Shown here one piece after another: positions 1 to 64,000 of a DNA stretch of 64,000 nt. Both the position numbers and the translations under genes were made by a program. The notes under the pieces were generated by a model. The model did no database searches. It saw only the letters and a program-made list of their open reading frames with translations, and was not told the DNA's origin. This DNA comes from an uncultured Candidatus Saccharibacteria bacterium (GTDB lineage: Bacteria > Patescibacteriota > Minisyncoccia > Phycocordibacterales > Zambryskibacteraceae). Numbering within the stretch: position 1 is the first letter of the stretch; the number at the start of each line of letters is the position of its first letter. The DNA is taken from contig CAYHDI010000003.1 of assembly GCA_964355645.1 (NCBI GenBank), forward strand, positions 887 to 64,886, given 5' to 3'.

Positions 1-135
1 TAAACACATTGTTTGCTATGGTAGTTGTTATGTAAGTTCTCGTGGAAGAGGCACTTAGGGTTACACCAGAGGAATCGTTCTAGAGAAAAGTCCGGCGCTT
101 ACATAAATTTAAAATAAAGGCCGGCAAGAAAGAAA

Positions 136-420
136 ATGTCAACAAAGCTCTACGTCGGTGGTATTCCTTATACTACGACAGAAGCAGCACTTCAAGACGC
201 GTTTGCGAAAGCAGGTGCCGTCACTTCAGCTTCGATCATCATTGATCGTATGACTGGACGAAGCAAGGGTTTCGGATTCGTCGAGATGGCAGATGAAGCA
301 TCAGCAGACGCAGCAATCAACATGTACAACGGTCAGGATTTCGAAGGTCGAAAACTTACTGTGAACATCGCTCGTCCGCTTGAGCCTCGTGCTCCTCGCG
401 ACAATCGTCGTCCTATGTAA
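136..420 (+). CDS. RRM-type RNA-binding protein (94 aa)
   Basis: RNP-2 LYVGGI and RNP-1 KGFGFVEM motifs; single RRM fold, similar length to bacterial Rbp proteins. Confidence 0.85.
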   Translation: MSTKLYVGGIPYTTTEAALQDAFAKAGAVTSASIIIDRMTGRSKGFGFVEMADEASADAAINMYNGQDFEGRKLTVNIARPLEPRAPRDNRRPM

Positions 421-464
421 CTTCCACGATTTCCCTTTCGCCAGTTGGCGGAAAGAAATCTGAA

Positions 465-495
465 ACAAAAAATCTCCTTCGGGAGATTTTTTGTT
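465..495 (+). terminator. Rho-independent terminator after RRM gene
   Basis: hairpin aatctcc-ttcg-ggagatt followed by TTTTTTG; second imperfect hairpin at 430-458. Confidence 0.6.
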
Positions 496-525
496 TGTCA
501 TGAGCTCGTCGAATGATTTGTGTAG

Positions 526-1020
526 ATGTATACTATATGTATGAGTCTAAAGAAAAATTTAATTCTCTTAGTTGTTGCTATAGCATTGCTAATTCTTAGT
601 TTTAAATTTCTACCCTTTCATTGCTATTCGAAACTGTGCTTAGAAGAAAGTGTCCCAACCATGCGAACCGAGACGATTTTATTAAATAATATTCCTATCA
701 ATGCTCTTGTAGCAGACACTGAAGCAGAAAGGGTGCAAGGTTTGAGCGGAAGAAACGGTTTAAATGAGAGTGAGGGTATGCTTTTTGTATTTGATGTACC
801 AAACAAGTATGGAATCTGGATGAAGAACATGAATTTCCCAATTGATATTGTTTGGGCTGATGGTGGAAAAATAATTTCTATCGAAAAATCAGTTTCTCCC
901 ACCTCTTATCCAAAAGTTTTTTATCCCACCTCGTCTGCTCGGTTCATCCTCGAGCTTCCAGCTGGATTTTGCGACACCCATGACCTCAAAGTGGGAGATT
1001 CCTTCTCACAAGGTTTATAA
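526..1020 (+). CDS. DUF192 (COG1430) family protein with N-terminal TM segment
   Basis: N-terminal hydrophobic helix; pattern AVADTEAERVQGLSGR...GMLFVFD...GIWMKNMNFPIDIVW typical of DUF192. Confidence 0.6.
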   Translation: MYTICMSLKKNLILLVVAIALLILSFKFLPFHCYSKLCLEESVPTMRTETILLNNIPINALVADTEAERVQGLSGRNGLNESEGMLFVFDVPNKYGIWMKNMNFPIDIVWADGGKIISIEKSVSPTSYPKVFYPTSSARFILELPAGFCDTHDLKVGDSFSQGL

Positions 1021-1203
1021 ACTTTGATAAATTTGTTCTATCCCACCGTTTGTTTTAAACGTCTTTCGGCGGGGGACTTTACAAAGTGGGAGATTTTCTT
1101 TTTTGTACAAAAAGAAATGGTTATCCACACGCCCTCGGTCTAATTTTTTCTATACAATATGCTAACACCAGTAAATTTTATTAGTTCCGTCTAATCAGTA
1201 CCC

Positions 1204-3516
1204 ATGTCCAAAACCCTAAAAAAGAATGTCAAAGCAAGAGTCGCTAAAACGAGTTTAAAGATTCCAAAAACTTTTAAAATCATCAGAACTATTAGAAAGA
1301 GAGACGGACGAGTGGTACCTTTCGATCCTAATAAAATTTACGAAGCTCTTTTCAAAGCCTTCTTAGCCGTTCGAGAGAAGGATGGACCGGTGGTCAAACA
1401 GGTTTCAAGAAAAGTTATTTTCAATTTGCAGAATCTTTTCACCCAGGAGGCTCCGGGTGTGGAAGAAATCCAAGATGTCATCATCGATACCCTCAAAAAA
1501 GATAATTTCAGCGACGTGGCTGAGGCTTATGATGAATACAGAAAAAAAAGACAGGAGATTCGAGAAGCGAAATATTATCTTCTCTATCATGATGTCAAAA
1601 CGACTGTCACCGAGAACGCGCTGAAAGTTCTCGAATCAAGATATTTGAGAAAAGATTCAAACGGAAAGATTATTGAAACTCCCCAACAACTCTTCAGAAG
1701 AATCGCTTCAAACATCGCGGCTGCAGAAAAGATTTATGATCCGAATATTTCTGATGAAGACATCATGAAAGCCGAAGAACGTTTCTATAGATTGATTGCT
1801 TCGCTTGAATTTCTTCCGAACTCACCAACTCTCATGAATGCAGGCACTGCGATGCAACAACTCTCCGCGTGTTTCGTTTTGCCCGTTGAAGATTCCATGG
1901 AAAGTATTTTCGAAGCAGTGAAAGCCACAGCCATCATTCACAAATCCGGCGGAGGCACGGGATACAATTTCGGAAGATTGCGACCGAAGAACGACATGGT
2001 GATGCAGACAGGTGGAGTTTCCTCCGGTCCGATTTCTTTTATGCGTGTGTTTGATATGGTGGCCGAAGTGGTGAAGCAGGGAGGCAAGAGACGAGGAGCC
2101 ATGATGGCCATCTTGAATATCGACCACCCGGATGTTCTTGAATTCATAATGGCCAAGACGAAGGAAGGTATACTTCAAAACTTCAATATTTCGGTGGCTA
2201 TCACCAACGAATTCATGGAGGCGGTAAAGAAGGGCAAAACTTATAAATTAATTAACCCGAAGAACAACCAGCCAGTTGGAGAGCTTGATGCAAGGGAAGT
2301 TTTCGACAAGGTGGCCCATCTGGCCTGGGAAACTGGAGACCCTGGAGTGGTGTTCATTGATCGCATGAACAATGCTCGTGGGAATCCAACCCCCAAACTC
2401 GGACGTATCGAGTCTACCAATCCTTGTGGAGAACAACCTCTTTTGCCGAACGAACCGTGCAATCTTGGTAGTATTGATATAAATAAATTTATAAAACAAG
2501 AGGGCAGAAAAAATGTGTTTGATTGGGAGAGATTAAAAACTACTGTGCACGAATCGGTACATTTCCTGGACAATGTGATTGATATGAACAGATATCCTTT
2601 GCCGGAGATTGATGCCATGGCGCGTTCTAATCGTCGAATCGGTTTAGGACTCATGGGTTGGGCGGATACTCTTGTCAGTCTTGAGATTCCTTATAACTCA
2701 AAGCAAGCACTTATTCTCGCAGACAAGCTAATGAGTTTCGTTGAAAAAGAATCTCACTCAGCTTCAATAAACATTGCCAAGAGACGCGGAACATTCGCCA
2801 ACTTTAAAGATTCTCTTTATAACCATGTTGGTGGAGAAAGATTGCGCAATTGCGCCGTGACCACTATTGCTCCGACGGGGACCATAGGAATTATCGCCGG
2901 TTGTTCTCAAGGCATCGAACCGAAGTTTGCTTTGGCTTACATTAGAAAATCAAGAATTGGAAAGGGTGAGAACGATTGGGTCGAATTGGTCGAAGTAGAC
3001 AAGCAGTTTGAAGATGTGGTGCGTCGCGAAGGATTTTATTCTGAAAGTCTTATCAAGCGCGTGGCCGAACACGGTTCAGTCGTCGGGGTGAAGGGTGTAC
3101 CTCTCAAGTGGCAAAAAGTTTTTGTTACCGCTCATGATTTGGATTATCCTGACCATGTGAAAATGCAAGCGGCTTTCCAAAAACATATTGACAACGCAGT
3201 CTCGAAAACAATCAATCTTCCAAACAAAGCCACCGTAGATGATGTGAAGAAGGCTTACATGCTTTCTTGGGACACGGGTTGCAAAGGGATTACTGTTTAT
3301 CGTGATGGTTCGAAGTCTGTGCAAGTTTTGAATGTTGGTAAGGACAAAAAGAAAGAAGGTGCTGAAAAAAATATTAAAGTACAGGATGTCATCTCAACTT
3401 TAGCCGAAGGTGGAAATGATTCGGTGATGACCGACACCAATGTTAGGAGTGCCGTGGATGTGAAGAACCCTCAACCCGAAGATTTGCCTCCCGGAGTTTG
3501 TCTGACGTGCAATTAA
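1204..3516 (+). CDS. nrdJ: Ribonucleoside-diphosphate/triphosphate reductase, class II (adenosylcobalamin-dependent), with N-terminal ATP-cone
   Basis: ATP-cone VVKRDGRVVPFDPNKI; class II RNR motifs NPCGEQPL, TINLPN...WDTGCKGITVYRDGS; 770 aa. Confidence 0.85.
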   Translation: MSKTLKKNVKARVAKTSLKIPKTFKIIRTIRKRDGRVVPFDPNKIYEALFKAFLAVREKDGPVVKQVSRKVIFNLQNLFTQEAPGVEEIQDVIIDTLKKDNFSDVAEAYDEYRKKRQEIREAKYYLLYHDVKTTVTENALKVLESRYLRKDSNGKIIETPQQLFRRIASNIAAAEKIYDPNISDEDIMKAEERFYRLIASLEFLPNSPTLMNAGTAMQQLSACFVLPVEDSMESIFEAVKATAIIHKSGGGTGYNFGRLRPKNDMVMQTGGVSSGPISFMRVFDMVAEVVKQGGKRRGAMMAILNIDHPDVLEFIMAKTKEGILQNFNISVAITNEFMEAVKKGKTYKLINPKNNQPVGELDAREVFDKVAHLAWETGDPGVVFIDRMNNARGNPTPKLGRIESTNPCGEQPLLPNEPCNLGSIDINKFIKQEGRKNVFDWERLKTTVHESVHFLDNVIDMNRYPLPEIDAMARSNRRIGLGLMGWADTLVSLEIPYNSKQALILADKLMSFVEKESHSASINIAKRRGTFANFKDSLYNHVGGERLRNCAVTTIAPTGTIGIIAGCSQGIEPKFALAYIRKSRIGKGENDWVELVEVDKQFEDVVRREGFYSESLIKRVAEHGSVVGVKGVPLKWQKVFVTAHDLDYPDHVKMQAAFQKHIDNAVSKTINLPNKATVDDVKKAYMLSWDTGCKGITVYRDGSKSVQVLNVGKDKKKEGAEKNIKVQDVISTLAEGGNDSVMTDTNVRSAVDVKNPQPEDLPPGVCLTCN

Positions 3517-3527
3517 TATAAGTTAAT

Positions 3528-3598
3528 CCACCTCACCCCAGCCCCTCTCCTTGTCAAGGAGAGGGGTCGACTCGCGGGCGGCGAGCGGGGGTGAGGTG
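3528..3598 (+). other. GC-rich nested stem-loop element (three-way-junction-like) between nrdJ and gap; probable structured terminator or small RNA element
   Basis: outer stem cacctcacccc/ggggtgaggtg enclosing hairpins cccctctcc-ttgtcaa-ggagagggg and ctcgc-gggcg-gcgag; ~70% GC in an AT-rich genome. Confidence 0.5.
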
Positions 3599-3615
3599 TA
3601 TGATATAATTCAATT

Positions 3616-4611
3616 ATGAAATCAATACGAGTGGCTATTAATGGTGCTGGGAGGATTGGTCGTGCTTTCTACAAGATTGCAAAGACTCGACCAGAATTGG
3701 AAGTGGTGGCTATAAACGACCTTGGAGATAAAGAAAATATTGCTTATCTACTTAAATACGATACGGTTTATGGTCAAAGTGATGTAAGTCTAGACAGAGT
3801 TCAATTTATCTCGGAGAAAGATCCGGCGAAATTACCGTGGAAGGATTTGAATATTGATGTGGTGGTCGAATCTACGGGATTTTATACGACTTATGCTAGT
3901 TCGAAAGCCCATCTTGATGCCGGAGCGAAGAAAGTAGTCGTGACTGCACCCATGAAAGATGAGCCGATTGCAGGGATTGAGGGAGCTACAATTCTTTTGG
4001 GTGTAAATGAAGAAAAATTCAAAACTTGTCAGATAAGTTCGAATGCCTCGTGCACTACGAACGCCGCTTCACCACTCCTTGCTATTCTTCATGAAGCTTT
4101 GGGTATTGAGAAAGCGGTTCTAAACACCGTTCACTCATACACCGCGAGTCAAAACTTGGTTGATGGTCCGAACAAAAAAGATTTTCGAGAAGGACGAGCT
4201 GCTGCACAGAACATTGTTCCGAGCTCTACTGGTGCAGCCATCGCGGTGACCAAAGCTCTGCCTGAATTTGAAGGATTGTTCGACGGAATTTCTATTCGAG
4301 TTCCTTCGGTGATTGGTTCAATCGTAGATGTGACTTTTATCTCGAAGAAACCCACCACAGTTCTCGAAGTGAACAAGATAATGACCGAGGCTTCGCATAC
4401 AGATAGATGGAAAAATGTTTTCGAGGTGACGAGTGAACCGATTGTCTCATCAGATATTCGGGATAGTGCTCATGCTTCCATCGCTGATTTAAATTTTACC
4501 CGTGTAGTCGGAGGTAATCTGGTGAAAGTTCTCGCATGGTATGACAACGAGATGGGGTATACTCATACTCTCGTTGAGCATGTAGTGAAAATGGGAGAAG
4601 GATTAGTCTAA
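3616..4611 (+). CDS. gap: Glyceraldehyde-3-phosphate dehydrogenase, type I
   Basis: NAD-binding INGAGRIGR; catalytic SNASCTTN; SSTGAA motif. Confidence 0.9.
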   Translation: MKSIRVAINGAGRIGRAFYKIAKTRPELEVVAINDLGDKENIAYLLKYDTVYGQSDVSLDRVQFISEKDPAKLPWKDLNIDVVVESTGFYTTYASSKAHLDAGAKKVVVTAPMKDEPIAGIEGATILLGVNEEKFKTCQISSNASCTTNAASPLLAILHEALGIEKAVLNTVHSYTASQNLVDGPNKKDFREGRAAAQNIVPSSTGAAIAVTKALPEFEGLFDGISIRVPSVIGSIVDVTFISKKPTTVLEVNKIMTEASHTDRWKNVFEVTSEPIVSSDIRDSAHASIADLNFTRVVGGNLVKVLAWYDNEMGYTHTLVEHVVKMGEGLV

Positions 4612-4620
4612 TTTTATTTT

Positions 4621-5085
4621 ATGAAAATATTTGTTGGCACAGATCATGCAGGGTTTGAGCTTAAACAGAAACTTGTTCCGTTTCTTGAAAGCTTGGGACA
4701 TGAGGTAGTGGACAAAGGAGCTTTAGAATTTGATGCCTATGATGATTACCCGGATTACGTCTCTTTGGTTGCACAGGAAATTTCGAAAAATCCAGACTCG
4801 ACCAAGGCTCGAGGGATTATCATAGGTGGTTCTGGAGAAGGTGAGGCCATGTGCGCCAATAGATTCAAAAATGTCAGAGCCATGGAATATTATGGGCCAC
4901 ACTCGAATGTTTCTATCATTAAAGCTTCAAGAAACGACAACGATTCAAATATTCTTTCTCTTGGTGCGCGACTGATTACTGAAGAAGAGGCGCTCAAGGC
5001 TGTTCAAGATTGGCTAGAGACGCCGTTTTCTGGAAATGAAAGGCACGTGAGGAGAATTGCCAAGCTCAACAACATCAATGGTTGA
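4621..5085 (+). CDS. rpiB: Ribose-5-phosphate isomerase B (RpiB/LacA family)
   Basis: MKIFVGTDHAGFELK...IIIGGSGEGEAMCANR signature. Confidence 0.85.
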   Translation: MKIFVGTDHAGFELKQKLVPFLESLGHEVVDKGALEFDAYDDYPDYVSLVAQEISKNPDSTKARGIIIGGSGEGEAMCANRFKNVRAMEYYGPHSNVSIIKASRNDNDSNILSLGARLITEEEALKAVQDWLETPFSGNERHVRRIAKLNNING

Positions 5086-5782
5086 AATCATCCCAGCGAT
5101 ATTGCCTGAAGATTTTTCTGATCTTGAAGAAAAGCTTTCTCTCGTGGCCGGACGAGTGCCTATGGTGCATGTGGATATCACGAATGCCACTCTGACCAAA
5201 GAATCAAACTGGCCGTATAGTGGAGACCAAACAGATTTTTTAAAAATTGTGAACGAAGTGGAAGGATTCCCATTCTGGGAAGAAACGAGCTTTGAGGCAC
5301 ACCTCATGGTGAATAACCCGAAAGAGATTATTGAAGATTGGATTCTCGCTGGAGCAGAAAGATTGGTGATTCATGTAGAATCATTTGAAAGTGATAGTGA
5401 ATTGAGCCGAACACTCGATATTTTGAAAAACCGTTTTGATAAGGACACGACCTATCTCGGGATAGAAGTTGGGTTGGCGGTCAATATGAATACTTCGCTT
5501 GAGAAAGTTTATCCTCACGTTCTTGAAGCAGATTTTATCCATCTCATGAGTATTGATGAGATAGGTGAACAAGGAGAAAAATTTGATAAAAAAATATTTG
5601 AAAGGGTTAAGGAGTTGAGAGAGAAATTCCCTGAGACCATTATTGCTGTAGACGGGGGAGTAAATCTTGAGAATGCTTCAGAATTAATCGAAGCTGGCGT
5701 GAGCCGTCTCATCATCGGTTCAGCCATTTTTGATACTGAGAATCCAGAAGAATCTCTCGAAGAATTTCTGGAAGTGGTATAA
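5078..5782 (+). CDS. rpe: Ribulose-phosphate 3-epimerase
   Basis: HLMV...P motif and VDGGVN...GSAIF C-terminal motif; start most likely at MVEIIPAIL (5078), overlapping rpiB by 8 nt; ORF track extends to 5057. Confidence 0.8.
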   Translation: MVEIIPAILPEDFSDLEEKLSLVAGRVPMVHVDITNATLTKESNWPYSGDQTDFLKIVNEVEGFPFWEETSFEAHLMVNNPKEIIEDWILAGAERLVIHVESFESDSELSRTLDILKNRFDKDTTYLGIEVGLAVNMNTSLEKVYPHVLEADFIHLMSIDEIGEQGEKFDKKIFERVKELREKFPETIIAVDGGVNLENASELIEAGVSRLIIGSAIFDTENPEESLEEFLEVV

Positions 5783-5793
5783 TTATTATACAA

Positions 5794-6663
5794 ATGAGCA
5801 CTTTATCTGATGAGAAAAGAGTGAAGCTTGAAGAAACTGCGAATAATATTCGCGAGTCGATTATTGAAATGCTGGTAGAAGCGGGGAGCGGGCACACCGC
5901 GGGACCACTCGGGATGGCGGATGTTTTCACTGTTCTATATTTTCATACACTCAAACACGACCCGAAGAATCCTACATGGGAAGAACGAGATAGATTGGTT
6001 CTTTCAAATGGACACATTTGTCCAGTGCTTTATGCCACCATGGCTTATTCTGGATATTTTCCTATTGAAGAATTGAAAACTTTGCGCAAATTCGGTTCAA
6101 GACTTCAAGGTCACCCACATAGAGATTTTCTCCCGATGGTTGAAACGAGTTCAGGTCCACTCGGTTCAGGACTTTCTCAAGCTGTCGGTATGGCCCTCGC
6201 AGACAAAATGGATAATGGGACGAATACCGGAAGAAGAATTTATTGTTTGATGTCTGATGGGGAATGCGAAGAAGGACAAACGTGGGAAGCGGCCATGCTC
6301 GGAGGAAAAAATAAATTAAATAATCTCGTGGCTGTAGTGGATAGAAACAATATTCAAATTGATGGCTATACCGAAGAGGTCATGCCTCTCGAATCCTTCT
6401 CGGACAAATGGCGGGCATGGAATTGGCACGTGATAGAAATTGACGGACACAATATGGAAGAGATCGCCGATGCGTTCGAGATGGCCAAAACGATTTTTGA
6501 GAAGCCGACTATGATTATTGCCCACACTATCCCGGGCAAAGGGGTGAAAGAATTCGAACGAGATTATCGTTGGCACGGCAAGCCACCAACCAAGGAAGAA
6601 GGCCTAATGGCCATTAATGAACTTCGAACTTTGGGTGGAAAAATAAGAAGTGAACATCAATAG
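5794..6663 (+). CDS. Transketolase, N-terminal subunit (split tkt)
   Basis: TPP-binding GSGHTAGPLGMADVF, GHICPVLYA; 289 aa matches split-transketolase N section. Confidence 0.85.
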   Translation: MSTLSDEKRVKLEETANNIRESIIEMLVEAGSGHTAGPLGMADVFTVLYFHTLKHDPKNPTWEERDRLVLSNGHICPVLYATMAYSGYFPIEELKTLRKFGSRLQGHPHRDFLPMVETSSGPLGSGLSQAVGMALADKMDNGTNTGRRIYCLMSDGECEEGQTWEAAMLGGKNKLNNLVAVVDRNNIQIDGYTEEVMPLESFSDKWRAWNWHVIEIDGHNMEEIADAFEMAKTIFEKPTMIIAHTIPGKGVKEFERDYRWHGKPPTKEEGLMAINELRTLGGKIRSEHQ

Positions 6664-7657
6664 TATGTTAAACAAAGATTTAAAACTAAATACAAAAATG
6701 TTCGAAACGGATGTCGAACAAATTCCAATTCGCAAGGGATTCGGTCAGGGTCTTGTACTCGCAGGTGAGAAAAATCCACAAGTGGTTGCTTTGTGTGCAG
6801 ATTTGACTGAATCAGCCCAAGCACTGGCGTTCAAAGAAAAGTTTCCGAACCGTTTCGTAGAGCTCGGAGTGGCTGAACAAAACATGGCGAGTGTGGCGAG
6901 CGGAATGGCAGCCATGGGCAAGATTCCTTTTATTATTTCTTATGCCATTTTTTCTCCAGGAAGAAATTGGGAACAAATCAGAACTACGATTGCTTATAAT
7001 AATCGCCCAGTAAAGATTGTTGGTTCACATGCCGGCATTTCTGTAGGACCGGACGGCGGGACACATCAAGCGATTGAGGATTTGGCCATCACTCGCGTGA
7101 TTCCCCGAATGATGGTGATTTCTCCGTGTGATGCAATTGAGGCGAAGAAAGCGACGGTAGCTTGCATTGGTGTTGATGCACCAGTTTATATCCGTTTGGC
7201 CCGCGAGAAAACCCCAGTGATGACCACGGAAGAAACTCCGTTTGAAATAGGCAAAGCTCAAATCTTTTGGACTCCGCCAACTGGCGGATCAAAACCAAAA
7301 GTAGGAATCATTGCAACGGGTGCCCTTCTTCACAAAGCTCTTTCAGTGGCACAAACTTTGGAGAAAGATGGAGTCGGGGTTGAAGTGATGAATCTCTCGA
7401 CCATTAAGCCGTTGGACGAAGATGCCATCATTGCTCTAGCCAAGAAAACCGGGAAAATTGTGACCGTAGAAGAACATCAAATTCGAGGCGGAATGGGCTC
7501 TGCTGTGGCAGAATGTCTAGTCAAGCATTTCCCCGTACCTATGAAATTTATTGGTGTGGATGACCAATTTGGTCAATCTGGTACTCCAGAAGAATTGATT
7601 GAACATTATGGAATGGGGGAGAAAGATATTTTGAAAGCGGTGAGAGAATTAATCTAG
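6650..7657 (+). CDS. Transketolase, C-terminal subunit (split tkt)
   Basis: pyrimidine-binding and C-terminal transketolase domains (EQNMASVASGMA..., ISVGPDGGTHQAIEDLA); overlaps N-subunit gene; true start may be 6665 or 6716. Confidence 0.85.
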   Translation: MNINSMLNKDLKLNTKMFETDVEQIPIRKGFGQGLVLAGEKNPQVVALCADLTESAQALAFKEKFPNRFVELGVAEQNMASVASGMAAMGKIPFIISYAIFSPGRNWEQIRTTIAYNNRPVKIVGSHAGISVGPDGGTHQAIEDLAITRVIPRMMVISPCDAIEAKKATVACIGVDAPVYIRLAREKTPVMTTEETPFEIGKAQIFWTPPTGGSKPKVGIIATGALLHKALSVAQTLEKDGVGVEVMNLSTIKPLDEDAIIALAKKTGKIVTVEEHQIRGGMGSAVAECLVKHFPVPMKFIGVDDQFGQSGTPEELIEHYGMGEKDILKAVRELI

Positions 7658-8668
7658 TTTTTTTGGTTTGAAATTTGCAGGTGCTTGTTTCAAATATTCT
7701 TCAAGTTTTTCTCTTGTGAGCAACCCTTCTTGAGCGCCGATTTTTTGAACCACAGACATAGAATTTACCGCGCCCCACATGAGAGCTATTTCTAAATCTT
7801 TACCAAGAGCCAGGGCAGAAACAACTGTAGAAGCAAATGCATCTCCCGCTCCTGTTCTCTCAAATGCAAGTTTTTGATCGGGGTAAACAGGAGCAAACCA
7901 CATTTCTTGACCGTCGTATGCATAAGCCCCCCTTGGTCCATCGGTGATGACCACAATCTTTGCGTTGCCCATCGAAGCCTTGGCGGAGTTGGGGCCCAAT
8001 AATTCATACATACGCTTAAGAAGTTCTTTGATTCCTAATGTCTCAAGCCCAATAATCTTTCCAGCCTCTTCAACATTGCAAAAGAAAATATTGGCCCGTT
8101 TATAAAGTCTAGCCAATTTATCTTTACCCAAATTAATTTCATTTTTACCCGGTTGAAAAGCCAATTTAATTTCAAGATGATTTTCCAAATATTCTGCAAG
8201 AGTATCATAAAAGGAATTTGCAGAGTTTCCGACAGAACTAAAGTAAATCCATTTTGATCCGCCGGTTGGCGGATCAAAATCCGGTAGTAAATATGGATAA
8301 ACTTCATGCTTGGTTAAAATTGTTCGTTCTGGATCATACCACAAAACATAATGATAATTTGTTTTGGTCCCTTCATTTATTTTTATAAATTCTGTGCCGA
8401 CCCCTTCTTTTTTAAAAGCTTCCAGACAATCCACTCCGTTTTGATCATCACCAATATTTGAGACCAGAGCAGTTTTAAGTCCAAGCCTTGATGCAGATAC
8501 TGCCGCGTTTGCCGCATTGCCTACGGCTGGAACGATGGTCACATCTTCGTACGGAACCTTGTCAGCGAAGGGTAAACAGATTTTGTATTCCTTGGTGTCC
8601 GGTTGACCCACAACCGTCGCGTCTTTCAGCTTTATAAAAGCGTCAATAACCGTATCACCTATGGCCAT
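7649..8668 (-). CDS. PfkB-family carbohydrate kinase (ribokinase-like)
   Basis: N-terminal MAIGDTVID and C-terminal GAGDAFAS...ALG PfkB signatures; ORF-track N-extension to 8779 rejected; divergent from fba. Confidence 0.8.
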   Translation of the reverse strand: MAIGDTVIDAFIKLKDATVVGQPDTKEYKICLPFADKVPYEDVTIVPAVGNAANAAVSASRLGLKTALVSNIGDDQNGVDCLEAFKKEGVGTEFIKINEGTKTNYHYVLWYDPERTILTKHEVYPYLLPDFDPPTGGSKWIYFSSVGNSANSFYDTLAEYLENHLEIKLAFQPGKNEINLGKDKLARLYKRANIFFCNVEEAGKIIGLETLGIKELLKRMYELLGPNSAKASMGNAKIVVITDGPRGAYAYDGQEMWFAPVYPDQKLAFERTGAGDAFASTVVSALALGKDLEIALMWGAVNSMSVVQKIGAQEGLLTREKLEEYLKQAPANFKPKKLD

Positions 8669-8714
8669 GAAGTCGTACATTAAATTAATTGTACCATATG
8701 GTAAAATAATCTTA

Positions 8715-9566
8715 ATGAAAACTTTAAAAGAATATATACAAGAAGCGGAAGAGAAGGGAGTGGCCATAGGGCATTTCAATATTTCAGATTCAGAGGGATT
8801 GAAGGCGGTGGTGGAATCCGCTACCGAACTCGGGGTACCAGTTATTATTGGAGTTTCGGAGAAAGAAAGAAGTTTCCTCGGAGTGGCTGAGATTCGAGTA
8901 CTTGTTCAAGCGGAGAAAGACAAAGGCTTGCCTGTTTTTCTTAATGCCGATCATACGTATTCTATTGAAGCTTCGGAGGAAGCGGTGGATAATCATTTTG
9001 ATTCGGTCATCATTGATGGGGCGGAGAAACCTTTCAATGAAAATATGATGATGACGAAGGAAGTGGTGAGATATGCTCGTGAGAAAGCGCCCGGCATGCT
9101 TGTTGAGGGTGAACTCGGATTCATTGGCACGGGTTCGATGATGCGTGATGAAATTCCTGATGGAGTCTCACTTGAAACTCAAACTACACTAGAAGATGCG
9201 AAGAAATTTGTCGAAGAAACGGGGGTGGATTTGTTCGCCCCTTCGGTCGGTAATGTACACGGTCTTGTAAGATCAGGCGAACCAAAACTAAATATTAAAA
9301 GAATCAAGGAAATTAATAAAGTCGTGGGCGTACCCCTTGTTCTTCACGGTGCTTCAGGAAATACTGACGAAGAAGTCTCGGCTTCGATTGATGCGGGGAT
9401 TCGTATTGTTCATATCAATACCGAACTCCGCTTGGCTTACAAAAAGGGAATTGAGAAGGGTTTGAGTTCAGATGAAATTGCTCCGTACAAATTTATGGCC
9501 GAAGGTGTGGTCGAGATGAAAAAGATTGTTACCGCCAAGCTCAAAGTTTTCAACAAAATTAAATGA
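8715..9566 (+). CDS. fba: Fructose-bisphosphate aldolase, class II
   Basis: LKEYIQEAEEKGVAIGHFNISD N-terminus, LHGASG and VHINTELRLAY motifs; start taken at MKTLKEY (8715). Confidence 0.8.
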   Translation: MKTLKEYIQEAEEKGVAIGHFNISDSEGLKAVVESATELGVPVIIGVSEKERSFLGVAEIRVLVQAEKDKGLPVFLNADHTYSIEASEEAVDNHFDSVIIDGAEKPFNENMMMTKEVVRYAREKAPGMLVEGELGFIGTGSMMRDEIPDGVSLETQTTLEDAKKFVEETGVDLFAPSVGNVHGLVRSGEPKLNIKRIKEINKVVGVPLVLHGASGNTDEEVSASIDAGIRIVHINTELRLAYKKGIEKGLSSDEIAPYKFMAEGVVEMKKIVTAKLKVFNKIK

Positions 9567-11254
9567 ATCTGAAAGAAGAAATACAGAAATTTTTTAAGGG
9601 GGAAGTGTTGGATGATGAAGAAACATTGAAGACTTATAGTCATGATGCGTCGCTTTTTGAAGTCAGACCCAAGCTCGTGGTGTATCCACAAGATTCAGAA
9701 GATTTAAAAAAATTAGTGAAATGGGTAAACGATAATACTACGATATATCGTAGTAACAATGAACCACTTTCTATTACTATTCGGGCGGCAGGTTCGTGCA
9801 TGGCTGGTGGGCCACTCGGTGAATCAATTATTGTAGATGTGATGAGGCACATGAATCGTATGGGCGAGGTAACCACCGCCTCTGGCGGGGTCCCGCCTTC
9901 GGCGGTGATCGAACCCGGGGTGTTTTATAGAGATTTTGAACCGAAAACTCTCGAAAAAAGCCTTATTTTGCCCTGTTTTACGGCTTCCAAGAATATGAAC
10001 GCCTTGGGTGGAATGATTGGTAATAATTGTGCAGGAGAAAAAACGCTTCGTTACGGCAAGATGGAGAACTTTATTTTAGAATCAAAAGTGATTTTTTCTG
10101 ATGGGAATGAATACATAGTGAAACCACTGCTTAAACCAGAACTTGATTTTAAAATGAAGCAAAGTGATTTCGAAGGGAATTTATACAAAAATTTATTCGA
10201 GTTAATAGAGAATAATAAAAGAATAATAAAGGAAGCCAAGCCAAATGTTTCCAAAAACTCTGCTGGATATTATTTGTGGAATATTTGGGATGGCAAGACT
10301 TTCGACTTGAACAAACTTATTGTTGGTTCACAAGGTACACTCGGTTTAGTCACAGAAGCAAAGGTGAAGCTTGTGTCTGTGGAACCGGTTTCGAAGTTGT
10401 TTGTAATTTTTCTTCCCGACCTAACTCATATTGCAAAATTAGTGAATGAAATCCTTCCAATGAATCCTGATTCATTGGAAACTTATGATGATGCGACCAT
10501 GAAACTCGCCTTCAGGTTTTTCCCCGAAATGCTGAAATCGATGAAAGCTAAAAGTTTTTTCAAACTTATACTTTCATTTATCCCAGAAGCATTGATGATA
10601 ATTAAACAATTCGGAATTCCGAAAATGTTTGTGCTCGTGGAGTTTGCTGGTCAAACCGAAGCCGAAGTAGATGAGAAATTAGTTAATCTCGAGAACAAGA
10701 TTAAACATTTCGGCTTCGTGATGAGACGAACAAAATCTGAAGAAGAATCGAAGAAGTATTGGACGATTCGTCGAGAGAGTTTTAATCTCTTGCGCAAACA
10801 TGTTCGGGGCAAACGCACAGCCCCCTTTGTGGACGATGTCGTGGTTAGACCGGAATTCATGTCCGAGTTCTTGCCCAAGATGAAAAAAATCTTAGATGAA
10901 TACAAATTGGTTTATACCATCGCGGGTCATGCAGGCAATGGAAATTTTCATATTATTCCTCTTATGGATATGCACGACAAGAGAAATATTAAAGTCATTA
11001 AAGAAGTGGGAAAGAAAATTTATGATTTGGTAAAAGAGTATAAAGGTTCAATCACGGGTGAACACAATGATGGAATAGTTCGTACGCCGTATCTCGGCAA
11101 AATGTATTCTCAGGAAATTCTTGAACTTTTCAAAAAAACCAAAGAAATCTTCGACCCTCAAAATATCTTCAACCCAGGCAAGAAAGTTCCTTCGACAGGC
11201 TCAGGACAAGAGGGAACTATAGAATACCTTGAAAATCACATTGCTATCGAGTAG
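9563..11254 (+). CDS. FAD-linked oxidase (GlcD/D-lactate dehydrogenase-like FAD-binding oxidoreductase)
   Basis: FAD_binding_4-type N-terminus (VVYPQDSEDLKKLVKWVND...RAAGSCMAGGPLG) and C-terminal FAD-oxidase domain. Confidence 0.75.
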   Translation: MNLKEEIQKFFKGEVLDDEETLKTYSHDASLFEVRPKLVVYPQDSEDLKKLVKWVNDNTTIYRSNNEPLSITIRAAGSCMAGGPLGESIIVDVMRHMNRMGEVTTASGGVPPSAVIEPGVFYRDFEPKTLEKSLILPCFTASKNMNALGGMIGNNCAGEKTLRYGKMENFILESKVIFSDGNEYIVKPLLKPELDFKMKQSDFEGNLYKNLFELIENNKRIIKEAKPNVSKNSAGYYLWNIWDGKTFDLNKLIVGSQGTLGLVTEAKVKLVSVEPVSKLFVIFLPDLTHIAKLVNEILPMNPDSLETYDDATMKLAFRFFPEMLKSMKAKSFFKLILSFIPEALMIIKQFGIPKMFVLVEFAGQTEAEVDEKLVNLENKIKHFGFVMRRTKSEEESKKYWTIRRESFNLLRKHVRGKRTAPFVDDVVVRPEFMSEFLPKMKKILDEYKLVYTIAGHAGNGNFHIIPLMDMHDKRNIKVIKEVGKKIYDLVKEYKGSITGEHNDGIVRTPYLGKMYSQEILELFKKTKEIFDPQNIFNPGKKVPSTGSGQEGTIEYLENHIAIE

Positions 11255-11263
11255 AATAGGCTA

Positions 11264-11950
11264 ATGATTACTTTAAAGGCTAAATTGCGCGACCAAAGCG
11301 TCACTCCAGATTCGATTAGACAGGCGGGGGACATCCCAGCCGTCTTTTATGGCAAAAAGGAACCCTCTACGCCTATTTCTCTAAATATAGTTGATTTCCT
11401 GAAGGTTTGGAAACAAGCCGGAGAATCGAGCGTGGTAACCCTCGAAACCCCAGATGGAGAGAAGGAAAGTCTTATCCATGATATTGATTTTGACCCAGTG
11501 AAGGGTACTCCTCGACATGCAGATTTCTATGTTTTCGAGAAGGGTCACAAAGTCGAAGTCGAAGTCCCCCTCGAATTTGACGGTGTTTCTCCGGCAGTAA
11601 AGGATCTCGGTGGTACGCTTGTCAAAGTTGTTCATGCTCTCAAAATTGAAGCCATGCCGAAAGATCTTCCCCATGATTTGAAGATTGATGTCACCGGCCT
11701 CATTGATTTCACGAGCCAAGTTTTGGCTAAAGATATTGTTTTACCAACAGGAGTTACCTTGCTTGAAAATCCTGAGGAAGTAGTGGCCCTTGTTTCTGCT
11801 CCACGAGAAGAAAAAGAAGAAGAGGTCGCTCCTGTTGACCTCTCTGCTATTGAAGTTGAAAAGAAGGGCAAGGACCCCGCCGACGCTGAAGCTGTGGCGG
11901 GCGAAGGAAACGTCCAGACAGCAGAAAAAGAAGGAAAGAAAGCAGAATAA
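11264..11950 (+). CDS. rplY: 50S ribosomal protein L25 / general stress protein Ctc form
   Basis: MITLKAKLRD...IPAVFYGKK N-terminal L25 domain plus Ctc-type C-terminal extension with acidic/lysine tail. Confidence 0.85.
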   Translation: MITLKAKLRDQSVTPDSIRQAGDIPAVFYGKKEPSTPISLNIVDFLKVWKQAGESSVVTLETPDGEKESLIHDIDFDPVKGTPRHADFYVFEKGHKVEVEVPLEFDGVSPAVKDLGGTLVKVVHALKIEAMPKDLPHDLKIDVTGLIDFTSQVLAKDIVLPTGVTLLENPEEVVALVSAPREEKEEEVAPVDLSAIEVEKKGKDPADAEAVAGEGNVQTAEKEGKKAE

Positions 11951-11953
11951 TCT

Positions 11954-13387
11954 TTGCCCAAGATTTTTCTTATGTTTACTTCACGTTCATTTAGATTTTT
12001 TATAGTTTTCCTTACACTCTTGATTGGGTTTACTTTTTACTTTTTACTTTTTACTTTTAGAGTTTATGCCGACACAGACCCGTGTGACGCGTCTATCTCT
12101 GGTCAATCTAATGCTCAACTTCAAACTGCTTTAGCTGCTTGCGAGGCTTATATTGCTAATCTTAATGCTATAAAAAAAAGCATAGATCAAGAAAGTGCTT
12201 CCTATGCTCAGGAAGTAGCTTCACTTACAGCCAAGATTAATATTGCTCAAGCAAACATTAAAGCCAAAAATATTGCCATTGCTAATCTTGGCAAAGATAT
12301 TACGGCCAAGCAAACCACTATTAATCTTTTGGATAACAAAATAGAACGAGGCCGAGCTACGCTAGCCAATCTTTTGAGAGCCACAAATCAAATTGATATC
12401 TACACTCTCCCAGAAGCAATATTAAGCAACAAGGATTTCTCGGAATTTTTTGTAGATGTAGACGCTTATTCAGCCACTAGTCATGCGCTGGAAAATGTTT
12501 TTGCCGAATTGAGGGGAAACAAAATCCAAACTCAGGCTGAAAAGGATGCCTTGGCCAAAAAACAGGAAGCCGAGGCAAACGCTAAGGCGGCCATAGAAGC
12601 AGCAAAAGCTCAAGTAACAGTAACTCAAACACAGAAGAAGACTTTACTAACAGAAAGTCAAAATAAATCAAAAAGTTACTCTCAAACTATAGCTGATCGA
12701 CAAGCGAAAGCTAATCAAATCAGAGCGGCACTCTTTCAACTTCGGGATGCGGGTCCAATTCCATTCGGTACAGCTCTTCAATATGCTCAAACCGCGAGTG
12801 CGAAAACCGGAGTGAGAGTAGCATTTATTCTTGGAATCTTTGCCACAGAGTCAGGTAAGGGAGCAGATGGAACCTTTGGGGGAAATGTTGGTCAGTGTTT
12901 ACTAACCAATTCTCCAAACAAAGGCGATGGAAAGGGAAAGAATACAGGGACCTTTTTCTCTCAAGTGATGAAAGGTAGCAGAGATGTTGATCCATTTTTA
13001 GAAATTACTCAGAAACTTGGACTCGATTCGTTTAATCAACCAGTTTCGTGTCCCCAATATGGTGGCTATGGAGGAGGAATGGGGCCGGCTCAATTTATCG
13101 CTTCAACATGGAAGGGCATGGAAGCCACGATTCTAAGAGCAACAGGAAGAGCCACAGCCAATCCTTGGGACCCGGCTGATGCGTTCATGGCTTCAGCATT
13201 ATATCTTCGAGATCTCGGAGCCAACACACAGGATTGGACAAACGAACGAACTGCCGCCTGTCGATACAACTCTGGAAAAAACTGCTATGTGGGAGGGAAA
13301 GCTGGACCTGGACTTGGCTATGGTAATACAGTGATGAAAAGAGCGGCGGCTATTCAGCTGGATATAGATTTCTTGCAAGGAACATAA
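11954..13387 (+). CDS. Membrane-anchored coiled-coil protein with C-terminal lytic transglycosylase (SLT/MltB-like) domain
   Basis: N-terminal TM helix; long Ala/Lys/Gln coiled coil; C-terminal GIFATESG...GPAQFIASTW motif resembling GPMQFMPSTW of lytic transglycosylases. Confidence 0.6.
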   Translation: MPKIFLMFTSRSFRFFIVFLTLLIGFTFYFLLFTFRVYADTDPCDASISGQSNAQLQTALAACEAYIANLNAIKKSIDQESASYAQEVASLTAKINIAQANIKAKNIAIANLGKDITAKQTTINLLDNKIERGRATLANLLRATNQIDIYTLPEAILSNKDFSEFFVDVDAYSATSHALENVFAELRGNKIQTQAEKDALAKKQEAEANAKAAIEAAKAQVTVTQTQKKTLLTESQNKSKSYSQTIADRQAKANQIRAALFQLRDAGPIPFGTALQYAQTASAKTGVRVAFILGIFATESGKGADGTFGGNVGQCLLTNSPNKGDGKGKNTGTFFSQVMKGSRDVDPFLEITQKLGLDSFNQPVSCPQYGGYGGGMGPAQFIASTWKGMEATILRATGRATANPWDPADAFMASALYLRDLGANTQDWTNERTAACRYNSGKNCYVGGKAGPGLGYGNTVMKRAAAIQLDIDFLQGT

Positions 13388-13409
13388 TTCTCTGCTATTG
13401 TAAGCTTTC

Positions 13410-13673
13410 ATGAAAAAAGAAATACACCCAAAGGAATATCGTCCAGTGCTCTTCGTAGACAGCTCGAACGGAGTAGAATTTCTCATACCTTCGACTGTGG
13501 CTACGAAAGAGACGGGCAAAAGCAAACTCAACAAGAAAGAATATCCTGTCTACAACGTAGAAATTTCTTCAAGCTCGCATCCTTTTTATACAGGACAGGA
13601 CAAAGTCCTCGACACAGCCGGTCGTGTAGAAAGATTCAAACAACGACAGGCCAAGGCGAAAGCCAAGAAGTAA
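13410..13673 (+). CDS. rpmE: 50S ribosomal protein L31 (type B, no CxxC)
   Basis: [21 protein letters not shown]...HPFYTGQ L31 signature. Confidence 0.85.
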
Positions 13674-14645
13674 GTGAATCCCGATTTATCAAAATACAAA
13701 AACAACCCAAAGACCGCATATCTCGCGGAAACTTTTTCGCGTTTACAAAAGGATGAAGATGAGCTTCGATTTATTTCATCTGAAGATTCTTCAATGAAGG
13801 CTCTAGCAGACGAGGAACTCAGGAATTTCGCTCGAGAAAAGGAAGCTCTTCTCAAACAAATGGATGAGATTTTGAAAGAAGAAGAAAAGGAAGAGGAATT
13901 CCCGAATGAAATTATTCTTGAAGTTCGGGCTGGTGCGGGTGGGGAAGAAGCCTCTCTCTTTGCAGAAGAATTGGCTCTGATGTATTCCAAGTATGCTCTA
14001 CTTCATGATTGGACAGTGGAGAAACTTTATTCATCCGACAGTTCTATGGGTGGCTATAAAGAAGCCTCTTTTGAAATTCATGGTAGAGATGTTTACAAAA
14101 AATTAAGATTTGAAACTGGTGTACATAGGGTACAGAGAGTGCCAGCCACAGAGAAAATGGGTCGAGTTCATACTTCTACTGCGACGGTCGCCATCTTGCC
14201 CCTAAGAAAGAAAACAAATATTGAGATTAAACCATCTGATATAGAGATAGAAACTTCTCGTTCCGGAGGAGCTGGAGGACAAAATGTGAACAAAGTAGAA
14301 ACGGCTGTAAGGATTATTCATAAACCTACTGGTATTGATGTTCGTTCAACTTCTCAAAGAAACCAATTAAAAAATCGGGAGATGGCCATGTCTATCCTTA
14401 TAGCCAAACTTCAAGCTAAACAAGACGAAGAAGAGGCATCTAAACATTCGGCGAACAGAAAGGGACAGATAGGCACAGCAGATAGATCAGAAAAGATACG
14501 TACTTATAATATTCTTCAGGATCGCATCACTGACCATCGTATTAAAGAATCTTGGCACAACATAGAGAAGATATTTCTTGGTTACATAGATCCGATTATT
14601 GAAGCTTTGCAAGAGGCTGAAGAGAAATCAGAAGAATTGCAATAA
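13674..14645 (+). CDS. prfA: Peptide chain release factor 1
   Basis: GGQ motif [11 protein letters not shown]; RF1-type [10 protein letters not shown]...[14 protein letters not shown]; GTG start directly after rpmE stop. Confidence 0.9.
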
Positions 14646-14659
14646 ACAAGGGTTTGGTG

Positions 14660-14674
14660 TATGATAATATCATA
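14660..14674. promoter_or_regulatory. Inverted-repeat operator-like site (tatgata-a-tatcata) upstream of the antitoxin-toxin pair, adjacent to a TATAAT -10
   Basis: perfect 7-bp inverted repeat 21 nt upstream of antitoxin start; TATAAT at 14681-14686. Confidence 0.4.
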
Positions 14675-14694
14675 TTAAATTATAATATAATTTC

Positions 14695-14904
14695 ATGACC
14701 ACATTATCAATTCCAGTTTCAGGAGAGCTTCAAAAATTTATAGAGAGAATGGTGAAGGAGGGCAAGGGTGCCAATAAGGCAGATGTTGTTCGTCGTGCGC
14801 TCAATGCTTATTCAGAAAACGAGGCTGTTGAAGCAGTTTTGCGTGCTCAGGCAGAGCCAAATCTAAAGGGTGACCTTCGAACTCTGATGAAGAAATTCAA
14901 ATAG
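14695..14904 (+). CDS. Ribbon-helix-helix type II antitoxin (ParD/CopG-like)
   Basis: 69 aa; pattern LSIPVSGELQKFIERMVKEGKGANKADVVRRALNAY resembles ParD/COG3609 antitoxins; 2-nt gap to toxin gene. Confidence 0.55.
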   Translation: MTTLSIPVSGELQKFIERMVKEGKGANKADVVRRALNAYSENEAVEAVLRAQAEPNLKGDLRTLMKKFK

Positions 14905-14906
14905 GC

Positions 14907-15167
14907 ATGATTAAGATATTTTTCAGACCCACATTTGTTCGTCAAGTAAATAAACTCGATGAGGATTTGATCGAAGAAGTTCACGAGAAAATAGAATTTT
15001 TCAAACATAAAAAGAATCACGAAATGCTCAAGGTTCACAAACTGCATGGGAGGTTTTCTAACTGTCTTAGTTTTTCTGTAAATTACAAGGTTAGAATTGT
15101 TTTTGAATATTGTTCAGCAAATGAAGTTGCTTTTCTTGCCATAGGAGGTCATGACGTGTACAAATAA
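14907..15167 (+). CDS. RelE/ParE-family type II toxin
   Basis: 86 aa; C-terminal HKLHGRF...SFSVNYKVRIVFEY...EVAFLAIGGHDVYK matches RelE/ParE fold signature. Confidence 0.65.
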   Translation: MIKIFFRPTFVRQVNKLDEDLIEEVHEKIEFFKHKKNHEMLKVHKLHGRFSNCLSFSVNYKVRIVFEYCSANEVAFLAIGGHDVYK

Positions 15168-15195
15168 AACCCCTTAATTCTGCTATAATTCCCCT

Positions 15196-17064
15196 ATGAA
15201 ATCCGAGAGCTTTCTCCCAGAGAAATATCCCAATATGGCTGGCACTAAACCAGTAGAGAGAGCGGTAGACAAATCCTTTAGACAAGGAGAACAAGGCCCA
15301 AGGGGTAAAGAAGACAGAATCGAAAGATATTTAAGTAGATTAGACCATATAGTCGAAGACGAAAGGGGTTGGGAATTACTTAAACACAAAATCATCAAGG
15401 AATTTTCTATTGATGCTGACGATGAAGAAACACTCACCAAAGTGGCTCATGGTCTATACGAATCAGAGAAGAGAATTGCTATAGAACAAGGTAGGGGGCG
15501 AGACATAGAACAATTGGGTAGTGATGAAGAAATCATCAACAAGTACAAAACCCTTGTTCATGAGAAACAAGATATCCAAGAGAAATCTCTAGCCACTTGG
15601 CTTGATTATCTAGAACAAAACGATGCCGAGTATCCCACTTGGTTTAGATATTTCGTAGTCCGTAACCTCGAGAAGATGGGTAGTATGGACAAAGAAAGAG
15701 GTGAATATACCAAACGTACTTCATACACCGTTGCTCCCTTCCCAGAACTTAACTCTGAAGCACTTGGTTTCGTGTATAGAGTCCTCACTCAAGGTATCGG
15801 CCATGAATTCGACGACGATGAATCACAAAAAGGCACTATCGAATCACTCATAAAGAAGAAAGACTTTTCTAAACTCTATACCTTCGCCCAAATAGAAACA
15901 GCTGGTCAACTCAACAAAGAATCCATCGAAGGTGAATGGGTGAAATATGACCAAGGTTCAGACCATCATATCCTTGAGCAAGCTCTGCGAGGCAAGGGCA
16001 CAGGTTGGTGTACAGCCGAAGGTTCTGCTTATGCTCATCTTCAAGGTGGAGATTTCTATGTCTATTATTCCAAAGGTCCAAATGGTGTATTCACTGAACC
16101 CAGAATCGCTATCCGTATGGACGGAGACAATCTAGGAGAAGTCCGAGGAGTAAATCAGAGACAAGAACTCGAACCCCAACTTATCAGTATTGCTGAAGAT
16201 AAATATCATTCTCTTCCGGGAGGAGAGAAATATGATAAGAAATCACAAGATATGAAAATGGTCACCAAACTCGTGAAGAAACAAGAAAAAGGTGAAAAGT
16301 TTACCAAAGACGACCTAATCTTTCTCTATGAACTCAATTCTCCTATAGAAGGTTTCGGTTACCAACGGGATCCTCGTATAGAGGAACTAAAAAGGGTGAG
16401 AAATCAAACGAGGGGAAAGCTTTCAGAAGATTTATGTATTATTTTTGAATGTACCCCAGACCAATTTGCATACAGTAAAGAAGGTTTAAACAAAAATACC
16501 AAAGTCTACATCGGAGAATGGACACCAGAAGTGCTCAAACTTATACCAGAATCATGTACCCACATCTACGAATACCAAGGGTTCCCAGACAAAAAAGTCT
16601 TTCTCAGAACTCTTGAAACTGACCCATCTATCCAATCACCCGAAGAGGCAGAGAAAGCTCTACTAAACAAGGGTTATCAGATTTCAGATTACGCTCGAGA
16701 TATTTTACAAAAAGTTGAATTCAGCCAAGAAAGCAAATCATATGAATTAGTCTCTTTTTCTGTCTCCCAACTTGGTTTTCCAAATGGTGCCACATTACAA
16801 GAGGTATATAAGAAAGCAGAAGAACTTGGTCTAGAACTCTGTCCAGCTGAGGTTGGGCCACAATTACGTTTGCAATATAAAGATCAACCAGAAGGAGAAT
16901 GGTTAAGGATTGCTATGAATCCTATTGCCGACTCGGGTGGCTTCCCGGACTTGTTCGACGTCCGTCGCGCGGGTGACGTGCTGTGGTTGCGCCGCGGCGA
17001 TGGTCGTCTCGACGACGGGTGGCGTGGCCGTCGCTTCGTTTTCCTCCGTCGCAAGTCTCTTTGA
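15196..17064 (+). CDS. Hypothetical 622-aa protein; candidate diversity-generating-retroelement target with C-terminal variable repeat
   Basis: no recognisable domain in N-terminal 570 aa; last ~45 codons are a GC-rich, Arg/Gly/Asp-rich module (…LWLRRGDGRLDDGWRGRRFVFLRRKSL) duplicated downstream with adenine-specific differences. Confidence 0.6.
   Translation: MKSESFLPEKYPNMAGTKPVERAVDKSFRQGEQGPRGKEDRIERYLSRLDHIVEDERGWELLKHKIIKEFSIDADDEETLTKVAHGLYESEKRIAIEQGRGRDIEQLGSDEEIINKYKTLVHEKQDIQEKSLATWLDYLEQNDAEYPTWFRYFVVRNLEKMGSMDKERGEYTKRTSYTVAPFPELNSEALGFVYRVLTQGIGHEFDDDESQKGTIESLIKKKDFSKLYTFAQIETAGQLNKESIEGEWVKYDQGSDHHILEQALRGKGTGWCTAEGSAYAHLQGGDFYVYYSKGPNGVFTEPRIAIRMDGDNLGEVRGVNQRQELEPQLISIAEDKYHSLPGGEKYDKKSQDMKMVTKLVKKQEKGEKFTKDDLIFLYELNSPIEGFGYQRDPRIEELKRVRNQTRGKLSEDLCIIFECTPDQFAYSKEGLNKNTKVYIGEWTPEVLKLIPESCTHIYEYQGFPDKKVFLRTLETDPSIQSPEEAEKALLNKGYQISDYARDILQKVEFSQESKSYELVSFSVSQLGFPNGATLQEVYKKAEELGLELCPAEVGPQLRLQYKDQPEGEWLRIAMNPIADSGGFPDLFDVRRAGDVLWLRRGDGRLDDGWRGRRFVFLRRKSL
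16921..17061 (+). repeat. Candidate DGR variable repeat (VR) at 3' end of the 622-aa gene
   Basis: ~140-nt repeat; differs from the downstream copy almost only at positions where that copy has A. Confidence 0.6.
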
Positions 17065-17130
17065 CCTTAGACCTTTTGCCCCTTTGGATTTTGAATTTTG
17101 CCCTTAGCCCCTTAGACACTTAGACCTTCG

Positions 17131-17165
17131 GCCACGACCTCCGTGTCGTGGCCGATTTTCTTTTT
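17131..17165 (+). terminator. GC-rich hairpin (ggccacgac-ctccgt-gtcgtggcc) plus T-run downstream of the 622-aa gene
   Basis: 9-bp perfect stem followed by attttcttttt; could also be the cruciform that DGR target sites carry 3' of the VR. Confidence 0.55.
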
Positions 17166-17440
17166 AGATTTTGCTACAATAATAGATGGTAGTAGATGAA
17201 TATGCCGGCGGTCAAGGCTTCTGGCTACCAAACCCAGTATCCATGTATCGAGAATGTCTGCGATCAAGGTTTCAGACAGAGTGGTAGCATGGGGAACTTC
17301 AGTGAAAAAATGAAGGAACTTGGTGCAGTGTGCTAAGGTATTATGATACCGAAAACAGGCGGAACCTCCGCAGACAGCTTAGAAGTTAGCCAAAATGTTT
17401 CAGGCTCTCACGCTAGGCAGTGATATGGACGGCACTTTGC

Positions 17441-17586
17441 ATATTACCGACTCGGATGGCAACCCGAACTTGTTCAACGTCAATCGCGACGATGACGAGC
17501 TGTGGTTGAACAACGACGATGGTCGTCTCGACAACAGGTGGAATGGCAACAATCGCTTCGTTTTCCTCCGTCGCAAATCTCTTCAT
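17441..17586 (+). repeat. Candidate DGR template repeat (TR); ORF-track 17395..17652 reads through it
   Basis: Asn(AAC/AAT)-rich copy of the VR; A positions correspond to variable positions in the VR; 3' ~30 nt (cgcttcgttttcctccgtcgcaa) nearly identical to VR end. Confidence 0.6.
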
Positions 17587-17589
17587 TTC

Positions 17590-17620
17590 TCCTCAATTTC
17601 GGTTGAGGAGTTTTGTTTTA
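17590..17620 (+). terminator. Hairpin ctcctcaatttcggttgaggag + TTTTGTTTT immediately after the TR copy
   Basis: 8-bp stem, T-rich tail. Confidence 0.45.
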
Positions 17621-17745
17621 TTATTATGATTATTATTTACCAATACATCTAATTCACGCTATAAGCGAGATATTAACGTATGAGGTTTGTTCGGGGTGAA
17701 GAATTGCAATAAAATGGCTATTTTGCTACAATATCCCGACAATTT

Positions 17746-18501
17746 ATGACAGATAAAGCCATAATAAATGACCCAAAAATTAATGAACTCTTCAAGGCAG
17801 GGGCTCATTTTGGCTTTGTGAAAAGTCGTCGGCATCCTTCAGCTAAGGAATTCATCTTTGGGATAAAAAACAAAATAGAAATATTTGATTTAGAGAAAGT
17901 TAAGCTTGAACTTGAGAAAGCCTTGAAATTCATAGAAGACAAAGGTTCCGTCGCCTCTCCAATTCTCTTTGTTGGTGGCAAATCAGAAGCCCGAAAATCT
18001 GTAGAAAAGGCTGGCCGAGAACTTTCTATGCCCTTTGTTTCCGGACGATGGATTGGAGGGACGCTTACTAACTTTCCAGAAATCAAGAAGCGCATAAATA
18101 AACTCGAAGAACTTTTGAGTCAGAAAGAGAAAGGAGAATTAGGAAAATATACAAAAAAAGAACGTTTGCTAATTGACCGAGATATAGCCAAGCTCACTAT
18201 ATTTTTCAGTGGACTTTCTACCATGAAAGCACTTCCTAAGGTGGTAGTTGTTGTTGACCCAAAGAAAGAACATATCGTAGTTTCAGAAGCTAAGGCCATG
18301 AAAATTCCTGTGGTGGCCCTCGCCGGAAGCGATTGTGACTTGCACGCCATCGACTTTGCCATTCCGGCGAATGATTCTTCTCAAGCCAGCATCTCATTCA
18401 TTATTTCTGAAATAATTTCTGCTTATAAAAACGGTCTAGCTCGACAGAAACCCGTCGAACCCACCACCGAATCGGCGGGCAGGGAACCGAAAACTTTATA
18501 G
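17746..18501 (+). CDS. rpsB: 30S ribosomal protein S2
   Basis: FKAGAHFGF..RRHP signature; upstream TTGCAA-N17-TACAAT promoter-like sequence at ~17704-17732. Confidence 0.9.
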   Translation: MTDKAIINDPKINELFKAGAHFGFVKSRRHPSAKEFIFGIKNKIEIFDLEKVKLELEKALKFIEDKGSVASPILFVGGKSEARKSVEKAGRELSMPFVSGRWIGGTLTNFPEIKKRINKLEELLSQKEKGELGKYTKKERLLIDRDIAKLTIFFSGLSTMKALPKVVVVVDPKKEHIVVSEAKAMKIPVVALAGSDCDLHAIDFAIPANDSSQASISFIISEIISAYKNGLARQKPVEPTTESAGREPKTL

Positions 18502-18550
18502 CTTTATTAGATTGAATTTTGTAGACTTTTTAACTTTATAAACTATTATT

Positions 18551-19141
18551 ATGACCACTATCACTACCGCGGACATCAAAGCTCTTCGAGACGAGACAGG
18601 TCTTTCTATTATGCAATGTCGCAAAGCCTTGGAAGATGCGGGGGGAGATAACGAAAAGGCCCGTATTATTCTACAGAAAAAAGGTGGAGAAATTGCGGCC
18701 AAAAAAGGTGACAGAACCTTGGGCTCGGGTGCTGTGGCTACTTATCTCCACGCTTCAGGGGCCATAGGCACCATGGTTGAACTTTCGTGCGAGACTGATT
18801 TCGTAGCCAAAAATCCTGAATTTCAGGCCATTGCTCGAGATGTTGCCATGCAGGTCGCTGCTACCAACCCAAGCTACCTTAAACGTGAGGATATTTCAGA
18901 AGCTGATAGAATGAAGGTAGCTGAGACATTTAAATCTGAAGTAGAAGGGAAGCCAGAAGAGATGAAAGAGAAAATACTTTCAGGCAAGGTTGATTCATAC
19001 TTCGCAGACAAAGTACTTCTTGAACAGCCGTTTATCAAAGATCCTGAGAAGAAGATTATTGACCTTGTGAATGGCGCTGTGCAAAAGTTCGGTGAGAGAA
19101 CAGAGATTCGTCGCTTTGCAAGGTTCTCGGTTTCTGAATAA
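18551..19141 (+). CDS. tsf: Elongation factor Ts (short form)
   Basis: N-terminal UBA-like IKALRDETGLSIMQCRKALEDAGGDNEKA; rpsB-tsf synteny. Confidence 0.9.
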   Translation: MTTITTADIKALRDETGLSIMQCRKALEDAGGDNEKARIILQKKGGEIAAKKGDRTLGSGAVATYLHASGAIGTMVELSCETDFVAKNPEFQAIARDVAMQVAATNPSYLKREDISEADRMKVAETFKSEVEGKPEEMKEKILSGKVDSYFADKVLLEQPFIKDPEKKIIDLVNGAVQKFGERTEIRRFARFSVSE

Positions 19142-19158
19142 AATCCTTAAATAAATTT

Positions 19159-19557
19159 ATGGCTCTCATTATTATCTTTGCTCTTTCTGGAATCTGCCTA
19201 ATCATCCTTCTTTCGACCAAGATGCGCGAAATCAAGCACCAGAGAACCATTTTCCCTCTAAATTTTATTTCTAGAAGCGATCATCGAATTAGAGAAGTTT
19301 CTCATTTAGCCACGAAGCATTATTCTGAACTCAAAGAGAAAGGTGAATTTGTGTTGACCAAACAAATACCCCTGCACTCAAAAAATATTTTAAACAAAAC
19401 CAAAACTTTAATTAATGAAAAGATAGAAAAACATTTAGGAGATATTAGAAATACTAGATTACTAGGAGATAAAAAAGATGGTATTTCTGAATTCTTCAAA
19501 AATCTTTCAGACAAGGAGAATGGAGATTCCCAAAATGATTCGGATAAGGTAGAGTAA
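19159..19557 (+). CDS. Hypothetical membrane-anchored protein (132 aa)
   Basis: N-terminal TM helix then charged Lys/Glu-rich region; no recognisable domain. Confidence 0.4.
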   Translation: MALIIIFALSGICLIILLSTKMREIKHQRTIFPLNFISRSDHRIREVSHLATKHYSELKEKGEFVLTKQIPLHSKNILNKTKTLINEKIEKHLGDIRNTRLLGDKKDGISEFFKNLSDKENGDSQNDSDKVE

Positions 19558-19570
19558 GACAACGCCACTT

Positions 19571-19619
19571 CCGACGCTTCTGTTGAAGGTCGGAACCCCG
19601 ACCACTGTGTGCGTCGGGG
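19571..19619. repeat. GC-rich double-hairpin mini-repeat, copy A (intergenic)
   Basis: hairpins ccgac-N13-gtcgg and ccccgac-cactgtgtgc-gtcgggg; related copies at 50672-50719 and 53367-53410. Confidence 0.5.
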
Positions 19620-19629
19620 CTTAGCCAAA

Positions 19630-19890
19630 ATGCCATTTGTTTATATACTCAAAAGTTCTTCAGGTAAGTATTATGTAGGTAGCACTCTAGATCTTAGAAA
19701 GAGATTGAGAGATCATCGTAGTGGCCAAACATATTCAACAAATAGGATGGGAGAGTTAAATTTGATTTTTTCTCAAGAATACTCTAGTCTAAGTGATGCT
19801 CGTTCAGTTGAGAGAAAACTTAAGAAACTAAAAAGGAGGGACTACATTGAGAATATCATTAATGAAGGAAAGATTAAGTTGAGACCGTAA
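19630..19890 (+). CDS. GIY-YIG nuclease-domain protein (small, stand-alone)
   Basis: PFVYILKSSSGKYYVGSTLDLRKRLRDH = GIY-YIG motifs; start taken at MPFVYIL. Confidence 0.7.
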   Translation: MPFVYILKSSSGKYYVGSTLDLRKRLRDHRSGQTYSTNRMGELNLIFSQEYSSLSDARSVERKLKKLKRRDYIENIINEGKIKLRP

Positions 19891-19893
19891 ATT

Positions 19894-19966
19894 GCCACCT
19901 TAGCTCAGTTGGTAGAGCAACGCTTTTGTAAAGCGAAGGTCCCCAGTTCAAGTCTGGGAGGTGGCT
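19894..19966 (+). tRNA. tRNA-Thr (anticodon UGU)
   Basis: cloverleaf: acceptor gccacct/aggtggc, D-arm gctc-agttggta-gagc, anticodon loop ttTGTaa, T-arm cccag-ttcaagt-ctggg; no encoded CCA. Confidence 0.85.
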
Positions 19967-19975
19967 CTAGTTTCT

Positions 19976-21508
19976 ATGGATTATATACACACACCATATT
20001 TTAGAGTTGGTCGGGCCAGTGATCTGCAGGGCACTGATAAATTGATTTACCGTTTGCTTGAAATTTTACCCGGTTTCCTCTCGTGGGGGACAATCTTGGG
20101 AACAATTTTTCTCTCTTTGTTTTTTCCTGTCTTTGCGGCTTATTTTATTATCGCTTTTGATACTTATTGGATTCTCAAGACGGCTTACTTGTCATTTCAT
20201 CTTCGCCACAATTGGAAACGTATTAAATTCAATCTGGCATTGAATTGGAGAGAAATGCTTTCAAAAGTGAAATATGAACATATTTTTCATTTAATTATTT
20301 TGCCGTACTACACAGAGGATCTTGTCGTTGTTGAGCACAGCGTCAAAGCGCTTTTAGAAACTGACTATGACAAGAGTAAAATGATTTTGGTTTTAGCCAC
20401 AGAAGAGAAAGGCGGAGAAAAACCCCAAGAAATAGCCAAATTTATAGAAAAACATTATGGAAGTAAGTTCGGATATTTCTTAACCACCGTTCATCCAAAA
20501 GACACATTGGGTGAAATGCCGGGCAAGGGTTCAAATATATCTTATGCTGCTGAGGAAGCGAGAAAATTAATACTTGATGAACACAATTTATCGTACAGAG
20601 ATATTGTTGTCTCTGCTTTTGATGTGGATACGGTGGCGTATAAGGAGTATTTCCTTTGTTTGACGTGGCATTTTCTCACCAACCCGAATCCTTTCAAAGT
20701 TTCTTTCCAGCCTGTGCCGTTTTATAACAACAACATTTGGTATGCCCCCGCTTTTTCTAGAGTAGCAGCGGGTTCAAGCACTTTCTGGCAAATGATGCAG
20801 CAAGAACGTCCAGAAAAATTGGCTACTTTCTCTTCTCATTCTGTGAGTTTCCAATCTTTATACGAAATAGGGTATTGGCAGAAAAATATGGTGTCTGAAG
20901 ATTCGCGCATCTTCTGGAATCTTTTCCTAGCTCACAACGGTGACTATAGTGTTGTGCCTCTGTCTTACCCTGTATCCATGGATGCTAATTTGGCTCCGAC
21001 TACATGGCAAACTGTCAAAAATATTTATAAACAACACAGACGTTGGGCTTGGGGTGTGGAAAATATTCCTTATATGCTTTTTGGATTTATAAAAAACAAA
21101 AAAATTCCTTGGGGGACAAAATTGAGAGCATCTTTTGTTCAGGTGGAAGGTTTTTGGTCTCTGGCTACGAACCCACTCATGATATTTATGCTTGGCTGGT
21201 TGCCGGTAATGCTCGGTGGTATGCGTTTTAATCAAACCATTCTCTCGTATAACCTTCCTATGTTCACTCGTAATATGATGTTTTTTGCCATGATTGGTTT
21301 GGTTCTTTCTGCTATGATTTATATCTCCTTTCTCCCCGAAAGGCCCAAAAATTTCAAGGGGACAAATAAACTTTTTATGATTTTGCAATGGCTTTTGATA
21401 CCCATAACCATTACTATTTTCGGAGCTATTCCTGGGCTTGATGCTCAAACTCGTTTGATGCTCGGGCGATATATGGGATTTTGGGTTACTCCCAAATATA
21501 GAAAATAA
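19976..21508 (+). CDS. Family-2 glycosyltransferase, processive (cellulose/chitin-synthase-like) integral membrane protein
   Basis: QxxRW motif QHRRWAWG, DxD-like SAFDVDT, multiple TM helices N- and C-terminal; start at MDYIHTP just 3' of the tRNA. Confidence 0.7.
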   Translation: MDYIHTPYFRVGRASDLQGTDKLIYRLLEILPGFLSWGTILGTIFLSLFFPVFAAYFIIAFDTYWILKTAYLSFHLRHNWKRIKFNLALNWREMLSKVKYEHIFHLIILPYYTEDLVVVEHSVKALLETDYDKSKMILVLATEEKGGEKPQEIAKFIEKHYGSKFGYFLTTVHPKDTLGEMPGKGSNISYAAEEARKLILDEHNLSYRDIVVSAFDVDTVAYKEYFLCLTWHFLTNPNPFKVSFQPVPFYNNNIWYAPAFSRVAAGSSTFWQMMQQERPEKLATFSSHSVSFQSLYEIGYWQKNMVSEDSRIFWNLFLAHNGDYSVVPLSYPVSMDANLAPTTWQTVKNIYKQHRRWAWGVENIPYMLFGFIKNKKIPWGTKLRASFVQVEGFWSLATNPLMIFMLGWLPVMLGGMRFNQTILSYNLPMFTRNMMFFAMIGLVLSAMIYISFLPERPKNFKGTNKLFMILQWLLIPITITIFGAIPGLDAQTRLMLGRYMGFWVTPKYRK

Positions 21509-21511
21509 TTT

Positions 21512-22375
21512 ATGATGCAACCACTCTCAAGGAACAAAAGACGAGGATATATTTTCTTTTTCTCTCTACTTTTTATTATTATTACCCCGATCCTGATTCT
21601 CTATGCCACGGGCTATAGGTTCACCGATACTTTCTCTCTTGGGCGAACGGGCGGGCTATATATCAGCACTAATCAATCTGGGGTGCAAATTTATGTTAAT
21701 AATAAATTAATAAGAGAGACCGGTATTTTCCAGAAAAATATTTTTGTCCAGAATCTTAAACCAGGCACCTTTGCCATTGAGACTCGCAAGGATGGGTTCA
21801 TCTCTTGGAAAAAAGAATTAATGATATATCCAGAAACTGTCGCAGAAGCGCGCACTTTTATGTTGCCCAATGATGTCATTTTGAATGAAATATTGCCCTT
21901 TGTAGATACAGATGGTACTCCAACGACTTCTCTCACAATTCTAAAAACCAAAAATCCTGAATTTACAGACATTACCTCGATTTTTTTGCCTCCAAAAATA
22001 ACAAAAAAAAGTGCTACCACGACACTTGATACCAAAATTCTTGGAAAACTTTATTTGAAAAAAATATCAGGGAAACTCCATGCAAGCTGGATGGGGAATC
22101 AGGATGAAAGGCCTTTATATTTTTGTATAAATAATATATGTAGAAATGAAATAATTATTCAAACATCCTCCTCCGTGAGATCGTTTGATTTTTTCCCCGG
22201 GCGTTCTGATTTGGTGATTGTCGTTCTTGATTCTGGAATATACGTTACAGAAATTGACGACAGTCCAGGACAAAATACCCAACCAATCCTTAATGGTACG
22301 AATTTAGACATGCGAGTGAAAGATAATATTGTGTACATCAAGAAGGAGGTAACTCTGTATTCCGTGTCTCTATAA
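21512..22375 (+). CDS. Membrane-anchored PEGA-domain-like protein
   Basis: N-terminal TM; VQNLKPGTFAIETRKDGFISWKKEL resembles PEGA beta-sandwich motif; 4-nt gap to GT2 gene. Confidence 0.45.
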   Translation: MMQPLSRNKRRGYIFFFSLLFIIITPILILYATGYRFTDTFSLGRTGGLYISTNQSGVQIYVNNKLIRETGIFQKNIFVQNLKPGTFAIETRKDGFISWKKELMIYPETVAEARTFMLPNDVILNEILPFVDTDGTPTTSLTILKTKNPEFTDITSIFLPPKITKKSATTTLDTKILGKLYLKKISGKLHASWMGNQDERPLYFCINNICRNEIIIQTSSSVRSFDFFPGRSDLVIVVLDSGIYVTEIDDSPGQNTQPILNGTNLDMRVKDNIVYIKKEVTLYSVSL

Positions 22376-22511
22376 ATAAATTTATTGCTTGCAATTTATA
22401 AGCCAATAAGCTATTGTCGAAAAGTAATGAAAAGACAGGTCAATTCACAGGCATTCTTTTTTACCAGCCACATACAGGTGGGGCGGTAATTTCTTTTGGA
22501 TAAATATAAAA

Positions 22512-22538
22512 ACCGACCTCACGAGGGGTCGGTTTTTT
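22512..22538. terminator. Bidirectional Rho-independent terminator (aaaaaccgacc-tcacgag-gggtcggtttttt)
   Basis: 7-bp GC stem flanked by A-run and T-run. Confidence 0.55.
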
Positions 22539-22610
22539 GTTGGTGGTGAGTGGTGACGGAATGAATTGTTCGTTCCGTCACGGGTTCCCCAACCAAGCCA
22601 GGAGGATCAA

Positions 22611-22832
22611 ATGAACACAAGATGCAGTAAATCATCAACCGGATTTCACACTTTCGTGCAGGAAGTTGAACTTCCAGGAAAGTGCTGGAGACGGAGAGAA
22701 AAAGACGAAAGATTTCTTCCATTCACCAATAGTCGTATGTATTGCACTGCCTGTCATTTCACCACAGATATTGTCACATATGGATATGATGGAGGTAGAA
22801 AGATAGGCTGTCGCTCGGCATTTGGATTTTAG
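22611..22832 (+). CDS. Small Cys-rich ORF (73 codons) with strong Shine-Dalgarno in pheS leader region; possible leader peptide or zinc-ribbon-like small protein
   Basis: AGGAGG 7 nt upstream of ATG; six Cys including CTAC; ends …SAFGF-stop 10 nt before terminator hairpin; sub-ORF of track ORF 22566..22832. Confidence 0.3.
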   Translation: MNTRCSKSSTGFHTFVQEVELPGKCWRRREKDERFLPFTNSRMYCTACHFTTDIVTYGYDGGRKIGCRSAFGF

Positions 22833-22841
22833 GGGAATGTT

Positions 22842-22870
22842 GGGGTAGTGCCGTACCATTACCCCTTTTT
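22842..22870 (+). terminator. Terminator/attenuator hairpin 22 nt upstream of pheS start
   Basis: ggggtag-tgccgtacca-ttacccc then TTTTT; within an unusually long (516-nt) pheS upstream region. Confidence 0.55.
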
Positions 22871-22891
22871 ATAAGTTATAATTGGAAATCA

Positions 22892-24040
22892 ATGAAGGAA
22901 ATATACAAAATATCATTAGAAGAACAAAAAAAGCTCATAGAAAAGCTTGGAGAACGACACGACGCTGAAGCCATGCGCATCAAACACTATTTAACCATGC
23001 CAGACCTTTCTCGTACCTCCGGTAGCCCTATTGGTGAGGTGGTACAGCGTGTTTTAGCTTCTCCATATTTTAAGGATTTGGATGTCATAGAAGTGCCTGA
23101 AATAGTCCCTGCCGATATAAGCTTCGACCTGTTCGACTTTCCAGCAGATCATCCAGCTCGTTCCAAGTCAGATACATATTATGTAGATGATAAAAATATT
23201 CTTCGTACACATACTACAGTGATGTGGTATTACTATTTGCAACAGCCGGATGTTAAGAAACGCATGAACGCAGGTGAGCCAGTTGGCTGTTTCAGTTTTG
23301 GTAAGGTGTATCGCAAGGATGAAATAGATCGTCATCATATGAATGTCTTCCATCAAATGGACGGTTGGTATCTCATACCTAAAGATAAAAAAATAATTGG
23401 CATTGAAGATTTGAAAGACGCACTACTGGCTATTGCTACTGCGGTGTTCGGATCTAATGTCAAATATAGATTCAATCCTGATACTTTCCCATACACTGAT
23501 CCGTCCTTAGATATGGAAATAGATAAAAGTGGCAAATGGTTGGAAGTCTTGGGCAGTGGGGTGGTCAAAGGTAGTGTTCTCGAGAAATTTGGCGTGGATT
23601 CTTCCAAATGGAATGGTTGGGCATTCGGTCCTGGAGTTGAGCGTTTGGCTATGGTTAGTATGGAGCTTCCGGATATTCGTTTGCTTTGGTCCGAAGATGA
23701 AAGAATCAAAAAACAACTTAAATTAGGCAATAAATTCAAAGAAGTAAGCAAGTTTCCTCCGATTGTTCGAGATATTTCTTTCGTAGTGAACAAAGATTTC
23801 ATCCCAAACAATTATTTCGATGCTATTCGAGATGTTGGTGGGGATTTGGTCGAAGAGGTGGAGCTTGTGGATAAATACGAAAATGTTGAGAAGTTCGGTG
23901 AAGGTAAGGTGAGCTATACTTTCAGGATTACTTATCGTGATTTAAACAGAACCCTCACGAACGCTGAAGTGAATGAATTGCACGCGAAGATTGAAAAAGT
24001 CACAACCGACGATTTCGGCGGTTTAATCCGGATCGCATGA
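22892..24040 (+). CDS. pheS: Phenylalanine--tRNA ligase alpha-type catalytic subunit with C-terminal FDX-ACB-like anticodon-binding extension
   Basis: class II motifs FPYTDPS, GWAFGPGVERLAMV; extra ~95 aa C-terminal domain beginning SKFPPIVRDISFVV characteristic of the FDX-ACB domain of PheT / mitochondrial PheRS. Confidence 0.85.
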   Translation: MKEIYKISLEEQKKLIEKLGERHDAEAMRIKHYLTMPDLSRTSGSPIGEVVQRVLASPYFKDLDVIEVPEIVPADISFDLFDFPADHPARSKSDTYYVDDKNILRTHTTVMWYYYLQQPDVKKRMNAGEPVGCFSFGKVYRKDEIDRHHMNVFHQMDGWYLIPKDKKIIGIEDLKDALLAIATAVFGSNVKYRFNPDTFPYTDPSLDMEIDKSGKWLEVLGSGVVKGSVLEKFGVDSSKWNGWAFGPGVERLAMVSMELPDIRLLWSEDERIKKQLKLGNKFKEVSKFPPIVRDISFVVNKDFIPNNYFDAIRDVGGDLVEEVELVDKYENVEKFGEGKVSYTFRITYRDLNRTLTNAEVNELHAKIEKVTTDDFGGLIRIA

Positions 24041-24714
24041 GAGAACCTTGGATATACAGAGTTGGGTTGGCTGAAGATGAAGTAAGCAGAGAGGCCTTAG
24101 AAAAAAGTGGTTTCAGATTTTCTGTAGTTGAACCGAGAGAACAGATTGTTTCTTCAGTGAAATCTGTGATAGGCAGACCATATAAACGTGGAGCAAGTGT
24201 TCTCAAGGATGCACCGAACTTCTTTGATTGTTCGTCTCTCTCTGCTTGGACTGCAGTAGAATCTGGCCTTGCTATTCCAAGGATTTCTATTGATCAATAT
24301 GTCTTTTCTAAAAGAATTAACAAAGAAGATTTAAAACCAGGAGATTTGGTTTTTGTTAATACTGGAAATATTATTCACACAGACGGGACGTATTTTTCTC
24401 AGGTTTTAGGAAAGAATGTTTATGAAGAATCTATTCGAAGAGAAACGTTAGAATATTTGCCTGGTACAAAAGTTCCCGAAGGAGTAGATCATGTCGGAAT
24501 TTATATTGGAGACGGGAAAATTATTCACTCATCCTTTTCTGCAAACGGGGTGACGGAAGATACTCTTGAAGGTGGAAAATTTAGTAACGTTGTCGGTTTC
24601 GGAAGAATAATAAACGATGAAAAAATGAGATTTGTGATAGAAATTCCAGAGGATAGACCTGATTTACGTAAAAAAGAGAATTTGATAAAAGAACTTACTG
24701 GTTTCGTGGGCTAA
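24037..24714 (+). CDS. NlpC/P60 (C40) family peptidase
   Basis: catalytic Cys in FDCSSLSAW and His in DHVGIYIGDGKIIHS. Confidence 0.8.
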   Translation: MREPWIYRVGLAEDEVSREALEKSGFRFSVVEPREQIVSSVKSVIGRPYKRGASVLKDAPNFFDCSSLSAWTAVESGLAIPRISIDQYVFSKRINKEDLKPGDLVFVNTGNIIHTDGTYFSQVLGKNVYEESIRRETLEYLPGTKVPEGVDHVGIYIGDGKIIHSSFSANGVTEDTLEGGKFSNVVGFGRIINDEKMRFVIEIPEDRPDLRKKENLIKELTGFVG

Positions 24715-24772
24715 TTGAGCCATATTTCTCCACTTTTAGTGCTTCCATTTTGACTGGCATTTTGCTATAATT

Positions 24773-26860
24773 GTGGGTACAAAACACATGGCCAAAGACA
24801 AGGACGAAAAGAAAAAAAGCTCGAATTATAGCGCTGAATCGATTACTGTCCTTGAGGGCCTTGATCCTGTGCGTCGCCGACCGGGTATGTATATTGGGAC
24901 CACGGGTCCTGAAGGTCTTCACCATCTTGTTTGGGAAATTTTTGATAACTCACGCGATGAAGCGATGGGCGGATTTGCGAATGATATAGAAGTGACTCTC
25001 CTACCTGATTCAAAGATTCGTGTGGTAGATAATGGTCGAGGCATTCCTGTTGACATTCATAAACAAACAAAAGTTTCTGCCTTGGAAACCATCATGACCA
25101 CTCTTCATGCCGGAGGGAAATTCGGGGGTGAAGGATACAAAGTTTCAGGTGGTTTGCACGGGGTGGGGGCATCAGTGGTGAATGCTCTTTCTATTTATTG
25201 TAGAGCCGAAGTGCACAAAGATGGCGGAATCTATGTCCAGGAGTACGCGATGGGCAAGAAAAAATCTGCGGTGAAGAAAATTGGTACTACCAAACACAAC
25301 GGAACGATTATTACTTTTCAACCGGATCAATCAATCTTTCCTGAAATTAATTTTAGTTTCGAACAAATTGTCAACCATCTTCGACAACAAGCCTATTTGG
25401 TCAAGGGTATGCGTATAAACATCATTGATGCCCGTGCGGAAACGAAGATTAAAGATACCGAAGTGTTTTATATTCGTGAACTTGAGCTCGAGGTACCGTC
25501 GGTCTCATTTTATTTTGAAGGAGGGCTTATGTCCCTTGTGAGATTTGAAAATGATTTGCAGAAACCGATTCACAAAAATATTTTTTATGTAGAGAAAAAT
25601 TCTAATGGTAATGATTATGAGACAGTAGAAGTTGCGCTCCAATACGTAGATGACATTTCGTCGCGCATTCTCCCATTCGCGAACAATATTTATAATGCCG
25701 AGGGAGGCACCCATGTCACTGGATTTAAAACCACATTGACGAGAACCTTGAATACATATGCTCGCAAGAATAATTTAATAAGCGAGAAGGAGGACAATTT
25801 CACTGGAGACGATGTCCTCGAAGGTCTCACCGCTGTGATTTCTATTAAGCTTCGAGAAATTCAGTTTGAAGGTCAAACGAAGGGCAAGCTCGGCTCTGTC
25901 GAGGCTCAGGGAATGGTCACTACGGTCTTCGGAGACGCTTTCGGCATGTTCCTCGAGGAAAACCCAGATGATGCCAAGGCTATTATCCAGAAGGTAGTTT
26001 TGGCCCTTAAGGCCCGCAAAGCGGCCAAGGCAGCCAAGGACAGTGTTCTCCGCAAGGGGGCACTCGAAGGGATGACTCTCCCGGGCAAATTGGCGGATTG
26101 TCAGTCAAAGAGCGCCGAGGAATCAGAGTTGTTTATTGTAGAAGGAGATTCTGCCGGCGGTACAGCGAAGATGGGTCGCGATAGGAAAACTCAAGCTATT
26201 CTCCCACTCCGAGGGAAAATTTTAAACATTGAACGTGCACGACTTGATCGAATGCTCGCTTCAGAACAAATTAAAAACCTCGTGGTGGCTTTCGGTACAG
26301 CCATCGGAGATACGTTTGATATTTCTAAACTTCGCTATCACAAAATTATTATTGCCACGGATGCTGATGTGGACGGCGCACATATTTGCACACTTCTCCT
26401 GACTCTTTTGTATAGATTCTTTAGACCAATGATTGATGCAGGATATATTTATATTGCTCAACCACCTTTGTTTAAGATTCGCAAAGGCAAAGAGATTTTT
26501 TATGCTTATTCGGATGAAGAGCGAGACAAGATAGTGGGTAAAGATGTAAATGTCGAAGAAATTGAAGCCCCGACGCTCGTCGAAGACGAGGCCGGGGTCC
26601 CGTCTCCTGATGATGATCAGGACGTCGGGAAAAACAAAAAAACAAAAGTTTCTATTCAAAGATATAAAGGTCTCGGAGAGATGAACTCGGATGAACTCTG
26701 GGAAACAACCATGGACCCGAAGGTTCGAATTTTGAAACAAGTGATGATAGAGGATGCTCGCGAAGCAGACAAAGTATTCGACATCCTCATGGGCATGGAT
26801 GTACCATCCAGAAAATCTTTTATTCAAACGAATGCCAAGAAGGCTACGATTGATGTGTAA
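24773..26860 (+). CDS. gyrB: DNA gyrase subunit B (short form, no insert)
   Basis: GHKL N-terminus LEGLDPVRRRPGMYIGT, Toprim EGDSAGG, C-terminal QRYKGLGEM; likely start MAKDK at 24788; extended -10 TGCTATAAT at 24763-24771. Confidence 0.9.
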   Translation: MGTKHMAKDKDEKKKSSNYSAESITVLEGLDPVRRRPGMYIGTTGPEGLHHLVWEIFDNSRDEAMGGFANDIEVTLLPDSKIRVVDNGRGIPVDIHKQTKVSALETIMTTLHAGGKFGGEGYKVSGGLHGVGASVVNALSIYCRAEVHKDGGIYVQEYAMGKKKSAVKKIGTTKHNGTIITFQPDQSIFPEINFSFEQIVNHLRQQAYLVKGMRINIIDARAETKIKDTEVFYIRELELEVPSVSFYFEGGLMSLVRFENDLQKPIHKNIFYVEKNSNGNDYETVEVALQYVDDISSRILPFANNIYNAEGGTHVTGFKTTLTRTLNTYARKNNLISEKEDNFTGDDVLEGLTAVISIKLREIQFEGQTKGKLGSVEAQGMVTTVFGDAFGMFLEENPDDAKAIIQKVVLALKARKAAKAAKDSVLRKGALEGMTLPGKLADCQSKSAEESELFIVEGDSAGGTAKMGRDRKTQAILPLRGKILNIERARLDRMLASEQIKNLVVAFGTAIGDTFDISKLRYHKIIIATDADVDGAHICTLLLTLLYRFFRPMIDAGYIYIAQPPLFKIRKGKEIFYAYSDEERDKIVGKDVNVEEIEAPTLVEDEAGVPSPDDDQDVGKNKKTKVSIQRYKGLGEMNSDELWETTMDPKVRILKQVMIEDAREADKVFDILMGMDVPSRKSFIQTNAKKATIDV

Positions 26861-28595
26861 TCTTTCTGTTTTTAATTTCTTCCTTAAGTTTAGAAACTAA
26901 TTCTTCAGCAGACATTTGGCCGAGGTTACCGTTGTCTCTTGATTCGAGAGTGATCTTGTTGGCTTCGATTTCTTTGTCTCCAATCACAATCCAATACGGA
27001 AGTTTTTGATTCTTCGCCTCGCGGACTTTACCTCCGAGGTTTTCATCCTCACCATCAAATTCTGCGCGGATATTATTTTCTTTTAATAGATTGAAAACTT
27101 TTTCGGCATATTCGGTGTGATTCGTGCGGACAGGAATGACTTTCACTTGCACAGGTGCGAGCCAGAGAGGGAAGTTGCCAGCGAAGCTTTCAATGAGAAT
27201 CATAATAAACCTTTCAGGAGAACCGATGATGGCCCGATGGAGCATCACAGGTCTCTTTTCTTGGCCATCCTTGTCTGTGTATTTCAAATCAAATCTTTCA
27301 GGCATGACGAAATCAATTTGAACTGTAGAAAGTTGCCATTCTCTCCCGAGGGCATCAGTCACGAGCAAATCCATTTTCGGAGCATAGAAAGCGGCCTCAC
27401 CAGGGCCATCAACATATTCAATCTTGTTGCGCTTCATAATGTCTTCAGCCCATTTCTCTACTCTATCCCATGTTTTCGGATCACCGAGATAACTATCAAG
27501 TTTCTTCGGATCTCTAGTCGACAATCTGTATTTATATTTAAAACCGAAAGTCTCCATCACTTTCTTCGTCATACTCAGGGCCGTATCTACTTCAAAATCA
27601 ACCTGATCTTCTCTACAGAATATGTGGCAATCATCTTGAGAAAATGAACGCACTCGAGCCAGTCCACTCAACTCTCCCGGTCGTTCATCTCGATAAAGCA
27701 TGGCGAAATCCGTGTAGCGTAGAGGCAAATCTCTGTAGCTTCTCGGCTGGCTCGCATAAATTTGGGTATGTTGGGGACAATTCATCGGCTTCAAAAAGAA
27801 TTCCTCGTCAGAATAATTTGAAACCACTCTGAACATATCGTCTTTGTATTTGTTGTAGTGTCCAGAGATTTTGAATAATTCGGCCTTGGCAATTTGTGGA
27901 GTCCACACTTGCGTATAACCTTCTTTCGTTTGCAATTCTTCAATATATTCATTCAACAGTCTGCGAATCAAAGCTCCGCGTGGAGTGTACAAAGGCAAAC
28001 CACTCCCTATGTGTTCAGAAAAGGTAAACAAATCAAGTTCCTTACCCAATTTTCGGTGATCACGTTTCCTCGCTTCATCCTGTTGGGTCTCATAAGTCTC
28101 TAATTCTTCTTTGGTATCAAAAGCCAATCCATAAATACGCGTGAGCATTTTGTTCTTCTCATCTCCACGCCAATATGCACCGGCTACGCGCGAAAGTTTG
28201 AAGGCATCCATAGAAACATTTTTCATATCATCCACATGTCCTCCTCGGCAAAGGTCAGTAAATTTGCCTGATGTATAAAGAGTGATGGGTTCACCTTTAG
28301 AAACAATTTCATCTATAAGTTCAAGTTTATAAGGATTCCCCTTGAAAACTTCCTTGGCTTCCTTTTCAGTCACATCTTTCTTTTCGAAACTCGTCCAAGT
28401 ATTCGAAAGCTTTTTCATTTTCTTTTCTATGTCTTTCAGAGCACTCTCTGGTAGTGGGGAAGAGAATTCAAAGTCGTAGTAAAAGCCATTCTCAATAGCT
28501 GGCCCAATAGTATTTTTGGTATCCGGATAAAGCTCTAAAACCGCCGCCGCAAGTAGGTGGGCCAAGGAGTGCCGTTTGTTTTCTATATCATTCAT
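26844..28595 (-). CDS. thrS: Threonine--tRNA ligase (N-terminally short)
   Basis: RHSLAHLLAAAV start, class II catalytic and C-terminal anticodon-binding domains; convergently overlaps gyrB 3' end by 17 nt. Confidence 0.9.
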   Translation of the reverse strand: MNDIENKRHSLAHLLAAAVLELYPDTKNTIGPAIENGFYYDFEFSSPLPESALKDIEKKMKKLSNTWTSFEKKDVTEKEAKEVFKGNPYKLELIDEIVSKGEPITLYTSGKFTDLCRGGHVDDMKNVSMDAFKLSRVAGAYWRGDEKNKMLTRIYGLAFDTKEELETYETQQDEARKRDHRKLGKELDLFTFSEHIGSGLPLYTPRGALIRRLLNEYIEELQTKEGYTQVWTPQIAKAELFKISGHYNKYKDDMFRVVSNYSDEEFFLKPMNCPQHTQIYASQPRSYRDLPLRYTDFAMLYRDERPGELSGLARVRSFSQDDCHIFCREDQVDFEVDTALSMTKKVMETFGFKYKYRLSTRDPKKLDSYLGDPKTWDRVEKWAEDIMKRNKIEYVDGPGEAAFYAPKMDLLVTDALGREWQLSTVQIDFVMPERFDLKYTDKDGQEKRPVMLHRAIIGSPERFIMILIESFAGNFPLWLAPVQVKVIPVRTNHTEYAEKVFNLLKENNIRAEFDGEDENLGGKVREAKNQKLPYWIVIGDKEIEANKITLESRDNGNLGQMSAEELVSKLKEEIKNRKITHQS

Positions 28596-28631
28596 TGGTC
28601 TATCTTATCAATAAATTGACCCGTTTCAAAG

Positions 28632-31600
28632 CTATAAAGCTTTGATTTTGTCGGCAATTAAACTAGTCTCGCCGTTGCGTTTGGAAACTTTGCCTTTGAT
28701 AGCAATACACGCTTCTGGAATTATAAAAGATCTAAATTCATCAAAAATTCTCGGGAAGACGACCACATCAATTTTGCCAGTAAAGTCTGAGACTTCGATG
28801 AAAACCATACGTTCATTCTTCTTGGTCAACACATCACGAATATTTTCAATAATTCCTCCGATGACCACGATGTCTCCTTCTTTTAAATCATTTAATCTCT
28901 TTATATTTGTATCTTTGGTTTCAAGTTTGTCTTTGTAAGCTTCAAGCGGGTGTCCGGAAATATAAAGTCCGAGCAAATCTTTCTCCCATTTCAATTTGTC
29001 AGTTTTCGAAGCCAGAGGTGCATCAGTCAGACGAAGAGTAGGAAGAGTTGAGGTATCAGACATCAAACCGAAGAGCGAATCTTGTCCATCGGGTTTGTTT
29101 AATCGTTCTCTGTTGTAGGCGAGAAGATTTTCTATGTTTGCATCAAGAATTCCTCGGTCACCAAATTCGTCCATGGCCCCCGAACGAATCAAGGCCTCGA
29201 GAGATTTCTTGTTCAAATTTTTGTCTTTCACTCGATCAAGAAAATCTGAAAGTGATTCAAATTTACCCCCTCGTTTACGTTCCTCGATGATAGAAGTAGA
29301 AATACCCTGGCCAAAGTTTTTTATAGTAGTTAATCCGAAGCGAATTTTGTGAGGATGAGAATCTTTCACCACGGTAAACTGCGAGAAACTTTCATTGACT
29401 GATGGAGGCAGAACTTCAATACCCATCCGTTTGCACTCATTAATCATGATTCCAATCCTTTCGACATCTCCCGAATCAGCGGTCAAAACTGCGGACATAT
29501 ATATGGCAGGGAAGTTTGCCTTGAGATACGCGGTCTGATAGGCAGTGAAGCCGTAGCTTGCGGCGTGAGCTTTGTTGAATCCATAGCCCTGAAACGGTTC
29601 GAAAAGGTTCCAAAGTTCTTCAGCCTTCGATTTGCTCATTCCTCCGTGGGTCATACAGCCCTCAACGAAAATCACATGTTGCTTGGCCATCTCTTTCGGA
29701 ATTTTCTTGCCAACCGCCTTGCGAAATTTATCCACTTCACTCCAGGTATATCCAGCTACTTCTATGGCCGTCATCAAAAGATCGTCTTGATAAACCAACA
29801 CCCCATACGTGGTATCAAGGAATTTTTTCATTTTTGGGTGAGGATAAGTCACCGGCTTTTTCCCGTGCTTGCGTTTGATGTATTCGTTGATGTTGTCCAT
29901 GGGGCCAGGACGATAAAGAGCTACCATCACGTTGATATCGTGAATAGAAGTGGGTTTAAGTTCCATCAAGGATTTGGTCATACCTGGTCCATTCAGCTGA
30001 AATGTACCTTCAGTTTCTCCTCGGGAAAGCATTTGAAAAGTTTTCTTGTCATCCAGCGGAATTCTTTCTATGTCTACATCTTGCCCATCGATTTTTTTTA
30101 TACGTTCTACTGCGTCGGCAATAATAGAAAGATTTTTAATTCCCAGAAAATCAAATTTAAGTAGACCCACCCCGTTTTCGTCTATGGAGTACATGTCGTA
30201 TTGAGTGATGATTTTGTTTTCGCCTTTGGTATCAAATTGAAGGGGGGTGTAATCAGTCATCGGCCCCGGAGAAATCACCACCCCAGCGGCGTGTACAGAA
30301 ATGTGTCGAGCATTGCCCTCGATTTTCTTGGCCATATTAATAATGGTTTGCGTTTCCATATCTTCATCAAACAACTTTTTCAAATCAGGATTCTCTTTCA
30401 TCGCCCGGTCGAGGGTCATGGGAAATCCTTGAGCGCCTAAAGGGATCATCTTGGCAATCCTATCTCCCACTGCATATGCAAAGTTCATAGCTCGGGCTAC
30501 ATCACGAACCGCTCCTCTAGCCATCATTGTTCCGAAGGTACCGATTTGAGCCACATGATCTGACCCATACTTTTTCTTGGCATATTCAATCATTTCATCT
30601 CTACGATTATCCGCGAAGTCCATATCAATATCCGGCGCAGACGGCCTGTCCGGATTTAAAAAACGCTCGAAGGGTAATTTGTATTCGATTGGGTTAACGT
30701 TTGTGATTTGAGCCAAATAAGTGACCATAGAACCAGCCACGGAACCTCTGATGTTCGTGAAAATGCCGTGGCTATGAGCATAATTCAGAAGGTCTCCAAC
30801 CACGAGAAAATAAGGAGAATAGCCTTTGTCTTTAATTATTTTCAATTCATATTCCACACGATCCAAAGCCACTTTCTCTTTCGCCACCCCTCGGCGTTCG
30901 AAGCCCTTATAAACCAAATCTCGAAGTTCTTTGTCTGCCGTTCGACCATTTTCAATAATATAATTTGGGAAAGCCCATGAACCCAATTTAAGTTCGAGAT
31001 TGCACATGTCGGCAATCTTTTTAGTATTATCAAGGGCTTCGGGAATATGTTTGAAATATTTCACCGCTGTTTCAGGGCTAATGAAAGAAAAATCTTCCTC
31101 GTTTCCATCAAAACTATTTGTCACTTCTTTGCCCAAATGGCCTTGGATAGAAAGGACGACTTCTCGGACAGATTTATCTTCGGGCTCAAGATAATAAACA
31201 TCATGAGAAGCCATGATAGGAGTATTTGTTTTCTTGGCCAGTTTGATTAGTTCCTTCTGTCCTTCCTCGTGGCCATTTATTTCTGGATGATGAGTAATCT
31301 CTATGTAGAATTTGTCGGGGCCGAAAATCTTTTTGTACGAGGAAATGATTTCTTCATTTTTTTCTTTTGAAAATGATGGGAAGAGAGCAATCAGTCCTTC
31401 GTGATGTTTTTCCAAAAGTTCTTTATCAACACGAGGTTTATAATAAAATCCTTCGAGGTATGAAGCCGTTACTATCTTCATCAGATTTTTATAACCAGTT
31501 TCGTTTTCTACCAGAAGTACGAGTCGTGAACGAGTATTGTCAATGCGAGCTTCTTTGTCCAATCTTCCCCGCTTGGCCACATAAGCATCCACACCGATAA

Positions 31601-31787
31601 TGGGTTTGATATCTTGGGCTCGGCATTCTTTATAAAATTCTATAGCTCCGTATAGATTGCCCGAATCGGTCAGGGCCAATGCCTCCATCCCAAAATCCTT
31701 GGCTCGCTTCACTAAATCAGGGATTTTCGGCAAAGCTTCCAAGAGAGAATAATGGCTGTGAGTGTGGAGGTGGACAAATCGCTTCAT
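28632..31787 (-). CDS. dnaE: DNA polymerase III alpha subunit
   Basis: PHP domain MKRFVHLHTHSHYSLL; polymerase core; ~1050 aa; start taken at MKRFVHLH. Confidence 0.9.
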   Translation of the reverse strand: MKRFVHLHTHSHYSLLEALPKIPDLVKRAKDFGMEALALTDSGNLYGAIEFYKECRAQDIKPIIGVDAYVAKRGRLDKEARIDNTRSRLVLLVENETGYKNLMKIVTASYLEGFYYKPRVDKELLEKHHEGLIALFPSFSKEKNEEIISSYKKIFGPDKFYIEITHHPEINGHEEGQKELIKLAKKTNTPIMASHDVYYLEPEDKSVREVVLSIQGHLGKEVTNSFDGNEEDFSFISPETAVKYFKHIPEALDNTKKIADMCNLELKLGSWAFPNYIIENGRTADKELRDLVYKGFERRGVAKEKVALDRVEYELKIIKDKGYSPYFLVVGDLLNYAHSHGIFTNIRGSVAGSMVTYLAQITNVNPIEYKLPFERFLNPDRPSAPDIDMDFADNRRDEMIEYAKKKYGSDHVAQIGTFGTMMARGAVRDVARAMNFAYAVGDRIAKMIPLGAQGFPMTLDRAMKENPDLKKLFDEDMETQTIINMAKKIEGNARHISVHAAGVVISPGPMTDYTPLQFDTKGENKIITQYDMYSIDENGVGLLKFDFLGIKNLSIIADAVERIKKIDGQDVDIERIPLDDKKTFQMLSRGETEGTFQLNGPGMTKSLMELKPTSIHDINVMVALYRPGPMDNINEYIKRKHGKKPVTYPHPKMKKFLDTTYGVLVYQDDLLMTAIEVAGYTWSEVDKFRKAVGKKIPKEMAKQHVIFVEGCMTHGGMSKSKAEELWNLFEPFQGYGFNKAHAASYGFTAYQTAYLKANFPAIYMSAVLTADSGDVERIGIMINECKRMGIEVLPPSVNESFSQFTVVKDSHPHKIRFGLTTIKNFGQGISTSIIEERKRGGKFESLSDFLDRVKDKNLNKKSLEALIRSGAMDEFGDRGILDANIENLLAYNRERLNKPDGQDSLFGLMSDTSTLPTLRLTDAPLASKTDKLKWEKDLLGLYISGHPLEAYKDKLETKDTNIKRLNDLKEGDIVVIGGIIENIRDVLTKKNERMVFIEVSDFTGKIDVVVFPRIFDEFRSFIIPEACIAIKGKVSKRNGETSLIADKIKAL

Positions 31788-31805
31788 AAGGTCATTATAA
31801 TACAA

Positions 31806-32396
31806 ATGAGATATATAGTCGGCATTGACGAAGCTGGGAGAGGGCCGCTTGCCGGACCGGTGGCTGTAGGGGCAGTTCGAATCAATACTGATTTCAATAA
31901 GCGATTTTTTAAGGGTATAAAAGATTCTAAAAAATTATCTGAAGAAAAACGAGAACTCTGGTTCAATCTGGCGATTGAGGCGCAAAGAAAAAAGGGATTT
32001 GAGTTTGCTGTTGCATTGATTTCAGAAAAAATTATAGACAAACATGGGATTGCTTATGCTATTCGTTTGGGGATAAAGAGATGTTTGATTAAATTGAAAG
32101 TTTCTGATAATTCGAAAATATTTTTAGACGGTGGAATCAAAGCCCCAGAAAATTTTCTTCATCAAACTACGATTATAAAAGGGGATGAGAAGATTCCAGT
32201 CATTTCCCTCGCTTCAATTTGCGCGAAAGTTACTAGAGATAGGTTTATGATTAAGCTTTCCAAAAAATATCCGCAGTATAATTTTCATATTCACAAAGGT
32301 TATGGCACCCTTATGCACCGCAAGCTTATAAAGAAACACGGTCCGAGTCCAGCGCATCGCAAAAGCTTTTTGAAGAATTTCAAACGAAAGTCTTGA
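31806..32396 (+). CDS. rnhB: Ribonuclease HII
   Basis: MRYIVGIDEAGRGPLAGPV catalytic N-terminus; only 18 bp from divergent dnaE start. Confidence 0.85.
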   Translation: MRYIVGIDEAGRGPLAGPVAVGAVRINTDFNKRFFKGIKDSKKLSEEKRELWFNLAIEAQRKKGFEFAVALISEKIIDKHGIAYAIRLGIKRCLIKLKVSDNSKIFLDGGIKAPENFLHQTTIIKGDEKIPVISLASICAKVTRDRFMIKLSKKYPQYNFHIHKGYGTLMHRKLIKKHGPSPAHRKSFLKNFKRKS

Positions 32397-32476
32397 CTAT
32401 TTTGCCATAATATGCTAGGATAATAAATAGAAATCCGGATTCGCCCGGATAAATTTGTCTCTAATTCGGAGGGGCC

Positions 32477-32944
32477 GTGGCTAGACATTTCGCTGCGGCT
32501 CTTATCCGCCGCAAAGATCCAGTGACTGGTGTGCGTCAAGTGCTTATCATTCACTATTATCCAGTAAGGATATTATCGAATGGCAGGCGAGTAAGAACCG
32601 GTCAATTTCAAATCAAGTTCGCTGGGGGCAAGGGTGAAGGAAACGAAACCCCCAGACAGACGGTTCGACGTGAATGCATACCGGAAACGGGGCTCATCAT
32701 TCGCGGGCACAAAGAGTTCTGTGAACTTGTGATTCCGGATGGTCCCCAGTACTTCTTCCTTGCTGAATTTGATAGATGCAAGGGGAAGTTGCGCACCAAG
32801 ATTTATCACGATCAAAGAGCAGATCTTGGGCCGCCTAGATGGGCGGACGAAGATAAGATTGGACCATTGCTCTTTGGTAATCATGGTGAGGCATTCCGAA
32901 TGTACAAAAAGCAAGAGCTCGAGCTCGCCCAGAATCATATCTGA
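32477..32944 (+). CDS. NUDIX hydrolase (stand-alone, 155 aa)
   Basis: Nudix box FAGGKGEGNETPRQTVRRECIPETGL; GTG start with GGAGGGG SD; locally elevated GC. Confidence 0.6.
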   Translation: MARHFAAALIRRKDPVTGVRQVLIIHYYPVRILSNGRRVRTGQFQIKFAGGKGEGNETPRQTVRRECIPETGLIIRGHKEFCELVIPDGPQYFFLAEFDRCKGKLRTKIYHDQRADLGPPRWADEDKIGPLLFGNHGEAFRMYKKQELELAQNHI

Positions 32945-33178
32945 GGCGGGCCTTTTCTTTTATAAACATTTTTGCTAAGCTTTCAATATGGTAGTACGAA
33001 TGAGACACACGAGGTCGCAAACAAATCAGAGGCGATCTCATCACGGGCTTTCGAAGCCCGCTTTGACCAAAGACAAATCCGGATCTGTCCATCTTCGACA
33101 TAGGATGGACCCGAAGACCGGAATGTACAAAGGTCGAAAGGTCACAAAGACTAAATAGCATTTCTTGTTCTTTCTCAT

Positions 33179-34093
33179 ATGGCCAACAGACACCTTTCAA
33201 GATCGGTGGTTCTCCAAACACTTTTTGAGTGGGACTTTGATCATGAGAGAAACGATAAGGCGGAACCAATTTTTGAGAGGATATTAGCCGAATTTGCTTC
33301 GGGTTCGAATGATAAACCGTTCATGGAGACTCTTCTTCATACGGTTATAGAAAGAAGAAAAGATATTGATTTGCTTATTGAGAAGGCTGCTCCGGATTGG
33401 CCACTCGAGAAGATTTCCATAGTAGATAGAAATATTTTGCGTATTGGTTTGGCCGAACTTTTGTTTGCAGATAGAGAAGAAGTACCTCCGAAAGTGGCTA
33501 TCAATGAAGCCATAGAGCTGGCCAAGAGCTTTGGAGGAGAAACATCAGGTAGGTTTGTAAACGGTGTTCTCGGTGCTGTTTATAAAGAAATGGGTGAACC
33601 GGGCAAGGATGATAAGCCTCGTCCAAAGAAAAAATACGGCAATGTTCCGGACAGCGAGCTTCCTCTTGAACGCTTGGCTGGCGCAGTGGTCTTCGCCCAT
33701 CATGAAGGAAATATTTATTTGGCTCTGGTGCACGACGTGTTTGGACATTGGACTTTGACCAAAGGCAAGCTCGCCGAAAATGAAACCGAAGAAGAGAGTC
33801 TTGTGCGCAAAGTTCCGATTGAAATCGGTGTGCCGATCAAAGTTGGAGTGAAGCTCGGAGGAAATTCGTATTCCACTTTTCATCCGGAGAAAGGCAAGAT
33901 TCGAAAAGAAACTTCATACTTTCTAGCCGAAGCCCCGTATCAAGATTTAACTTTGGATAATAAGGAAGACAAGGGGGGACTTGATGATGTGAAGTGGTTC
34001 AAATTGGCAGACATTTTGGATTTAAATTTTTATGATGACATTTTGCCTATTGTGACGAAAGCCATCACTCTGCTTGCAGAAAATCATTCGTGA
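33179..34093 (+). CDS. nusB: Transcription antitermination factor NusB fused to a C-terminal NUDIX-like domain
   Basis: NusB core RSVVLQTLFEWDF...ILRIGLAELLF...KVAINEAIELAKSFGGE.SGRFVNGVLG (aa 1-140); C-terminal ~150 aa with Nudix-box-like TKGKLAENETEEESLVRKVPIEIGV. Confidence 0.8.
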   Translation: MANRHLSRSVVLQTLFEWDFDHERNDKAEPIFERILAEFASGSNDKPFMETLLHTVIERRKDIDLLIEKAAPDWPLEKISIVDRNILRIGLAELLFADREEVPPKVAINEAIELAKSFGGETSGRFVNGVLGAVYKEMGEPGKDDKPRPKKKYGNVPDSELPLERLAGAVVFAHHEGNIYLALVHDVFGHWTLTKGKLAENETEEESLVRKVPIEIGVPIKVGVKLGGNSYSTFHPEKGKIRKETSYFLAEAPYQDLTLDNKEDKGGLDDVKWFKLADILDLNFYDDILPIVTKAITLLAENHS

Positions 34094-34798
34094 GTGTATA
34101 CAAAAGCTATGGATTTCAGCAAATTTGAAAAAACAGCGGGAGTGGCATTCAAGGACAAGGCGCTTTTAAAGCAAGCGTTTATTCATCGTTCATATATAAA
34201 CGAGAATCGTTCATCAGGCCTCGAGCACAACGAGCGACTTGAATTCTTGGGTGATGCGGTTCTTGAGCTTGTTATCACAAATTTTCTATACAAAAAATAT
34301 AAGGATATGGATGAAGGTAAACTTACGAGTCTTCGTTCAGCTCTGGTGAATGCTGATACCTGCGCAGAAGTAGCCTCCAAACTTGGAGCCAATGATTTTC
34401 TTCTGCTTTCCAAAGGAGAATCAAAGGATATTGGTCGGGCTAGACAATATATATTAGCCAATACTCTCGAAGCAATTATTGGTGCGATTTATCTTGATCA
34501 AGGATTGGAAGTGGCTGAGAAATTTATTTCAAATCACATCATTCCTCTCACTGAAAATATTGTTGAGAAAGGCACATGGATTGATGCGAAGAGTATGTTT
34601 CAGGAGAAAGCCCAAGAACACGAAGGGACAACGCCGTTGTACAAAACTCTTCATGAATCCGGGCCGGATCACGACAAGAAGTTTACTATTGGGGTCTATG
34701 TGGGCAAAGATTTGGTCGGAGAAGGCAGTGGTCTGAGCAAACAAGACGCTGAACAAGACGCTGCCCGAAATGCTTTGAAAAATAAGGGTTGGAATTAA
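34094..34798 (+). CDS. rnc: Ribonuclease III
   Basis: RNase III signature ERLEFLGDAVLELV, C-terminal dsRBD. Confidence 0.9.
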   Translation: MYTKAMDFSKFEKTAGVAFKDKALLKQAFIHRSYINENRSSGLEHNERLEFLGDAVLELVITNFLYKKYKDMDEGKLTSLRSALVNADTCAEVASKLGANDFLLLSKGESKDIGRARQYILANTLEAIIGAIYLDQGLEVAEKFISNHIIPLTENIVEKGTWIDAKSMFQEKAQEHEGTTPLYKTLHESGPDHDKKFTIGVYVGKDLVGEGSGLSKQDAEQDAARNALKNKGWN

Positions 34799-34883
34799 AA
34801 TCTTACTTTTGCCTCTCAAGGGTTTACATAGACCAAAAAAGGGGTTTACATAGAACCTATTTTTGGTTTACAATGGCTATATT

Positions 34884-35918
34884 ATGGACAAAAACTTATC
34901 TGAAGTTAGAAGATTTATACTAGAAAACATTGAGAATCATTCCTCAGATATAGTGGCTACTGTTGCAAATGAATTTGGTTTTTCTAGACAAAGAGCGCAT
35001 GCATATCTAGTTAGAGAGATAAAAATTGGAAAAATTATTAAAGTTGGCGATCGAAGATGGACGCATTATTTTCTTGCTGGAGGCAAGAAGCTTAACTTTT
35101 CCTCAAAGATTAATAGTTCTGAAAATAAGGACGAAGATAGAGTGTGGGGAAAATACATTAAACCCATGGTGACAAAGTATTCAAGTAATGTAATAAAAAT
35201 ATGTGCTTATGTTTTTACTGAAATTTTTAATAACGCAATAGATCATTCAGGGGGGACTGAGGTATACACCGAATTTGAATTAAAAGATGGTAGTATAAAT
35301 ATTAGCATCCTTGATAATGGAATAGGAATATTTAAAAAAATTCAGGATGCTTTGCACTTAGAATCAAAAAGAGAGGCTATTCTGCACCTATCAAAAGGGA
35401 AATTTACCACCGATCCAAGCAAACACACCGGAGAGGGTATATTTTTTACTTCCAGAATGCTTGACAGTTTTTCTATATTTTCTGATGATTTGTTCTATAC
35501 TTTTAAGGGAAATGATTGGTTTATTTCATCAGAAAGACCTGAGGATTTTGGTAAAGGAACATACATACAAATGGTTTTATCTACAACATCAACAACAGAA
35601 ACCAAGAAGATATTCGATAGATATAAAGATAAGGAAATTGGTTTTGGGAAAACAATAGTTGCCGTGGCTTTAAGTGCAGACCCTGGAGACCCACATGTAT
35701 CAAGATCTCAAGCTAAAAGGCTATTGGTTGGTTTAGAAAAATTCAAAAGAATTGTCTTAGACTTTAAGGGAATTGAATCTGTAGGGCAGGCATTTGTAGA
35801 TGAAGTTTTTCGTGTATTCAGGAATGAACACCCCGCTATAGAAATCAACTACTTTAACACTAACGAAGAAGTTGAATCGATGATTAAAAGAGGAATTTCT
35901 GAAAACAAACTAGTCTAA
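34884..35918 (+). CDS. wHTH - GHKL ATPase - STAS-like (DUF4325-type) fusion protein
   Basis: N-terminal HTH-like segment; GHKL N-box NAIDHSGG, G1 LDNGIGI, G2 GEGIFFTSR; C-terminal RIVLDFKGIESVGQAFVDEVF resembles STAS/anti-anti-sigma fold. Confidence 0.55.
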   Translation: MDKNLSEVRRFILENIENHSSDIVATVANEFGFSRQRAHAYLVREIKIGKIIKVGDRRWTHYFLAGGKKLNFSSKINSSENKDEDRVWGKYIKPMVTKYSSNVIKICAYVFTEIFNNAIDHSGGTEVYTEFELKDGSINISILDNGIGIFKKIQDALHLESKREAILHLSKGKFTTDPSKHTGEGIFFTSRMLDSFSIFSDDLFYTFKGNDWFISSERPEDFGKGTYIQMVLSTTSTTETKKIFDRYKDKEIGFGKTIVAVALSADPGDPHVSRSQAKRLLVGLEKFKRIVLDFKGIESVGQAFVDEVFRVFRNEHPAIEINYFNTNEEVESMIKRGISENKLV

Positions 35919-36049
35919 ATATGCAATCTATCAGGATAGAATTAGGGTCTGCTATAATAATGAGACATGTATCTCGTTAGAAGTAACATTTAATATGAAA
36001 AATTTTAGCTTTATTATTGGAGGTTTTATCAGAAATAACTTCTAACGGG

Positions 36050-38278
36050 ATGTATCTGAAATCGATTGAACTTTCGGGTTTTAAATCGTTCGCCAAGAAA
36101 AGCGAACTTATTTTTAATTCTCCCATTTCAGCCATCGTTGGGCCGAACGGTTCGGGCAAATCAAATGTAGCCGAAGCTTTTCGTTTTGTACTCGGCGAAC
36201 AGTCCATCAAATCTCTACGAGGCAAGAAAGGTGAGGATTTGATTTTCAACGGCGCGGGAGGGGAATCAAGAGCGAATCGCGGTTCGGTCAAAGTGGTTTT
36301 CGACAACCCGGACAAAACTTTTGGCATTGATTTCCCTGAAGTGACCATCGAACGTGTAGTTCATCGAGATGGAATTAATGATTATTTCATCAATGGTTCA
36401 GCCGTCAGGTTAAAGGATGTCATCGAACTTTTGCTCAAGGCGCACATCGGCTCATCAGGTCACCACATTATCTCTCAAGGTGAAGCGGATAAGATTTTGA
36501 ATTCTACGACCAAGGAGCGCAAAGCGATGATTGAAGACGCTCTCGGGCTTCGACTCTATCAATATAAACGTATAGAAAGTGAACGAAAACTTCAAAAGAC
36601 TTTTGAAAACATCGCCCAAGTTGAACTTTTGCGCAAGGAAATCGCTCCGCATTTGAAGTTTCTACACAAACAAGTTGAGAAAGTTGAGAAACTTGAAAGC
36701 ATGAAATCAAGTTTGATTGAACTGGCTCGTGATTATTTCAGAAATGAGGATTTGTATATTAGTTTGAGCAGGAAAGTTTTGTCTGAAGAAAGGAAACCCA
36801 TTGATGCAGAACTAGAAAAACTTTCAAAAGAATTGTTTGGAGCAAAAAAAATTCTCGAGGATTCAGCCAAGGAAGAAAAGAAAGACTACTTGGTTCTCAA
36901 TCTTGAATCAGAAATATCGGGGGTAAGAACTCACAAAGACTCATTGGTTAGAAATTTGGGCAAAATCGAAGGTTCAATTGAGGTTGAAGAAAGAGTTGTC
37001 AAGAAGCAACAGGAACTTGCCACTTCAAACGAGAACAAGATGATTCGTTTAAAGGACGTTGAAAGCTTGTATGAAGAGATTTCTTTGTTTTCAACTATTG
37101 CTGATGTTTTAAACAAAATAAAGGAATTTATTAAAGCCCAGAGGTATTCAGCTGATTCGGCCACATCTCTAGAAGCAGAAAAATTTATAAAAGAACTCTC
37201 AATAAACAAAGAAAATTTAGAAAAGGAAATTAAACTAGCCGACGAGAAAGAGAAGACTCTTCGACTGAGATACGAAGAACTTAAACACGAGATAGAGAAG
37301 GAGAAGGATTCGAGTCGAGATGCGGAACGGACAGTATTTAGGATTATGTCCGAAGAAAACGAATTGATTTCTAAACTTAATCTGATTAAATCAAGAGAAG
37401 AGATTTTGAAAAAAGATGAAGATGAATTTAAAAGAGAAATGAGCGAGGTTGGAGTTCTCGTAGGTGTAGACGCATTGCATTTCCATGGTGAGAGTTCAAC
37501 CCAAACCAAAGATAACATTTTGATCGAAGATAGAAAAATTCAAGAAGAGAAAAAGCGCGAGATAGGGAAGCTGAAGATTCGACTTGAAGATTCAGGAGTG
37601 GCCGGCTCGGATGAAGTGATGAAAGAATACAAGGACGTAAGTGAACGAGATGAATTCCTGGCTCGTGAACTGCTTGATTTGGAAAAATCGGCCGAATCAT
37701 TGAAGCAGTTGGTCAAGGATTTGGCTGAAAGATTGGCCATTGAATTTTCTATGGGAGTAACGAATATCAACAAAGAATTCGGAGGGCTTTTCAGCGCGAT
37801 GTTTGGTGGGGGAGATGCGAGATTAATTCTTACAAAAAACAAAAAACAAAAAATAGAGACTTTGATAGAGAATGAAGAATTGGATAGTTTGAGTGATATA
37901 GAAGAAGGTGAAGAAGTAATTGAAGAGGGGCTCGACATTGCCGTCAATCTTCCAAGAAAGAAAATCAAAGGCTTGATGATGCTCTCTGGTGGAGAAAGGG
38001 CCCTCACTTCTATCGCTCTGCTCTTTGCTATCTCTGCCGTGAATCCTCCCCCATTCATTATTCTCGATGAGACTGACGCTGCCCTCGATGAAGCCAATTC
38101 GAAGAAGTATGGAGACTTGGTCGAGAAACTTTCAAAGCATTCTCAACTTATTTTAATTACTCACAATAGAGAAACCATGAGTCGCGCAGGAATTATCTAT
38201 GGTGTGACCATGTCTTCAACAGGTGTATCCAAGCTCCTTTCTATCGAATTCGCCGAAGCAGTCGAGGTGGCGAAATAA
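36050..38278 (+). CDS. smc: SMC-family ATPase, short hinge-less form (~742 aa)
   Basis: SMC N-head MYLKSIELSGFKSFA...VGPNGSGKSN...FVLGEQSIKSLRG; C-head LSGGERALTSIAL, Walker B ILDETDAALD; only ~410 aa coiled coil between heads, no recognisable hinge. Confidence 0.75.
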   Translation: MYLKSIELSGFKSFAKKSELIFNSPISAIVGPNGSGKSNVAEAFRFVLGEQSIKSLRGKKGEDLIFNGAGGESRANRGSVKVVFDNPDKTFGIDFPEVTIERVVHRDGINDYFINGSAVRLKDVIELLLKAHIGSSGHHIISQGEADKILNSTTKERKAMIEDALGLRLYQYKRIESERKLQKTFENIAQVELLRKEIAPHLKFLHKQVEKVEKLESMKSSLIELARDYFRNEDLYISLSRKVLSEERKPIDAELEKLSKELFGAKKILEDSAKEEKKDYLVLNLESEISGVRTHKDSLVRNLGKIEGSIEVEERVVKKQQELATSNENKMIRLKDVESLYEEISLFSTIADVLNKIKEFIKAQRYSADSATSLEAEKFIKELSINKENLEKEIKLADEKEKTLRLRYEELKHEIEKEKDSSRDAERTVFRIMSEENELISKLNLIKSREEILKKDEDEFKREMSEVGVLVGVDALHFHGESSTQTKDNILIEDRKIQEEKKREIGKLKIRLEDSGVAGSDEVMKEYKDVSERDEFLARELLDLEKSAESLKQLVKDLAERLAIEFSMGVTNINKEFGGLFSAMFGGGDARLILTKNKKQKIETLIENEELDSLSDIEEGEEVIEEGLDIAVNLPRKKIKGLMMLSGGERALTSIALLFAISAVNPPPFIILDETDAALDEANSKKYGDLVEKLSKHSQLILITHNRETMSRAGIIYGVTMSSTGVSKLLSIEFAEAVEVAK

Positions 38279-38279
38279 T

Positions 38280-40223
38280 TTAAACCAAAAGAAAATCAAG
38301 AGTTTTTCTTTCTGGGTCGCTGGCCATTAACTTCACCCGCACTTTGTCTCCCAAAGAATATTTCTTACCGGTTTTCTGACCAACCACAGCATAAATTTTC
38401 TGATTCAATTCATAAAAATCATCTGACATGTCGCGGAGTTTGACCATACCTTCGGCCTTGGTATTTACTTCTTCAACATAAATACCCCACTCCGAAACCC
38501 CGGAGACAATTGCGTCGAATTCCTCACCTATGTGGTCCTGCATATATTCAACTTGTTTGTATTTGATTGAGGCTCGTTCAGCATCTGCTGCCTCAACCTC
38601 TCGTTCACTTTCTTGGTCACACAAGTTTTGATATTTCAAAATTTCATCCTGATCAATTTTTCCTTTCTTCAAGAATCTTTCGAGCAGTCGATGCACCATC
38701 ACATCCGGATAGCGACGAATCGGGGAAGTGAAATGCGTATAAAAATCGAAAGCCAACCCGAAATGCCCGATGTTTGAAGTAGAATAAACAGCCTTAGACA
38801 TCGAGCGAATGGCCGCGGTCTTGATAAGCATTTCGGCGGGCGAACCCTCGACTGATTTGAGCATCTTGGAAATTTCTTCACCTGTTGTTTCTCCGTCTTT
38901 GTGTTTGAGCTCAAAGCCGAGGGCTTTCACAAATTGAGCTAGGTTAATAATTTTTTCTCTATCCGGCGCTTCATGGATTCTATAAACACCCGCGGCCCGA
39001 GTATTCAATTTGGTAGCCGAATCGAGAATTTTCGCCACCTCACGATTCGCGAGAAGCATATAGTCTTCAACAAGTTTGTGTGTGTCAAGGCGAGTCTTTT
39101 TGTAAACTCTGATTGGCTTGCCCAAATCATCAAGTTCGAACTTCACTTCTTCTGTCTCAAACTCTATGGCTCCGTTTTTGAATTTCTCTGCTCTAAGCTT
39201 ATAGGCAATATCATTCAAAGTTTGAAGCTCAGCATAGAATTCACCGGACTTCTTGTCGAGCGTTTCTTGTGCATTTTCATAAGTAAATCGTTTGTTCGAA
39301 TTTATGAGTGTCCGACCGAACCACCTGTCTTTCACCCCTCCGTTTTTATTTAAAACAAAAATAGAAGAGAAAGCATACTTGTCTTCCTTCGGATTAAGCG
39401 AACACAAATCGTTCGAAAGGATTTCTGGAAGCATCGGGATGGTTCGGTCAACCAGATAGATTGAAGTCCCTCTGTGTCTAGCCTCTGTGTCCAAAGCCGT
39501 GCCCGGGATTACAAAATGAGAAACATCAGCAATGTGAATACCTATTTCAAAATCTCCATCATCAAGTTTTTTGAAGGAAATCGCATCATCAAAATCCTTC
39601 GCATCTTCCGGATCAATAGTGAAGGTGACTCTATCGCGGAAGTCGCGTCGATCTTTAGGAGCAGATGTCCGCCGGCTGGCGGATTCATCTTTGTATCTCT
39701 TTTTGCATTCCTGGGCTTCGGCTTCTACGTCGGCAGGGAAGTCAACTTCGAATCCGCGTTCAATGATGATGCCGAGCATTTCAGCATTGTGTTCACCCTT
39801 GCGCCCGATAAGGCGAATGACTTCACCCGTTGGACCCTTGTCCACATCTGTCCATTCGGTAATCTTCACCTGAACCTTGTCGCCCTCCTTCCCACGCATA
39901 GCTTTCTCACTCGGTATGAAAATATCTTTGTACATTCGCTTGTCATCCGGAATTAAATAAAATCCTCCGCCAGCTGGTGGAAGCGATTTCTCAAGCATGC
40001 CTACGAAAGCAGTTTTCTTGCGTTCGATTATTTCTACAACTTCGGCCTGCTTGCGACCATAAACCTCTGTTCCCAATGGTTCGATGATAACCGTGTCTCC
40101 AGACAAGGCAGTCTTTATTCTTTCGGGCTGAATTTCAAAATCATCGTTCTCATCCTTAGGATTAGGAAAATAGCCGACCCCCTTGCCGGTTACTTTGATT
40201 GTGCCTGTCAGTTTTTCCTTCAT
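38280..40223 (-). CDS. rnr: Ribonuclease R (RNB-family 3'-5' exoribonuclease with C-terminal S1 domain)
   Basis: cold-shock/OB N-domains, RNB catalytic core, S1 domain EFDAIVSGVSEWGIYVEE; start taken at MKEKLTG. Confidence 0.85.
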   Translation of the reverse strand: MKEKLTGTIKVTGKGVGYFPNPKDENDDFEIQPERIKTALSGDTVIIEPLGTEVYGRKQAEVVEIIERKKTAFVGMLEKSLPPAGGGFYLIPDDKRMYKDIFIPSEKAMRGKEGDKVQVKITEWTDVDKGPTGEVIRLIGRKGEHNAEMLGIIIERGFEVDFPADVEAEAQECKKRYKDESASRRTSAPKDRRDFRDRVTFTIDPEDAKDFDDAISFKKLDDGDFEIGIHIADVSHFVIPGTALDTEARHRGTSIYLVDRTIPMLPEILSNDLCSLNPKEDKYAFSSIFVLNKNGGVKDRWFGRTLINSNKRFTYENAQETLDKKSGEFYAELQTLNDIAYKLRAEKFKNGAIEFETEEVKFELDDLGKPIRVYKKTRLDTHKLVEDYMLLANREVAKILDSATKLNTRAAGVYRIHEAPDREKIINLAQFVKALGFELKHKDGETTGEEISKMLKSVEGSPAEMLIKTAAIRSMSKAVYSTSNIGHFGLAFDFYTHFTSPIRRYPDVMVHRLLERFLKKGKIDQDEILKYQNLCDQESEREVEAADAERASIKYKQVEYMQDHIGEEFDAIVSGVSEWGIYVEEVNTKAEGMVKLRDMSDDFYELNQKIYAVVGQKTGKKYSLGDKVRVKLMASDPERKTLDFLLV

Positions 40224-40262
40224 TTTTATAACTATATCAATTTTCGCTCCAAAAAGCACCGT

Positions 40263-40291
40263 TTGACCAAATGTTTAATAATTGCTACTAT
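40263..40291 (+). promoter_or_regulatory. Sigma70-like promoter TTGACC-N17-TACTAT upstream of rpsP
   Basis: consensus-like -35/-10 with 17-nt spacer, 8 nt before rpsP start. Confidence 0.35.
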
Positions 40292-40298
40292 ATGACCC

Positions 40299-40724
40299 AT
40301 GCTAAAAATGAGACTTCAGAGAGTAGGACGCAAGCACGAACCAATCTTTCGTCTTGTTTTAACTGACTCCAAGAACTCGACTAAATCCGGACGATTCAAG
40401 GAAATCCTCGGCTCTTTCGACCCGCGCAAATCTGTCGATGCTTTCAAAGTTGACCGAGTGAAGCATTGGCTTTCGAAAGGCACAGCTATCACCGATACAG
40501 TTCACAATCTCTTCGTGACCCACAAAATTATTGATGCGAAGAAGAAAAATGTGCTTCCAAGAAAAACTCCTATAGTAAAAGAGTCAAAAGTCGAAAGTCC
40601 AAAAGTTGAAGAGGCTAAACCGGCAGAAGTTAAAGCAGAAGAACCAAAGGTTGAGATGAAAGAAGAAGCTCCTGCAGAAGCTCTAGTTGAAGAAACTCCA
40701 GCTGAAGAAGTGCCCACGAAGTAG
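40299..40724 (+). CDS. rpsP: 30S ribosomal protein S16 with Lys/Glu-rich C-terminal extension
   Basis: MRLQRVGRKHEPIFRLVLTDSKNS...GRFKEILGSFDP S16 core; repetitive KVE/AEE tail. Confidence 0.85.
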   Translation: MLKMRLQRVGRKHEPIFRLVLTDSKNSTKSGRFKEILGSFDPRKSVDAFKVDRVKHWLSKGTAITDTVHNLFVTHKIIDAKKKNVLPRKTPIVKESKVESPKVEEAKPAEVKAEEPKVEMKEEAPAEALVEETPAEEVPTK

Positions 40725-40748
40725 AACGAAGTTCACTTCGGGGCTATC

Positions 40749-40785
40749 CAGAACCGATTTTTTTAATCTGGTTCTGGATGGTACA
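40749..40785 (+). terminator. Hairpin ccagaacc-N14-ggttctgg after rpsP
   Basis: 8-bp stem; T-run lies in loop rather than tail so termination efficiency uncertain. Confidence 0.4.
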
Positions 40786-40834
40786 ATAAGATTGTTCTCA
40801 GTAAGACGGTATTACTTCTTAATTCCGAAAGATT

Positions 40835-41179
40835 ATGATTGATGACACACAATTTCTTGAATTTGTAGTGAAGGCATTGGTTGAACATCCGAATGATGTG
40901 AAGATAAAAAGGACAGTAGATGAGATGGGCGTACTTATGACTCTCGATGTGCATCCTGATGATATGGGTAAGGTGATAGGCCGAGCAGGGAACACTGCGA
41001 AGGCGATTAGAATTCTCCTTCGTGTAGTAGGGATGAAAAATAATGCTCGAGTAAATCTGAAAATTGCCGAACCAGCCGGTGGTGCTCCCCGTGAATCTTA
41101 TGTTCGAAATACTCCAAGTCCAGTTCCTTCTGCTTCAAAAACTCTCGACGAAGCAATGGAGGATTTGAACCTAGAGTAG
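40835..41179 (+). CDS. KH-domain RNA-binding protein (YlqC/UPF0109 family)
   Basis: KH motif VIGRAGNTAKAIRILLR; conserved position between rpsP and trmD. Confidence 0.8.
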   Translation: MIDDTQFLEFVVKALVEHPNDVKIKRTVDEMGVLMTLDVHPDDMGKVIGRAGNTAKAIRILLRVVGMKNNARVNLKIAEPAGGAPRESYVRNTPSPVPSASKTLDEAMEDLNLE

Positions 41180-41209
41180 ATAGTAAATAGTAGATAGTAA
41201 ACAGACGCA

Positions 41210-41884
41210 ATGCATTTTCATATCGTCACACTTTTCCCAAAGGCTTTTGATTCGTACCTAGGCGAATCGATTCTTAAACGTGCCATAGAAGATAAGAAGC
41301 TTAAAGTAAGTTTTTATAATCCGCGCGATTATGCCCCCACTTCGCCAAGGCTTCGAGGGGCAAGAGACAACAAAAGAATAGATAGACGCCCATTCGGTGG
41401 AGGTCCGGGGATGGTGATTCAAGCAGAACCCGTGATTAAGGCGATAGAGAAAGCCGTTGCGAAGTCTAAAAGTCAAAAGTCAAAAGTTAAAATAATTTTT
41501 CTCTCTCCTTCCGGTAAACAATTTACAAACGAATATGCAAAGAAAGTTTCCAAAAAATATAAACACATCATCATCATTTCCGGTCGCTATGAAGGAATTG
41601 ATGCGAGAGTGAAAAAAGTTTTTAGGATGGAAGACATTTCTGTTGGGCCATTCGTGCTCACTGGTGGGGAATTACCGGCCATGTTTATGATTGATGTGAT
41701 TGCTCGACAGGTTGAAGGTGTACTCGGAAACTTCGACTCGGTGGAAGAACGCCGTGTTTCTTCAAGTGAGGTTTATACTCGTCCAGAAAAATTTAAATAC
41801 AGAGGCAAGACCTATGGGGTACCAAAAATTCTTTTGTCTGGCCATCAAGCCAAGATTCAAGAATGGAAAAAGAAAAGAAAGTAG
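41210..41884 (+). CDS. trmD: tRNA (guanine37-N1)-methyltransferase
   Basis: MHFHIVTLFPKAF N-terminus, SPOUT fold motifs, GYEGIDARV. Confidence 0.9.
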   Translation: MHFHIVTLFPKAFDSYLGESILKRAIEDKKLKVSFYNPRDYAPTSPRLRGARDNKRIDRRPFGGGPGMVIQAEPVIKAIEKAVAKSKSQKSKVKIIFLSPSGKQFTNEYAKKVSKKYKHIIIISGRYEGIDARVKKVFRMEDISVGPFVLTGGELPAMFMIDVIARQVEGVLGNFDSVEERRVSSSEVYTRPEKFKYRGKTYGVPKILLSGHQAKIQEWKKKRK

Positions 41885-41919
41885 GGTCTTTTCTTTTCCC
41901 CATCTTATCCACATTTGCC

Positions 41920-41948
41920 TTGACACAAAATCACTCTAGATATATACT
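41920..41948 (+). promoter_or_regulatory. Sigma70-like promoter TTGACA-N17-TATACT upstream of rpoB
   Basis: perfect -35, good -10, 17-nt spacer in 238-nt rpoB leader. Confidence 0.4.
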
Positions 41949-42122
41949 ACGCGATAACTTCGAACCGATTGTGTTATGACTGACACGAAGCGAAAAAGGC
42001 CTCTAATAGGGCTTAACAAGGCGATTTGTTAAACGTTTTCGTTTCTTTTATAAAAGTTTCTCTAAAGACGAGCAAAGCCCCGGAGCGAGCGTTGCTTGAA
42101 TTTTCTATCACACAATCATTAA

Positions 42123-45100
42123 ATGGATACTCAAAAAGTGAAGCCTAAACTCGGCACCACAGGCGCTCGAGAGAAAAAGTATTTCGGCAAATTTCGCACA
42201 CCTCTGACCGAAATGCCGAATCTGGTTGTTTCTCAAGTTGAATCGTTCAAATGGCTCATAGAGAAAGGCTTAAAGGAAGTTTTCGAAGAATTCTCATCAA
42301 TCAAAGATTTTTCTGAAAGGAAATTCCAATTGGATTTCATCGGTTTTGAATTGGCCGAGCCAAAATTCAATGAATACGAGGCCAAGGACAATAAACTTTC
42401 ATACGAAGCTCCGCTCAAAGTTCGTCTTCGATTGAAGAACCTGGTCATGAAGACTGAGAAGGAGCAGGAAATATTCATGGCAGATTTCCCGCTCATGACT
42501 TCGCACGGGACATTTATTATTTCAGGAATTGAACGTGTGGTCGTTCCTCAACTTGCGCGCTCTTTCGGAGTTTTCTTCACTTCTCAAGAATTGAAAGGTC
42601 GAACCACTTTCGGAGCGAAAATTATTCCTGCTCGCGGAGCTTGGATTGAATTTGAAACTGACCTTGATGGGACAATGTATGTTCGCATTGATCGCAAGAG
42701 AAAATTCCCAGTCTCTGTTCTTTTCAGAGCCTTCGGTGCTTCAACCAACGACAAGATTCTCGCCCTTTTTGCAGACAAACCTGAAGCCAAGCATTTCATC
42801 GAGAAAACTTTGGCCAAGGATCATACCGTGACTCAAGATGATGCAGCCATAGAAATTCATAAGCGTCTTCGCGACGGAGATTTGGCCTCAGCAGATAATG
42901 CACGCGAATTTGTTCGCTCAATCTTCGGCTCAGAAAGATACGATATTCACAAAGTTGGTCGCTACGCCTTTATCCGACGTTTCGGTCTTAAGGAAACACC
43001 TAAGGAAATCGAACGTAGAACTCTTTCGACTGATGATTTGGTCATCATTGTTTCTCATATTGCCCATTTGAATTCCACACAAGGTTCAACCTCTGATGAC
43101 ATTGACCACCTCGGCAGTCGACGCGTTCGATATGTTGGAGAACTTTTCCAGCAAAAGATTCGTGTAGGTATGGCTCAAATCAAACGAAATATTCAGAACC
43201 GTATGTCTACGATTGATACTGATGTGACCCTACCTGTTCAATTTATTTCTCCGAAACCGCTCCAAGCTCGAATGAAAGAATTCTTCACCACGAACCAACT
43301 TTCTCAATTCATGCAGCAAACCAACGCGCTTGAAGAACTTGAACACTTGCGAACACTTTCTGCTCTTGGACCCGGAGGATTAAACCGTGCTCGCGCTGGC
43401 TACGAAGTACGCGACGTTCATCCTTCTCACTACGGTCGGCTTTGTCCAATTCAAACTCCGGAAGGTCCGAACATTGGACTTATTCTTCGCTTAGCCTCAT
43501 ACGCCCGAGTGAACAGTTTCGGTATGATTGAAACTCCATATGCAGTCGTGAGCAAAGGCAAAATTACCGGCGAAATAAAGTTTCTTAATGCGCTCGAAGA
43601 AGAGCAATATAATATTGCGCATGCCGCCACCCTGGTGACCGATGATTCCATTGTTCCGGAAATTGTCGAAGTTAGATCCAAAGGCACACCAACAACCGTT
43701 CATCGAGAACAAGTTAATTTCATTGATGTGGCCACGAATCAAGCCTTCTCAATTGTCACCTCCATGATTCCTTTCCTGAATCACAACAACGCCAGCCGTG
43801 CTCTCATGGGTTCGAACATGCAGAAACAAGGCACGCCCTGTATTATTCCTGAAGCACCGCTTGTGGCTACAGGAGTTGAAGGGAAAGCTATCCGAGATAC
43901 AGGTCGGCTTATTTTGTCAGATGTTGACGGAACGGTTTCTTATGTTGATGGCAAGAAAATAAAAGTGAAAACCAGCGCGGGCAAAGAACACGAATACAAA
44001 CTCGTGAACTTCTCAATGACTAACACCTTTACTGTCTTTCATCAACGCCCATCAATCGAGCTTGGACAGAAAGTGAAAAAGGGTGATGTCCTGGCTGACA
44101 CCTCTTCATCAGAACATGGGCAAATGGCTCTCGGACAAAACATCCTCGTAGCCTTCATGTCATGGTCTGGGGCAAACTACGAAGATGCTATCATTCTTTC
44201 TGAAAGATTAGTGAAAAATAGTAAATTCACTTCAATCCACATTGAAGATTTCACAGTGAGTGTTCGCGAAACCAAACTTGGACCCGAAGTGATAACTTGT
44301 GATATTCCAAACGTCGGAGAAGGCAAACTAAAAAACTTGGCCGAAGATGGGATCATTCGTGTTGGCGCAGAAGTTAGACCTGGTGATATTTTGGTTGGGA
44401 AAATTACTCCCAAAGGTGAATCGCAACTTACTCCAGAGGAAAGATTGCTTCGTTCGCTTTTCGGTGAGAAGGCTCGCGATGTGAAGGACACATCCAAACG
44501 CATGGAAGGAGGAAAGCGCGGACGAGTAATTTCTGTTCAAATCTTTTCTCGTGAGAAGGGAGACAAACTCGATTCTGGAATTCTCAAACAAATTCATGTT
44601 CAGGTGGCTGAACTTCGAAATGTGAGTGTAGGAGACAAATTGGCTGGTCGACACGGGAACAAAGGAGTTATCTCGAAAATTCTACCAGTTGAAGAAATGC
44701 CTTATATGGAAGACGGAACTCCCATCGATATTATTCTCACTCCGCTCGGTGTGCCTAGCCGTATGAACCTCGGGCAGATTCTTGAAATGCATCTTGGACT
44801 GGCTGCCCATACCTTAAATTATCAAGCCATCGTCCCTCCCTTCGCCGGAGCGACAGAAGAAGAAATCAGAAATGAATTAGAAAAATCAGGATTCAACAAA
44901 AACGGCAAAGTAAAACTTTTTGATGGACGAACAGGTGAGTCGGTCGAACAAGATGTGGCCATTGGTTATATGTACATCTTGAAACTTCACCACATGGTTG
45001 AGGACAAAATCCACATGCGTTCTATTGGACCGTACTCTCTCATCACTCAACAGCCACTCGGCGGGAAGGCTCAAAACGGAGGCCAGAGATTTGGAGAAAT

Positions 45101-45368
45101 GGAAGTATGGGCCCTTCTTGGCCACGGGGCAGGACATACTCTACGCGAAATGTTGACTATCAAATCAGATGATATTCTCGGTCGTGCCGCTACATTTGAT
45201 GCCATAGTGAAAGGTGAAAAGATTGGTGAACCTGGCACCCCAGCTTCGTTCAATGTTCTCTTGAATAATCTTCGAGGGTTGGCACTTGATCTTGAACTCA
45301 AGAGCAAAGGTCCGAAATTAAGACCCGAATCCAAATCGGATATTACCAGTGGTGCTCATAATTCATAA
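42123..45368 (+). CDS. rpoB: DNA-directed RNA polymerase subunit beta
   Basis: 1081 aa; conserved blocks GRYAFIRRFG, NMQKQGTP..., HGNKGVISKI, GGQRFGEMEVWAL. Confidence 0.95.
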   Translation: MDTQKVKPKLGTTGAREKKYFGKFRTPLTEMPNLVVSQVESFKWLIEKGLKEVFEEFSSIKDFSERKFQLDFIGFELAEPKFNEYEAKDNKLSYEAPLKVRLRLKNLVMKTEKEQEIFMADFPLMTSHGTFIISGIERVVVPQLARSFGVFFTSQELKGRTTFGAKIIPARGAWIEFETDLDGTMYVRIDRKRKFPVSVLFRAFGASTNDKILALFADKPEAKHFIEKTLAKDHTVTQDDAAIEIHKRLRDGDLASADNAREFVRSIFGSERYDIHKVGRYAFIRRFGLKETPKEIERRTLSTDDLVIIVSHIAHLNSTQGSTSDDIDHLGSRRVRYVGELFQQKIRVGMAQIKRNIQNRMSTIDTDVTLPVQFISPKPLQARMKEFFTTNQLSQFMQQTNALEELEHLRTLSALGPGGLNRARAGYEVRDVHPSHYGRLCPIQTPEGPNIGLILRLASYARVNSFGMIETPYAVVSKGKITGEIKFLNALEEEQYNIAHAATLVTDDSIVPEIVEVRSKGTPTTVHREQVNFIDVATNQAFSIVTSMIPFLNHNNASRALMGSNMQKQGTPCIIPEAPLVATGVEGKAIRDTGRLILSDVDGTVSYVDGKKIKVKTSAGKEHEYKLVNFSMTNTFTVFHQRPSIELGQKVKKGDVLADTSSSEHGQMALGQNILVAFMSWSGANYEDAIILSERLVKNSKFTSIHIEDFTVSVRETKLGPEVITCDIPNVGEGKLKNLAEDGIIRVGAEVRPGDILVGKITPKGESQLTPEERLLRSLFGEKARDVKDTSKRMEGGKRGRVISVQIFSREKGDKLDSGILKQIHVQVAELRNVSVGDKLAGRHGNKGVISKILPVEEMPYMEDGTPIDIILTPLGVPSRMNLGQILEMHLGLAAHTLNYQAIVPPFAGATEEEIRNELEKSGFNKNGKVKLFDGRTGESVEQDVAIGYMYILKLHHMVEDKIHMRSIGPYSLITQQPLGGKAQNGGQRFGEMEVWALLGHGAGHTLREMLTIKSDDILGRAATFDAIVKGEKIGEPGTPASFNVLLNNLRGLALDLELKSKGPKLRPESKSDITSGAHNS

Positions 45369-45372
45369 TTCC

Positions 45373-48300
45373 ATGTCTATCACACCACGAAACAAAAACA
45401 TAGATACCACAAACTTCGATAGCATTGTCATCAAGCTGGCCTCACCTGAACGAATCAAAGAATGGTCGTATGGAGAAGTGACCAAACCGGAAACCATTAA
45501 CTACAGAACCCAACGTAGCGAGAGAAACGGTCTATTCGACGAAAAGATTTTCGGACCGGATAGAGACTTCGAATGTTACTGCGGGAAATACAGAGGTATT
45601 CGCTACAAAGGAATTGTTTGTGAAAAATGTGGAGTCGAGATTACCCGGTCCATTGTTCGTCGAGAAAGGATGGGCCACATTGAACTTGCTTCACCCGTTG
45701 CTCACATCTGGTTTTTGAAGAATGTGCCGTCACGCATCTCACTTATCATGGGTATTCCAGTGGCCGATTTGGAAAAAGTAATTTACTTCGCAGGATATAT
45801 TGTCACCTCTGTTTCTGAAACAGAGAAAGCCAGAGTCTTAAAAGATTTGGATTCAGAATTTAAAGCGAAAATTAAGGGTCTGCAAGACGACAAGAGCAAA
45901 GAAGCTTTGAAGGAATTGGCTCTGGCTACCAAGAAAGATATTGAATCGATTGCTCTAGGTCGAGTGCTTGATGAGGTCGAATATCATCGATTTAGTTCAA
46001 AATATTCAACTGTTTTTGAAGCAGAAATCGGAGCAGAAGCCATCTACAACATTTTGAAAAAGATTGATTTGATTAAGCTTCAAAAAGAATTGGAAATCAT
46101 GCTGGAAACGGCTCCTTCAACGGAGATTGCCAGGATAAACAAACGCATCAGTACTCTTCAATGGATGAGATTGGCCAATATTCGACCAGAATGGATGTTT
46201 CTCACTCGTATTCCAGTCATTCCTCCTGCCATTCGTCCGATGGTTCCGCTTGATGGAGGTAGATATGCCACTTCGGACGTGAACGATTTGTATCGCCGAG
46301 TAATCAATAGAAATAATCGTCTAAAAAAATTAAAGGAAATTTTTGCACCCGATGTTATCCTTAGAAATGAGAAGAGAATTCTTCAAGAAGCAGTCGATGC
46401 CCTGATTGATAATACCATCAGACATGGACAAGCCTCTGGGAATCAATCTCAACGCCGTCCTCTTAAATCACTCTCAGACAACCTCAAGGGCAAACGAGGA
46501 CTCTTCAGACAAAACCTGTTGGGCAAACGAGTAGATTACTCCGGTCGCTCGGTGATTGTGGTTGGTCCTGAATTGAAACTTCATCAATGTGGTTTGCCGA
46601 AACACATGGCTCTCGAATTGTTCAAACCGTTCATCATCTCTGAACTTTTGAAGAGGGAATTAACGTACAACATCCCTGGAGCTCGAAGACTGATTGAGGA
46701 TGCTATTCCGGAAGTTTGGGCCATTCTCGAAAACATTATTAAAGACAAATACGTTCTCTTAAACCGTGCACCGACTCTTCACCGACTTGGTATTCAGGCT
46801 TTTCAGCCGATTCTAATTGAAGGTAATGCTATCCAACTTCACCCTCTCGTGTGTACGGCTTTCAACGCTGACTTCGATGGAGATCAGATGGCCGTTCACG
46901 TTCCATTATCAGACGCTGCTCAAGCTGAGGCACGATTAATCATGGCCGCAGACAAAAACATTTTGAAGCCAGGCAACGGAAGCCTCGTTCTCTCAATCGA
47001 TAAACTTGATTTGGTCCTTGGAAGTTATTGGGCCACCAGTATTGTGGCTGGAGAAAAAGGCGAGGGGAAATACTTCTCGAGTCCAAATAGAGCCATTCTT
47101 CTGAGTGATTTTGATGCTCTGAGTCACAGAGCCAAGATTAAGGTTTTGCCCACGGATTCTCCCAAGTACAAAGGTTTTGAAGGAAAAGTATTCGAAACTT
47201 CTGTGGGACGTCTTCTATTCAACACGGTTCTTCCAGACGATTATCCATTCCAGAACTATGAAGTAAACAACAAAAAAATGGGCAGTTTGATCGATGATTT
47301 GATTGAACACTACGGTCTTGAAAGTATTCCACCAATCATTGATCGAATTAAAACATTTGGGTTCAAGTTTGCCACACGTTCAGGAACGACTTGGAGCTTG
47401 ACCGATGTGAAGATTCCTGAACAGAAACAGGGATTAATCCAAGCTGGTCGAGACAATGTTTTGAAAATCATTGATCAATACAATGATGGTCTTCTCTCGG
47501 AACATGAACGAATACAAAAATCTGTTGAAACATGGCAGGCGGTTAAGGGAGAAGTAGAATCACTCATTCCTTCTACTTTGAAAGAAAAAGAATCCGTTCA
47601 CGATCTCATTCACTCAGGAGCTCGAGGCTCACTCGGTCAGATTAATCAGATGGCCGGGATGATTGGTATTATTCAAAATGTCGCCGGTGAGTCTCTGGAA
47701 TTCCCAATCCTATCTTGCTACAAGGAAGGTTTGACTCCACTTGAATACTTCATTACTACCCACGGTTCACGCAAAGGTCTCACAGACACAGCTCTCAACA
47801 CAGCCAAAGCCGGATATCTCACTCGTCGATTGTTTGATGTGGCTCAAGACGAAATCATTAGTGAAGAAGATTGTGGAACCAAAGAAAGCACCACTATCAG
47901 CAAGAAAACCGCATCAGGTATTGAAATTCCTCTCTTTAAGACAATCAAAGGTAGATATTTGGCTAAGGATGTAGTCGACTCAAAAAATGAAGTTTTGTTC
48001 AAAAAAGGTCACTTCATTACGAAAGCTGATGCTATGACCATCGAATCCTCAAACATCGAAAGTGTTGAAGTTCGTTCTCCAATGACTTGCAAATCACTTA
48101 GTGGGGTTTGCGTGAAATGCTATGGTTCAGATTTGGGTACAAACAAAGTGATTGAACTTGGTGAGGCGGTTGGGACAGTCGCCGCTCAAGCCATCGGTGA
48201 ACCGGGAACCCAGCTTACTATGCGTACATTCCATGCCGGAGGAGTGGCTTCACAAGGTGGAGACATCACCGCCGGTTTGCCGAGAGTTGAGGAAATTTTC

Positions 48301-49032
48301 GAAAAGCGCAAACCGAAGGCTCCGGCTTCAATCTCACACCTCAATGGTTTAGTAAGTGAAATTAAAGTTGATGGTTCAGACAGAACAATCGTCATTACTC
48401 CTGAATTAGGAGAGGCCAAAGCCAAAAAACTCGACAACGAATATTTGGTTGGTTCGAACAGAAGCATCTTGGTGGACGTTGGTACGAAAGTTAATAAAGG
48501 AGATTTTCTCACAGACGGTTCGGCGGATCTTGATGAACTTTTCCGCTACGCAGGTCGAGAAAAAACGGAAAACTACATCATTCATGAAGTTTCTAAACTT
48601 TATGAACTTCAAGGGGCTGCGGTTTCTCACAAACACATTGAACTCATTATTCGACAAATGTTCTCAAGACGCAAGATAAAGGAAGCCGGAGATACCATGT
48701 TTACTCGAGGTGATATCGTAGAAGTTTCAGATTTCATGGAAACAAATGAAAGGATGAAAGTGGATGGTAAGGAAGAAGCCAAGGCTGATCCAGTTATCAT
48801 GGGCATTTCTGAAGTTTCTCTCTCTCGAGCCTCATTCCTCTCAGCTGCTTCATTCCAACATACTCCACGGGTGCTTATTCAAGCAGCCATTCGTGGGGCA
48901 GAAGATGAACTTATTGGGCTCAAGGAAAATGTTATCATCGGACGCATGATACCGGCGGGCACTGGTTTCAAAGGCGGGTATAAAGAAAAACTTATATGCG
49001 AGGCACAGTCGATTCAATCAAAGAACGGCTAG
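45373..49032 (+). CDS. rpoC: DNA-directed RNA polymerase subunit beta'
   Basis: Zn-finger [30 protein letters not shown] catalytic motif; start at MSITPRN. Confidence 0.95.
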
Positions 49033-50597
49033 ATATCGTTGAAGTTGTGGGCTCTTACCTCAAACTAGAAAAATCGGGCCAGAATTTCAAAGGTAAATGT
49101 CCGTTCCATAATGAGAAGACGCCATCCTTTTTCGTGTCGCCTACCAGACAAAGTTTTTATTGTTTTGGTTGTGGGGCCAAAGGGGATATCTTCAGTATTG
49201 TAGAGGAAATGGAAGGAGTAGATTTCAAGGGTGCCCTCAAACTTCTCGCCGAACGGGCCGGAGTCGAAATAGAATACACCCGAGGTGAATCTAAAACAGA
49301 AAAAGATAAACTTTATAATGCCCTTGAGGATGCCTCTTTATTTTTCGAATCAGAATTAGAGAAAAAATCCGAAGCTTTGAAATATCTTGAATCAAGAGGA
49401 GTTTCAGAGGAGTCGATTAAAAATTGGAGATTGGGTTTTGCTCCGAATGAGTGGAGAGGTTTGTTTTCAAATCTTAGTGCTTTAGGATATTCCAAGGAAA
49501 CTTTACTCAGGGCTGGGTTAGTGAAATTGGCTGATAAGGAAGACAAGGAAAAAACCCCGTACGATGTTTTCAGAGGCAGAATAACCTTCCCAATCTTCGA
49601 TTCAAGTGGAAAGGTAATTGCCTTTTCTGGACGCGCACTTGATAAGGAGACTGAACCGAAATACTTAAACACACCCGAAACTGTTTTATTCACCAAAAGT
49701 GAAGTATTGTACGGATTGGACAAAGCCAAGGATGATATTCGCAAGAAAAATTATGCGGTGCTTGTTGAGGGTCAACTTGATTTGGTCCTCTCTCATCAAG
49801 GGGGAGTGAAAAACACCGTGGCTTCGTCAGGCACCGCCTTTACCCAAGAACATCTTCTACGATTAAAACGACTTTCTCCGAGAATTATCCTGGCGTTTGA
49901 TGGAGATGGGGCAGGAGAGAAAGCGGCCGAGAAAAGCGCTCTGTTGAGCCTTTCTCTGGGAATGGAGGTCAAGATAGCTAGACTTCCTTTTGGGAGCGAC
50001 CCAGCGGATTTGTCTAAAGAGAATCCCGAAGAATGGAAAGAAGTATTGAGAAAAGCCACCCATGCTATAGAGTTCGTTCTCAACAAAATTATTGAAACAG
50101 AAAATGATGAACGAAAGTTGGGCAAAGCCATAAACCTTAAAGTCCTACCGATGATTACTTTGCTTGAAAGTTCGATTGAACGTTCGCATTTTGTTTCTCT
50201 TATTGCCAAACAAACAGGTTTAAGAGAAGAAATAATCTGGGAGGATTTGAGAAGGACCAAGGTGCCGGATATTCTTCAAATCAAAAGTACTAGAGAAGAT
50301 TCAGAAGAGATTCAAGAAGTTGGGAATAGACTTCATACCATGAGAGAGAGAATAGAAGAGAAACTTGTTGAAGTAACCAGTTGGTTAAAAGACTTGGCTG
50401 AGGATTCAGAAGAATACAAGAAATTAAAAAAAGAAGAGATTGAACTCATGGCCCGATTAAATATAGCCAAACTTGAAGAAGAAAGGGCGGGCCTGCAAAC
50501 AGAACTCGCACGTGGCCCAGGCGAGTCAGAAGAATTGAGTCAGAAAATTATCGGGTTAAATTTACGAATAGATGAAGAGAAGAGAAAAATAGTATAG
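48996..50597 (+). CDS. dnaG: DNA primase
   Basis: CHC2 zinc finger CPFHNEKTPSF...CFGCG, Toprim VEGQLDLV...DGDGAGEKA; overlaps rpoC 3' end. Confidence 0.9.
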   Translation: MRGTVDSIKERLDIVEVVGSYLKLEKSGQNFKGKCPFHNEKTPSFFVSPTRQSFYCFGCGAKGDIFSIVEEMEGVDFKGALKLLAERAGVEIEYTRGESKTEKDKLYNALEDASLFFESELEKKSEALKYLESRGVSEESIKNWRLGFAPNEWRGLFSNLSALGYSKETLLRAGLVKLADKEDKEKTPYDVFRGRITFPIFDSSGKVIAFSGRALDKETEPKYLNTPETVLFTKSEVLYGLDKAKDDIRKKNYAVLVEGQLDLVLSHQGGVKNTVASSGTAFTQEHLLRLKRLSPRIILAFDGDGAGEKAAEKSALLSLSLGMEVKIARLPFGSDPADLSKENPEEWKEVLRKATHAIEFVLNKIIETENDERKLGKAINLKVLPMITLLESSIERSHFVSLIAKQTGLREEIIWEDLRRTKVPDILQIKSTREDSEEIQEVGNRLHTMRERIEEKLVEVTSWLKDLAEDSEEYKKLKKEEIELMARLNIAKLEEERAGLQTELARGPGESEELSQKIIGLNLRIDEEKRKIV

Positions 50598-50611
50598 AAT
50601 AATATTTTCTA

Positions 50612-51856
50612 ATGAAAAACACCAAAAAACAAAAAAAAGGACGCAAAGCCCATCCAAAGAAAGTGGTCAAGCCCCGACGCGCTACGCGATCGGGGTCCCG
50701 ACCACTGCGTGCGTCGGGAAAAAAAGTTCATAAAAAAATTATCAAAAAAGTTTCTAAGCCAATAAAAATCAAAAAAACAAAAAAAGCGGCTGACGAATTA
50801 ATCAAAATCGAACGACTTATAAAGAAAGGCAAAGATAAAGGCTTCGTGACCTTCGATGAGATTCTCAAGGAATTCCCAACGGCCGAAGATAACATTATTT
50901 TCCTTGATAGTTTGTATGACAGACTCAATGTTTTAGGTATAGATATTCTTGAAAGCGGAGGATTGCTTGAGATGCCTGTCGAGGAAACCGGCAAGAAATA
51001 TTCGTATAGCAAATCTGATTCTTCTTATGACTCAATCCAAATGTATTTGAAGGAGATTGGTCAATACCCACTTATCCCAGGTTCTATGGAAAAGGAATTG
51101 GCGAAGAGAATTGAACAAGGTGATGAAGATGCGAAGAACCTTTTGGCCAAAGCAAACTTGCGTTTAGTAGTGTCTATAGCTAAAAAGTATGCGAATCGAA
51201 GCCCCGACCTGACTCTTCTTGATCTTATTCAAGAAGGGAACCTCGGCTTATTCAAAGCGGTTGATAAGTTTGATTGGACTAAAGGTTATAAATTTTCAAC
51301 CTATGCGACTTGGTGGATTAGACAAGCTATCACTCGGGCCCTCGCAGATCAATCACGTACAATTCGTGTGCCCGTGCACATGGTTGAGACTATTGCCAAG
51401 TACAAACAAGTTGTTCGTCGTTTGACTCAAGATCTCGGGCGCGAACCTCTGGCTGAAGAGATTGCTATGGAAATGAACCTTGATGTAGAGAAAGTTTATC
51501 AAATAGAAAAAATTGATCAGGCCACAGTTTCTCTTGAAAATCCGGTTGGGGATGATGGAGATGATGGAAAGTCTAAACTCGGAGATTTCATTGCGGATGA
51601 CAAGATTATTGCTCCGGATATGGAATCCTCGCGTCGCATCATTCAAGACCAAGTGAAAGAAATTCTCGGCGACCTCCCTCCGAAAGAACGCAAAATTCTC
51701 GAAATGAGACACGGATTAACAGACGGTTATACTCACACCCTTGAAGAAGTGGGGAAAGTTTTCGGTGTCACTCGTGAACGTATCAGACAAATTGAAGCCA
51801 AAGCACACGAAAAGATTCGCCAACACGAGAAAATTAATCGTCTTCGCGGATATTAA
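50612..51856 (+). CDS. rpoD: RNA polymerase sigma factor RpoD with Lys-rich N-terminal extension
   Basis: regions 1.2-4 including [31 protein letters not shown], region 4 HTH; dnaG-rpoD synteny. Confidence 0.9.
50672..50719. repeat. GC-rich double-hairpin mini-repeat, copy B (in-frame inside rpoD N-terminal extension)
   Basis: ccccgac-gcgctacgcga-tcgggg + tcccgac-cactgcgtgc-gtcggga; second hairpin matches copy A at 23/24 nt. Confidence 0.5.
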
Positions 51857-51857
51857 T

Positions 51858-51895
51858 TTTTAAGCAAGAACGGTTCTTGCTTAAAAATGATAACG
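51858..51895 (+). terminator. Rho-independent terminator after rpoD
   Basis: ttaagcaagaac-cg-gttcttgcttaa hairpin flanked by T/A runs. Confidence 0.65.
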
Positions 51896-52208
51896 CCTGG
51901 AAAAAAATAGCAAGAATTTTTATTCATTAAGAAAAGCACCGAGGTCAGTCGGTGCGGTCAGATGGTACAGCGTTGTAGTTTGTTTTAGAACTAGGACCAA
52001 GAACTTGGGGTTCTGTTTTTGCGTCTCCCACGAAATTCGAAGTGTAAATACAATCCCCACAGTGCGTTCACGGCTATCACGAGGATTGCTGGAGCGAAAA
52101 GAGGATCATGAAAATGTGCAAGTATCCAATTCAGCATGGTTTGGGTTCCAGAAGGGGTGAGGAGTACAGGCCTAACTTCAATGTAGCACAAAGAGTCTAA
52201 AAGTCAAT

Positions 52209-53786
52209 TTAAACTAAATCTACAAAGAATTTCCAGAGACGATACATAGCCAGGGTGTCGAGCTTGCAGTATTCAAGCATTTCCTTTTTCTTTTTTTCTA
52301 TATCTTTACTTTTCAATTTGCCTGAAACAATCTTCTCATAGGCATCAATGGCTTCAGTCCCACTCTTCACTCCCAAATCCTTATAGGACAAATCTTTAAT
52401 TAAGGCAGGCAGGACTTTCTTGATTGATGAGCGTCCAAGGAAATCTGGATGCACATAATGTTGGTCCTCAACTATTTTCATCAAATCATATGTTCGATGG
52501 ATAATATCATCAAAAAACTTTTTGTATTTCGGAAGCATATTTCCCAATTCCTTGTTTCTAGTATTTTCAAACGCGGCGTACCAAGAAATGATGCTTCCTT
52601 TGTTGCCTATACGTTCATGAAGACTTTCGGCGATTCTTTCTGCTGGGTCTCCATCAAAAATTAAACATTCATAATGCTCTGGTAAACTGTCTAGTTTCTG
52701 CAAGACGTGCAGAGAATATTGAAAAACAATATGTTGATACGGTTTGTATCCATTGTATCGAGGAATAGCTGTTGGACATGTCTCATAATCTAGGAAATAA
52801 AGAGGGAAGCTGAGCGAATCAAGTTCGGCTTTCAGAGATTCACCGTTCACCATTGGTTTTTGAGATTTATGAACCAAAACTTGATTAAGCTTTTTGTTCT
52901 GTAGGCGTTCATCAACTGGTACGTCTTTCATATCAAGAATCCCAGCATCCAAAAGTTCAGTCAAATATTTTTTGCTATTTCCAATTCTATTCAAATCATG
53001 AACACTATAGGCAGGCACGTTCTTTTCTCTGTTATTGTAAGCGAAAGTAGTACAATGCGATGTGCGACCTTTGTAGAAACACGAACACGGGCCAACTTGC
53101 TCTCTATCAGAAGACAAATATTTGTAGGCTTCCTCCATTTCTATCTCGACTGTTGGGCGAAATTCATCTATGGCTTCGGTTTTGTCTTCGATGATGAAAA
53201 GTGCCCCGGGAGTGAAGTCCAATTCTCCCTCTCGAGTGTAATTTTTGTTCAGTCTGATTAAATATTTTTTATTAAGCTTCACTCCACAATCAGTGACCAC
53301 GTTGGCCTGAAAGGCCAAATCGTATTCATATTGGATTTCCTTTTTGTGTTTCTTTTTGATTTTTCTCCCGACGTTAACAGTCGGGACCCCGGCCTCTTCG
53401 AGCGTCGGGGCGTCCTCATCTTCAGTAGAAGACATCTTGATTTCATACAAATCGTAGCTTTCTGCTTCAGAATTCCATTTCAAAACATCCGTAGCCGCAA
53501 GATATTTGTCCGTTTCAAAGACGGCCTGAAATATCACAGGCATTTTCTCAGCCATGAGTTTCTGGGTTAATTTCTGTGCGCCGGCTCCTCGTTTCTCGAC
53601 CAAATACCCGTTCGGAAACATTCCTCGAGCCAGGAGTTCCACATCATTTCCCATCTCAGCAAGGGACTTTTCGAAATCTGATAATTCGAAATCATTATAA
53701 ATTTCAGGTTTATGCCATTTAACCCAAATGTTTTTCGCGCATTCCCTATAGGAAATGAAATCTGTTTTGGATAAAGTGAGCCCCAT
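52209..53786 (-). CDS. DUF2779-family protein (predicted PD-(D/E)xK nuclease + DnaQ-like exonuclease domains)
   Basis: N-terminal LSKTDFISYRECAKNIWVKW typical of DUF2779; Cys cluster CSCFYKGRTSHC; C-terminal YFLDYETCP…H exonuclease-like motif. Confidence 0.6.
   Translation of the reverse strand: MGLTLSKTDFISYRECAKNIWVKWHKPEIYNDFELSDFEKSLAEMGNDVELLARGMFPNGYLVEKRGAGAQKLTQKLMAEKMPVIFQAVFETDKYLAATDVLKWNSEAESYDLYEIKMSSTEDEDAPTLEEAGVPTVNVGRKIKKKHKKEIQYEYDLAFQANVVTDCGVKLNKKYLIRLNKNYTREGELDFTPGALFIIEDKTEAIDEFRPTVEIEMEEAYKYLSSDREQVGPCSCFYKGRTSHCTTFAYNNREKNVPAYSVHDLNRIGNSKKYLTELLDAGILDMKDVPVDERLQNKKLNQVLVHKSQKPMVNGESLKAELDSLSFPLYFLDYETCPTAIPRYNGYKPYQHIVFQYSLHVLQKLDSLPEHYECLIFDGDPAERIAESLHERIGNKGSIISWYAAFENTRNKELGNMLPKYKKFFDDIIHRTYDLMKIVEDQHYVHPDFLGRSSIKKVLPALIKDLSYKDLGVKSGTEAIDAYEKIVSGKLKSKDIEKKKKEMLEYCKLDTLAMYRLWKFFVDLV
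53367..53410. repeat. GC-rich double-hairpin mini-repeat, copy C (inside DUF2779 gene)
   Basis: tcccgac-gttaacag-tcggga + ccccggc-ctcttcgag-cgtcgggg; shares the cccgac/gtcggg stem module. Confidence 0.4.
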
Positions 53787-53795
53787 ACATAGTGA

Positions 53796-54506
53796 TTATT
53801 TAATTAGAGAATCAAGTTGCAGTTTCACTCGGGCGAAAGGCTGGGCGCCATTTATTGTATCAACATTTTTCCCATTAACCATGATAACTGAATAGGGGGT
53901 GCCAAGTGCCCCGGCTCGTTCAGCGGCGACCACAGAATCCTCAACAAACTTTGTGAACTTACCACTCGAAAGACAACTGTTGAATACGGTGACATCAAGC
54001 CCGATGTCCTTCGCAATGACTGGCAACTCAGCTGGGTCCAAACCATTATTCGAGGGGGTAATTTCGAAGATTTTGTCCACAAATTTCCAGAACGCTGAGT
54101 TTCCACCCTGGTCCGCAGCGCATTCGCTCGCTTCGGATTCTTTCCCGGCTCTTGGATGTAGAGCGTTCGCTCCTTGATAAATAGGGAATTGCCTGTAGAC
54201 CCAAGCTACCTTTCCATCATAAGTATTTATGATGCTTTGCATGGTGTTGTGAAATGTTTTGCAAAATGGACATTCAAAATCGGAATACTCGACCACGACA
54301 ATCTGGGCATTTCGACTACCAATAATATGGTCCTGGTCCGTCACTGGGGCGACAATGACTGAGGGATTGTTTGTGTTGGCTTGAGTGCCTGTCAAACTTC
54401 TTGTTGGGTCTTTCGGCCCTCCGAAATATACCGCTCCGGCCACGAGAAGTCCTGCGACAATGATGGCCAAAGGCACGAGCAAGCTATTGTTTTTTGTATT
54501 ATCCAT
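53796..54506 (-). CDS. DsbA-like thiol:disulfide oxidoreductase (thioredoxin fold, membrane-anchored)
   Basis: N-terminal TM; CPFC active site in VVVEYSDFECPFCKTFH. Confidence 0.75.
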   Translation of the reverse strand: MDNTKNNSLLVPLAIIVAGLLVAGAVYFGGPKDPTRSLTGTQANTNNPSVIVAPVTDQDHIIGSRNAQIVVVEYSDFECPFCKTFHNTMQSIINTYDGKVAWVYRQFPIYQGANALHPRAGKESEASECAADQGGNSAFWKFVDKIFEITPSNNGLDPAELPVIAKDIGLDVTVFNSCLSSGKFTKFVEDSVVAAERAGALGTPYSVIMVNGKNVDTINGAQPFARVKLQLDSLIK

Positions 54507-54556
54507 TAAGTTCGAAATTATGGTTATTGGAGCATTATATCATTGCTCGTGGTTTA

Positions 54557-55132
54557 TTAGAAAGGCAGAGTAAATGTGAGTTTATGTTCGTTCGGCTCTT
54601 CCCATTTGGAAGTATCAAGTTTGATTTCATTCAAATTACCACCTTCTTTAAAAATGAGTTTATTATTTTCGCGGGCAAAATCATAAATCGCTTTGGTAAT
54701 CCTCACATCATCAATACAATATTCACGAATTTTCTCTATCTCGCCGTTTCTCCACCAATTCACGGCTTCTATCCCGTGCCCAATCTTATTCTTGCCGAGC
54801 GTACCTTCGGCCAGTTGGTCGAGTTTCATTCTGCGTCCATATGATGATTGAATTTCTTTGAGGATATCCAAACTTTTTATTTTCGTCAGGTCGCCCGGAT
54901 AATATTTGTTCAAAAGAGGAATGTCGAAGTGGTCAGAATTAAAACCGATGAGCATATCTGCCCGTTCGAGGATGGGCCAAAGCTTCGGTAATTCTTCTTC
55001 TAGGTATGAGGAGTATTCGTCAGTTTCTGAATCATGAATACAAACCATGGAAATATCTAAAAGAGTCGGGTCATTCTTACCCACATCAGAAAAAAAGTTT
55101 TTGGTTTCTATGTCGAAAGTAATCTTACGCAT
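54557..55132 (-). CDS. DEDD-family 3'-5' exonuclease (RNase H-like fold)
   Basis: motif I ITFDIET, motif II FNSDHFDIPLL, motif III YCIDDV; start at MRKITF overlapping upstream hisS-like stop by 8 nt. Confidence 0.65.
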   Translation of the reverse strand: MRKITFDIETKNFFSDVGKNDPTLLDISMVCIHDSETDEYSSYLEEELPKLWPILERADMLIGFNSDHFDIPLLNKYYPGDLTKIKSLDILKEIQSSYGRRMKLDQLAEGTLGKNKIGHGIEAVNWWRNGEIEKIREYCIDDVRITKAIYDFARENNKLIFKEGGNLNEIKLDTSKWEEPNEHKLTFTLPF

Positions 55133-55889
55133 ATGGACCCAGTTTGTGTGTCTCAAGGAAATCACGAAGAGTAATATCTCCCATACCGAAACCAACAGCA
55201 GGTGTCAATTCTACATCAAATAATTCTAAAAGATTGTCGTATCTTCCACCTCCTGCAATAGCTCGCGGATTTTCTGTGTTAGTGTCGAATATTTCAAAAA
55301 CTATTCCGGTGTAATAAGTTTGTCCTCGAGCAAGTGTTTGGTCAGAAACAATGTTTGGTGCAATATCTTTGAATATTTCAGGATTAGAATTGTTTACTCT
55401 GATTTCAAAATCTTCATCTCTTGCTCCAAACTCTTTCATGATTGAATAAGCCAAAGAGATTATCTCTCTATCTCCTTCAATTCCCGCTATGCCCAAAAGA
55501 TCAGCGTTGAGTTGCCAGTGTTCACGCTTTCTGCCTCGTTGGGGCTTTTCATATCGAAAAAGGTTTGGGATAGAATACCAGCGAAGAGGAAATTTCAAAC
55601 TCTTTCTTCTCCCAGCCACCATGCGGGCAAGCGTGGGAGTCATTTCTGGACGAAGGGTAACAGATCGATCTCCGCGGTCGGTGAAGGTAAAGGTTTGCTC
55701 GTTGACTATCTCTTCGCCGGACTTCTCGCTATAAATTTCGGTAGGTTCAAGTATGGAAGCGCCGTATTCTTCATAGTTAAACTTTTCCGCTATTTTTTTC
55801 CATGTATTAAAAATATAATTCTGAATAGCCATATCTTCAGGATAAAAATCCCTTACACCCTTGTATGGAGCTGTATCAAGTTTGGACAT
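55125..55889 (-). CDS. hisS: Histidyl-tRNA synthetase-like catalytic core lacking anticodon-binding domain (254 aa)
   Basis: class II motif 2 FRYEKPQRGRKREHWQ, HisRS motif 3 AIAGGGRYDNL, ends GFGMGDITLRDF where ABD normally begins. Confidence 0.75.
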   Translation of the reverse strand: MSKLDTAPYKGVRDFYPEDMAIQNYIFNTWKKIAEKFNYEEYGASILEPTEIYSEKSGEEIVNEQTFTFTDRGDRSVTLRPEMTPTLARMVAGRRKSLKFPLRWYSIPNLFRYEKPQRGRKREHWQLNADLLGIAGIEGDREIISLAYSIMKEFGARDEDFEIRVNNSNPEIFKDIAPNIVSDQTLARGQTYYTGIVFEIFDTNTENPRAIAGGGRYDNLLELFDVELTPAVGFGMGDITLRDFLETHKLGPYA

Positions 55890-55935
55890 GAATCTAGTAT
55901 ATCAAAGAGCGGATAGTTAAACCAAGTTATTTATA

Positions 55936-56006
55936 GTATACGATATATGATATACTAAAATGGAATATATAAAATAGGAAACAAATGTATACGATATATC
56001 GAATAC
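55936..56006. promoter_or_regulatory. Two operator-like palindromic 20-mers upstream of TrpR-like regulator gene
   Basis: gtatacgatatatgatatac (55936-55955) and gtatacgatatatcgaatac (55987-56006; 19/20 palindromic); an identical copy of the first lies at 56501-56520. Confidence 0.4.
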
Positions 56007-56030
56007 GAAGAATATAATATTCATGAACAC

Positions 56031-56462
56031 ATGCCACATATTTCAAAAAGAAAATTAGAACAAAGACATCTCGACCATTTGTACAATGAACTGATTTGTA
56101 CTCTCGAACGTGCTACAAACAAAATGAAAACCAAACAGGTGCTCGGACAATTTCTAACTCATACGGAGAAAATTATGTTAACCAAACGTTTAGCAGCCAT
56201 AGCCATGCTTTCGAAAAATGTGCCGGTGTACGATGTAGCCAATGCACTCTCAATGAGCCCCTCGACTATTGATCGCATGTCGCTCAAATTTGAAAATCAC
56301 AAATATGATTTTGTTATAAAAAACGGTTTGGGGAAGAAGGATATTTGGAGCATTTTGGAGGACATTCTCACTCTAGGCGGGAACTTGCCGTTTAAAACAG
56401 ATAAAAATCGTTGGAGAGCACTGAACAAATCTGTGCGTGATGAAAAGTTAAAGAATAGCTGA
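56031..56462 (+). CDS. TrpR/YerC-like helix-turn-helix regulator (143 aa)
   Basis: HTH segment VYDVANALSMSPSTIDRMS and overall TrpR-like helical pattern; flanked by palindromic repeats. Confidence 0.5.
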   Translation: MPHISKRKLEQRHLDHLYNELICTLERATNKMKTKQVLGQFLTHTEKIMLTKRLAAIAMLSKNVPVYDVANALSMSPSTIDRMSLKFENHKYDFVIKNGLGKKDIWSILEDILTLGGNLPFKTDKNRWRALNKSVRDEKLKNS

Positions 56463-56500
56463 TTTGTTTGTAAACCGATGATTATCTGACTACGGGTAAT

Positions 56501-56520
56501 GTATACGATATATGATATAC
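56501..56520. repeat. Third copy of the 20-mer gtatacgatatatgatatac, 39 nt downstream of the regulator gene
   Basis: identical to 55936-55955. Confidence 0.45.
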
Positions 56521-56579
56521 AAAATAAAGTGATTGGAAATATGAATAAAGAAGAAACCCCGTAGCAAACCATTGCTGGT

Positions 56580-56861
56580 TCACCACGGGGCGGGCACTTT
56601 ACCGATGAGTGTATCGCCGTACAGTTCGATGACCAAGTGCCCCGCTTGCTTGAACGAAGAATACACTCGTTCGCAAGCTTCGAGGGATGTGACTGCCGTG
56701 TCGATGTGCGTGGTCGTGTCGACACGCAGACGAGGAACGTTCTGGCTCTCCTTGAACAATTGGTCGATGTACGCTTTCTCCCCTGCGTCGTTTTTCTGCT
56801 CGTTGCACGCAGAAAGAAGGGCGAGAACTGGGACGAGGAACAGCATCATGCAGTAGCGCAT
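56580..56861 (-). CDS. Small lipoprotein in a GC-rich island
   Basis: signal peptide MRYCMMLFLVPVLALLSAC with lipobox LSAC; GGAG SD 8 nt upstream of ATG; local GC well above genome background. Confidence 0.5.
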   Translation of the reverse strand: MRYCMMLFLVPVLALLSACNEQKNDAGEKAYIDQLFKESQNVPRLRVDTTTHIDTAVTSLEACERVYSSFKQAGHLVIELYGDTLIGKVPAPW

Positions 56862-56961
56862 TTGGAGCTCCGAAGAGTGGGGCACTGGGCCCGTGAATAG
56901 AGCAGTTTAGGCGTAATGCCTGCCTGTGCATATCCTAGCATACATCACAAAAAAGTCAAGT

Positions 56962-58764
56962 TTATTTCTTCTGCATCTTGCTTCTCTCCTGTTGGGTCAA
57001 ATGCTGTTTGCGGAGGCGGGTAGCCGAAGGGGTGATTTCAATATATTCATCCTCATTCATAATTTCCATAGCTCGTTCAATAGAAAGTGTCCACGGCGGG
57101 GTGAGATAAATACTGTCGTCTGAACCCGATGCGCGCATATTTGAAAGTTGTTTGCCTTTCGTTGGATTGACATACAAATCTTCACCTTTCGAAGTATTCC
57201 CAATCACTTGACCTTCATAAATCTCGGCGCTTGGTCCAATATAAAGCACTCCTCGAAGTTGAAGATTGTCCAAAGCGAAAGCCAGCGCCTTGCCGTTCTC
57301 CATAGAAATCATGGCCCCAACTCTCTGTCTATTGATAGCCCCAGCGAAAGGTCTAAACCCAACAAAGCGTGATGAAAGTATCCCGAGGCCCTTGGTATCC
57401 ACGACGAATTGTCCACGATATCCGAGAAGTCCGCGAGTCGGGGCTTCAAAAATAATTCTCGTTTGATTATTTTCGTTTTTCATATCCATCAATATTCCTC
57501 TGCGTTCAGTTAGTTTGGAAATAATAGTTCCACTCATTTCTTCGGGCACATCCACAATCACTTCTTCAAACGGCTCGAGAGTTTTGCCATTTTCTTCTTT
57601 AATGATGACGTGCGGTTGAGAAACCTGAAGTTCGAATCCTTCTCGGCGCATGTTCTCAAGGAGAATAGCAATGTGAAGTTCACCTCGCCCGTAGACGGTC
57701 ATGAAGTCATTCGAAGAAAAATCAATCTTGAGTCCCACGTTCACCTCAAGTTCTCGCTCAAGTCGTTCGCGAATTTGTCTGCCGGTCACAAACTTTCCTT
57801 CACGTCCGGCGAAAGGTGAATCGTTGACGAAAAAGTCCAAAGAGATAGTGGGTTCATCAATATTAATGGCAGGCAAAACCTCACCATTTTCTTCACCACA
57901 AATCGAATCTCCAATATAAATATCCGAAAGTCCCGCGAGCATACAAATATCTCCGGCCAGAACCTCAGCACTCTCTACGCGTTTGATACCCTCGAAAGTA
58001 AAGATTTTGGTAATTTTGCCTTTGTATTTTTCTCCGCTGTGCTTGGTGACCCACACTTCCTGACCGACCTTGAGTGTTCCCTCATAAATGCGCGCAATGG
58101 CCAAACGACCGAGGAAATTGTCGTACGCGAGATTGAATGGTTGAAGTCGAACAGGGACAGAAAGATTTTGTTCGGCGGGAGGAACATGTTCAAGGATGGT
58201 GTCCAAAAGGGGAGTGAGATCTTTCGATTCGTCCTGCAAATTTTTCTTGGCTATACCATCACGTCCTATAGTATAAACAGTAGTGAAATTTAATTGTTCG
58301 TCGTTTGCTCCGAGGTCCATGAACAATTCAAGAACCATCTCATGCACGATTTCCGGTCTGGCGGCTGGTTTGTCTATTTTGTTTATCACGACAATCGGCT
58401 TAAGACCGAGTTCGAGAGATTTTTTCAAAACAAAACGTGTTTGAGGCATTGGGCCCTCCTGCGCATCAACTACGAGAAGGACAGTGTCTATCGAACGAAG
58501 TACACGTTCAACCTCTGAACCGAAGTCCGAGTGACCCGGAGTGTCTACAATATTGATTTTTGTCACTGGTCGGCCAGAATTTACTGAAGGATAAAAAACT
58601 GAAGTATTCTTCGCATAAATAGTAATACCGCGCTCAAGTTCGAGCGCATTTGAGTCCATGCTGACACCCTCTTCAACCATCCCGGTTTGGCGCATCAAAG
58701 CATCGGTCAGAGTAGTCTTCCCGTGGTCAACGTGAGCGATAATAGCGATATTGCGGATTTCCAT
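56962..58764 (-). CDS. typA: Translational GTPase TypA/BipA
   Basis: MEIRNIAIIAHVDHGKTTL G-domain, EF-G-like domains, BipA C-terminal domain. Confidence 0.9.
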   Translation of the reverse strand: MEIRNIAIIAHVDHGKTTLTDALMRQTGMVEEGVSMDSNALELERGITIYAKNTSVFYPSVNSGRPVTKINIVDTPGHSDFGSEVERVLRSIDTVLLVVDAQEGPMPQTRFVLKKSLELGLKPIVVINKIDKPAARPEIVHEMVLELFMDLGANDEQLNFTTVYTIGRDGIAKKNLQDESKDLTPLLDTILEHVPPAEQNLSVPVRLQPFNLAYDNFLGRLAIARIYEGTLKVGQEVWVTKHSGEKYKGKITKIFTFEGIKRVESAEVLAGDICMLAGLSDIYIGDSICGEENGEVLPAINIDEPTISLDFFVNDSPFAGREGKFVTGRQIRERLERELEVNVGLKIDFSSNDFMTVYGRGELHIAILLENMRREGFELQVSQPHVIIKEENGKTLEPFEEVIVDVPEEMSGTIISKLTERRGILMDMKNENNQTRIIFEAPTRGLLGYRGQFVVDTKGLGILSSRFVGFRPFAGAINRQRVGAMISMENGKALAFALDNLQLRGVLYIGPSAEIYEGQVIGNTSKGEDLYVNPTKGKQLSNMRASGSDDSIYLTPPWTLSIERAMEIMNEDEYIEITPSATRLRKQHLTQQERSKMQKK

Positions 58765-58828
58765 AAAATAAAAGCAGAGCCAGCGCTCTTCACACAATTA
58801 AAGCATAAAATCGATTTATGAGCAAATT

Positions 58829-59377
58829 TTACTTTTCGGACAGTATTCCTTTGGTATAAACGTATTGCTTGGAAGTTAAGACTGTTGGTTCGGCTGCATA
58901 GGGTTCGTTCGGCTTGCGGTCTAAATATTTGAGAGTAATCACCCCATTCGAAATAGAAATTGATTTTGGTTCGATCCTATCACCAACGAAAACCGCGTTT
59001 GAACCTTTGTAATTAAGCGGATTAGAAACATAAGCCCCGAGATAAACGAACACTCCGGAACCGCCTCCATTTTGAACCAAAACAGCTGCAGCGTCATCCT
59101 TTTTGTCCCCATTAATATCTCCGTAGCCAACTGTATCGGTCAAAGTTGTTTCTTGCATCGATGAACCGCCGGGGGTGATAGCTTTCTCGTTTATACCTTT
59201 TGATAAAGTAATCGACCCATCATCGAAAACGAAGGTAGCGTTTGATGCATCTGGGCGAGAAATATTTTGACCCGCATTAAAAATTTTTGAAGGTGTGGGA
59301 TTCGAAACTTGCTTGAAAACATACCAGATTCCAAACATAACGGCCAGCACCAGAATGATTGATAATATTTTCTTCAT
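58829..59377 (-). CDS. Hypothetical secreted/membrane-anchored protein (~182 aa)
   Basis: N-terminal MKKILSIILVLAVMFGIWYVF signal-anchor; no recognised domain. Confidence 0.4.
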   Translation of the reverse strand: MKKILSIILVLAVMFGIWYVFKQVSNPTPSKIFNAGQNISRPDASNATFVFDDGSITLSKGINEKAITPGGSSMQETTLTDTVGYGDINGDKKDDAAAVLVQNGGGSGVFVYLGAYVSNPLNYKGSNAVFVGDRIEPKSISISNGVITLKYLDRKPNEPYAAEPTVLTSKQYVYTKGILSEK

Positions 59378-59386
59378 AATCAAATG

Positions 59387-59517
59387 TTAATTAGAAGTTT
59401 GGGTGTTTGTGGTAGGGACGATTGGAGCGACAACGTTTTTGCTATTTGGAACAAAAAGATAAACCAAAAATCCGACCACTATTAATGCAATGACCACAAT
59501 AAGAGTTTTGTTCATAG
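59387..59517 (-). CDS. Possible small membrane protein (43 aa; not in ORF track)
   Basis: manual translation MNKTLIVVIALIVVGFLVYLFVPNSKNVVAPIVPTTNTQTSN; single TM helix; directly upstream of and co-oriented with 58829-59377. Confidence 0.25.
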
Positions 59518-59592
59518 AGATATTGGTAATTAGTTAATAGGCTAATTATACTATATTTGATAGAAAGTTTTTTTCTGCTATCATTTCCATAT

Positions 59593-59668
59593 TCCGCGAT
59601 AGCTCAGTCGGTAGAGCGCCTCCCTGTTAAGGAGGATGTCCCAGGTTCGAGCCCTGGTCGCGGAGCCA
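59593..59668 (+). tRNA. tRNA-Asn (anticodon GUU), CCA encoded
   Basis: acceptor tccgcga/tcgcgga (U1-A72 as in many bacterial tRNA-Asn), D-arm gctc-agtcggta-gagc, anticodon loop ctGTTaa, T-arm ccagg-ttcgagc-cctgg, 3' GCCA. Confidence 0.9.
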
Positions 59669-59730
59669 AGCAAGGCAATGCTATAATCAGTTACTTGAAA
59701 AACTTTTATTCACAACAGACCGAAGGGAAG

Positions 59731-60570
59731 ATGTCGCTCGTTCTAGGAGGTGTGATTCTGGTCGCCTTAATCGGCTATGGGGCTTATAGCTTGATTAATC
59801 TTAAACAACAAAATGCAAATCTTGCGAAAACATTGGAAACTACCCAAGCCTCATTAACTGATGCTCAAAATCAAAATTCTAATTTATTGCAAAAGGTTTC
59901 AGATGTTCAGAATACAGCATACGAATTTGGAAACAAAGTAGGAGAATTGACGGGTACAGTTGATACCCTAACTAAACTCACCGAGACAGACCCGGAACTG
60001 CTTAAAAAATATTCTAAAGTTTATTTCTTGAGTGAAAACTATGTGCCCAAAGGTCTTGTGGATATTAACAACCAATATCTTTTGATTCCAAACAAGCCTC
60101 TGCAAGTTCTAAAGAAAGTAGATGAATATCTTGAACAGCTCATCCATATTTCTGAGGCTTATAATTTAAATCTAAAAATTCTCTCGGCCTTTCGATCTTA
60201 CGGCACGCAAAGTACACTCAAATCGTCTTACAAATTTACTTATGGAGCTGGCACAGCCAATCAGTTTTCTGCAGAGCAGGGCTACTCTGAACACCAGCTT
60301 GGCACCACGGTGGATTTCACCACACCCACCATTGGAGACACCTTGGCTGGTTTCTCTAAAACCCCTGAATATAAATGGCTTACTGACAATGCCTACAAAT
60401 ACGGATTTGTACTTTCTTATCCTCCAAACAATGCGTATTACACTTATGAACCGTGGCACTGGAGATTTGTTGGAGTAGAACTTGCGACTCGTCTGCATCA
60501 AGATAAACAATATTTCTACGATCTTGAACAGAGACAAATTGATCCTTATCTCGTGGAAATTTTTGATTAG
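59731..60570 (+). CDS. Peptidase M15 (VanY/D-Ala-D-Ala carboxypeptidase family) with N-terminal TM and coiled coil
   Basis: SEHQLGTTVDF and EPWHWRFVG metal-binding motifs; start at MSLVLGG; ORF-track extension over the tRNA rejected. Confidence 0.75.
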   Translation: MSLVLGGVILVALIGYGAYSLINLKQQNANLAKTLETTQASLTDAQNQNSNLLQKVSDVQNTAYEFGNKVGELTGTVDTLTKLTETDPELLKKYSKVYFLSENYVPKGLVDINNQYLLIPNKPLQVLKKVDEYLEQLIHISEAYNLNLKILSAFRSYGTQSTLKSSYKFTYGAGTANQFSAEQGYSEHQLGTTVDFTTPTIGDTLAGFSKTPEYKWLTDNAYKYGFVLSYPPNNAYYTYEPWHWRFVGVELATRLHQDKQYFYDLEQRQIDPYLVEIFD

Positions 60571-60631
60571 TTGAATTTCTGAAAGGATAGTAAAATTGTT
60601 CGTAGGATTACAAGCCCTAACTTCTAATAAT

Positions 60632-61018
60632 ATGAATATAAATATAAAAGCTACGGGCATCGCGCTTACCCCAGCCATCTCGGATTATGTTTATAAGAAA
60701 ATTTCTTCGGTTGAAAAATATTTATCAAAGAAAGGACCAACAGCTTCAGCTCAAGTTGAAGTAGGGAAGACGACCAAGCATCATAAATCCGGTGATGTTT
60801 TTAAAGCAGAGGTTAGACTTATTGGAGGAGGTCTGGATATGTATGCAGTTGAAGAAGCGGAGGATTTGTACGCCGCCATTGACCTTGTTGAAGCAGAAAT
60901 TACACGAGGAATTTTAAAGACCAAAGGTCGGCACATCCAATTGCTCCGTCGTGGTCAGCGCGCCATCAAAGATTTGATGAAAGATTTTCCTTGGGCCCTC
61001 AAACGTTTCAGAAAATAA
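60632..61018 (+). CDS. hpf: Ribosome hibernation promoting factor (short HPF/RaiA)
   Basis: MNINIKATGIALTPAISDYV...EVRL..GG...YAVEEAEDLYAAIDLV pattern. Confidence 0.8.
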   Translation: MNINIKATGIALTPAISDYVYKKISSVEKYLSKKGPTASAQVEVGKTTKHHKSGDVFKAEVRLIGGGLDMYAVEEAEDLYAAIDLVEAEITRGILKTKGRHIQLLRRGQRAIKDLMKDFPWALKRFRK

Positions 61019-61817
61019 CTTTTGGATGGCCGTTTAGATAATCTTTATAATCCATTTCTTCTTTGCCTGATGGTATCACTCGGTCTGGGACGAATTTCTC
61101 ATTCTCAATATGAGCTTTGGTAATTACAAGCTCACCCTTTCGTGCTCTCGGCCAAATTTCGTAGGCATAAACTTTCCTTAAGGCCATCTCCGGTGAATCA
61201 TTTGAAATATCTGCATCTTCTTTTTTTATCATATGAGTGAAGGTGGCTAGTGATTCATCTTGAGAAACTTCAGGAACTTCATTTTTTAACCACCTGGGCA
61301 AAGTTTCTGCAAGAAGTTTTGCCCCGGCCTCGGCCAAAGTTTTTTCAACCACCGAATATTTGTCTGGCCATTTATTAAACTCAACTTTTTTCTGAGCCAA
61401 GATTGGTCCGTGATCCATTTTTGAATCCAGACGCATAATACTCACCCCTGTTTCGTTTTCTCCGAGAATAGCCCCTTGAATTGGTGATGGTCCACGGAGT
61501 TTGGGCAAAAGTGAAGGGTGAATATTCAAAGTCTTGAATTTTGGAGTGTTGATTAGTTTCTCCGGCAGAATCTTACCATACGAAGCCACGACGAATACAT
61601 CGGCGTTTATACCGTTCACTTCTTCAATCACCTTTATATTTCTTTCTTTGGCCCAAGTTTTCACTGGATTCTCTGTCAGAATTAATTTTCTTCCTCTAGG
61701 CCTATCCGGCATAGTCACCACAGCGACAGGTGAAAGCCCAAGTGTTTCCAATGTGTCGAGCACCTCGATTGAGAAGCTTGATGAACCGAAGAAGACAAAT
61801 CGTATTTCTTTATTCAT
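61008..61817 (-). CDS. fmt: Methionyl-tRNA formyltransferase
   Basis: IRFVFFGSSSFS N-terminus, formyltransferase core; def-fmt operon; start at MNKEIRF. Confidence 0.85.
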   Translation of the reverse strand: MNKEIRFVFFGSSSFSIEVLDTLETLGLSPVAVVTMPDRPRGRKLILTENPVKTWAKERNIKVIEEVNGINADVFVVASYGKILPEKLINTPKFKTLNIHPSLLPKLRGPSPIQGAILGENETGVSIMRLDSKMDHGPILAQKKVEFNKWPDKYSVVEKTLAEAGAKLLAETLPRWLKNEVPEVSQDESLATFTHMIKKEDADISNDSPEMALRKVYAYEIWPRARKGELVITKAHIENEKFVPDRVIPSGKEEMDYKDYLNGHPKVIF

Positions 61818-62376
61818 TTTCTTTTTTGTGAGAATAATGTTTCTTTTTCGACCGCGGAGGCAAATTTTCAATATTTTCAGCCTTGTCTATAAACAATATT
61901 CCATTCAAGTGGTCCGTTTCGTGTTGAAAAATTTGAGCCATCAAACCCGATGCGCCTTTCTCAAACTTATTTCCTCTCTCATCATAAGCTCGAATAGTGG
62001 CCTTCTCACTTCTTTCAACAACCCCGTAGAGCCATCTGACGGAGAGACAACCTTCTTCTACCTTTGTTTTCTTTCTTGATAATTTAATAATTTCTGGGTT
62101 GATATAAACCGTGTCAGGGAGTTTTTTTATTTTCTCGGGCTTGTTCTCAAGAGAATTATTTAAAATGGCTGGCACTCTTCCGCTGATGACGAAAATTCTC
62201 AAACTTTCTCTGATTTGAGGTGCGGCGATGGCCACTCCGTCGTCTTCTCGGCCTAGTGCTATTTTCATTCGTTCAATAATATTTTGAATCTTCTTTGAGC
62301 CTATATCCTTAATAAGCACAGGTTTGGCTATGCGTCTTAGAATCGGGGCGTCTTTGTTTGCGATGATTGTTTTCAT
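61810..62376 (-). CDS. def: Peptide deformylase
   Basis: motifs GASGLMAQ, EGCLS, QHETDHL. Confidence 0.9.
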   Translation of the reverse strand: MKTIIANKDAPILRRIAKPVLIKDIGSKKIQNIIERMKIALGREDDGVAIAAPQIRESLRIFVISGRVPAILNNSLENKPEKIKKLPDTVYINPEIIKLSRKKTKVEEGCLSVRWLYGVVERSEKATIRAYDERGNKFEKGASGLMAQIFQHETDHLNGILFIDKAENIENLPPRSKKKHYSHKKENE

Positions 62377-64000
62377 ATGATGCTTATAGGGTCTACTTTA
62401 ATCAAAAAATCGGGTGTAAGCAAAAGTAATTTATCAACAATATTTTGACTAGGCCATTCTTTCCTAGGCAAGCGCAATACCATCGAGAGAGAATTTTTGC
62501 CTGTTTTCACCTCTCGACCATTCATAAAATCAGGCCCGTGCTCTAAGAAAAGATTGTTCAGATAAGCAGTTTTCTTCTCGATTTCTCTTGGAGTACCAAA
62601 GGTTGACACTTTAATGAAAATAGAAAAAGGCGGGTAATGCAAGGCTTCCCGTTCCTCTATTTCTGAACGATAAAAATCGAGGATACTGCCGGATTCGGCA
62701 TATTCTATGATTTGTTTACCGATATTTCGTGTTTGAATAATTGTTTGGACCTCACTGATTTCAAAAAGTCGCGTGATTAAATAAAAAATCCTCTCGTTTA
62801 TTCCGAAGTCGGGGATAGAGAATAGAGAATCAATAGAAACCAGTCCTACATAAGGAATTTTCTTTAGATAGAAGAAAGCCAACTCGGTGCCAATCATAAT
62901 TCCACCCTTTTCACCGGCGAACGATTTGGCAATTTTTGAAGCTCTAACAGCAGTTGAAGCATGTTCCTTGTCTAAAATATAAATCATCGAAGAAGGGAAA
63001 AGTTTCTCTACTTCTTCTCTGATTCGATCAGTGCCCACACCGAGCGGAGTGAGATTCCAACTTTGACAATGATCGCATCGTGTTTCCGCATTTCGGCGAG
63101 CACCACAAGCATGACAGATATAAACTCGAACAGAATTTTTCTCTGAATGCAGGACAAGTGGTGAACCGCAATTCTCACAAGAAAGCACCGAACCACAATC
63201 CGAGCAAACAGTCGATGGAGAAAGTCCCTTGCGTGCCCCAAAAAGGAAAACCTTTCTTTTCTCTAAAACAGCCTGTTCAATCATTTTTTTTATTTCGGGA
63301 GAAAAGATTTCAAACTTGGCGTTGCCTTTCTCATCCGGTTTTGTCGGTTTTTTCATGTCAACAAGGATTGACCGAGAATCCCTTGAGGTGCGCCACTTGA
63401 GCGGGGAAAGTTCTGCGTATTGGCCCTGCTTCTCTTTCCACAAGGTTTCAATCGAGAGGACAGAGTCTCCGAGGATAAGAGTTTTGTTTGATTCTTTGGC
63501 CAAATATTCAAGGAAAACTTTTATATTGATGAATGGTTTAGAAAATGTTTTATAAACCCGTGAATTTTCTCTTTCCAAAATAATGGTCTCAAGGTCGGCT
63601 CGATTGAAAGAGATGAAGGAAGGTGTGGTGATGAAGAGCACGGGGTGCTCACTCTCGTGAGCCTTCTTTAAAGTTTCCTTTAAAGCCTTGGTGCCCTTGT
63701 TTGAAACAAGATAGGTGAAGGTGGCAATACCGGGTGAGAAATAATCAAAAGCGGAAAGTGCTTCTTCATGCGTGGGGACACAGAACAAGACAGACTTTCC
63801 TCTCGCGAATGATTCACGAATCGAACTTTTGTATTCTTGGAAACGCTCGTCGTTGTTTAGCTGTATGAGTAGGGTCTCCTTTCTCGATTCATTTGATGGC
63901 CTGTCGTGAGCCGAATTAATTAGTTGCGGATTCTCTAGAAGAATCTTCGGAATTAAAGCACTGAGAATATTACCAACCGTAGTGGCATAATAAATACTCG
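62373..64000 (-). CDS. priA: Primosomal protein N' (PriA)-like, C-terminal ~540 aa (gene continues past window end)
   Basis: Zn-binding CSDCGS..CENCGS...CHACG...CDHC cluster, GTDRIREEV..LFP, IMIGTELAFF; reading frame open to position 64000; priA-def-fmt synteny. Confidence 0.7.
   Translation of the reverse strand, partial: SIYYATTVGNILSALIPKILLENPQLINSAHDRPSNESRKETLLIQLNNDERFQEYKSSIRESFARGKSVLFCVPTHEEALSAFDYFSPGIATFTYLVSNKGTKALKETLKKAHESEHPVLFITTPSFISFNRADLETIILERENSRVYKTFSKPFINIKVFLEYLAKESNKTLILGDSVLSIETLWKEKQGQYAELSPLKWRTSRDSRSILVDMKKPTKPDEKGNAKFEIFSPEIKKMIEQAVLEKRKVFLFGARKGLSPSTVCSDCGSVLSCENCGSPLVLHSEKNSVRVYICHACGARRNAETRCDHCQSWNLTPLGVGTDRIREEVEKLFPSSMIYILDKEHASTAVRASKIAKSFAGEKGGIMIGTELAFFYLKKIPYVGLVSIDSLFSIPDFGINERIFYLITRLFEISEVQTIIQTRNIGKQIIEYAESGSILDFYRSEIEEREALHYPPFSIFIKVSTFGTPREIEKKTAYLNNLFLEHGPDFMNGREVKTGKNSLSMVLRLPRKEWPSQNIVDKLLLLTPDFLIKVDPISII

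Follow-up and report, generated by a model that had tools for sequence, protein, structure and literature searches.

The closest described systems are the diversity-generating retroelements (DGRs) of Patescibacteria (CPR), which correspond to reverse transcriptase (RT) clade 2 (Roux et al. 2021, PMC8144416) and the “CPR set” (Wu et al. 2018, PMC5758913). Like these DGRs, the locus described here shows adenine-specific differences between a template repeat (TR) and a variable repeat (VR), and carries the VR at the 3′ end of a target gene whose product combines an N-terminal part without a recognisable domain with a predicted CLec-type C-terminal domain; relatives of the locus also contain a bAvd-like accessory gene and an RVT_1 RT. 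Unlike these DGRs, it lies between prfA and rpsB and has neither RT nor Avd in about 74 kb. In the DGR of Bordetella phage BPP-1 (mtd-avd-TR-brt), avd, TR and brt follow in this order on one strand, whereas Avd, where present in the family studied here, is antisense. The RNA element needed for priming in BPP-1 (the spacer) is reportedly located 3′ of the TR, a finding said to be that of Handa et al. in 2018; in contrast, the conserved structured element of the present locus is located 5′ of the TR, and a terminator approximately 6 nt past the repeat closes the TR RNA. The locus also resembles remote-target and incomplete DGRs (Treponema, Legionella, Trichodesmium; Thiohalocapsa PB-PSB1), in which components act far from the RT and redundant parts of duplicated loci decay, and trans use of incomplete DGR loci was inferred in Thiohalocapsa PB-PSB1 (Dore et al. 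2024, PMC10907252). In classical remote-target DGRs, however, the remote VR uses the TR beside the RT, whereas the remote unit here has its own dedicated TR RNA gene, which would require the RT to use a second template RNA to which it is not linked. The leader of this RNA is comparable to the RT-associated RNA motifs RT-1 to RT-19, which are covarying non-coding RNAs beside bacterial RT genes (Weinberg et al. 2017, PMC5737381), but it matches no curated Rfam model: for positions 16800-17800, no known family, RT-1 to RT-19 among them, was found at E ≤ 5 beyond chance-level matches.

Repeat pair and target gene

The features of the locus, which is part of a 64-kb stretch of DNA analysed as a whole (the window), are listed in Table 1. 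Local alignment paired the VR at the end of the target gene with the downstream TR. The aligned core contains 25 mismatches, 24 of which have A in the TR and G, C or T in the VR; sorted by TR base, 24 of 34 A sites differ vs 1 of 107 non-A sites (Fisher p = 3.9e-18), and the binomial probability that at least 24 of 25 mismatches fall on A is 2.9e-14. Codon positions 1 or 2 hold 23 of the 25. The preliminary description of this DNA had noticed the adenine-specific divergence between gene end and downstream copy, with only one non-A substitution and one 3-nt indel, and had stated that a DGR predicts more than 90% of mismatches at TR adenines. Tabulation gave 24/25 (96%), and the two exceptions were located as TR C17490 / VR G16971 and as a single gap caused by an extra TR codon near 17548-17550; the translations given earlier for the TR (...LWLNNDDGRLDNRWNGNNRFVFLRRKSL) and the VR (...LWLRRGDGRLDDGWRGRRFVFLRRKSL) were the same in the re-analysis. 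TR/VR differences confined almost entirely to template adenines are a defining property of DGRs. The 3′ ~30 nt had been described as nearly invariant, and the last 31 nt are indeed identical except for one A-to-G difference (17577/17055). Exactly two copies of the 3′ 23-mer CGCTTCGTTTTCCTCCGTCGCAA are present in the window, against an expectation of 0, and this IMH-like end is also conserved in the VRs and TRs of the corresponding loci of two other species (L094 and L007). We infer from the sequence that the 3′ end of the VR may act as an IMH.

Table 1. Positions of the DGR features within the window.
Feature	Position	Strand	Remarks
DGR target gene, 622 aa	15196-17064	+	conserved ~425-aa N-terminal region and C-terminal ~200-aa region carrying the VR
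Variable repeat (VR)	16921-17061	+	last 47 codons of the 622-aa target; 24/25 mismatches opposite TR adenines
Nearly invariant VR 3′ end, IMH-like	17031-17061	+	TR counterpart 17553-17583
CTTWRR motif array (CTTAGA/CTTTGG)	17066-17124	+	directly 3′ of the stop codon; four copies
GC-rich hairpin (11-bp stem) and T-run	17128-17165	+	target-gene terminator; terminator scan puts the hairpin at 17128-17155
Extended -10 promoter (TGCTACAAT) of the TR unit	17172-17180	+	predicted, read from sequence
Structured leader RNA of the TR unit	17192-17360	+	covariance-model match 123.7 bits, E = 7e-30
Template repeat (TR)	17440-17583	+	adenine-rich, 36 A/144, AAC/AAT codons
Intrinsic terminator ending the TR RNA	17589-17620	+	terminator scan, hairpin 17589-17610

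Two ~140-nt direct repeats located 520 nt apart could also have arisen by ordinary segmental duplication and divergence, or by gene conversion, with no retroelement involved. However, the differences are concentrated on template adenines (Fisher p = 4e-18), and the downstream copy is part of a conserved RNA unit that more than 30 relatives have directly before bAvd and RT. Both findings speak against this explanation, and gene conversion would erase adenine-site differences rather than preserve them. This explanation can be considered refuted.

Structure prediction assigned a C-type-lectin fold to the C-terminal ~200 aa of the target, placing the VR within a predicted domain of the kind (C-type-lectin or Ig-fold) that DGR targets carry at the C-terminus. 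The target had been called surface-protein-like with the VR at its C-terminus; the position of the VR was borne out, but the surface-like character was not, as no signal peptide or transmembrane segment was found in the 622-aa protein, which appears to be a soluble, conserved protein widespread in Patescibacteria. Downstream of the stop codon, the CTTWRR motif has a mean density in the family of 2.8 per 100 nt vs 0.29 in shuffles. The 11-bp GC hairpin found 67 nt past the VR is likewise conserved in L094 and L007. Besides being the terminator of the gene, it is a possible DGR target-site hairpin, with a putative role in homing suggested by the comparable hairpin of the Bordetella phage (PMC3240598). 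The GC hairpin after the gene and the separate terminator of the downstream copy, both mentioned in the preliminary description, correspond to the terminator-like hairpins detected at 17128-17155 and 17589-17610.

TR transcription unit and cassette organisation

The TR is predicted to be its own small non-coding RNA gene, in which an extended -10 promoter precedes a ~170-nt leader and the TR, and a terminator closes the unit. The consensus TGnTAnAnT is kept at the promoter position in 45 aligned units, and the promoter 14-mer is found again at the rpsB promoter (17720-17733). The leader consists of two hairpins (apical CGGyyAyGGyTT), an enclosing stem, an A-rich single strand with ACTTGGT and a 3′ hairpin; its covariance model has a single match in the window. 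Alignment of 39 loci revealed 29 pairs, 25 of them with compensatory changes, and 94.9% of cells were paired vs 36-49% in slid controls. The leader core (17232-17335) is 100% identical across the three species (window, L094 and L007). Since the model detects the leader beside the same RT clade in untrained loci, in other target families and in other collections, the leader appears to track its cognate RT clade. The stem of the TR terminator shows compensatory changes in L094 and L007, and canonical RT-bearing loci have a terminator at the same position after the TR. The leader directly 5′ of the TR and the intrinsic terminator directly 3′ of it, both present here, define what is termed in this analysis a CPR-type DGR TR unit (leader RNA, TR and terminator). 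In all loci, the TR RNA is autonomous, with its own promoter and terminator, and Avd is encoded on the opposite strand, implying that the RT-Avd always acts on a separately made RNA. Two ORFs overlapping the unit, of 46 aa (17196-17336) and 85 aa (17395-17652), were rejected as genes because they have no family match and their substitutions follow RNA pairing, not codons. Second copies of the leader, the TR or the VR domain were not found elsewhere in the window.

In more than 30 relatives, the cassette has the order target(VR), leader RNA, TR, terminator, antisense bAvd and RT, of which the window contains only the first four parts. Pfam searches of the genes at one such locus, L013, gave bAvd (PF22296) with 43.7 bits and RVT_1 with 87.9 bits, and the RVT_1 RTs of the relatives contain the motifs GLPLGNLTSQ and RYADDF. 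On the basis of the adenine-specific mismatches, the bAvd and DGR-type RT right after the homologous TR unit in these relatives and the predicted C-type-lectin fold of the VR domain, the locus is firmly identified as a genuine DGR module of the Patescibacteria (CPR) type, as had been proposed from the repeats.

Possible source of the RT and Avd

The DGR module sits in a core housekeeping region; its neighbours are prfA and two small ORFs with weak antitoxin/toxin Pfam matches, then rpsB and tsf, in agreement with the RF1, toxin-antitoxin pair and rpsB-tsf named before. Neither the RT that DGRs encode within the element nor an Avd was found within about 74 kb, comprising the 64-kb window and 10 kb beyond its end, and the earlier claim that both are missing near the repeat pair was confirmed over this range. 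Within the window, no RT was detected by a six-frame YxDD scan, by tblastn searches that used 32 cognate DGR RTs as queries (best E = 0.21) or, for the larger ORFs, by Pfam searches or existing annotation, no Avd by tblastn with 38 family Avd sequences (best E = 0.022), and no RT or Avd pseudogene fragments by the YxDD scan, tblastn and Pfam on unannotated ORFs. The 10 kb past the window end, reached via the def gene, contain no RT or Avd but only priA-like, mreB, tgt and uvrABC genes. The L013 RT as a query gave more than 8000 matches at E ≤ 1e-30. The two of these that were looked up (P0193 and P0135), whose source pattern resembled that of the window, were rejected as the trans-acting RT, as they are from other genomes and serve a 218-222-aa target in a pilus operon. 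The genome of the window's organism is absent from the species-representative genome collection, in which the closest relative was 62% identical. A metagenome scan with the leader motif yielded no contigs from well H52 among the matches listed; this well is the habitat of the window's organism.

The window, L094 and L007 encode targets that are 77-78% identical and share the same junctions down to rpsB, with RT and Avd missing from the locus, indicating that the RT-less state is older than their split. Across these species, third-codon-position identity is 86-93% in the VR vs ~60% elsewhere in the target gene, and the VR differences occur at codon positions 1 and 2 (70-84% identity), the silent sites being uniform. 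The TRs of L094 and L007 are visibly far better conserved than the intergenic DNA around them, little of which can be aligned. In five columns, L007 has one and the same state in its TR and its VR, different from that in both repeats of the window and L094. In the close relatives L093 and L005, in which the TR has been lost altogether, the VR shows more silent-site drift. The VR silent sites are thus homogenised and the TR/VR changes concerted within lineages, which suggests that the VR was still being rewritten after RT and Avd had left the locus. Such homing would be more easily explained by an RT-Avd acting in trans than by a dead remnant. The preliminary description had left open whether the pair is served in trans or decayed; the three-species comparison favours the former, although it is unproven, the RT not having been located in the regions searched.

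The module is probably a satellite served in trans by an RT-Avd encoded elsewhere in the genome, and active at least until recently. The RT-Avd complex would recognise the leader-TR RNA and make adenine-mutagenised cDNA from the TR, and this cDNA would replace the VR of the 622-aa target. Such a satellite would likely have originated when a redundant Avd-RT pair was lost in a genome with more than one cassette. Precedents for redundancy are locus L191, where two tandem modules have unrelated TRs, one with intact Avd and RT and the other with Avd but only a fragment of the RT, and incomplete DGR loci for which use in trans was inferred in another bacterium (PMC10907252).

Several observations weigh against the trans-served reading and would instead fit a frozen remnant, in which no cognate RT-Avd is left, the VR is the relic of earlier mutagenic homing and the leader-TR unit is in the process of being lost. 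RT and Avd are absent in about 74 kb, and the sister species L093 and L005 are already without a TR. The one non-A mismatch and the codon deletion in the VR relative to the TR indicate that the last homing took place some time ago. The exact target protein, VR included, is encoded by 9 contigs, which represent at least 4 samples, and it is the only member of its 90% cluster; no VR variants or turnover were seen in public assemblies (assemblies, not reads). A population-level VR comparison of L007 with L267 was discarded, as the two are 100% identical over 14.7 kb and are probably the same data. RT-less units are also common, as 13/45 (29%) leader units in a leader-anchored sample from metagenomes, counting units with enough flank, have no intact RT. 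There is a gradual transition from these units to obvious ruins in which fragments of Avd or RT are left, and the loss of the RT at leader units is often degenerative; in the decayed units L025 and L018, 13/32 and 18/27 mismatches are at A. Other RT-less modules, however, are just as clean as the window, with 15/15, 14/15 and 12/12 mismatches at A in L038, L040 and L046, and the window itself, with 96% of its mismatches at A, is as clean as the best RT-bearing loci. Moreover, the RT-less locus persists in three species with an identical leader core and a visibly well-conserved TR while neutral sites are ~40% diverged, and the homogenised silent sites and concerted TR/VR changes need homing after RT and Avd were lost from the locus. 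The frozen remnant would be tenable only if the trans RT had been lost very recently, and we regard it as unlikely, though still a serious competitor.

A further variant of trans supply, in which the RT-Avd is provided by a phage or plasmid of the organism instead of the chromosome, is considered very improbable. DGRs are often phage-borne (PMC5758913, PMC8144416), and RTs of the same clade occur with the same leader RNA beside them on contigs labelled viral by IMG/VR. However, the viral label of these contigs is that of IMG/VR, canonical cassettes of the same target family are found in chromosomal contexts, and a vertically inherited enzyme explains stable purifying selection across three species more easily.

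Implications for patescibacterial DGRs

At even chances, in our estimation, patescibacterial DGRs are modular in a wider sense: the portable leader would be a recognition handle, one RT-Avd would serve several autonomous template-RNA genes, each beside its own target at any place on the chromosome, and the window would represent one satellite kept by selection across species without a linked enzyme. DGR surveys start from the RT and then look for nearby repeats, so that they miss template-target modules that are not linked to the enzyme, and RT-less units are therefore unreported in published surveys. The leader covariance model provides a means of finding such modules. If the module is served in trans, RT-anchored surveys systematically undercount DGR targets and Patescibacteria have more hypervariable proteins than currently estimated; the enzyme would then recognise its template via a defined, transferable RNA element. 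The leader is accordingly a candidate RNA for reconstitution and for the engineering of multi-template targeted mutagenesis, and the target, a presumably soluble and conserved protein found widely in Patescibacteria, gains interest.

Repeat pair and cassette context

Local alignment of the end of the 622-aa target ORF with its downstream copy gave a core with 25 mismatches; in 24 of these, an A of the downstream copy faces G, C or T in the gene. The sole non-A mismatch is C/G at 17490/16971, and the downstream copy is one codon longer (3-nt gap). The adenine-specific divergence of the preliminary description, with its single non-A substitution and one 3-nt indel, was thus confirmed. Tabulation by template base, for which more than 90% of differences had been predicted at A, placed mismatches at 24 of 34 A sites versus 1 of the 107 sites with another base (Fisher p = 3.9e-18), a pattern far above chance; 23 of the 25 occupy codon position 1 or 2. 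This polarity is that expected of a diversity-generating retroelement (DGR), in which the downstream copy serves as template repeat (TR) and the copy within the gene as variable repeat (VR). The window contains exactly two copies of the conserved 3′ 23-mer (chance expectation, none), and a terminator scan found terminator-like hairpins 3′ of both copies, as described earlier.

Features of the module and its surroundings
Feature	Position	Strand	Remark
Small ORF	14695-14904		5′ of target
Small ORF	14907-15167		directly 5′ of target
Target ORF, 622 aa	15196-17064	+	
VR	16921-17061	+	last 47 codons of target; pairs with 17440-17583 in local alignment
CTTWRR array	17066-17124		after VR and stop codon
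Extended -10 box TGnTAnAnT	17172-17180	+	TGCTACAAT; conserved, 5′ of leader RNA
Leader RNA	17192-17360	+	covariance-model match, 123.7 bits; one copy in window
Small hairpin	17358-17371		GGCGGAACCTCCGC; inserted after the leader's 3′ hairpin
TR	17440-17583	+	downstream copy; aligns to VR

DGRs are well documented in CPR bacteria (RT clade 2, PMC8144416; CPR set, PMC5758913). More than 2278 target homologs of ~620 aa, all from Patescibacteria where a source is named, share a strongly conserved N-terminal two-thirds and hypervariable C-termini on the fixed scaffold ...W.L......W....RFVF.RK. A scan of species-representative genomes for the target yielded 80 loci, more than 30 of which contain one common cassette: target with VR, ~450 nt spacer, TR, terminator, an antisense 115-aa gene and a 340-aa reverse transcriptase (RT) with the motifs GLPLGNLTSQLLVNIYMNEFD...RYADDF. 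Pfam assigned the 340-aa gene to RVT_1 (87.9 bits) and the 115-aa gene to the bAvd-like accessory proteins (PF22296, 43.7 bits). The window module is complete through the terminator and has no part of the cassette beyond it. The DGR reading is supported by both the mismatch spectrum and these RT-bearing homologous cassettes.

The C-terminal 198 residues of the target were modelled with a pLDDT of 94.6, and the best Foldseek PDB matches were all C-type lectin domains, albeit weak (E = 0.025-0.4), one of the two folds named in the checks initially suggested. The label "surface-protein-like" was not borne out, since the target has no hydrophobic segment (maximum 19-residue Kyte-Doolittle mean 0.66) and no signal-peptide-like N-terminus was found. 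The CTTWRR array (CTTAGA, CTTTGA, CTTTGG) is present in most family members and recurs within the first 100 nt past the target stop in L007, L013, L025, L028, L030, L031, L094 and other homologous loci; its mean density after the stop is 2.8 per 100 nt versus 0.29 in shuffles. The array might have a part in homing, as a binding or target-site element.

Leader RNA and template transcription unit

The VR-TR spacer is homologous throughout the family. An alignment of 39 loci revealed four helices with 29 pairs, 25 of them with compensatory changes; 94.9% of alignment cells are paired, versus 36-49% after the partners were shifted by one to three columns, and the covariation score exceeded that of every shuffle. 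The fold comprises two hairpins with a shared apical motif (CGGyyAyGGyTT), an enclosing stem and a 3′ hairpin, together with a conserved A-rich single strand and ACTTGGT at its end. As the leader is preceded by the -10 box and a terminator lies 3′ of the TR in all loci, the TR is predicted to be made as its own ~430-nt RNA. Avd is antisense to this RNA; judging from the gene arrangement, even the RT and Avd of a complete cassette would work on an RNA that is transcribed separately. The conserved structured leader lies 5′ of the TR, in contrast to the Bordetella element, whose spacer is reported to lie 3′ of the TR (Handa et al. 2018).

The covariance model derived from these 39 loci also matched copies adjoining RTs of the same clade in loci outside the training set. 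Among them are cassettes with an unrelated 218-222-aa target in a pilus operon, contigs classified as viral, and 87 hits in the 100 metagenome loci searched. No matching Rfam family was found for region 16800-17800. In the pilus cases (L095 8385-10978, L097 1470-4075), the RTs are 69-71% identical to the family RT and the different target lies inside a type IV pilus/T2SS operon, with unchanged architecture (leader, TR, antisense Avd, RT). The IMG/VR contigs L101, L103, L104 and L107, on which the leader RNA lies upstream of an RT of this clade, are either Patescibacteria phages with such DGRs or misclassified cellular fragments.

A 14-mer including the extended -10 box, ATTTTGCTACAATA, lies 5′ of the TR unit (17168-17181) and again 5′ of rpsB (17720-17733), so that the TR RNA may be driven by a housekeeping-strength promoter. 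The small hairpin after the leader occurs only in the window and in L094 (loop CCT to CCC), being absent in L007 and the remaining family.

Enzyme absence and comparison of close relatives

A six-frame scan of the 64-kb window revealed no RT-like YxDD, and tblastn found neither an RT (32 RTs from homologous loci, best E = 0.21) nor an Avd (38 cognate proteins, best E = 0.022). The larger ORFs are all housekeeping genes (ribonucleotide reductase, transketolase, prfA, rpsB, tsf, pheS, gyrB, thrS, dnaE, rnc, smc, rnr, rpoB, rpoC, dnaG, sigma-70, typA, fmt, def). The public contig reaches ~11 kb past the window end, and the first 10 kb of this extension contain a priA-like gene, mreB, tgt and uvrBAC. 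The reported absence of both enzymes near the repeats therefore holds from ~15 kb upstream to ~55 kb downstream of the target. The organism's own RT was not found by RT similarity search, which returned thousands of equally similar proteins; the two looked up belong to other genomes.

In five close relatives, the window included, whose targets are 75% or more identical, the gene order is prfA, two small ORFs, target, rpsB, tsf; none of the five has an RT or Avd within reach. The leader-TR unit is kept in the window, L094 and L007 and lost in L093 and L005, the VR end of L093 being fused to the rpsB promoter region. Sequence from the TR terminator down to rpsB is common to the three TR-bearing species, implying that the RT-less state is older than their split. 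The small ORFs have weak Pfam matches (antitoxin-like ParD/RHH and RelE/HigB-like, each E = 0.02) and are 79-92% identical in L005 and L007, a conservation at least that of rpsB (77%). As rpsB directly follows prfA in L087, the small ORFs, target and TR together resemble an inserted block.

Among the three TR-bearing species, target third codon positions outside the VR are ~60% identical, and 36-38% of same-amino-acid codons there differ. The leader core (17232-17335) is 100% identical, the TRs align with few differences, the TR terminator stem is preserved via compensatory changes, and the flanking intergenic sequence is barely alignable. The VR shows the reverse of the usual pattern, with 86-93% identity at third positions versus only 70-84% at positions 1 and 2; in five alignment columns the TR and VR of L007 share a base unlike that of the other species' TRs and VRs. 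Repeated mutagenic homing would homogenise VR silent sites to the species' own TR and retain differences at adenine sites, and the observed combination points to such homing. By contrast, differences at adenine sites would be lost under ordinary gene conversion. The TR-less contrast points in the same direction: for L094 and L005, the closest pair, identity at VR third positions (0.76) is on a par with the gene background (0.71).

Of the two alternatives initially offered, service in trans is favoured by the three-species comparison and is judged probable, whereas decay into a dead, no longer rewritten remnant is a possible but rather unlikely account. Decay would fit the missing enzymes, the one non-A mismatch and the codon deletion in the VR relative to the TR. 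The exact 622-aa sequence, VR included, occurs on 9 contigs from at least 4 samples, and its 90% cluster has one member (likewise those of proteins P0003 and P0004), which indicates no VR turnover in assembled consensus sequences; rewriting may have stopped recently. Against decay, the leader core is invariant and the TR well conserved while target third positions have diverged, and the window's mismatches at A are as clean as those of the best RT-bearing loci. Other RT-less modules are clean (mismatches at A: L038 15/15, L040 14/15, L046 12/12) or decayed (L018 18/27, L025 13/32, L019 11/21, the last with an RT fragment).

Origin of modules without enzymes

Published DGR surveys are RT-anchored, and remote targets are missed, according to Roux et al. 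(PMC8144416). Here, a metagenome scan was anchored on a leader motif instead, and among the matches listed 45 leader units had 1.5 kb or more of flank on the downstream side. Avd and RT are both intact in 32 of these; the other 13 have nothing (7) or Avd or RT fragments (6). L191 contains two tandem modules with unrelated TRs, each VR matching its own TR only; one has intact Avd and RT and the other Avd with a 125-aa RT fragment, which represents an intermediate stage of enzyme loss. In its VR2 (6158-6296; TR2 6615-6750), an A-to-T change turns template AAG into TAG and truncates the target ORF, so that this DGR appears to have inactivated its own target. L235 has three leader copies in 12.9 kb (508-669, 2379-2546, 7127-7289) and two adenine-biased TR/VR pairs (17/20 and 18/24); over this length RT is absent and Avd persists only as 15-27-aa remnants, which makes this a cluster of RT-less modules. 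The unit counts, L191 and L235 together suggest frequent loss of the redundant enzyme pair in multi-cassette genomes. Degraded redundant DGR components with inferred trans use were described in a different bacterium by Dore et al. (PMC10907252), and CPR genomes often have several DGR loci according to earlier work as cited there.

Compared with known DGRs, what differs here is that the RT-less arrangement is conserved between species and shows signs that homing went on. Remote VRs and avd-TR-brt units working in trans are well documented; the remote unit of the window differs from known remote VRs in that it carries a template RNA gene dedicated to it. The module is a genuine DGR unit, most likely a satellite that is served in trans.

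Follow-up and report, generated by a model that had tools for sequence, protein, structure and literature searches.

A double-hairpin palindromic element dispersed in Patescibacteria and its association with a tRNA-linked GIY-YIG nuclease

The Rickettsia palindromic elements (RPE) were reportedly described by Ogata et al. in 2000. Palindromic repeats that sit in frame in essential genes are now familiar from mitochondria, Rickettsia and some Proteobacteria; their mode of movement is for the most part unsolved, above all where no RAYT, a Y1 transposase, accompanies them. REP sequences have an unpaired GTAG or CGTC tag at one end, with a 3-nt tail in the CGTC families, and the in-frame inserts of the REP/RPE type add 15-30 residues in tolerant segments of proteins, their hosts including uvrA, dnaE and helicases (PMC3733652). 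The double-hairpin elements (DHE) of Allomyces and Schizosaccharomyces mitochondria and the GC clusters of yeast show presence/absence polymorphism and lie occasionally inside rRNA or coding genes, the target of the yeast cluster GC42 being AG (PMC10085805, PMC4478555). Among nucleases, SLX1 is a structure-selective family, and Slx1 itself has a C-terminal zinc finger and requires Slx4 (PMC7017083), while SegB of phage T4 is reported to be a GIY-YIG gene located within a tRNA gene cluster (PMC13096335).

Here we describe a family of dispersed, polymorphic palindromic mini-elements of ~38-55 bp in Patescibacteria, organisms with tiny and supposedly streamlined genomes, in which each copy is usually flanked as AR-element-YT. 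The family was studied in the window, by which we mean the whole 64,000-nucleotide stretch of DNA analysed. The window, from a Zambryskibacteria-like groundwater Parcubacterium, has ~41% GC and a bacterial gene content (rpoB/C/D, gyrB, dnaG); its rpoD protein was found on groundwater contigs of the Hainich aquifer, and the closest named relatives are Zambryskibacteria/Paceibacteria MAGs. We favour, with moderate confidence, the view that this is a non-autonomous element of the REP/RPE kind, for which an Slx1-like GIY-YIG nuclease is the most likely partner. In the literature covered, outside which most subscription journals fall, no account was found of comparable elements in CPR/Patescibacteria or of UPF0213 nucleases linked to tRNA genes or palindromes.

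Double hairpins in the window

A preliminary description had listed three loci with a double-hairpin module. All three exist as described, in agreement with shuffle enrichment and an independent covariance model; however, a fourth copy, D, in gyrB (26568-26630) had been missed (Table 1). The coordinates first given hold for copy B, but the 7-bp stems extend copy A to 19569-19619 and set the start of copy C at 53366. The unit of each copy is a pair of adjacent 7-bp-stem hairpins, YCCCGAC-loop-GTCGGGR twice, and because the two hairpin halves abut directly, their junction, GGGRYCCC, also forms a palindrome. An alignment of B, C and D in the sense of their host genes gives GCCCCGAC-loop-(G/C)(T/C)CGGGG, followed directly by TCCCGAC-loop-GTCGGGA. 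Variant stems with compensating changes were observed, namely TCCGAC/GTCGGA in copy A and GCCGAC/GTCGGC in the loci L209 and L103, with CCGCC/GGCGG as a possible further variant.

Table 1. Positions of the element copies, the tRNA-nuclease cassette and one uncertain candidate in the window
Feature	Position	Strand	Description
Element copy A	19569-19619	.	Sequence; DNA fold; covariance model; absence at syntenic site in L217 and L218
Copy A, hairpin 1	19569-19595		TTCCGAC-loop-GTCGGAA
Copy A, hairpin 2	19596-19619		CCCCGAC-CACTGTGTGC-GTCGGGG
Element copy B	50672-50719	+	In-frame in Lys-rich N-terminal extension of rpoD (50612-51856); 16 residues encoded
Element copy C	53366-53410	-	In-frame in DUF2779-domain gene (52209-53786, minus strand); encodes APTLEEAGVPTVNVG
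Element copy D	26568-26630	+	Degenerate (CCCGTC arm, long loops); in-frame in gyrB (24773-26860); encodes APTLVEDEAGVPSPDDDQDVG
Ghost duplicate of tRNA-Thr first 11 nt (GCCAC ... CTTAGC)	19564-19625	+	Split by copy A between nt 5 and 6
Stand-alone GIY-YIG nuclease gene, 86 aa, UPF0213/YhbQ/Slx1-like	19630-19890	+	Pfam PF01541, 2.8e-14
Intact tRNA-Thr(TGT)	19894-19967	+	ARAGORN; Rfam tRNA 66.8 bits; 3 nt past nuclease stop codon
Possible sister-type double hairpin (candidate E)	9876-9905	+	CCGCC-TCT-GGCGG GGT CCCGCC-TTC-GGCGG, inside FAD-oxidase gene; membership uncertain

The near-identity of the second hairpins of A and B was borne out, with 21 of 22 positions identical, loop included. The loop CACTNNGTGC of these hairpins recurs in the rpoD genes of L085 and L087 and, in L103, ahead of the nuclease gene. 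Copies C and D have in common a derived GCCGGGG arm and a GCTCG..AAGA..GG loop, and this likeness of loops and arms points to two sub-lineages in the window, one of A and B and one of C and D, each spread over unrelated loci.

The stem pattern CCGAC-N4-20-GTCGG occurs five times in the window, where the shuffle control gives an expectation of 0.26, and a sequence-agnostic scan for abutting GC-rich double hairpins found six against 0.2 in shuffles, four of the six being family members. The z-scores of the DNA fold were about -5 to -6 for A, B and D (A -5.5/-5.7; D -4.9) and weaker for C, at -1.2. For a covariance model we took 45 metagenome copies, all from outside the window, and ran the model unfiltered over the window; it recovered C with 42 bits (E about 2e-8), A with 39 bits (E about 1e-7), B with 36-38 bits (E 2e-7 to 5e-7) and D with 17 bits (E=0.015), and no significant match in the window beyond these four copies. 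An Rfam scan of the window at the gathering threshold, and of 12 element loci at E<=1, returned nothing but tRNAs. One might still read the hairpins as chance resemblance or as ordinary conserved coding sequence, since GAAGCCCCGAC is present in ordinary coding sequence too, in rpoD region 2 at 51202 and in BipA at 57437 (both read as EAPT/SPD and rejected as elements). However, the shuffle controls, the independent covariance-model matches and the absence from orthologues described below have already refuted this reading, and we give it practically no weight.

Other candidates were set aside. Candidate E has the GGGGTCCCG centre in common with the family, CCGCC-type look-alikes of it were found in L005 and L207, and its site is only ~4 aa longer than in a PDB homologue; the covariance model gave no support (E=6), and it is kept only as a possible sister type with CCGCC stems. 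The segment 17106-17153 was rejected at a covariance-model E of 0.3. At 22513-22532 the common CCGAC/GTCGG stem is present, but as a single hairpin followed by a T-run (22513-22545), and this segment looks like a terminator.

The preliminary placement of C inside the DUF2779 gene can be made more exact: its site is a linker, acidic and rich in lysine, at aa ~126-141 of the protein and ahead of the DUF2779 domain proper (aa 330-454). That of D is the acidic linker of gyrB between Toprim and GyrB_C. Within these acidic linkers C and D are read as APTL(V)E(D)EAGVP.., while B, in the lysine-rich tail of rpoD, is read in a different frame.

Dispersal in metagenomes and polymorphism among relatives

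Further copies are plentiful: a metagenome scan with the pattern CCCGAC-N5-22-GGGRYCCCGAC-N5-12-GTCGGGA gave at least 120 loci, against the possibility, raised in the preliminary description, that there are no further copies. The invariance of the stems in this set is partly circular, as the search pattern demanded exact stems. The units consist of a 7-bp stem and a 5-25 nt loop and are always paired; among the matches listed, the GC content of the element loci spans 30% to 63%, and the loops, which vary greatly, are frequently of the stable GAA/GAAA/TTCG types. The same pattern, minus its final A only, had no match in 2.9 M viral contigs. The flanks have A at -2 in 63%, R at -1 in 81%, Y at +1 in 79% and T at +2 in 61% of cases, a context (AR before, YT after) that the TAGCTCA of the tRNA D-arm fits. 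TAG stands directly 5' of 20 of 106 copies (~19%), and TAG, AAG, AAA or TAA of 52 of the 106.

Among the matches listed, 43 of 116 distinct copies (about 37%) lie in uninterrupted ORFs of at least 230 codons. Fourteen of these 43 are in sense orientation, 12 antisense and 17 symmetric, and this lack of strand bias relative to the host gene favours a DNA-level element over an mRNA signal. The hosts confirmed by Pfam are DnaE (DNA polymerase III alpha), UvrA (twice), a UvrD/PD-(D/E)XK helicase-nuclease, PPDK, SMC, H+-PPase (H+-pyrophosphatase), DnaK, a PIF1 helicase and GatA. The insert in PPDK lies between PPDK_N and the mobile domain, and those in the other hosts lie at domain edges or in loops.

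Copies of the element are gained and lost between close relatives. Copy B is absent from the closest rpoD homologues, at 93-94% identity, and from rpoD of P0002, P0003, P0005 and L005. In 120 close rpoD homologues the majority have no insert and a few have a double hairpin (P0004, P0011, P0024, P0092, plus L017 and L023), always in the PRR..SGSRP..ASGK frame and at differing positions within the Lys-rich tail. For copy C, 11-13 residues are missing from DUF2779 orthologues at 73%, 61% and 60% identity (L005, L082 and L019). Copy D is absent from gyrB orthologues at 93-87% identity, which have at its site an unrelated acidic linker of about equal length, so that D appears to replace sequence and not to be a simple addition. 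The comparison with orthologues that had been suggested at the outset thus shows that the rpoD and DUF2779 inserts are not conserved coding sequence. It also agrees with the earlier idea of insertion into tolerant disordered coding regions, as the coding copies sit in linkers or loops and are absent from close orthologues.

The two closest relatives, L217 and L218 (gyrB 91% and 87% identical; L218 and L005 are the same contig), are syntenic with the window. When the covariance model was run unfiltered over 64 kb of syntenic DNA of L217 and L218, no element was found, against four in the window, and ~1.4 Mb of rpoD neighbourhoods from 80 GTDB species contained only three, all at rpoD. Four copies in 64 kb, compared with about one per 470 kb in relatives, point to a recent burst in the lineage of the window.

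The tRNA-nuclease cassette around copy A

Copy A does lie outside coding sequence, but the label intergenic falls short, as it splits a duplicated tRNA-Thr 5' fragment (GCCAC-A-CTTAGC). This ghost was recognised against the tRNA 5' end GCCACCTTAGCTCAG at 19894, of which the empty sites of L217 and L218 have a single copy. The order in the window is orf132 with its TAA, GACAAC, GCCAC, copy A, CTTAGC, CAAA, the 86-aa GIY-YIG gene from ATG to TAA, ATT and then GCCACCTTAGCTCAG, with which tRNA-Thr(TGT) begins. The syntenic tRNA-Thr locus of L217 and L218 is empty, with no ghost, no copy A and no nuclease gene, and reads TAA-GAATAC-tRNA in L218 and TAG-AAGTCGGTCCCAAATGT-tRNA in L217. The spacer at the L217 site is AAGTCGGTCCC.

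The same succession of ghost tRNA 5' fragment, element, D-loop remnant, GIY-YIG ORF and intact tRNA was observed in L098, L103, L108, L110, L143, L145, L194 and L201. Ghost, element, ORF and tRNA were also found together in all three nuclease homologues picked solely for their protein similarity, at tRNA-Thr-TGT in L209 and at tRNA-Ile-TAT in L212 and L216. Every cassette inspected, that is, the window and all the loci just named, has at least one element in its ghost; the ghost of L143 has two, and in L209 and L110 a second element lies downstream, in the D-loop of a 5'-truncated duplicate tRNA. In four of four nuclease genes inspected, three of them chosen by protein, the element is 5-20 nt 5' of the start codon, and in five cassettes the stop codon of the nuclease ORF is the TAG of the tRNA D-stem. 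The element interrupts the ghost between nt 5 and 6 in the window, between nt 11 and 12 in L212 and L216, and after GCTCAG in L209. Since neither its position nor its loops are constant from one cassette to the next, the element does not form a fixed cassette terminus, which weakens the hypothesis that the nuclease is its partner.

Between the window and L209, the nucleases are 70% identical, and the tRNA-Thr(TGT) is the same and identical in its 5' 15 nt, while the host genes have diverged (EF-Ts 45%, S2 48% and the N-terminal part of gyrB 67% identical). Relatives with EF-Ts 88-91% identical (L217, L218) have empty sites and no cassette. A nuclease at 70% identity amid diverged host genes, together with empty sites in close relatives, suggests horizontal, site-specific acquisition, like that of homing endonuclease genes; judged from these sequence comparisons, the nuclease-tRNA cassette itself looks horizontally mobile.

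An alignment of 22 sequences of the nuclease family has no variation at Y5, Y15, H29 or E61, and R25 is conserved in at least 90%. The profile of the family matches PDB 1zg2 (7.9e-13) and 1ywl (7.7e-10), then SLX1 (5e-3), the solved UPF0213 proteins among the matches being BH0048 and EF2693. The 86-aa protein consists of the catalytic domain only, with no DNA-binding domain. Searches of PHROGs and NCBIfam gave merely weak homing-endonuclease hints, and a viral search with the profile gave distant generic GIY-YIG genes at <=39% identity and nothing nearer.

A GIY-YIG homologue was found within 160 nt of an element at 8 of the ~120 loci listed (0.74 Mb) and at none in 1.46 Mb of rpoD loci. When the 323 ORFs adjoining elements were clustered, one family recurred, the GIY-YIG nuclease, at 7 loci among the matches listed, and no transposase or RAYT family was recurrent among the 323. 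In 19 of 122 cases a tRNA is no more than 110 nt from the element, which then mostly lies 12-35 nt upstream of it, inside a ghost (GTAG-element-CTCA..), and the element loci contain 59 tRNAs, compared with 3 in control DNA of twice the size. Of the neighbours proposed beforehand, the GIY-YIG gene therefore holds as an association, being the only recurrent neighbour and having an element upstream in four genes of four, and a transposase does not. The link between nuclease and element is tight but associative, with the correlation between nuclease presence and element number drawn from one lineage, and the nuclease is probably, but not demonstrably, the partner enzyme of the element.

Possible mobilisation and comparison with known systems

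Taking these observations into consideration, we suggest that the element could be a DNA-level selfish element copied into AR-YT sites, of which only the copies in neutral DNA or in tolerant disordered protein segments would survive; the reading frame would be set by the local charge, PRR..SGSRP..ASGK in basic tails and APT..AGVPT..VG in acidic linkers. As to how it moves, the cassette nuclease might mobilise it in trans: a structure-selective GIY-YIG enzyme would recognise the extruded double hairpin or cruciform DNA, and a nick or cut at the hairpins would seed copying through recombinational repair. We advance this specific mechanism tentatively, as a possibility that falls well short of an even chance. 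Within the cassette, the element may also destroy the residual target of the nuclease in the ghost, or alternatively it may sequester the GGGA/GGGG Shine-Dalgarno-like bases just 5' of the start codon. Alternatively, the element may have been repeatedly captured in the ghost, where the residual target of the nuclease lies. Neither a target-site duplication nor an excision footprint came to light, the duplication having been sought at tRNA sites whose uninterrupted sequence is known (GTAG-element-CTCA).

The element might instead be a selfish or neutral palindromic repeat served by no dedicated enzyme, which host recombination, gene conversion between copies or replication template switching at hairpins would spread; the adjacency of the nuclease would then be a by-product, the ghost being rare neutral DNA in compact genomes and the D-arm having the preferred AG-CT site. 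The variation of positions and loops from cassette to cassette agrees with this, as do the AR-YT flank preference together with the TAGCTCA of tRNA D-arms, the lack of target-site duplication, the resemblance of copy D to an equal-length replacement, and the existence of CGTC-type REPs with no dedicated transposase (PMC3733652). However, an element in every ghost inspected, sometimes two, would not readily arise by neutral accumulation where relatives have about one per 470 kb elsewhere, and in the one lineage checked the four-copy burst and the gain of the cassette coincide; we consider this explanation rather unlikely. It is improbable, in our estimate, that the work is done by an unseen single-strand transposase (HUH/Y1, RAYT- or IS200/IS605-like) encoded elsewhere in the genome, with the GIY-YIG protein as an unrelated tRNA-targeting homing endonuclease. 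The short motifs that precede 52 of 106 copies do recall the insertion logic of IS200/IS605 and of GTAG-type REPs (PMC3733652), and many copies directly follow the GTAG of a tRNA, but only the GIY-YIG family, and nothing transposase-like, recurs in the 323 adjoining ORFs, TAG flanks only ~19% of copies, and the AR and YT flanks are symmetric, unlike a one-sided tag.

The element could also be thought of as a cis-acting signal selected at each site, such as an mRNA stabiliser, RNase site, terminator, translational attenuator or protein-binding site, given that it precedes the start codon of the nuclease by 5-20 nt and has GGGA/GGGG in its 3' arm, and given the terminator-like single CCCGAC/GTCGGG hairpins with T-runs in the window (22513) and in relatives, and the frequency of stable GAA/GAAA/TTCG loops. 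With 14 sense and 12 antisense coding copies, double hairpins that have no T-run, unrelated host genes, no match to an Rfam family and absence from close orthologues, this reading appears very improbable.

The occurrence of the family in such small genomes, the clean empty sites, the evidence of a recent lineage-specific burst and the single, consistently associated candidate enzyme together bring the question of mobilisation within reach of direct tests, for which an 86-aa protein and substrates of 50 nt would do. Mobilisation in trans, if true, would give bacteria their first miniature-element system powered by a structure-selective nuclease of the GIY-YIG type, and would offer a candidate answer for the movement of 'transposase-less' repeats, that is, CGTC REPs and RPEs, mitochondrial GC clusters and double-hairpin elements. 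Linkers of core proteins (sigma factor, gyrase, DnaK, DnaE, UvrA) are made longer and more varied by the inserts, which can mislead alignments, phylogenies and gene calling in candidate-phyla genomes.

Of the earlier label, REP/MITE-like, the first half agrees with the reading favoured here and a strict MITE does not fit: the outer arms are inverted repeats, yet no target-site duplication was seen at the tRNA sites and no parental IS was found. Copies A to D have no T-run and so differ from intrinsic terminators. Like intragenic REP dimers and RPE (RPE-4/6), the element is a short GC-rich palindrome, frequently found as a dimer, both between genes and in frame within them (PMC3733652). As a GC-rich paired palindrome it is multi-copy, with four copies in 64 kb, and it lies in frame and without disruption in rpoD, DUF2779, gyrB, DnaE, UvrA, DnaK and SMC, so that the REP/RPE hosts uvrA, dnaE and helicases recur among its own. 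It differs in its consensus, in having no GTAG/CGTC tag and no CCA tail, and in that its hairpins abut, with identical stems and free loops. In place of the tag at one end of REPs, it has symmetric flanks and TAG before 20 of 106 copies, and its neighbour is a GIY-YIG gene with tRNA ghosts, where GTAG-type REPs have RAYT as partner, for which no association was seen among the 323 adjoining ORFs. Its host belongs to Parcubacteria and not to Rickettsiales, and its consensus is set apart by description from that of RPE-4/6, which equates with the CGTC REPs.

With mitochondrial DHE and yeast GC clusters such as GC42, the element has in common adjacent GC-rich hairpins with conserved stems and variable loops, dispersed, polymorphic and conspicuous against an AT-richer genome; these systems are organellar whereas ours is bacterial, there is no sequence relationship, and no consistent nuclease/tRNA cassette is reported for them in these sources (PMC10085805, PMC4478555). 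The cassette, for its part, resembles the free-standing GIY-YIG homing genes of T4 (Seg) in that a small GIY-YIG gene lies by tRNA genes, varies in presence among close relatives, has the look of horizontal transfer and leaves the target gene intact (PMC13096335). It differs from the Seg genes in its duplicated tRNA 5' fragment always interrupted by an element, and its nuclease is an 86-aa catalytic domain in a cellular host, whereas SegB has a DNA-binding part, belongs to a phage and is reportedly accompanied by no such repeat. The 86-aa protein has no separate DNA-binding domain of the homing-endonuclease kind, but it has the intact GIY-YIG motif, presence/absence at the target and phylogenetic incongruence of homing endonuclease genes, and it has in common with the UPF0213/YhbQ/YazA/Slx1 URI nucleases both profile similarity and the catalytic Tyr, Tyr, Arg, His and Glu.

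Hairpins sharing the element stem

Both the window and several relatives contain single hairpins built on the (C)CCGAC/GTCGG(G) stem of the CCCGAC element and followed by a T-run; these hairpins look like intrinsic terminators, and the stem sequence of the element may derive from, or be common to, terminators of this clade. In some metagenome loci we observed, rather than the simple dimer, tandem arrays of GGGATCCCGAC-N-GTC units, which may represent an array-forming variant of the element family. In L217, the closest relative, the tRNA-Thr site is empty and has a 17-nt spacer, AAGTCGGTCCCAAATGT, whose GTCGG-TCCC is similar to the centre of the element; the spacer may be an element relic or an excision footprint.

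Features and their coordinates in the window, metagenome loci and relatives
Location	Position	Feature
Window	22513-22545	single hairpin, T-run
L032	~20199	single hairpin, T-run
L037	~8122	single hairpin, T-run
L055	~15730	single hairpin, T-run
L058	~17783	single hairpin, T-run
L064	~12687	single hairpin, T-run
L205	~1260-1330	tandem array
L208	~1240-1310	tandem array
L193		tandem array
L170		tandem array
L217	5563-5579	spacer at empty tRNA-Thr site
L131	aa 210-223	element in DnaK
L132	aa 193-207	element in DnaK
Window	3535-3585	GC-rich double hairpin, spacer between ribonucleotide reductase and GAPDH genes
Window	15196-17064	622-aa ORF
Window	16927-17055	GC-rich tail of 622-aa ORF
Window	17106-17155	hairpin downstream of 622-aa ORF
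Window	55125-55889 (minus)	histidyl-tRNA synthetase ORF

Nuclease reading frame and inserts in proteins

In five loci with the nuclease cassette (L098, L103, L145, L201 and L209), the 3' end of the GIY-YIG ORF overlaps the tRNA gene, and its stop codon is the D-stem TAG. If the ORF were transcribed as a pre-tRNA leader, RNase P cleavage would strip this codon, yielding a non-stop mRNA, a possible expression brake.

In various rpoD homologues of relatives (P0024, P0043, P0067, P0075, P0083, P0103 and P0032), the Lys-rich tail at the N-terminus of the parcubacterial sigma factor contains further odd non-lysine peptides, among them PLENTRGKQ, TPRLSSGQAKP, ISRHSSRQAKP and LKPPPWRGKPRG; this suggests that more families of small GC-rich inserts exist and that the tail is a general insertion hot spot. 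The element also lies at the same loop of two different DnaK genes (AYGFGK(N)K|PRR..ASGK|(D/N)EK..VFDFGGG), a shared position that reflects either a hot spot or an inherited insertion.

Other features of the window

The double hairpin in the spacer that separates the ribonucleotide reductase gene from the GAPDH gene (CCCCTCTCCTTGTCAAGGAGAGGGG and CTCGCGGGCGGCGAG; z -4.4, DNA fold) is unrelated in sequence to the CCCGAC family. The 622-aa ORF, whose product had no match in Pfam or NCBIfam, ends in ~45 codons of ~70-78% GC with hairpins within, and a strong GC hairpin, TCGGCCACGAC..GTCGTGGCCGA, lies 3' of its stop codon; this GC-rich end and hairpin may be a terminator or a different type of GC-rich insert. 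The histidyl-tRNA synthetase ORF encodes only 254 aa, with no anticodon-binding domain recorded in the gene table of L001, and the homologue in L087 has 424 aa with HGTP_anticodon present; the window gene may be truncated or rearranged.

What the first reader, a model, noticed from the sequence alone, without database searches (positions are those of the whole stretch)
22892..24040. PheS carrying a C-terminal FDX-ACB-like anticodon-binding domain, with no pheT downstream (mitochondrial-type monomeric PheRS architecture?)
The 382-aa protein has the complete alpha-subunit catalytic core. It then continues for ~95 aa starting SKFPPIVRDISFVVNKDF…, the characteristic opening of the FDX-ACB domain that bacteria normally carry at the C-terminus of the beta subunit PheT. 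In almost all bacteria pheS-pheT are adjacent; here pheS is followed by an NlpC/P60 peptidase and gyrB. A catalytic core fused to the anticodon-binding domain is the architecture of monomeric mitochondrial PheRS. This would be notable if no pheT exists in the genome.
Basis: partly seen in the sequence, partly recalled or inferred. Interest (0 to 1): 0.6.

Follow-up and report, generated by a model that had tools for sequence, protein, structure and literature searches.

The report
Single-chain PheRS in a Parcubacteria genome
This groundwater bacterium (Parcubacteria) encodes a one-piece phenylalanyl-tRNA synthetase built like the mitochondrial enzyme instead of the usual two-subunit bacterial enzyme, and the same gene is highly conserved across this large group of bacteria, although I could not check the whole genome for the missing beta subunit.

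Summary
ORF 22892-24040 (+, 382 aa) has a PheS catalytic core (PF01409, E 3e-53) and a full-length FDX-ACB anticodon-binding domain (PF03147, E 2e-22). The AlphaFold model (pLDDT 94) superposes end to end on human mitochondrial PheRS (TM 0.78).

The gene belongs to a Parcubacteria family. It is 62-83% identical across many candidate phyla, more conserved than neighbouring GyrB, RF1, S2 or ThrRS, and linked to gyrB in 70 of 80 loci. Catalytic residues and the four residues that read G34 of tRNA-Phe are invariant in 119 of 119 members.

It is not the NCBIfam 'mystery ligase' SrmL: the score is below cutoff and true SrmL proteins have an altered pocket.

No PheT body or second PheS occurs in 1.36 Mb of Parcubacteria DNA around this gene. 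A cultured relative with canonical pheS-pheT shows no fused copy in the stored part of its gene table.

Absence of pheT from this genome could not be tested; only 64 kb is visible.

A sister sub-lineage pairs the gene with a standalone PheT-B2-like OB-fold gene.

I found no paper describing a bacterial monomeric PheRS.

Verdict: probably the housekeeping, editing-free PheRS of these bacteria, and a new member of a known kind.

The parts
22892..24040 (+). Complete gene for the single-chain PheRS (382 aa plus stop codon)
   Evidence: ORF listing. Identical protein on 8 independent contigs. Pfam two-domain architecture.
22892..23080 (+). N-terminal helical region (residues 1-63). It has no Pfam match and lacks the PF02912 coiled-coil of canonical bacterial PheS.
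   Evidence: No Pfam hit before residue 64. The AF2 model shows helices 10-19, 25-35 and 46-55 at pLDDT above 89.
23081..23716 (+). Class II catalytic core of PheS type (residues 64-275)
   Evidence: PF01409, E 3.1e-53. Foldseek matches to PheS chains.
23204..23218 (+). RTHTT loop (residues 105-109), equivalent to the Thermus His178-Thr179-Ser180 loop that binds the amino acid
   Evidence: Alignment. R105, T108 and T109 are invariant; position 107 is H in 108 and Q in 11 of 119 (E. coli also has Q). The mapping to Thermus numbering is from my own knowledge.
23306..23365 (+). Motif 2 (residues 139-158: VYRKD...FHQMDG), including the class II arginine R141
   Evidence: R141, F153, H154, Q155 and D157 are invariant in 119 of 119. 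Asp in place of the canonical Glu is also seen in a eukaryotic (Vitrella) and a phage-context relative.
23486..23506 (+). Phenylalanine ring pocket motif FPYTDPS (residues 199-205; canonical form FPFTEPS)
   Evidence: F199, P200 and T202 are invariant. Position 201 is Y in 104 and the canonical F in 15 of 119. True SrmL proteins have HPYT here.
23615..23647 (+). Motif 3 GWAFGPGVERL (residues 242-252), containing the specificity alanine (E. coli A294 equivalent) and the motif 3 arginine
   Evidence: G242, W243, A244, G246, G248 and R251 are invariant. SrmL has GLA[LS]G at this motif.
23717..23746 (+). Junction (residues 276-285). E. coli PheS ends exactly here (...DLRFLKQFK), so the fusion equals a complete PheS joined directly to the last domain of PheT.
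   Evidence: Alignment with E. coli PheS.
23747..24031 (+). FDX-ACB (B8-type) anticodon-binding domain (residues 286-380)
   Evidence: PF03147 positions 1-94 of 94, E 1.8e-22. TIGR00472 pheT_bact positions 690-798, 78.7 bits. Beta-alpha-beta-beta-alpha-beta-type elements in the model.
23870..23878 (+). D327-K-Y329, equivalent to human mtPheRS Asp364 and Phe366 (Tyr in Thermus). These hydrogen-bond to and stack on G34 of tRNA-Phe.
   Evidence: Mapping from the alignment and PMC7540514. D327 and Y329 are invariant in 119 of 119.
23912..23914 (+). S341, equivalent to human Ser375 (hydrogen bond to O6 of G34)
   Evidence: invariant.
24029..24031 (+). R380, equivalent to human Arg414 (hydrogen bonds to O6/N7 of G34), third residue from the C-terminus
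   Evidence: invariant in 119 of 119.
22842..22870 (+). Terminator-like hairpin plus T-run, 22 nt upstream of the start codon. It probably ends an upstream transcript.
   Evidence: Terminator scan. Sequence.
22877..22882 (+). TATAAT hexamer 9 nt before the ATG. Probably the -10 box of a leaderless or near-leaderless PheRS transcript (inferred).
   Evidence: Read from the sequence. Similar TATAAT-like boxes lie 7-14 nt upstream of the start in many related loci. No -35/-10 pair was called by the scan.

Best explanation
The gene encodes a single-chain phenylalanyl-tRNA synthetase of the mitochondrial type. It is a complete PheS catalytic module joined at its natural C-terminus to the FDX-ACB (B8) anticodon-binding domain that normally ends the beta subunit PheT. 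Proposed mechanism (inferred from the homologous human enzyme): the core activates phenylalanine with ATP. The FDX-ACB domain swings from a closed to an open position and reads G34 of tRNA-Phe through Asp327, Tyr329, Ser341 and Arg380. Phe is then transferred to A76. The B3/B4 editing site is absent, so accuracy rests on the synthetic site alone. In Parcubacteria this protein is most likely the only, housekeeping PheRS, having replaced the (alpha-beta)2 enzyme. The simplest origin is an in-frame deletion inside a pheS-pheT operon that removed the pheS stop codon and PheT domains B1-B7. Shown here: architecture, fold, residue conservation, lineage-wide distribution and strong purifying selection. 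Inferred: enzymatic activity, monomeric state, absence of PheT from the genome, and the deletion origin.
For: - Domains: PF01409 plus full-length PF03147.
- Closest solved structures by sequence are human mtPheRS, E 1.6e-60.
- AF2 model with pLDDT 93.9 matches closed mtPheRS 3CMQ/5MGV at TM 0.78 over 389 columns.
- Catalytic motifs and all four G34-reading residues are invariant in 119 of 119 family members. The only unusual pocket residue (Y201) alternates with the canonical F (residues).
- The family spans many Parcubacteria candidate phyla at 62-83% identity. It collapses to one 50%-identity cluster.
- It is more conserved than the adjacent housekeeping genes. In pairwise comparisons PheRS averages 70-74% identity, against GyrB 66, DnaE 67, RF1 64, S2 60, EF-Ts 56 and ThrRS 51. 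It lies within 4 kb of gyrB in 70 of 80 loci.
- No PheT B1/B3-4/B5/B6-7 sequence and no second PheS-like gene occur in 1.36 Mb of Parcubacteria DNA, including the window.
- The cultured relative Minisyncoccus archaeiphilus has an adjacent canonical pheT and pheS. The stored part of its gene table lists only one PF01409 and one PF03147 protein, so no fused copy is seen there.
- E. coli PheS ends exactly at the fusion junction.
Against: - Only 64 kb of the genome (a contig of 76-79 kb) is visible, so a canonical pheS-pheT elsewhere cannot be excluded.
- With genomes of roughly 0.7 Mb (my estimate), about 2 chance encounters with pheT would be expected in 1.36 Mb if it lay at random positions. 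Zero hits is therefore only weak evidence.
- The window protein falls just below the curated cutoffs of both TIGR00469 pheS_mito (248.5 vs 258.35) and SrmL (250.5 vs 300).
- Its nearest non-CPR relatives (Oligoflexia P0125, P0126) sit in accessory, non-housekeeping contexts.
- In the tree it groups, weakly, with SrmL rather than with the mitochondrial clade.
- Some Parcubacteria keep a canonical PheST.
- No biochemical data exist.
- The Minisyncoccus table was truncated when stored.
Confidence: 0.77

Rival explanations
1. The protein is an accessory PheS paralog of the SrmL 'mystery ligase' kind. It would ligate something other than Phe to tRNA-Phe, or act on another acceptor, alongside a normal PheS/PheT encoded elsewhere in the genome.
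For: The highest-scoring NCBIfam model is SrmL NF051887 (250.5 bits). True SrmL members (P0250, P0270; 376-415 bits) fall in the same half of the NJ tree as the Parcubacteria clade. Related proteins in Oligoflexia and another non-CPR bacterium lie among accessory metabolic genes. The rest of the genome is unseen.
Against: The score is 50 bits below the SrmL cutoff. True SrmL proteins differ at pocket positions (HPYT, HQ[IV]D[VI], GLA[LS]G), whereas the Parcubacteria proteins keep FP[YF]T, FHQxDG and GWAFG. The protein is more conserved than GyrB and ribosomal protein S2 and is embedded in housekeeping synteny. It is single-copy in every locus. The grouping with SrmL has only 57/100 bootstrap support. 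Redundant aaRS genes are unusual in genomes this small (general knowledge).
Confidence: 0.1
2. The protein is the PheRS catalytic chain but does not work alone. It needs a small trans-acting partner derived from PheT, such as the standalone B2-like tRNA-binding OB-fold protein, encoded elsewhere in this genome.
For: A family of 561 standalone PF01588 proteins of 130-150 aa scores best against PheT positions 39-148 (84-106 bits). In 5 of 5 sampled cases the gene lies 3-15 nt upstream of a fused PheRS followed by gyrB.
Against: The OB-fold gene is absent from the window and from 84 of the 86 other Parcubacteria loci examined (85 fetched around this gene plus L094), including the gap directly upstream of this gene (profile search). 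Human and yeast mitochondrial enzymes with the same two modules are active as monomers (established knowledge). The B2 domain is already missing from many CPR PheT proteins (PMC5370408), so it is not generally required.
Confidence: 0.1
3. The fusion is an artefact: a frameshift, a mis-assembly, or a pseudogene remnant of a decaying pheS-pheT operon.
For: None found. This was considered only because metagenome assemblies can create chimeras.
Against: The identical 382-aa protein is encoded on 8 contigs from several independent samples. More than a hundred database clusters of constant length (about 378-383 aa) share the architecture. Functional residues are invariant. The structure model is high-confidence, with the two domains packed together.
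Confidence: 0.01

Closest known systems
Mitochondrial phenylalanyl-tRNA synthetase (human FARS2, yeast MSF1; NCBIfam TIGR00469 pheS_mito; PDB 3CMQ, 3TUP)
   Same: Single chain made of a PheS-type core plus a C-terminal FDX-ACB domain. Both lack the B3/B4 editing domain and the beta subunit. Full-length fold match at TM 0.78. About 50% identity over the C-terminal 200 residues. The same G34-reading residues, Asp / aromatic / Ser / Arg. The same linker motif, PDIRLxWSxDERxxKQ.
   Different: The host is bacterial, with no targeting peptide. The protein is shorter (382 aa vs 415 mature) because it lacks the roughly 30-residue insertion after motif 2 seen in the human and Salpingoeca proteins. It has a different N-terminal helical region. 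Its score is just under the TIGR00469 cutoff (248.5 vs 258.35), although another family member passes (P0121, 264.3). It has FPY instead of FPF and Asp instead of Glu in FHQxEG. It does not branch inside the eukaryotic clade in my tree.
SrmL, 'PheS-related mystery ligase' (NCBIfam NF051887)
   Same: The same two-domain layout, and bacterial. It is the best-scoring NCBIfam model (250.5 bits). Both have Tyr at the second aromatic position of the pocket motif.
   Different: The window protein is below the curated cutoff of 300. True members (P0250, P0270) have His in place of the first pocket Phe, Val/Ile in place of the Gly after HQxD, and Leu/Ser in place of Phe in GxAFG. One of them lacks the C-terminal Arg. 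I found no paper on SrmL; nothing about its biology beyond the model name is known to me.
Canonical bacterial (alpha-beta)2 PheRS (PheS TIGR00468 plus PheT TIGR00472), e.g. E. coli, Thermus thermophilus, and the Parcubacteria-class isolate Minisyncoccus archaeiphilus
   Same: Homologous catalytic core and motifs (E 1e-37 to 1e-22 against PDB PheS chains). Homologous anticodon-binding domain (78.7 bits to the last 109 positions of pheT_bact).
   Different: One gene instead of two. There are no B1, B2, B3/B4 (editing), B5 or B6/B7 domains. It lacks the PF02912 N-terminal coiled-coil of PheS. Its PheS score of 160.6 is far below the cutoff of 237.45.
Short (about 345-370 aa) fused PheRS genes on very large, phage-like contigs (P0275 on 341 kb, P0144 on 160 kb)
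   Same: Same architecture and similar size. They pass the pheS_mito cutoff.
   Different: They group with the eukaryotic/mitochondrial clade, not with Parcubacteria. Their neighbourhoods are runs of unannotated ORFs with PhageMetallopep, PcfJ, Thy1 and dCMP deaminase. The viral origin is inferred from context only; an IMG/VR scan with exact peptide patterns found nothing.

Membership tests
Mitochondrial-type single-chain PheRS (TIGR00469 / FARS2-like) | PheS class II core and FDX-ACB domain in one polypeptide, in that order | tested here: met
   PF01409 on residues 64-275 and PF03147 on residues 286-380.
Mitochondrial-type single-chain PheRS (TIGR00469 / FARS2-like) | Score at or above the curated NCBIfam cutoff (258.35 bits) | tested here: not met
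   248.5 bits, about 10 bits short. The 50%-identity cluster representative of the same Parcubacteria family passes with 264.3. The model was built for eukaryotic sequences.
Mitochondrial-type single-chain PheRS (TIGR00469 / FARS2-like) | Full-length three-dimensional similarity to solved mtPheRS, including the docking of the anticodon-binding domain on the core | tested here: met
   Foldseek: 5MGV/3CMQ E about 1e-34, TM 0.78, rmsd 3.3-3.4 A over 389 columns. The open-state complex 3TUP gives TM 0.58. Model pLDDT 93.9, pTM 0.89.
Mitochondrial-type single-chain PheRS (TIGR00469 / FARS2-like) | Residues that bind Phe and ATP are conserved (motifs 2 and 3, FPF pocket, specificity Ala) | tested here: met
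   R141, FHQxD, F199-P200-[Y/F]201-T202, A244 and R251 are invariant or conservatively varied in 119 sequences.
Mitochondrial-type single-chain PheRS (TIGR00469 / FARS2-like) | G34 anticodon recognition network (human Asp364, Phe366, Ser375, Arg414) | tested here: met
   D327, Y329, S341 and R380 are invariant in 119 of 119.
Mitochondrial-type single-chain PheRS (TIGR00469 / FARS2-like) | Active as a monomer, without any beta subunit | not testable with these tools
   This requires purified protein: an aminoacylation assay and a measurement of oligomeric state.
Mitochondrial-type single-chain PheRS (TIGR00469 / FARS2-like) | It is the only PheRS of its compartment or genome (no PheT) | tested here: inconclusive
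   No PheT body and no second PheS in the window or in 85 related loci, 1.36 Mb in total.
SrmL, PheS-related mystery ligase (NF051887) | Score at or above the curated cutoff (300 bits) | tested here: not met
   250.5 bits. True members score 376-415.
SrmL, PheS-related mystery ligase (NF051887) | Family-specific pocket residues as seen in two true members (HPYT; HQxD followed by V/I; GLA[L/S]G) | tested here: not met
   The query has FPYT, FHQMDG and GWAFG. This list of features was derived here from only two true members, not from a published definition.
Canonical bacterial PheS alpha subunit (TIGR00468) | Score at or above the curated cutoff (237.45 bits), and the N-terminal PF02912 domain | tested here: not met
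   160.6 bits. No PF02912 hit.
Canonical bacterial PheS alpha subunit (TIGR00468) | Adjacent pheT gene | tested here: not met
   None in the window or in any of 80 related Parcubacteria loci with up to 10 kb of flank on each side.

The most novel reading that the evidence does not exclude
Parcubacteria, and at least some UGA=Gly recoded CPR bacteria, have entirely dispensed with the (alpha-beta)2 PheRS and its editing site. They rely on a single-chain alpha-B8 enzyme, so the 'mitochondria-only' monomeric PheRS would be an old bacterial invention. It would have been created by a deletion inside a pheS-pheT operon, and the mitochondrial, huge-phage and SrmL forms would all descend from it. In one Parcubacteria sub-lineage a free B2-like OB-fold protein encoded immediately upstream would serve as a minimal trans-acting 'beta subunit'.
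Probability: 0.3. Interest if true: 0.8.

Novelty: new member of a known kind. Interest (0 to 1): 0.55.

Why it matters
Textbook accounts give three forms of PheRS: bacterial (alpha-beta)2, archaeal/eukaryotic cytosolic (alpha-beta)2, and a monomeric form confined to organelles (for example PMC3275996, listed).

If the fused enzyme is the sole PheRS of Parcubacteria, several things follow:
- A very large bacterial radiation translates Phe codons with an editing-free, single-chain enzyme. That bears on translational fidelity in ultra-small symbionts.
- It bears on the minimal requirements for PheRS function.
- It bears on the unresolved origin of the mitochondrial enzyme.

There are practical consequences too. 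NCBI records label many of these proteins 'hypothetical protein', because they fall between curated cutoffs. Genome-completeness and phylogenomic marker sets that expect PheS and PheT models (both are GTDB bac120 markers, from my own knowledge) will systematically miss them in these lineages.

The protein is small, highly conserved and predicted with high confidence, so the hypothesis is directly testable in vitro.

Tried and rejected
1. Literature. Nine full-text searches found no description of a bacterial or CPR monomeric PheRS, nor of SrmL. The library holds only open-access papers, so this is not proof of novelty.

2. Genome-wide pheT test. The single genome-contig scan went on finding relatives of the fused gene. 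I could not obtain a CPR PheT sequence to use as a targeted query. KO/Pfam tables in the supplements of three Patescibacteria papers were empty for PheS/PheT. Only the Minisyncoccus table helped.

3. T-box or other leader RNA upstream. Rfam found nothing at gathering thresholds and only chance-level hits at E<=1. The 516-nt gap is species-specific: the median gap in relatives is 60 nt. I rejected it as a conserved regulator of this gene.

4. Remnant of the OB-fold gene in that gap. A profile search of six-frame translations was negative.

5. Specificity switch at the FPY pocket residue. Rejected, because 15 of 119 family members have the canonical FPF.

6. Sister relationship between Parcubacteria and mitochondrial PheRS. 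The NJ tree has a single outgroup (E. coli PheS). Bootstrap support is 94 for Parcubacteria monophyly but only 36-57 for the deeper nodes. I make no claim about branching order.

7. Viral origin of the short clade B forms. An IMG/VR scan with P0275 returned nothing, so this remains an inference from gene context.

8. The Hainich HGT paper and two other papers mentioning PheRS with Patescibacteria contained nothing relevant.
Full report
OBSERVATION. The ORF at 22892-24040 (+) is real: ATG start, 382 aa. Pfam places a PheS-type class II core on residues 64-275 (PF01409, E 3.1e-53). It places a complete ferredoxin-fold anticodon-binding domain on residues 286-380 (PF03147, profile positions 1-94 of 94, E 1.8e-22, 80 bits against a gathering score of 31.1). 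The downstream genes are an NlpC/P60 peptidase, which overlaps the stop codon by 4 nt, and gyrB. tblastn with E. coli PheT at E<=10 finds nothing in the 64-kb window apart from the FDX-ACB part of this gene. The identical protein is encoded on 8 contigs from several samples. The longest are from a 0.1-um-filtered Hainich groundwater metagenome. Neighbouring genes and the closest database relatives identify the organism as a member of Parcubacteria (Paceibacteria/Minisyncoccia, Patescibacteria).

WHAT THE PROTEIN IS. By sequence, the best solved structures are human mitochondrial PheRS (E 1.6e-60). Bacterial PheS chains follow at E 1e-37 or weaker, and PheT chains match only residues 281-370. 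An AlphaFold2 model built on 36 homologs is confident throughout (mean pLDDT 93.9, pTM 0.89). Foldseek aligns it end to end with closed-state human mtPheRS (3CMQ, 5MGV: TM 0.78, rmsd 3.3-3.4 A, 389 columns). The open tRNA-bound state (3TUP) gives TM 0.58, and bacterial PheS covers only the core (TMq about 0.54). In an alignment with E. coli PheS, the E. coli protein ends (...DLRFLKQFK) exactly where the FDX-ACB domain begins in the fused proteins. The fused protein is therefore a whole PheS plus the last domain of PheT. That is what an in-frame deletion inside a pheS-pheT operon would produce; this origin is an inference.

FUNCTIONAL RESIDUES. I aligned 119 full-length family members. The class II and Phe-binding residues are invariant: R141, F153-H154-Q155, D157, F199-P200, T202, A244, G246, G248 and R251. 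The only unusual pocket residue, Y201 (FPY instead of FPF), is the canonical F in 15 sequences. Asp in place of Glu in FHQxEG also occurs in a eukaryotic and a phage-context relative. For tRNA recognition, PMC7540514 reports that human mtPheRS reads G34 of tRNA-Phe with Asp364, Phe366 (Tyr in Thermus), Ser375 and Arg414, and that the Asp364Gly mutant is inactive. Through the alignment these map to D327, Y329, S341 and R380, all invariant in 119 of 119. These results support Phe and tRNA-Phe as the substrates.

NOT SrmL. The top NCBIfam model is NF051887, 'PheS-related mystery ligase SrmL' (250.5 bits), but its cutoff is 300. TIGR00469 pheS_mito scores 248.5 against a cutoff of 258.35, and canonical pheS scores 160.6 against 237.45. 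True SrmL members found here (P0250, P0270; 376-415 bits) differ at pocket positions: HPYT, HQ[IV]D[VI] and GLA[LS]G. One of them lacks the C-terminal Arg. The window protein keeps the PheRS versions of these motifs. Another member of the same Parcubacteria family passes the pheS_mito cutoff (264.3). The family thus sits between curated models, which explains why many NCBI records call it 'hypothetical protein'.

DISTRIBUTION AND SELECTION. More than a hundred 90%-identity clusters of 378-383 aa with both domains are 71-83% identical to the query. Eighty species-level genomes carry it at 62-77% identity; their record titles name Yanofsky-, Zambryski-, Doudna-, Kaiser-, Giovannoni-, Nomura-, Vogel- and Spechtbacteria and Minisyncoccia, among others. 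At 50% clustering the whole group is essentially one cluster, followed by a gap down to 45-48% identity. Two of those next relatives (P0123, P0127) show W where all other sequences have G. The P0127 gene has 13 in-frame TGA codons and no internal stops under table 25, so UGA=Gly recoded CPR bacteria also have a fused PheRS. Across the 80 loci the fused PheRS averages 70-74% identity in pairwise comparisons. The same comparisons give GyrB 66, DnaE 67, RF1 64, S2 60, EF-Ts 56 and ThrRS 51. The gene lies within 4 kb of gyrB in 70 of 80 loci. It is single-copy in every locus.

IS THERE A PheT? This could not be answered for this genome. The indirect evidence is as follows.
- (a) No B1, B3/4, B5 or B6/7 sequence occurs in 1.36 Mb (the window plus 85 loci). 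With genomes of roughly 0.7 Mb (my estimate), only about 2 chance hits would be expected, so this is weak on its own. It does show that the nearly universal pheS-pheT adjacency is gone.
- (b) The cultured class member Minisyncoccus archaeiphilus has an adjacent canonical pheT (2046 nt; B3/4, CLM, B5, FDX-ACB) and pheS (1062 nt; PF01409+PF02912). The stored part of its gene table lists no further PF01409 or PF03147 protein. This fits the two systems being alternatives. It also shows that the fused form is not universal in the class.
- (c) The level of conservation and the housekeeping synteny argue against a dispensable paralog.

I put the probability that this is the sole PheRS at roughly three in four.

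WIDER FAMILY. Almost all of the 150 closest 50%-identity representatives have the fused layout. They include:
- eukaryotic proteins (Salpingoeca, Vitrella);
- short forms on contigs of 160-341 kb with phage-like gene content;
- an Oligoflexia protein and a FDX-ACB-less relative in accessory contexts;
- SrmL.

An NJ tree rooted on E. coli PheS recovers Parcubacteria as a clade (94/100). The deeper nodes have only 36-57/100 support, so I draw no conclusion on whether the mitochondrial enzyme derives from a CPR-like ancestor.

A POSSIBLE MINI BETA SUBUNIT IN A SISTER SUB-LINEAGE. In L059 a 152-aa ORF lies 10 nt upstream of the fused PheRS. It belongs to a family of 561 standalone PF01588 proteins of 130-150 aa. 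Their best NCBIfam match is the B2 region of bacterial PheT (positions 39-148, 84-106 bits), ahead of YtpR. The closest solved structures are a putative tRNA-binding protein (3BU2) and PheT chains. In all five members whose context I examined, the gene sits 3-15 nt upstream of a fused PheRS followed by gyrB, including on contigs of 681, 730 and 785 kb. It is absent from the window and from the other 84 loci. It may act as a trans-acting tRNA-binding factor in that sub-lineage. It is not part of the locus under review.

UPSTREAM REGION. The 516-nt gene-free stretch 22376-22891 has no Rfam family. It is found only in contigs of the same species, and it folds somewhat better than shuffled controls (z -3.05). 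It ends in a terminator-like hairpin at 22842-22865 followed by a T-run, and then a TATAAT hexamer 9 nt before the ATG. Relatives have a median upstream gap of 60 nt, and many show a TATAAT-like box 7-14 nt before the start codon. This suggests leaderless or near-leaderless transcripts (inference). There is no evidence for a T-box or attenuator.

COMPARISON WITH THE KNOWN, AND NOVELTY. The protein works like mitochondrial PheRS and shares its defining architecture, fold and recognition residues. It narrowly misses the curated sequence cutoff, which was tuned on eukaryotes. It fails the membership tests for SrmL and for canonical PheS. Nine full-text searches found no description of a bacterial monomeric PheRS. 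That corpus is open-access only, and database curators have clearly seen related bacterial proteins, since the SrmL model exists. I therefore rate it a new member of a known kind, with moderate-to-high interest. The interest lies in the phyletic claim, which still needs the whole-genome test, and not in a new mechanism.

Noticed in passing
window 55125-55889 (-): A 254-aa 'mini-HisRS'. It has the HisRS catalytic core (PF13393, E 9e-37; best NCBIfam hisS at 244 bits vs cutoff 287, with hisZ at only 155) and ends about 25 residues after motif 3 (GGGRYD). It has no HGTP_anticodon domain and a much reduced insertion domain. It is a conserved Parcubacteria family: 120 listed clusters at 77-92% identity, nearly all 253-258 aa. 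NCBI labels them 'ATP phosphoribosyltransferase regulatory subunit' or 'hypothetical', and JGI labels them 'histidyl-tRNA synthetase'. It may be a second domain-minimised housekeeping aaRS in the same genome. Whether a full-length HisRS also exists was not tested.
   Followed up: partly
L059 9520-9978; L094 8001-8429; L095 6001-6402; L096 6001-6393 (not in the window): A standalone tRNA_bind (PF01588) OB-fold protein of 130-152 aa resembling the PheT B2 domain, from a family of 561 clusters. In 5 of 5 sampled cases it is encoded 3-15 nt upstream of a fused PheRS followed by gyrB. JGI annotates it as 'PheRS beta chain'. It may be a minimal trans-acting partner of the single-chain PheRS in one Parcubacteria sub-lineage.
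   Followed up: partly
window 22376-22891 (+): A 516-nt gene-free stretch upstream of PheRS. It has a bidirectional terminator-like hairpin at 22508-22537, a 13-bp hairpin near 22553-22581, and a second terminator-like hairpin at 22842-22865. It folds at z = -3.05, has no Rfam family, and is conserved only within the same species. It may be a species-specific small RNA or the remains of a lost gene.
   Followed up: partly
L091 9463-10833 and L092 154-1524: The fused PheRS of a low-GC (32.5%) CPR lineage is read with UGA=Gly: 13 in-frame TGA codons, no internal stops under table 25, and conserved glycines restored. The database proteins P0123 and P0127 carry W at these positions because they were translated with a different code.
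   Followed up: yes
L093 10001-11047 (341-kb contig) and L087 10001-11065 (160-kb contig): Short (348-354 aa) fused PheRS genes that pass the pheS_mito cutoff lie in neighbourhoods typical of huge phages: long runs of unannotated ORFs plus PhageMetallopep, PcfJ, Thy1, dCMP deaminase and an eIF-1a-like gene. They group with eukaryotic mitochondrial-type sequences in the tree. An IMG/VR scan did not confirm a viral origin.
   Followed up: partly
window 33179-34093 (+): A single ORF combining an N-terminal NusB domain (E 3e-34) with a C-terminal NUDIX hydrolase domain (E 7e-8), an unusual fusion.
   Followed up: no
window 54560-55204 (-): An ORF immediately downstream of the mini-HisRS has DEDD-exonuclease-like motifs (FDIET, HFDIPLL, CIDDV by eye) but no NCBIfam match. 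My first ORF pass missed it because it overlaps a spurious opposite-strand ORF.
   Followed up: no
window 22877-22882, and the 70 nt upstream of the PheRS start in L006-L085: Many Parcubacteria PheRS genes have a TATAAT-like hexamer only 7-14 nt before the start codon and no obvious Shine-Dalgarno sequence. This suggests leaderless transcription of this gene across the group.
   Followed up: no
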